DNA from: Candidatus Eiseniibacteriota bacterium
GTDB taxonomy: Bacteria > ARS69
Direction of reading: 5' to 3'
Length of the DNA: 11,244 nt
Assembly: GCA_052390515.1 (NCBI GenBank)
Contig: JBQTGV010000108.1
Span: 1-11,244, forward strand
The position numbers were made by a program, and so were the translations under genes. The notes beneath the pieces are model-generated. The model was not told where the DNA came from and did not search any database. It saw only the letters and a program-made list of their open reading frames with translations. Within the stretch, counting starts at the first letter, position 1. The number at the start of each line of letters is the position of its first letter. Below are positions 1 through 11,244 of the stretch, piece by piece.

Positions 1-909
1 GGCCCAGTCGACGGTGTCGTCCTCCAGCTGCGTCGGCGTGGTCCAGGAATAGCGCTTGCTGGCGAACGCGCTGAGGGCCGGCCACCGATCCGACTTGGCC
101 GCGGTGACCGCCGCCGCGCTCGCGCCGGCCGACGTCCGGGCGGCACGCAGATCGGGGTTCTCCTGCTGCGCGCGGGCGAGCGACGTCTCCAGGGTCAGCT
201 CCGTCTCGACCGTGAGGTCCTCCTCGGCGAGCTCGATGGCCGCGTTCGGATCCAGTCCGAGGTAGGTCGCGAGAGCCGCCTTGGCCACGTCCAGGTTGCG
301 CTGCGCGCGAAGCACCTCGAGGCGGTTGTTCGCGTGGTCCACCTCGCTCTTGTACACGTCGGCCTTGGTCGAAGCGCCGAGCTCCTTCATCGCCTCGGTC
401 TTCTTGAGCTGCTCGCCGGACAGGTTGGCCGCCTCCTGCTGCACCCCGAGGAGCTCCTGCGTCTTCTTCACCTCGAAGAAGCGCCTCTCGGTCTCGCGGA
501 CCACTTCCTGCCGCGCGGAGAGCAGGCGCTCCTCGGCGGCCGACCGCCCGCGAGAAGCACTCTGAAAGGAGGCCACGTTCCCCCAGCCGTCGAAGAGAAG
601 AAGGTTCGCCGAGGCGCGGTAGTTCCACTCGTCCTCGTCGAAGAGCACGTCCGAGTCTCCGATCCGGACCAGACGCGGCTCCGCCCGGGTGACGCTTCCG
701 CCCAGCTCGAGCCTCGGCAGGAACGCCGCACGCGCGCCGGTGACGTCCGCCTGCGCCGAGCGAAGCGCGCCGTGGGCCTGCTCCACGACCAGCGTGTTGT
801 CGAGGGCCAGGCGGACGCAGTCGTCCAGCGCCATCGGCGCGGCACCCGCGGCCGGGGCAAGGCCCGCCGCCGCGAGCCCGAACAACCCCTTCAGGCCGAG
901 CTTCGTCAT
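1..909 (-). CDS. TolC-family outer membrane efflux protein (5' part; truncated at left window edge)
   Basis: Translated by hand and absent from the ORF track. ATG at 909 is preceded by GGAGGAGG, and the frame stays open for 303 codons to position 1. It begins MTKLGLKGLFGLAAAGLAPAAGAAPMALDDCVRLALDN, a signal peptide followed by the typical 'L..cv..AL.N' start. OEP-repeat hallmarks follow: 'ARAAFLPRLEL', 'ANLLLFDG', 'ELGASTKADV', 'ALATYLG', 'QENPDLRAA', 'AKSDRWPALS'. Confidence 0.9.
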   Translation of the reverse strand, partial: MTKLGLKGLFGLAAAGLAPAAGAAPMALDDCVRLALDNTLVVEQAHGALRSAQADVTGARAAFLPRLELGGSVTRAEPRLVRIGDSDVLFDEDEWNYRASANLLLFDGWGNVASFQSASRGRSAAEERLLSARQEVVRETERRFFEVKKTQELLGVQQEAANLSGEQLKKTEAMKELGASTKADVYKSEVDHANNRLEVLRAQRNLDVAKAALATYLGLDPNAAIELAEEDLTVETELTLETSLARAQQENPDLRAARTSAGASAAAVTAAKSDRWPALSAFASKRYSWTTPTQLEDDTVDWA

Positions 910-960
910 CGTTCCTCCTCCATGCTGCGTCTCTCCGTCCGGCTGCGGGCGCGAACGGCT

Positions 961-986
961 TACGGGATCCGGCCCGCCGGGGTTTC
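961..986 (-). promoter_or_regulatory. Possible ECF-sigma-type promoter upstream of the TolC gene
   Basis: Minus strand reads GAAAC-N17-CGTA (986-982, 964-961) in the 79-nt gap between the Yip1 and TolC genes. This resembles the AAC/CGT ECF promoter architecture, but the motifs are short and could be chance. Confidence 0.3.
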
Positions 987-988
987 GG

Positions 989-1741
989 TCAGAGCCGGCC
1001 GGCGGCCCACGATCCCACGGCCGACACGACCAGCGAGACGAAGGAGGTGACGGCCCAGAACGTCCCTCCGATCGCCCAGCCGGCTCCTCCCGGCGCGCCG
1101 AAGACGAAGCGCGAGCCGAGCGCCAGGAACCAGAGCGTCACCAACGAGAAAACGGCGAAGACCTCGAGAAAAAGGTGAGGCAGAGAACCCCAGGTCAGAC
1201 CCGGAACCAGAGCCGCCGGACCGAGGGACACCTCGATGGTGTCGGCCGCGCGCACCACCACCGCCAAGATCAGATACCCGAATCCGGCCGCGAGGTTCGC
1301 CGTCCAGTACGTCGACAGCGCCCTGCGATAGCTCGGCTGGGGGCCGAAGAGCTTCGCGATGACCCAGAGGACGAGCGCGCCCAGGAAGCCGAGGGCCGCG
1401 AGCGTCACCGTCACCATGGCGATGTGCAGCGCCGCCTGAACCTGGGAGAGATTCTCGGGATCGGGGATGCCCGCCAGCGCCGCCGCGCGATCCTCCTCGG
1501 GCACGCCCATCCGCTCGATCGTGGCTTCCGTCACGTCGTACTGGTACGCGAGATCCTGGGGCATCCGGATCCACGTGGCCACGAGGACGAGCACGGTGCA
1601 CAGAACGAACTGTCCGAGCCACTGCGGATCCTCGCCGAGGCGCCGGAACGCGGACGAGGGCGAAGAGAAAAGCATCGGGACGATCGCGAGGCCCTTCGCC
1701 GCGCCGGGCGCTCCCGCCGGTGCGGCGACCGACTGGCTCAT
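989..1741 (-). CDS. Yip1-domain (YIP1/YknW-like) integral membrane protein, 250 aa
   Basis: ATG at 1741 is preceded by AGGAGGGGAG. The N-terminal 'MLFSSPSSAFRRLGEDPQW' matches the Yip1 'P...F..l...P.W' pattern. One TM helix is followed by a hydrophilic loop and about four more TM helices, with a 'SYRRALS' motif. The gene lies next to a TolC gene. Confidence 0.8.
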   Translation of the reverse strand: MSQSVAAPAGAPGAAKGLAIVPMLFSSPSSAFRRLGEDPQWLGQFVLCTVLVLVATWIRMPQDLAYQYDVTEATIERMGVPEEDRAAALAGIPDPENLSQVQAALHIAMVTVTLAALGFLGALVLWVIAKLFGPQPSYRRALSTYWTANLAAGFGYLILAVVVRAADTIEVSLGPAALVPGLTWGSLPHLFLEVFAVFSLVTLWFLALGSRFVFGAPGGAGWAIGGTFWAVTSFVSLVVSAVGSWAAGRL

Positions 1742-1783
1742 GCCGCTCCCCTCCTGGGCCGCCGGGCCGCGGCCCGACCCGGC

Positions 1784-1812
1784 AGCGTAGCGCGCCCCGA
1801 TCGACGTGTCCC
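1784..1812 (-). promoter_or_regulatory. Weak candidate internal sigma70 promoter for Yip1-TolC
   Basis: Minus strand reads GGGACA (1812-1807)-N17-TACGCT (1789-1784): a 4/6 match at -35 and TAnnnT at -10, about 40 nt upstream of the Yip1 start. Confidence 0.3.
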
Positions 1813-1828
1813 AAGGAGGATTGGGGGA

Positions 1829-1889
1829 GGCCGACGCCGGTCAGTAAATCGAGGACGGTCGGGAAGGGCCGACGCCGGTCAGTAAATCG
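1829..1889. repeat. Perfect 23-bp direct repeat (2 copies, 15-bp spacer) covering the GWxTD gene stop codon
   Basis: GGCCGACGCCGGTCAGTAAATCG occurs at 1829-1851 and 1867-1889, separated by AGGACGGTCGGGAAG (1852-1866). Confidence 0.95.
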
Positions 1890-3465
1890 TGGCGCCGCTG
1901 CTCCCGATCAGCGTGTAGGTGCCGTTGCCCATCTCGTCGGCGAAGATGAACTTGAGGCCCCGGTGGCTGTCCGGGCCCCGATCCACCCGGTCGGTCAGCG
2001 GGTAGCCCGCCCCGTCGTAGACCCAGACCTCCAGCTGCTTGGACTTGATGTTCGTCCCGCCGCGCTGCTCGGTGACGTCGCTGACGTCGCCCTCGCGGAA
2101 CTCGTCCGCGTCCAGGAACGAGGTGGAGGGGCGGGCACGGAGCGTGGCTCTTTCCGCCGGATCGGCGACACGCTCGGCGTTGCCGTCGAGGCCGAAGCCG
2201 GACGAGGAGAACTCGTAGAGGACGTCGTCCGGAGGGCCGTAGCGGACCCAGACCCGGCCCCGGTCGGTCAGGATCCCACGGGTCAACGGCGAGCCGAACT
2301 CGTGATCGGCGTGCTGCACGCGCCCGCGGAACGAGTCCAGGACCTCGTTCTCGGGCGTGTCGGGATCCGGGTCCAGCTCGTGCCAGTACTCCGCCAGGTA
2401 CACCTCCTGCGCCCCGGGGTTGAGGTCGCGCAGCGTGCGATGCTCGGACTCGCTCATGATGAGCGCCATCTCCTGCACCATCAGCAACGGATCCCGGCCC
2501 CAGGTTCCGACGGACCAGACCACTTCCAGAGGCTCGCTGACCCGCGCGATCTCGCGCGTACGCTCGCCGAGAACGGTCACGTCCAGCCGGTAGGTGCCGG
2601 CCGTCAACCGCTCGGGGAGGCGAAGCTCGTCAGCCAGCACGAAGAGATCCGACGGAGGGAGCGCCCGCGTCGTCTTCTCGCCCCGGGGCACGCCCGACTT
2701 GTCCATCAACTGGACCTGGACGAGATAGCCGTCTCCCGGCACGAACGACGCTCCCGCGTAGACCTCCACGTAGTACCTCGCCAGCGGCAGGACCAGCCCG
2801 TAGAACCGCTGCGGATTGGGATCGTAGTCGATGCCGCGCCGGCCCTCCTCCCCGGCGGCCGGCCGCCAGCTTCGCAGCAGGGCCAGGTCCGACAGCACCA
2901 GACTGTCGCCGCGCAGGTCCCGAACCTCGATCCAGCCGGCGGCGGTTCCGTCCTTGTGCTTCTTGCGGATCTTGTTGAGCAGGCCGGTGCGCAGGGCCCT
3001 CTCGTCGGTCAGATGCACCTCGAGGCGGAGGAGCCCTGGTGCGACGAACGCCGACTGGGAGAGGGCCTGCACGATGGCGCGATCCGCTCCGTCCAGCCGC
3101 GAGGCGGCCCTGGGCTCGAGCACCGACTCCTCGGCGAAGACCTCCGTCCCGGCCTCGTCGCGCAGGGTGACGCGCATGCGCAGGCTCCCCGCCCACGTCC
3201 CGTCCTGGGTTTCCCGGAACTCGAGCTGATCGTTGGAGATCGAGGCGGACACGGCAAGCTCGATCCGCCCGCCGTCGGCGCGGAACGAGGACGCATCGAC
3301 GAAGAAGCGGAGGTGCCCTTCGCTTTCCAGGGGGAGCTCGACCGGTGCCGGCGAATCCTCGGCGAATGCGCCACCTACCGCGGCCGCGAGGACCGCGAGT
3401 CCGACGGAGACGCTAGCGCGGATCCGGCTAGAACCGCAGCTCCGCGCTGAACTTGTGGACGTCAT
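1879..3465 (-). CDS. GWxTD domain-containing exported protein, 528 aa
   Basis: Signal peptide ends ...VGLAVLAAAVGGAFA|EDS. Two predicted beta-sandwich regions follow ('PGLLRLEVHLTD', 'LSDLAL', 'AGTYRLDVTV'). The family core reads 'YWHELDPDPDTPENE...RVQHADHEF...GILTDRGRVWVRYGPPD...EVWVY...FIFADEMGNGTYTL'. ATG 3465 is the nearest in-frame start before the hydrophobic signal segment and overlaps the upstream gene by 38 nt. Confidence 0.85.
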   Translation of the reverse strand: MTSTSSARSCGSSRIRASVSVGLAVLAAAVGGAFAEDSPAPVELPLESEGHLRFFVDASSFRADGGRIELAVSASISNDQLEFRETQDGTWAGSLRMRVTLRDEAGTEVFAEESVLEPRAASRLDGADRAIVQALSQSAFVAPGLLRLEVHLTDERALRTGLLNKIRKKHKDGTAAGWIEVRDLRGDSLVLSDLALLRSWRPAAGEEGRRGIDYDPNPQRFYGLVLPLARYYVEVYAGASFVPGDGYLVQVQLMDKSGVPRGEKTTRALPPSDLFVLADELRLPERLTAGTYRLDVTVLGERTREIARVSEPLEVVWSVGTWGRDPLLMVQEMALIMSESEHRTLRDLNPGAQEVYLAEYWHELDPDPDTPENEVLDSFRGRVQHADHEFGSPLTRGILTDRGRVWVRYGPPDDVLYEFSSSGFGLDGNAERVADPAERATLRARPSTSFLDADEFREGDVSDVTEQRGGTNIKSKQLEVWVYDGAGYPLTDRVDRGPDSHRGLKFIFADEMGNGTYTLIGSSGATIY

Positions 3466-4393
3466 CGAGAAAATCCATCGCCGAGAAGCCGTAGTCGACC
3501 CGGATCCACGACGCGCTTCCCGTCGGGAACTCGACGCCGAAACCGGAGGTGAGGCTCTCCTCGTCCCGGTTGTAGCGATACCCGCCGCGCACCTGGAGCG
3601 TGACGTTGGGCTGGAAGGTCTTGAGCGTGTACTCGGTTCCGAAGCTGGCCCGCTCCGCGTTGTCCGAGGGGTGATCGAACTCGAAGGCCAGCAGGACGTT
3701 GTGATCTTCGCTCTGGTAGGCGTCCATGGCCGTTCCCACCTTGAACATCGTGGGCAGCGGGAAGCTGTCCTCGATGAAGGTCAGCGACGGACCCATGCTC
3801 TGGATGGCCATGCCGATGCGGATCGTCTTGTAGTCGGTGTAGTAAAGCGTGCCGAAGTCCACCGCGAACCCGTCGGCGTTCTCGTCCTCGAGACCGAGGT
3901 GCAGGAACTTCGCGGTCAGACCGAACGCGAAACGATCGATCAGGTTCTTCGCCCAGGTCAGGCCCAGGTTGAAGCTCCCGGCGTCGAAGTTGTCCCCGGT
4001 GCCGCCCGGGCTGAACTCGGTGCGTACCGGGATCGGGTCCATCTGCAGCACGGTCGAGGTGAACGCGTAGGAGCCGGGAAGTCCGCGGTAGGTGAACGCG
4101 TAGCCGAAGAACTCGTGGGAGATGTCCGCCGGCCAGGTGGAGTGGTTCAGCGTCACGTGGGCGTGTCCGTCCTGCGTGATGCGCGCGACGCCGGCGGGAT
4201 TCCACCAGGCCGCCGTCGCGTCGTCGGCCACCGCCACGAACGTCTCGCCCATCCCGACCGCGCGCGCTCCGACGCCGATCTTGAGGAACTGGGCTCCCGA
4301 AGTACCGACCTTGCGGAAGATCTCGGCTCCGTGCGCGGCCGGCGCGCACGCCAGGCAGGCCACCAAACAGCCGATCCAGAAGCCTCTCCTCAC
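3428..4393 (-). CDS. PorV/PorQ-family (UPF0164, FadL-like) outer membrane beta-barrel, 321 aa
   Basis: Start reassigned from 4561 to GTG 4393, which has GGAGG 9 nt upstream and is directly followed by a signal peptide. Family signature 'GTSGAQFLKIGVGARAVGMGETFVAVADDATAAWWNPAG' is present, along with alternating beta-strands, 'AVDFGTLY', 'LPTMFKVG', and a C-terminal Phe (SAELRF). Confidence 0.88.
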   Translation of the reverse strand: MRRGFWIGCLVACLACAPAAHGAEIFRKVGTSGAQFLKIGVGARAVGMGETFVAVADDATAAWWNPAGVARITQDGHAHVTLNHSTWPADISHEFFGYAFTYRGLPGSYAFTSTVLQMDPIPVRTEFSPGGTGDNFDAGSFNLGLTWAKNLIDRFAFGLTAKFLHLGLEDENADGFAVDFGTLYYTDYKTIRIGMAIQSMGPSLTFIEDSFPLPTMFKVGTAMDAYQSEDHNVLLAFEFDHPSDNAERASFGTEYTLKTFQPNVTLQVRGGYRYNRDEESLTSGFGVEFPTGSASWIRVDYGFSAMDFLDDVHKFSAELRF

Positions 4394-4446
4394 CGCGGTC
4401 GTCCTCCCTCGTTCACCGGTGCGCCCGTGGGCCGGGATGCGCCACC

Positions 4447-6621
4447 TTAGCGGATGATGACGAACTTGCCAACTTTCTCCTGCCCGGTCGCGGCATCGGT
4501 GACGTGGTACAGGTAGATCCCGCTCACCGTGTCCTGGTTGTTCTTCGACACCAGGTTCCACGACGCCTGGCCGCGGTCCTCGTCCGTGATCCGGTCATCG
4601 TGTTCGAGCGTGACCACGTGATCGCCGGCCAGCGTGAAGATGCGGATCGTGGCCCGCTCCGGCAGGTTGAAGAACTTGATGCGCCGGCCGGTCGGCTCGA
4701 AGCTCGTCTCGGCGAGGTCCCAGGCCGCGGACCCGCGATACGGGTTGGGCACGACGTACACGTCGTCCAGCGTCTGGGCCGGCGTCGTGCGCGGCATCAC
4801 CCGGACCATGTTCTGCGAGAACTTGCCGAACTTCGGCGGATCGGAACGGACCACTGTCGTTTCCGGGGGAGAGCCGCTGATCACCAGCGAGATCGTGCCC
4901 CGATCGTAGGCGCTGACCGCGTACCAGTAGAAGAAGCCGTTCTGCACGCGGGTGTCCACGTAGCGGTACTTGCCCAGCCCGGACATGCCGGTGTCGATGT
5001 CCGAGAGCTCGGTGCTGTCGAAGTCCGCGATCAGCCTCCACATCTCCTCGGACGGGATGTTCGACTCCCGCTTCCACCCTTCCGCCTTCCAGACCTGGTA
5101 CCCGGCGAAGTCCAGCTGCCGGGTGAGCGGATCCGGGATCTCCTCCGGGAAGTCGTCCCATTCGACGACGACGTGGCGATCCCCGGCGGTCACGTTGATG
5201 TTCGGCGGCGGCGGCGGGGAGCTGGTGGCCCAATGCACGCGCTCGCCCGTCGTGGGGTCGACGAACCCGTTGTACACGCGCTGCGCCTGCACCGGATTGG
5301 CCATTTCGGCCACGCGCCGGGTGTTCCCGTCGACGTCGGTCTGATCGACCATCAGCCCGCAGACGAAAGCCACCTGGAAGACGAGCGTGGACCCCGGAGG
5401 GATCTTCTTGAACGGTCCGGCCGAGACCAGGAACCGGTAGTCGTTCTCGCGGAACGTCGGCGGGCTGATGCTGCGCACCGTGTCCCCGAGGGATCCCCGC
5501 AGGAACCGGTAGCGGTCCAGATCGTCCCGGTCGTCCTCGTCGCCGCTGGACCAGATCCGGAACGTGTGCAGCCCGACCTCCCGGGGAGCGAAGGAGCTCT
5601 CGAAATCCGGGGCGAGGGTGTCCACGGTGTGCCCCAGGAACATCACGCCGCAGTATCCCGGGACGTCGTCGCCCTGCGTGCCGGGGTTGTCGAAGATGTA
5701 CCCGAGCGTGATGTGCAGCTCGTCGACGCCGCCGGTCTCGAGCACCACCGTGGTATCGAGCTCCGCGAAGGCTCCGTGATCGTCCTCGTAGTTGTTCAGC
5801 TCTTCGTCGTCGATGCCCACGTCGCCGTCGACCATGAATCCGACGTACGCGTTGTTGATGTCCCAGCCGACGCCCGCGGGATCCACGACGTTGGACATGT
5901 TCAGCACGCTGTATTCGACTCCGACGAAGTCGTCGAACTGCGGGTCGGTCCACACGTAGCTTTCCTGGGTCACCTTGAGTCCCATGGGTACGTGCTGGTC
6001 GGCGTCGTCCGGGAAGAACTGGTTGAACGCGGTCGACGTATCGTAGAAGACGCAGCGGAACATCTGCTGGGAGATCCCGGCGAAGTCCTCGTCGATGCGG
6101 CCGTCCCCGTCGTTGTCCTCCCCGTCGAGCGCGTCCTCGTCCACGAGACCGTCGCCGTCGTCGTCGAAACGGCGCAGCCCCGCCGGAGCGCCCTCGAACG
6201 TCTGACAGATCCCCTCGGGCGGGCTTCCGCAGCCCTCGTTCTGCTCGACGTTCGCGAACTCGCCCTGCTGGAACAAGCCCGACGAACACAGCGTGTCCTG
6301 GGCGCCGCTCCGGTTGATCACTCCGGCGACCCACAAGCCGGCGCCGTACAGGTATTCCTGATTCGTCCCCGCGGGCCACTCGCCGGAGGGCGCGGTCAGG
6401 TCGGAGCCGCGCCGCCCGAAGTATCCGCGGTTCGACACGTGCAGCAGAACGTTCCCGGCGTCGTGGAACCAGCCGGCGAACTCGTCGACGCGGATGGACG
6501 GAGGCAGCCACTGCGAAGGCCCGCCCTCTCCCTCGGTAGCGTCGGCGGGCGCACAGGGAAGCAGACCCGCGGCGAGCGCGGCCGAGAGACACCACGCGCG
6601 CGGCGTGGGAATCCGATTCAT
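4447..6621 (-). CDS. Large acidic secreted protein with DxDxDG repeats, Fn3-like domain and T9SS type-A-like/FlgD-Ig C-terminal domain, 724 aa
   Basis: ATG 6621 is preceded by GGGAGG; the ORF-track GTG at 6633 is an alternative. It has a signal peptide (...APADA|TEG), N-terminal 'HDAGNVLLHVSNRGYFG...PSGEWPAGTNQEYLYGAGLWVAG', and repeat 'DDDGDGLVDED...DNDGDGRIDED'. The Fn3-like part reads 'PPPPPNINVTAGDRHVVVEWD...FAGYQVWK...YRYVDTRVQNGFFYWYAVSAYD'. The C-terminus reads 'VYVVPNPY...IKFFNLP...IRIFTLAG...WNL...SGIYLYHV...KVGKFVIIR'. Confidence 0.85.
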   Translation of the reverse strand: MNRIPTPRAWCLSAALAAGLLPCAPADATEGEGGPSQWLPPSIRVDEFAGWFHDAGNVLLHVSNRGYFGRRGSDLTAPSGEWPAGTNQEYLYGAGLWVAGVINRSGAQDTLCSSGLFQQGEFANVEQNEGCGSPPEGICQTFEGAPAGLRRFDDDGDGLVDEDALDGEDNDGDGRIDEDFAGISQQMFRCVFYDTSTAFNQFFPDDADQHVPMGLKVTQESYVWTDPQFDDFVGVEYSVLNMSNVVDPAGVGWDINNAYVGFMVDGDVGIDDEELNNYEDDHGAFAELDTTVVLETGGVDELHITLGYIFDNPGTQGDDVPGYCGVMFLGHTVDTLAPDFESSFAPREVGLHTFRIWSSGDEDDRDDLDRYRFLRGSLGDTVRSISPPTFRENDYRFLVSAGPFKKIPPGSTLVFQVAFVCGLMVDQTDVDGNTRRVAEMANPVQAQRVYNGFVDPTTGERVHWATSSPPPPPNINVTAGDRHVVVEWDDFPEEIPDPLTRQLDFAGYQVWKAEGWKRESNIPSEEMWRLIADFDSTELSDIDTGMSGLGKYRYVDTRVQNGFFYWYAVSAYDRGTISLVISGSPPETTVVRSDPPKFGKFSQNMVRVMPRTTPAQTLDDVYVVPNPYRGSAAWDLAETSFEPTGRRIKFFNLPERATIRIFTLAGDHVVTLEHDDRITDEDRGQASWNLVSKNNQDTVSGIYLYHVTDAATGQEKVGKFVIIR

Positions 6622-6634
6622 GAGGCCTCCCACG

Positions 6635-9376
6635 CTAGAACTCGAACTGGAGACCGACGCGGAAAACGCGCGGCTCGTCGAAAACTCGCGGATCGTTGAG
6701 CGGAATGAGCACGTCCTCGGTCAGCCCGATCGTATCGGCGAGGTTGTACGCCCCGCCCAGCTCGCCGAACTCCGTGTAGTACTGCCGGTAGTACTCCGTG
6801 TCCGGAATCGGATACAGCTGCGGCCGCAGCGAGCGCACGTTCTGGCGGTCCAGGATGTTGCGGCCCTCCAGGAAGAGCCGGAACTCCTGGCCGTAGAGCA
6901 CGTACAGCTTCTGGGCCTTCAGATCGAGCGTCATGATGGAAGGGAGACGGATGGAGTTGATCTCCTCGGCCAGCTCGTTTCTCTGTCCGAGGCGCAGCGG
7001 CGTCACCGGAGACCCCGCCGCTACGTTCAGGTCGAACGAGACCTGCCAGATGCCCGGGTCGGAGAACGCGATGAACGAGTTCAGGACGTGCGGCCGGTCC
7101 CAGCTCAGCGGCACCTCGCGGATCGGCTCGCGGTCCAGACCCTCGCTCTGGACGATCGCGCCCTGGTTCACGTCGGAGGACGAGCCCGTGGCCCGGGACA
7201 GCGTGTAGGAGATCCCGCCCTGCCAGTAATTGGAGAAGCGCTTGTCCAGGGATAGCTCGAACCCCCGCACCGAACCGTAGTCCTGGTTGAAGTACGTGGT
7301 CGAAGCGAACTGCTGCTGTTCGGTCTCGCGCTCCGCCTCGAGCTCCTTGGTCCCCACCAGACCGAAGATGTCTTTGAAGAAGACCGTCGCGTCCACGAAG
7401 ATCGACTCGGACAGCTGCCGCCGCACGCCAAACTCGTACGAGATGGTCGTCTCCGGATCGAGGAACGCATTGCCGACGATCTGGTTTCCGGCGTTCGGAT
7501 TGTTCGAGTAATCGTAGAGCAGCTCGAGGTCCGGCAGCTGGAAGAACCGTCCGTAGCTGAAGTGCAGCACGTCGCGGTCGGAGATCGGATAGGACATGCC
7601 CAGCCGCGGCGAAACCTGCGCCTTCCAGCGCTCGAGGAACGACGTGCCCTCCAACGGCTTCTCCAGGATGAGCACGCGCTGGTTGGAGACGCGGATCGCG
7701 TCCTCTCCGGGATCGAAGAAGTCGAAGCGTAGGCCGGCGTTCAGCACCATGGAGTTCTCGTAGCGCAGCCGGTCCTGCACGTAGATCACGCCACCGACCG
7801 CGGACTGCTCGTACTGGTTCGGGAAATTCCCGAGGGGGTCGTCCTCGTCCGGAAACGTGCGCGAGTCCTTGGTGAGATCGAAGTAGTCGACCGTCATCCC
7901 GGTCTTCAGCTCGTGCGTCTCGCCGGCAAGCTTGTTCTGGTAGTCGGCGCGGACCGTGTACTGGTTGGACTCGCGCTTCTCCCACACCGGGTAGTCTCCG
8001 GTGACGCTGTAGAACAGGTTCGCCGGATCCCGATCGACGTCGTTGCCGGTGAACGACACGTACCGCTCGGGGCTCTTGTCGGCCACGTTCTCGGTGTACC
8101 GGTTGTTGAACAGCGCGAGGCGGGCGGTGACGAACGAGTCGTTGGTGAGCGGGTGCGTGTACACCAGCTTGTACTGGTCGTTCTTGGCGATGCGCTCGGA
8201 GAGATGCTCCGGACCGTTGTAGTACGTATACGTGCTGTCCAGCGGCTCGAACCACCACTGCTCCTCGGCCTCCGACCAGTAGCCGACGCGGCTGAAAGCG
8301 TGGTGGTACCAGTCGTTCGCCGAGCGGGAGAACAGATACTCGCCGGAGATCTTGCGCGCGTTGGGGAAGCGGTAAGTCAGCTTGCCCTGGCCGCGGATCG
8401 CGTTCTCCTGCCGGTCCCTGAGGCTCGCCAGCTCCAGATCCTCGAAGAAGAGCTTGCGCGCTTCGCGGTTCTCCAGGGTCTTGAGGTAGGTGTCCTGGAA
8501 GACGCCTTCGCCGGAGAGGTAGAACCGCCATGCGTCCCCGGCGAACGGCAGGGGTCCACCGAAGCCGAGCGCGATGTTGTCGTAGTTGAAGTAGGTCTTG
8601 TCCGGGGCCCCGAAGTCGTCGGTCAGGAACTTGATCTGTCCGGCGACCTCCTCCCCGCCCTCGCGGGTGGCGATCTCGATGATGCCCGACTGGGCGTTGC
8701 CATACTCGGCGTCGAAGCCGCCGGTCAGCACGTTCAGACCTTCCTGCGAGGTCAGCGCGATATCCAGGGTGCCGCCCTGGCTCGACGATCCTGCGAACGA
8801 ATCCGACACCGGCATCCCGTCCACGACGGTCTTGACCTCCGACGAGCGGCCGCCGCGCACGAAGAACTGGTCGCCGAGCTGGACCACGCCGGCCTGCGTG
8901 GCAATGGCTTCCTCCGTCGTGTTGATCGCCCGGATCTTGGACTGCTCGCGGGTGTCGATCACGCGGATCGTCGTAGACTCCTGCGTCTTGAGCTCGTCGA
9001 GCTTCTCGCCGAAGACGTCGATGACCTCCATGTCCGCCGCAACCGTCTGCTCGAGGGTGACGCTCACCGTGGCGGTGTGCCCGCCCTCGGCGACCACGAC
9101 CGGCGTTTCGCTGCTCTTGTAGCCGACCAGGCGAACCTCGACCGTGTAGGTACCGGGAGCGACGCCCTCGAAGAGGAACCGTCCCGCGGCGTCAGCCTGG
9201 CGGCCGCGCCCCAGCTCGCGAAGGATGACGTTCGCTTCGGGAACCGGCTTGCCGTTCGTGCTGGTGACAGTGCCCTCGATGCGTCCGGTCGTCGGCGCCT
9301 GCGCAAAACCCGCGACGGGAACGGCCAGCAGCGACACCGCCATCAGAATCGTGAGAAGAAGACGCGTCGGAGGCAT
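6635..9376 (-). CDS. TonB-dependent receptor with N-terminal carboxypeptidase regulatory-like domain, 913 aa
   Basis: ATG 9376 has GGAGG 9 nt upstream; the ORF-track GTG at 9385 overlaps this SD region. The signal peptide ends ...VAGFA|Q. It is followed by 'GRIEGTVTSTNGKPVPEANV...GRFLFEGVAPGTYTVEVRLVGY', a TonB-box-like 'EVIDVFG', and plug motifs 'VRGGRSSEV...VDG' and 'GGFDAEYGNAQSGII'. Barrel motifs are 'NAGLRFD', 'VSPRLG', 'GNAFLDPET', 'RGFEL' and 'NILD', ending in 'PRVFRVGLQFEF'. Confidence 0.95.
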   Translation of the reverse strand: MPPTRLLLTILMAVSLLAVPVAGFAQAPTTGRIEGTVTSTNGKPVPEANVILRELGRGRQADAAGRFLFEGVAPGTYTVEVRLVGYKSSETPVVVAEGGHTATVSVTLEQTVAADMEVIDVFGEKLDELKTQESTTIRVIDTREQSKIRAINTTEEAIATQAGVVQLGDQFFVRGGRSSEVKTVVDGMPVSDSFAGSSSQGGTLDIALTSQEGLNVLTGGFDAEYGNAQSGIIEIATREGGEEVAGQIKFLTDDFGAPDKTYFNYDNIALGFGGPLPFAGDAWRFYLSGEGVFQDTYLKTLENREARKLFFEDLELASLRDRQENAIRGQGKLTYRFPNARKISGEYLFSRSANDWYHHAFSRVGYWSEAEEQWWFEPLDSTYTYYNGPEHLSERIAKNDQYKLVYTHPLTNDSFVTARLALFNNRYTENVADKSPERYVSFTGNDVDRDPANLFYSVTGDYPVWEKRESNQYTVRADYQNKLAGETHELKTGMTVDYFDLTKDSRTFPDEDDPLGNFPNQYEQSAVGGVIYVQDRLRYENSMVLNAGLRFDFFDPGEDAIRVSNQRVLILEKPLEGTSFLERWKAQVSPRLGMSYPISDRDVLHFSYGRFFQLPDLELLYDYSNNPNAGNQIVGNAFLDPETTISYEFGVRRQLSESIFVDATVFFKDIFGLVGTKELEAERETEQQQFASTTYFNQDYGSVRGFELSLDKRFSNYWQGGISYTLSRATGSSSDVNQGAIVQSEGLDREPIREVPLSWDRPHVLNSFIAFSDPGIWQVSFDLNVAAGSPVTPLRLGQRNELAEEINSIRLPSIMTLDLKAQKLYVLYGQEFRLFLEGRNILDRQNVRSLRPQLYPIPDTEYYRQYYTEFGELGGAYNLADTIGLTEDVLIPLNDPRVFDEPRVFRVGLQFEF

Positions 9377-9627
9377 CGCGGTCACCCTCCCCTGGGGGCT
9401 GGACAGCCTGACTGGAGGATCGGAGCTCGATCGAACCGATCCGACATCATAGCGAACCGGGTTTCACGCCGCGACGCTCAGGGGCCGGAAGTGGACCACC
9501 GTCGGGGACTACGGGCACTTCTCGAAACCGCTGCGCTGGTCCCGTTCACGCTTTCTTCAAACCGCCCGCGCCGACTCCCGCAACCCATTGACTCTCAACG
9601 AGCTACACCGACCCGGTTGCGGACGGT
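9377..9627 (-). promoter_or_regulatory. Long (~250 nt) structured 5' leader of the TonB-dependent receptor operon
   Basis: Spans the predicted TSS (~9627) to the start codon. It contains a hairpin at 9580-9606, an alternative helix 9578-9585/9615-9622, a hairpin 9417-9423/9436-9442, and an anti-SD (9414-9420) complementary to the SD region (9384-9390). Confidence 0.45.
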
Positions 9628-9633
9628 GCGGTC

Positions 9634-9662
9634 ACTATAGCCAAGGCTCAGGGGGGTGTCAA
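9634..9662 (-). promoter_or_regulatory. sigma70-type promoter for the TBDR operon
   Basis: Minus strand reads TTGACA (9662-9657)-N17-TATAGT (9639-9634): perfect -35, 5/6 -10 and optimal spacing in a GC-rich background. Confidence 0.8.
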
Positions 9663-9724
9663 GGCGACCAAACCATTGCAGTGTCAAATCTTACGTCACG
9701 CGCGACCCTCGATCGGTGGAGTCG

Positions 9725-9753
9725 TTGACACCCCGGGAGGCGGCTCCTATGCT
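9725..9753 (+). promoter_or_regulatory. sigma70-type promoter for the ABC ATPase gene
   Basis: TTGACA (9725-9730)-N17-TATGCT (9748-9753), about 50 nt upstream of the TTG start. Confidence 0.75.
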
Positions 9754-9804
9754 GCGGCTCTTCCGGGTGCGAAGCGGCCACCCGACCGCCGAGGAGCCCG
9801 TCCC

Positions 9805-11244
9805 TTGACCGAGCCTCTCCTCTCCGTCCAGGGGCTCCGAACAACGTTCCGCACCGAGGAAGAGACCGTCGAAGCGGTCCGCGACGTTTCCCTCGAGATC
9901 CGCCCCGGCCGGACCCTCGGGCTCGTGGGCGAATCGGGCTCGGGCAAGTCCGTCACGAGCCTCTCCATCCTGCGGCTGCTTCCCGACAAGGTGGCCCGCA
10001 TCGACGCCGGCGCCGTCCGCTTCCTCGGCCGAGACCTCGCGCAGCTCCGGGAACGCGACCTGATCAAGATCCGCGGCGCCGAGATCAGCATGATCTTCCA
10101 GGAGCCCATGACCTCGCTCAACCCGGTGCTCACCGCCGGAGCGCAGGTCATGGAAGCGATCCGCATCCATCAGGACGTGTCCCGCAAGGAGGCCCGCGAG
10201 CGCACCGTCCGGCTCTTCGAGGAGGTCGGCCTACCCGACCCCGCCGCCCGCGTCGACATGTACCCGCACGAGCTCTCCGGGGGGCAACAGCAGCGCGTGA
10301 TGATCGCCATGGCTCTCTCGTGCAATCCCAAACTGCTGATCGCCGACGAGCCCACCACCGCGCTGGACGTCACCATCCAGGCGCAGATCCTGGACCTGCT
10401 GCGCAGGCTCCGCGACACGCGAAAGATGGCCATGCTGTTCATCACGCACGACCTCGGGGTGATCGCGGAGATCGCCGACGACGTGGCGGTGATGTACCGC
10501 GGGCGCATCGTCGAGCAGGGAACGATCGAGCGGATCTTCGGCGCGCCCGAGCACCCGTACACCAAGGGACTGCTGGCGTGCCGGCCGCGGCTCACCACCA
10601 CGCTCTCCCGCCTTCCCAGCGTCTCCGAGTTCATGGACGTGGTCACGGACGCGCGCGGCGAGGCGACGATCACCGAGCGCGTCGCCGACCTGTCCCGCTT
10701 CGAGCGGGAGCGAACGCGTCCGGATCCGGCCACCGCGCGGGAAGAGCTCGTCGTCGAGGACCTGCGCGTGCACTTCCCGATCCGCAAAGGACTCCTGCAG
10801 CGGACGGTCGGCTGGGTGAAGGCGGTGGACGGCATCAGCTTCCGCGTCCGCACGGGGCGGACGCTCGGGCTCGTCGGGGAGTCCGGCTGCGGTAAGACCA
10901 CCACCGGGCGAGCCATACTCCGGCTGGTGGAGCCCACCTCGGGACGCGTGCTGTTCCGCGGCCGGGACCTGGCCCAGCTCTCCGCCAAGGAGATGCGGGC
11001 GCTGCGCAAGGAGATGCAGGTCGTCTTCCAGGATCCGTACGGAAGCCTGAACCCGCGTCTCACGGTGGAGGGCGCGCTGGTCGAGCCCATGGAGATCCAC
11101 GGGATCGGATCGAGCCGCCGCGAGCGGCGTGACCGGGCCGCGGCGCTGCTCGAGGAAGTCGGGCTGGAGACCGCGCACCTCCGCCGCTACCCGCACGAGT
11201 TCTCCGGCGGCCAGCGCCAGCGCATCTGCATCGCCCGCGCGCTG
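9805..11244 (+). CDS. Dipeptide/oligopeptide-type ABC transporter ATP-binding protein with two fused NBDs (GsiA/YejF-like architecture); truncated at right edge
   Basis: Translated by hand and absent from the ORF track. TTG 9805 has GAGGAG 8 nt upstream and reads [18 protein letters not shown]1 has Walker A GESGSGKS (9928-9951), '[12 protein letters not shown]', signature '[12 protein letters not shown]', Walker B '[12 protein letters not shown]', 'ITHDL' and 'HPYTKGLL'. NBD2 has Walker A GESGCGKT (10876-10899), '[12 protein letters not shown]' and '[12 protein letters not shown]'. Confidence 0.95.

Follow-up and report, generated by a model that had tools for sequence, protein, structure and literature searches.

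A conserved gene module for a TonB-dependent receptor, a CTD-bearing protein, a PorV/PorQ-family barrel and a GWxTD protein: a candidate outer-membrane uptake system of Eisenbacteria-like bacteria

Organization of the locus

The window analyzed here is a stretch of 11,244 nt from a Candidatus Eiseniibacteriota bacterium (contig JBQTGV010000108.1). It has a GC content of 67% and contains 39 open reading frames (ORFs) of at least 80 amino acids (aa), many of which are spurious. The following features were assigned:

9634..9662, minus strand: sigma-70-type promoter-like site, TTGACA-17-TATAGT, 11 of 12 matches
9377..9633, minus strand: leader of about 250 nt from the promoter-like site to the receptor start, from sequence reading
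6635..9376, minus strand: TonB-dependent receptor (TBDR), 913 aa; ATG at 9376, with GGGGAGGG before the start
4447..6621, minus strand: cargo protein, 724 aa; ATG 13 nt past the TBDR stop codon
3428..4393, minus strand: PorV-like barrel, 321 aa; GTG start 53 nt past the cargo stop codon, with GAGGGAGG before the start
1879..3465, minus strand: GWxTD protein, 528 aa; ATG overlapping the PorV-like gene by 38 nt
1814..1889, no strand: tandem duplication of 38 nt with 84% identity, across the stop codon of the GWxTD gene

The tight coupling of the four genes, with gaps of 13 nt and 53 nt followed by a 38-nt overlap, had been described in a first-pass annotation and was borne out by the ORF lists and by reading of the junctions. 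For the GWxTD gene no further in-frame ATG, GTG or TTG was present ahead of the signal peptide. A terminator-like site was not found on the minus strand between the four genes, and it is proposed that they are co-transcribed. The promoter that had been postulated ahead of the module has its counterpart in the promoter-like site, of which both hexamers are kept in the related locus L004 and only the -10 hexamer in L001. The window contains two promoter-like sites, compared with 0.5 +/- 0.7 in shuffled sequences. No Rfam match was obtained across the whole window at E<=1, and thus the leader is not a known riboswitch; among five relatives, only a short TTGCG-containing stretch of the leader was conserved. 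Further upstream, the ORF of an ABC ATPase encloses a tRNA-Ser(cga) call (10651..10739), which is likely to be a false positive.

Conservation of gene order in related loci

At least 430 related loci were confirmed, and forms from Cloacimonadota and Fidelibacterota were also encountered. The best 80 loci were taken as the synteny sample; these stem from metagenome-assembled genomes (MAGs) labelled as Eiseniibacteriota, Krumholzibacteriota or Effluviviaceae and from unclassified MAGs. Both sides could be evaluated for 46 cargo copies, and in 29 of them a TBDR gene was present upstream and a PorV-like gene downstream. The order TBDR-cargo-PorV-GWxTD was found for 21 copies and the order TBDR-cargo-PorV-PorV for seven, while one of the 46 was a split gene within a module. 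The locus tags of the source records fit this gene order (DHS20C21_01520 and _01540; HKN12_08450 and _08460). The remaining 16 copies stood alone in unrelated neighborhoods, with neither a TBDR nor a PorV-like gene adjoining, and not a single one of the 46 had just one of the two neighbors. According to the cargo tree the stand-alone copies are recent paralogues of module copies, and the MAG that carries them often has a module as well, showing that the cargo does not require an adjacent receptor or barrel.

It was also considered that the adjacency might be due to chance, or that ORF calling might have been misled by the high GC content, which yields many spurious long ORFs. This explanation was refuted and retains next to no probability, because each of the four proteins is supported by a family match or by homologues, and dozens of loci show the same order. 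The gene order is not due to chance, and the four genes form a real conserved module.

In the relatives the module is typically followed at its 3' side by the genes exbB-exbD-exbD-tonB. Of the 26 module loci that could be read, 22 encoded ExbB and 21 encoded TonB within 5 kb. This lends weight to the uptake role that had been suggested before. The genes exbBD-tonB are absent at the module in this window as well as in L004, L034, L060 and L073. A 4-kb stretch past the second PorV gene of L014 contains eight ORFs, none of which had a Pfam match. The 38-nt tandem duplication of the window sits at the place where exbB-exbD-exbD-tonB stands in most relatives.

The receptor, the barrel and the GWxTD protein

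The assignment of the first gene as a TonB-dependent receptor was confirmed, because the Plug domain (PF07715, 33 bits, cut-off 23.9) and the 22-strand barrel domain (PF00593, 107 bits, cut-off 27) both scored above the Pfam cut-offs. Pfam and NCBIfam analyses together revealed a signal peptide, a CarboxypepD_reg domain at residues 36-112 (67.6 bits, cut-off 32.3), the plug at residues 140-233 and the barrel. Comparison with PDB sequences yielded weak matches to PhuR, PqqU and YncD.

The third protein has a signal peptide (residues 1-22) and, in agreement with the earlier assignment, belongs to the PorV/PorQ family, as NF033709 was matched with 182.8 bits over 290 residues (cut-off 90). It also matched PF19572 (38.5 bits, cut-off 27) and the PorV of F. 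johnsoniae (6h3i_F, E 1.4e-11). It stayed below the equivalog cut-offs for PorV (NF033710, 67.9 versus 250), PorQ (NF033711, 70.7 versus 220) and PorV2 (NF052325, 65.7 versus 325).

Both family models for GWxTD proteins were matched above cut-off by the fourth protein (TIGR04514, 71.5 bits, cut-off 28; PF20094, 27.9 bits, cut-off 26.9), so that this family call was upheld as well; the motif itself reads G-I-L-T-D-R-G in the window protein. The structure model (pLDDT 77.5) comprises a signal peptide, two beta-sandwich domains (45-320), the helical GWxTD domain (326-420) and a disordered part (421-475). No PDB sequence match was obtained, and Foldseek returned tandem beta-sandwich matches only (RbmA, transglutaminase C-domains, arrestin/VPS26). 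A homologue search found only orthologues named "GWxTD domain-containing protein", and a literature search found no paper on the GWxTD domain.

The cargo protein

The second protein belongs to a large family that has neither a name nor a Pfam model. A search for relatives yielded 421 homologues, and 3805 representative clusters were found at E<=0.001. The following parts were distinguished in the window protein:

5227..6474, minus strand: N-terminal beta-rich domain, residues about 50-465, from the structure model
6076..6174, minus strand: acidic loop DDDGDGxxDED..DxDGDGRIDEDF, residues about 150-182, low pLDDT
4822..5214, minus strand: FN3-like domain, residues about 470-600; the Foldseek matches are FN3 arrays
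4450..4788, minus strand: C-terminal domain (CTD), type-A-like as in type IX secretion (T9SS), residues 612-724; seven predicted strands at residues 622-722

A signal peptide is present, and the Cys residue that follows L-L-P is not shared by the 21 other homologues of the alignment. As read from its sequence, the cargo would be a non-lipoprotein.

No Pfam family, SusD-type models included, was matched by the cargo at E<=0.01. The same was true for 15 of 16 diverse or long relatives, while the sixteenth had an EF-hand match below cut-off. A profile search against PDB sequences gave nothing meaningful, and only unnamed clusters were matched in the ESM Atlas. With the structure model (pLDDT 70.9), Foldseek found only FN3-array matches in the PDB, with TM values of at most 0.15; PorZ (5m11) was at rank 47 with a TM of 0.11. 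Matches of the N-terminal domain were probably masked by the multidomain model in this search. For this domain no PDB profile match, no fold match beyond FN3-type and no Atlas match was obtained, and no fold or family was found that would give it a binding or catalytic function. The acidic-loop columns D153-D179 are invariant in the cargo alignment A1. The loop resembles a calcium site, and we take it to be a candidate for calcium binding.

The C-terminal domain and its predicted docking

A type-A-like CTD had been claimed for the cargo. In the family, 16 of 22 members matched Por_Secre_tail (TIGR04183) at E<=0.01 (best 7.8e-7). The window protein itself reached 15.9 bits and thus stayed below the cut-off of 23. 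Its best match was the C-terminus of PorZ (E 1.7e-6), and among the 22 family tails the PorZ tail and the PorU tail were each matched by 12. With the CTD alone, nothing below E 0.1 was found among PDB sequences. The median identity over all pairs was 46% for the CTD versus 42% for the passenger, so that conservation of the CTD equals or exceeds that of the passenger. The type A sorting domain is described as a sandwich of 3+4 strands (PMC11285876, excerpt), and the CTDs of PorZ and PorU are reported to stay uncleaved, bound to PorQ and PorV, respectively (PMC10947112, excerpt).

Complex modelling of the CTD with the adjacent PorV-like barrel, which had been suggested earlier, gave an interface with an ipSAE of 0.94 in three runs, while the best of three controls reached 0.00; since solved PorV-CTD complexes exist (seven PDB entries share the PorV chain), this pass may reflect likeness only. 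The ipSAE mark that was applied is reached by 116 of 157 solved pairs and by 2 of 215 mismatched pairs. The runs agreed in at least 92% of the contacts, the partner pLDDT was at least 76, and the predicted interface involves the invariant barrel residues 28-40. Docking of the cargo CTD on the neighboring barrel is thus predicted. The earlier proposal that the cargo has a cognate barrel of its own is complicated by the 16 of 46 cargo copies that stand alone.

Comparison with known systems

SusD, RagB, BtuG and TbpB are examples of lipid-anchored proteins that partner TonB-dependent transporters at the cell surface. The module shares with the SusC-SusD and RagA-RagB systems of Bacteroidota that the transporter gene directly precedes the gene of a surface protein (a putative one in the module), as well as the CarboxypepD_reg-type N-terminal domain of the receptor. 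However, the SusC/RagA model TIGR04056 was matched with only 21.3 bits (cut-off 368.25) and in the N-terminal part only, and the cargo, a predicted non-lipoprotein, lacks a SusD match. The first-pass label "SusCD-analogous" therefore holds for the gene position, and not for the proteins. The fold of SusD is helical, while the cargo is beta-rich, and anchoring would be achieved by a CTD and a barrel instead of a lipid.

The closest known analogues are PorZ-PorQ, the PorE-PorP-type B cargo systems and TbpA-TbpB-Slam. In PorZ-PorQ and PorU-PorV a protein with an uncleaved CTD is bound to a barrel of the PorV/PorQ family (PMC10947112, excerpt), to which the tail matches and the predicted CTD:barrel interface of the module correspond. 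In contrast, the passenger of the module is not PorZ-like, and its barrel falls outside the PorV, PorQ and PorV2 equivalogs and is encoded in a receptor/Ton locus.

In type B systems the cargo gene adjoins the gene of its own FadL-family barrel, PorP or SprF, which anchors the cargo on the surface, and the gene of a barrel-binding periplasmic partner is often adjacent (PMC9143113, excerpt). By analogy, the GWxTD protein may be a PorE-like periplasmic partner of the barrel, while the results offered nothing in favor of the chaperone role that had been suggested for it. Unlike these systems, the module has a type-A-like CTD, its barrel belongs to the PorV/PorQ and not the PorP type, its third protein is a GWxTD protein and not PorE, and it includes a receptor, which those systems do not have. 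Such a set of cargo, FadL-family barrel and periplasmic partner working without a receptor, as known for PorE-PorP-PG1035 and SprF-SprB (PMC9143113, excerpt), could mean that the cargo is an adhesin or enzyme unrelated to transport, anchored at the surface in a T9SS-type sub-complex with the PorV-like barrel and the GWxTD protein; the receptor and Ton genes would then be only co-located or co-regulated. The stand-alone paralogues fit this explanation, and a contact between cargo and receptor is hypothetical. However, receptor and barrel accompany the cargo in an all-or-none fashion, the 13-nt gap between the receptor and cargo genes implies co-translation from one mRNA, and the order is kept across lineages although the identity of the cargo drops to about 33%. 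We regard an anchoring function without transport as rather unlikely.

The Hrp locus and TbpA-TbpB-Slam systems (type 11 secretion) also combine TonB, a TBDR, a dedicated barrel and a co-receptor, surface-bound or secreted, with a barrel-targeting C-terminal domain (PMC8406197, excerpt). They differ in that their barrel belongs to DUF560 and not to PorV/PorQ, that the cargo domains are unrelated and that they are known from Proteobacteria; an export function of the module's barrel was not indicated. Neither a Slam/DUF560 barrel nor TbpB_B_D was among the Pfam matches of the window proteins, which places the module outside type 11 secretion. In Myxococcus xanthus the TBDR Oar, which has an N-terminal extension, is linked, along with a Ton system, to the passage of the protein PopC across the outer membrane (PMC6434023, excerpt). 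The receptor of the module is likened to Oar by its architecture alone; PopC, in contrast, has neither a signal peptide nor a CTD, and its secretion does not involve a PorV-like barrel.

Proposed function and export route

Taken together, the module is tentatively read as a TonB-dependent outer-membrane uptake system with a tethered surface partner, a reading to which we give somewhat less than an even chance. In the scheme that we infer, the cargo would leave the cytoplasm via Sec, and a T9SS-type route with genes elsewhere would then take it across the outer membrane. Its type-A-like CTD would not be discarded and would remain bound to the PorV/PorQ-family barrel encoded in the module, in the way that PorZ stays on PorQ and PorU on PorV. 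The docking would keep the beta-rich N-terminal domain with its acidic loop and the FN3 spacer on the cell surface beside the receptor, where the displayed cargo might capture or process the receptor's substrate. The GWxTD protein, whose translation is coupled to that of the barrel, may act as the periplasmic partner of the latter, comparable to PorE with PorP, and the dedicated ExbB-ExbD-ExbD-TonB set that is encoded at the 3' side in most relatives would energize the receptor.

The absence of core T9SS genes had been noted before, and none was found among the seven window ORFs that were scanned. This is also what would be expected if the module were a self-contained device for export and display. 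No canonical T9SS would then be needed for the cargo to cross the outer membrane, after which it would be held on the barrel, and the exporter would be either the TonB-energized receptor, as Oar for PopC, or the 14-stranded PorV-like barrel, as Slam in type 11 secretion of TbpB-type cargo. Several observations point in this direction: the cargo gene is flanked by the receptor gene and the barrel gene, 22 of 26 loci continue with a private ExbB-ExbD-ExbD-TonB set, and the receptor has an N-terminal extension domain before the plug, as has Oar, which together with ExbB/ExbD/TonB secretes PopC (PMC6434023, excerpt). In addition, type 11 loci bring together TonB, a TBDR, a barrel and a cargo that carries its targeting domain at the C-terminus; yet TonB in these loci was argued to power uptake and not export (PMC8406197, excerpt), the barrel of the module is of the PorV/PorQ family and not DUF560, and the window is devoid of exbBD-tonB.

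Related loci also contain other proteins with unrelated passengers and type A CTDs that score above cut-off, one of them in the same MAG as L002, and these proteins lie away from any such module. Together with the stand-alone cargo paralogues they call for a general export route, and export by a T9SS encoded elsewhere, as had been suggested, is plausible. Self-contained export is thus regarded as improbable. The still bolder view that the module and the Ton genes constitute a compact self-sufficient machine, which exports and displays its own cargo as a simple T9SS counterpart outside Bacteroidota, is slightly more doubtful again.

No description of the module was found among the listed papers on PorV, TonB-dependent receptors, CTD proteins and paralogues, and papers on PorV-like proteins and TonB had no bearing on it. 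Searches for Eisenbacteria together with type IX secretion found no paper, and papers on secretion systems of Eisenbacteria did not, by title or abstract, treat the module. If the uptake reading is true, this could be an undescribed way to equip TonB-dependent transporters with a surface helper, and the tethering of a CTD to a PorV-family barrel of its own would be a third anchoring principle for transporter partners. It would also provide a first functional context for the cargo family, for the GWxTD domain and for PorV paralogues outside Bacteroidota. The module is kept in several uncultured candidate phyla of sediments and soils, and thus it would bear on how these organisms feed.

As to the substrate, peptides were considered on account of the divergent Opp-type ABC genes. 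This was rejected as a general explanation, because, of the 30 module loci that could be evaluated, only 9 have an Opp-type importer ATPase adjoining the receptor, and the neighboring genes of these loci gave no reliable substrate clue. Other upstream neighbors of the receptor encode lipoate ligase, a V-type ATPase, TldD/PmbA and unrelated housekeeping proteins.

The four-gene module and its surroundings

Six genes on the minus strand and one on the plus strand of the window (G+C about 67%) were supported by protein families or homologues:

6635..9376, minus strand: TonB-dependent receptor, 913 aa; ATG at 9376 (junctions read)
4447..6621, minus strand: cargo, 724 aa; ATG 13 nt past the receptor stop
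3428..4393, minus strand: PorV/PorQ-family barrel, 321 aa; GTG 53 nt past the cargo stop
1879..3465, minus strand: GWxTD protein, 528 aa; ATG overlapping the barrel gene by 38 nt
989..1741, minus strand: Yip1/YknW-like membrane protein, 250 aa; downstream of GWxTD
1..909, minus strand: TolC-like gene, 303 aa inside the window, continuing past its end
9676..11244, plus strand: fused double ATPase of the Opp/Dpp/Gsi type, upstream of the module and divergent

A promoter-like site, TTGACA-17-TATAGT at 9662..9634, matched at 11 of 12 positions. Two sites of this quality were present in the window versus 0.5 expected from shuffles, and the hexamers are kept in close relatives. No terminator-like sites were found between the four module genes, and the leader of about 250 nt had no Rfam match. 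The gene calls, the junctions and the promoter-like site thus verified the first-pass annotation of four tightly coupled genes, including both gaps and the overlap.

The ATPase reading frame opens (9676-9815, plus strand) with a TTG about 45 codons ahead of the family homology, and another promoter-like site (9725-9753, plus strand) falls within this N-terminal extension; therefore, the true start is probably later. An ARAGORN call of tRNA-Ser(cga) (10651-10739, minus strand) within the same reading frame is probably a false positive.

Identity of the encoded proteins

The receptor comprises CarboxypepD_reg, plug and barrel domains, each exceeding the Pfam cut-off, and it failed the SusC/RagA model by far (21.3 bits, cut-off 368.25). 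The proposed analogy to SusCD was therefore retained for the gene position only, but not for the proteins, as membership failed for SusC as well as for SusD. The barrel passed the PorV/PorQ family model (182.8 bits, cut-off 90), was below the cut-offs of the PorV, PorQ and PorV2 equivalog models, and aligned with Flavobacterium johnsoniae PorV in the PDB (E 1.4e-11). The GWxTD protein passed TIGR04514 (71.5 bits, cut-off 28), and its model (pLDDT 77.5) comprises two beta-sandwich domains, followed by the GWxTD domain, which is helical, and by a disordered stretch.

The cargo matched no Pfam family. Its last approximately 110 residues matched the PorZ (E 1.7e-6) and PorU tails and, with a score under the cut-off, Por_Secre_tail; among 22 aligned relatives, Por_Secre_tail was matched by 16 (E<=0.01) and the PorZ and PorU tails by 12 each. 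In the model (pLDDT 70.9, pTM 0.66), a beta-rich N-domain is followed by an FN3-like domain and, at the C-terminus, a domain of seven strands. An acidic loop, D153-D179, is invariant in this alignment and presumably resembles a calcium site. Structure and profile searches yielded no function for either the N-domain or the GWxTD protein.

The cargo family is large and unnamed, with 421 homologues in a word-indexed search and 3805, 1726 and 220 representative clusters at E<=0.001, 1e-10 and 1e-30, respectively. Fifteen of 16 diverse members had no Pfam family, and one had a sub-cut-off EF-hand only. Longer forms of 900-1200 aa, which share this same well-conserved tail and likewise lack a Pfam family, occur in Eiseniibacteriota, Cloacimonetes and Fidelibacterota.

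Conservation of the gene order

One genome per species was scanned, which gave 604 candidate stretches, 430 of them confirmed. The best 80 of the 430 loci were analyzed by phmmer, with the proteins of the window searched against six-frame ORFs. They stem from MAGs labelled Gemmatimonadota, Eisenbacteria/Eiseniibacteriota, Krumholzibacteriota, Latescibacterota, Effluviviaceae, or unclassified; the NCBI taxonomy lists Eiseniibacteriota with candidate phyla, outside the named groups. Eight loci (L039, L045, L047, L052, L055, L067, L073, L077) are labelled Patescibacteria, Binatia, Limnocylindrales, Hyphomicrobiales or Bacteroidota. On the cargo tree their cargo genes are nested among Eisenbacteria copies, which suggests mis-binned contigs or wrong labels.

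In these best 80 loci 85 cargo copies were found. A receptor adjoins the cargo in 40 of 69 copies with at least 1500 nt readable upstream, and a PorV-like gene in 38 of 60 with at least 1500 nt readable downstream. With at least 3200 nt readable downstream, 33 of 51 copies have a PorV-like gene, followed by GWxTD in 24 and by a second PorV-like gene, with no detected GWxTD, in eight. Among the 46 copies readable on both sides, the order TBDR-cargo-PorV-GWxTD was present in 21 and TBDR-cargo-PorV-PorV in seven; one (L070) has a second cargo before GWxTD, one (L051) is the downstream half of a split cargo gene within a module, and 16 have no receptor, barrel or GWxTD neighbour. Receptor and PorV-like gene flank the cargo in 29 of the 46, and in none was one found without the other. 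Locus tags given by the sources are consistent with this order. The proposed neighbourhood thus recurred in relatives, and chance adjacency is exceedingly improbable. In L070 (3227-10849) one PorV-like gene is flanked by two cargo genes, and in L079 (3968-9781) two tandem receptor genes precede a single cargo.

Predicted docking of the cargo tail

The mature barrel (residues 23-321, 31-row alignment) and the cargo tail (residues 600-724, 22-row alignment) were subjected to complex prediction. Each of the three runs gave an ipSAE of 0.94, versus 0.00 for the best of three controls; contacts agreed to at least 92%, and the partner pLDDT was at least 76. In the calibration of this score, 116 of 157 pairs with a solved complex and 2 of 215 mismatched ones attained the mark, which is only a rough guide for our own alignments. 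On the barrel, the predicted interface includes residues 28-39 and 88-91 and further positions; several of these are invariant in the 31-row alignment. Because solved PorV structures exist (seven PDB entries with the same chain), the result may reflect likeness to known PorV-CTD complexes and not necessarily binding of this pair. The suggested contact with the adjacent barrel is supported by this predicted docking. Median identity over all pairs was 46% for the tail, 42% for the passenger and 37.5% for FN3; as conservation of the tail is no lower than that of the passenger, the alignments mildly favour a retained, structural tail.

By analogy, with a chance somewhat below one half, the module may be a TonB-dependent uptake unit, in which the cargo would be a surface partner tethered by its uncleaved tail to the dedicated barrel, and GWxTD would be the periplasmic partner of this barrel. 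The systems nearest in logic are PorZ-PorQ, PorE-PorP-cargo and TbpA-TbpB-Slam. The respective papers state that PorU and PorZ retain their tails and that PorZ sits on PorQ (PMC10947112), that PorP-like barrels serve as anchors for the type B cargo encoded next to them and also bind PorE in the periplasm (PMC9143113), and that a dedicated barrel delivers TbpB-type co-receptors, whose loci also contain TonB and a TBDR (PMC8406197). The module would combine these features; no such combination was found in the literature searched, which lay outside subscription-only papers and preprint supplements.

Flanking genes and the Ton set

In L002, a module locus on a 973-kb contig with a cargo 69% identical to that of the window, the genes past GWxTD encode ExbB, two ExbD and two TonB_C proteins, and after these come Yip1, a TolC-like gene and a MacB-type ATPase. 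Among 42 module loci, 26 had at least 5.5 kb past the last module gene; 22 of these contain ExbB within 5 kb (135-300 nt past GWxTD, or 4.1-5.0 kb past the second PorV gene), 21 contain TonB and 17 a TolC-like gene. That cargo, barrel and GWxTD protein form an anchoring sub-complex without relation to transport is rather unlikely; on this alternative, the receptor and the Ton genes would be neighbours in location or regulation only.

ExbB was absent downstream in L004, L034, L060 and L073. The window resembles L004, with Yip1 directly after GWxTD, and both lack exbB-exbD-exbD-tonB at the module. Exactly at the position of these genes in most relatives, a 38-nt tandem duplication (1814-1889, 84% identity) extends across the stop codon of the window's GWxTD gene, and it may thus be a scar of their loss.

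In 17 of 26 readable loci the module is followed by the Yip1/YknW-like and TolC-like genes (window 1-1741; L002 18372-21360), together with a MacB-type ABC ATPase in relatives; these appear to be a syntenically conserved efflux set of the YknWXYZ/MacAB-TolC type. Three loci carry a second, divergent GWxTD paralogue immediately past the TolC-like gene (L004 18556-19080; L010 10507-11706; L074 19375-20061), and therefore GWxTD proteins may pair with outer-membrane proteins more generally. In the two-PorV variant lacking GWxTD (L014 14207-18443 and the other two-PorV loci), the ORFs in the roughly 4 kb between second barrel and exbB had no Pfam match. Of the 30 module loci that could be evaluated upstream, 9 have an Opp-type ATPase next to the receptor, and elsewhere the upstream genes are unrelated; a peptide substrate was therefore not deduced from this variable side.

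Stand-alone cargo copies

A Pfam scan of 90 ORFs around four stand-alone copies (L005, L044, L056, L071; L007 was left out because of its size) revealed unrelated neighbours and neither receptor nor barrel. On a midpoint-rooted cargo tree of 69 rows (quick IQ-TREE run, in which several long branches were flagged) stand-alone copies are interspersed among module copies, frequently as sister to a module copy from their own MAG (L005/L001; L030/L079; L050 and L069/L034; L046/L062), and the two-PorV form is nearly a single clade. The stand-alone paralogues may be alternative heads docking on the same barrel, or plain T9SS cargo.

Export route

As noted at first pass, the window contains no T9SS core genes. 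An HMM of the cargo tail had 15 matches outside cargo genes of the loci. Four of seven ORFs examined passed the curated Por_Secre_tail cut-off (30.8, 31.2, 34.0 and 40.3 bits), and these tails are borne by unrelated passengers (beta-helix/FG-GAP, Calx-beta, FlgD_ig). Therefore, type A tails are in wide use in these lineages, which indirectly fits a general T9SS encoded elsewhere; a review places T9SS in the FCB superphylum (PMC11205867). It is quite unlikely that the module is instead a self-contained export system, via the receptor, as in Oar-PopC (PMC6434023), or via the barrel. One of the four above-cut-off tail proteins is encoded in the same MAG as L002.
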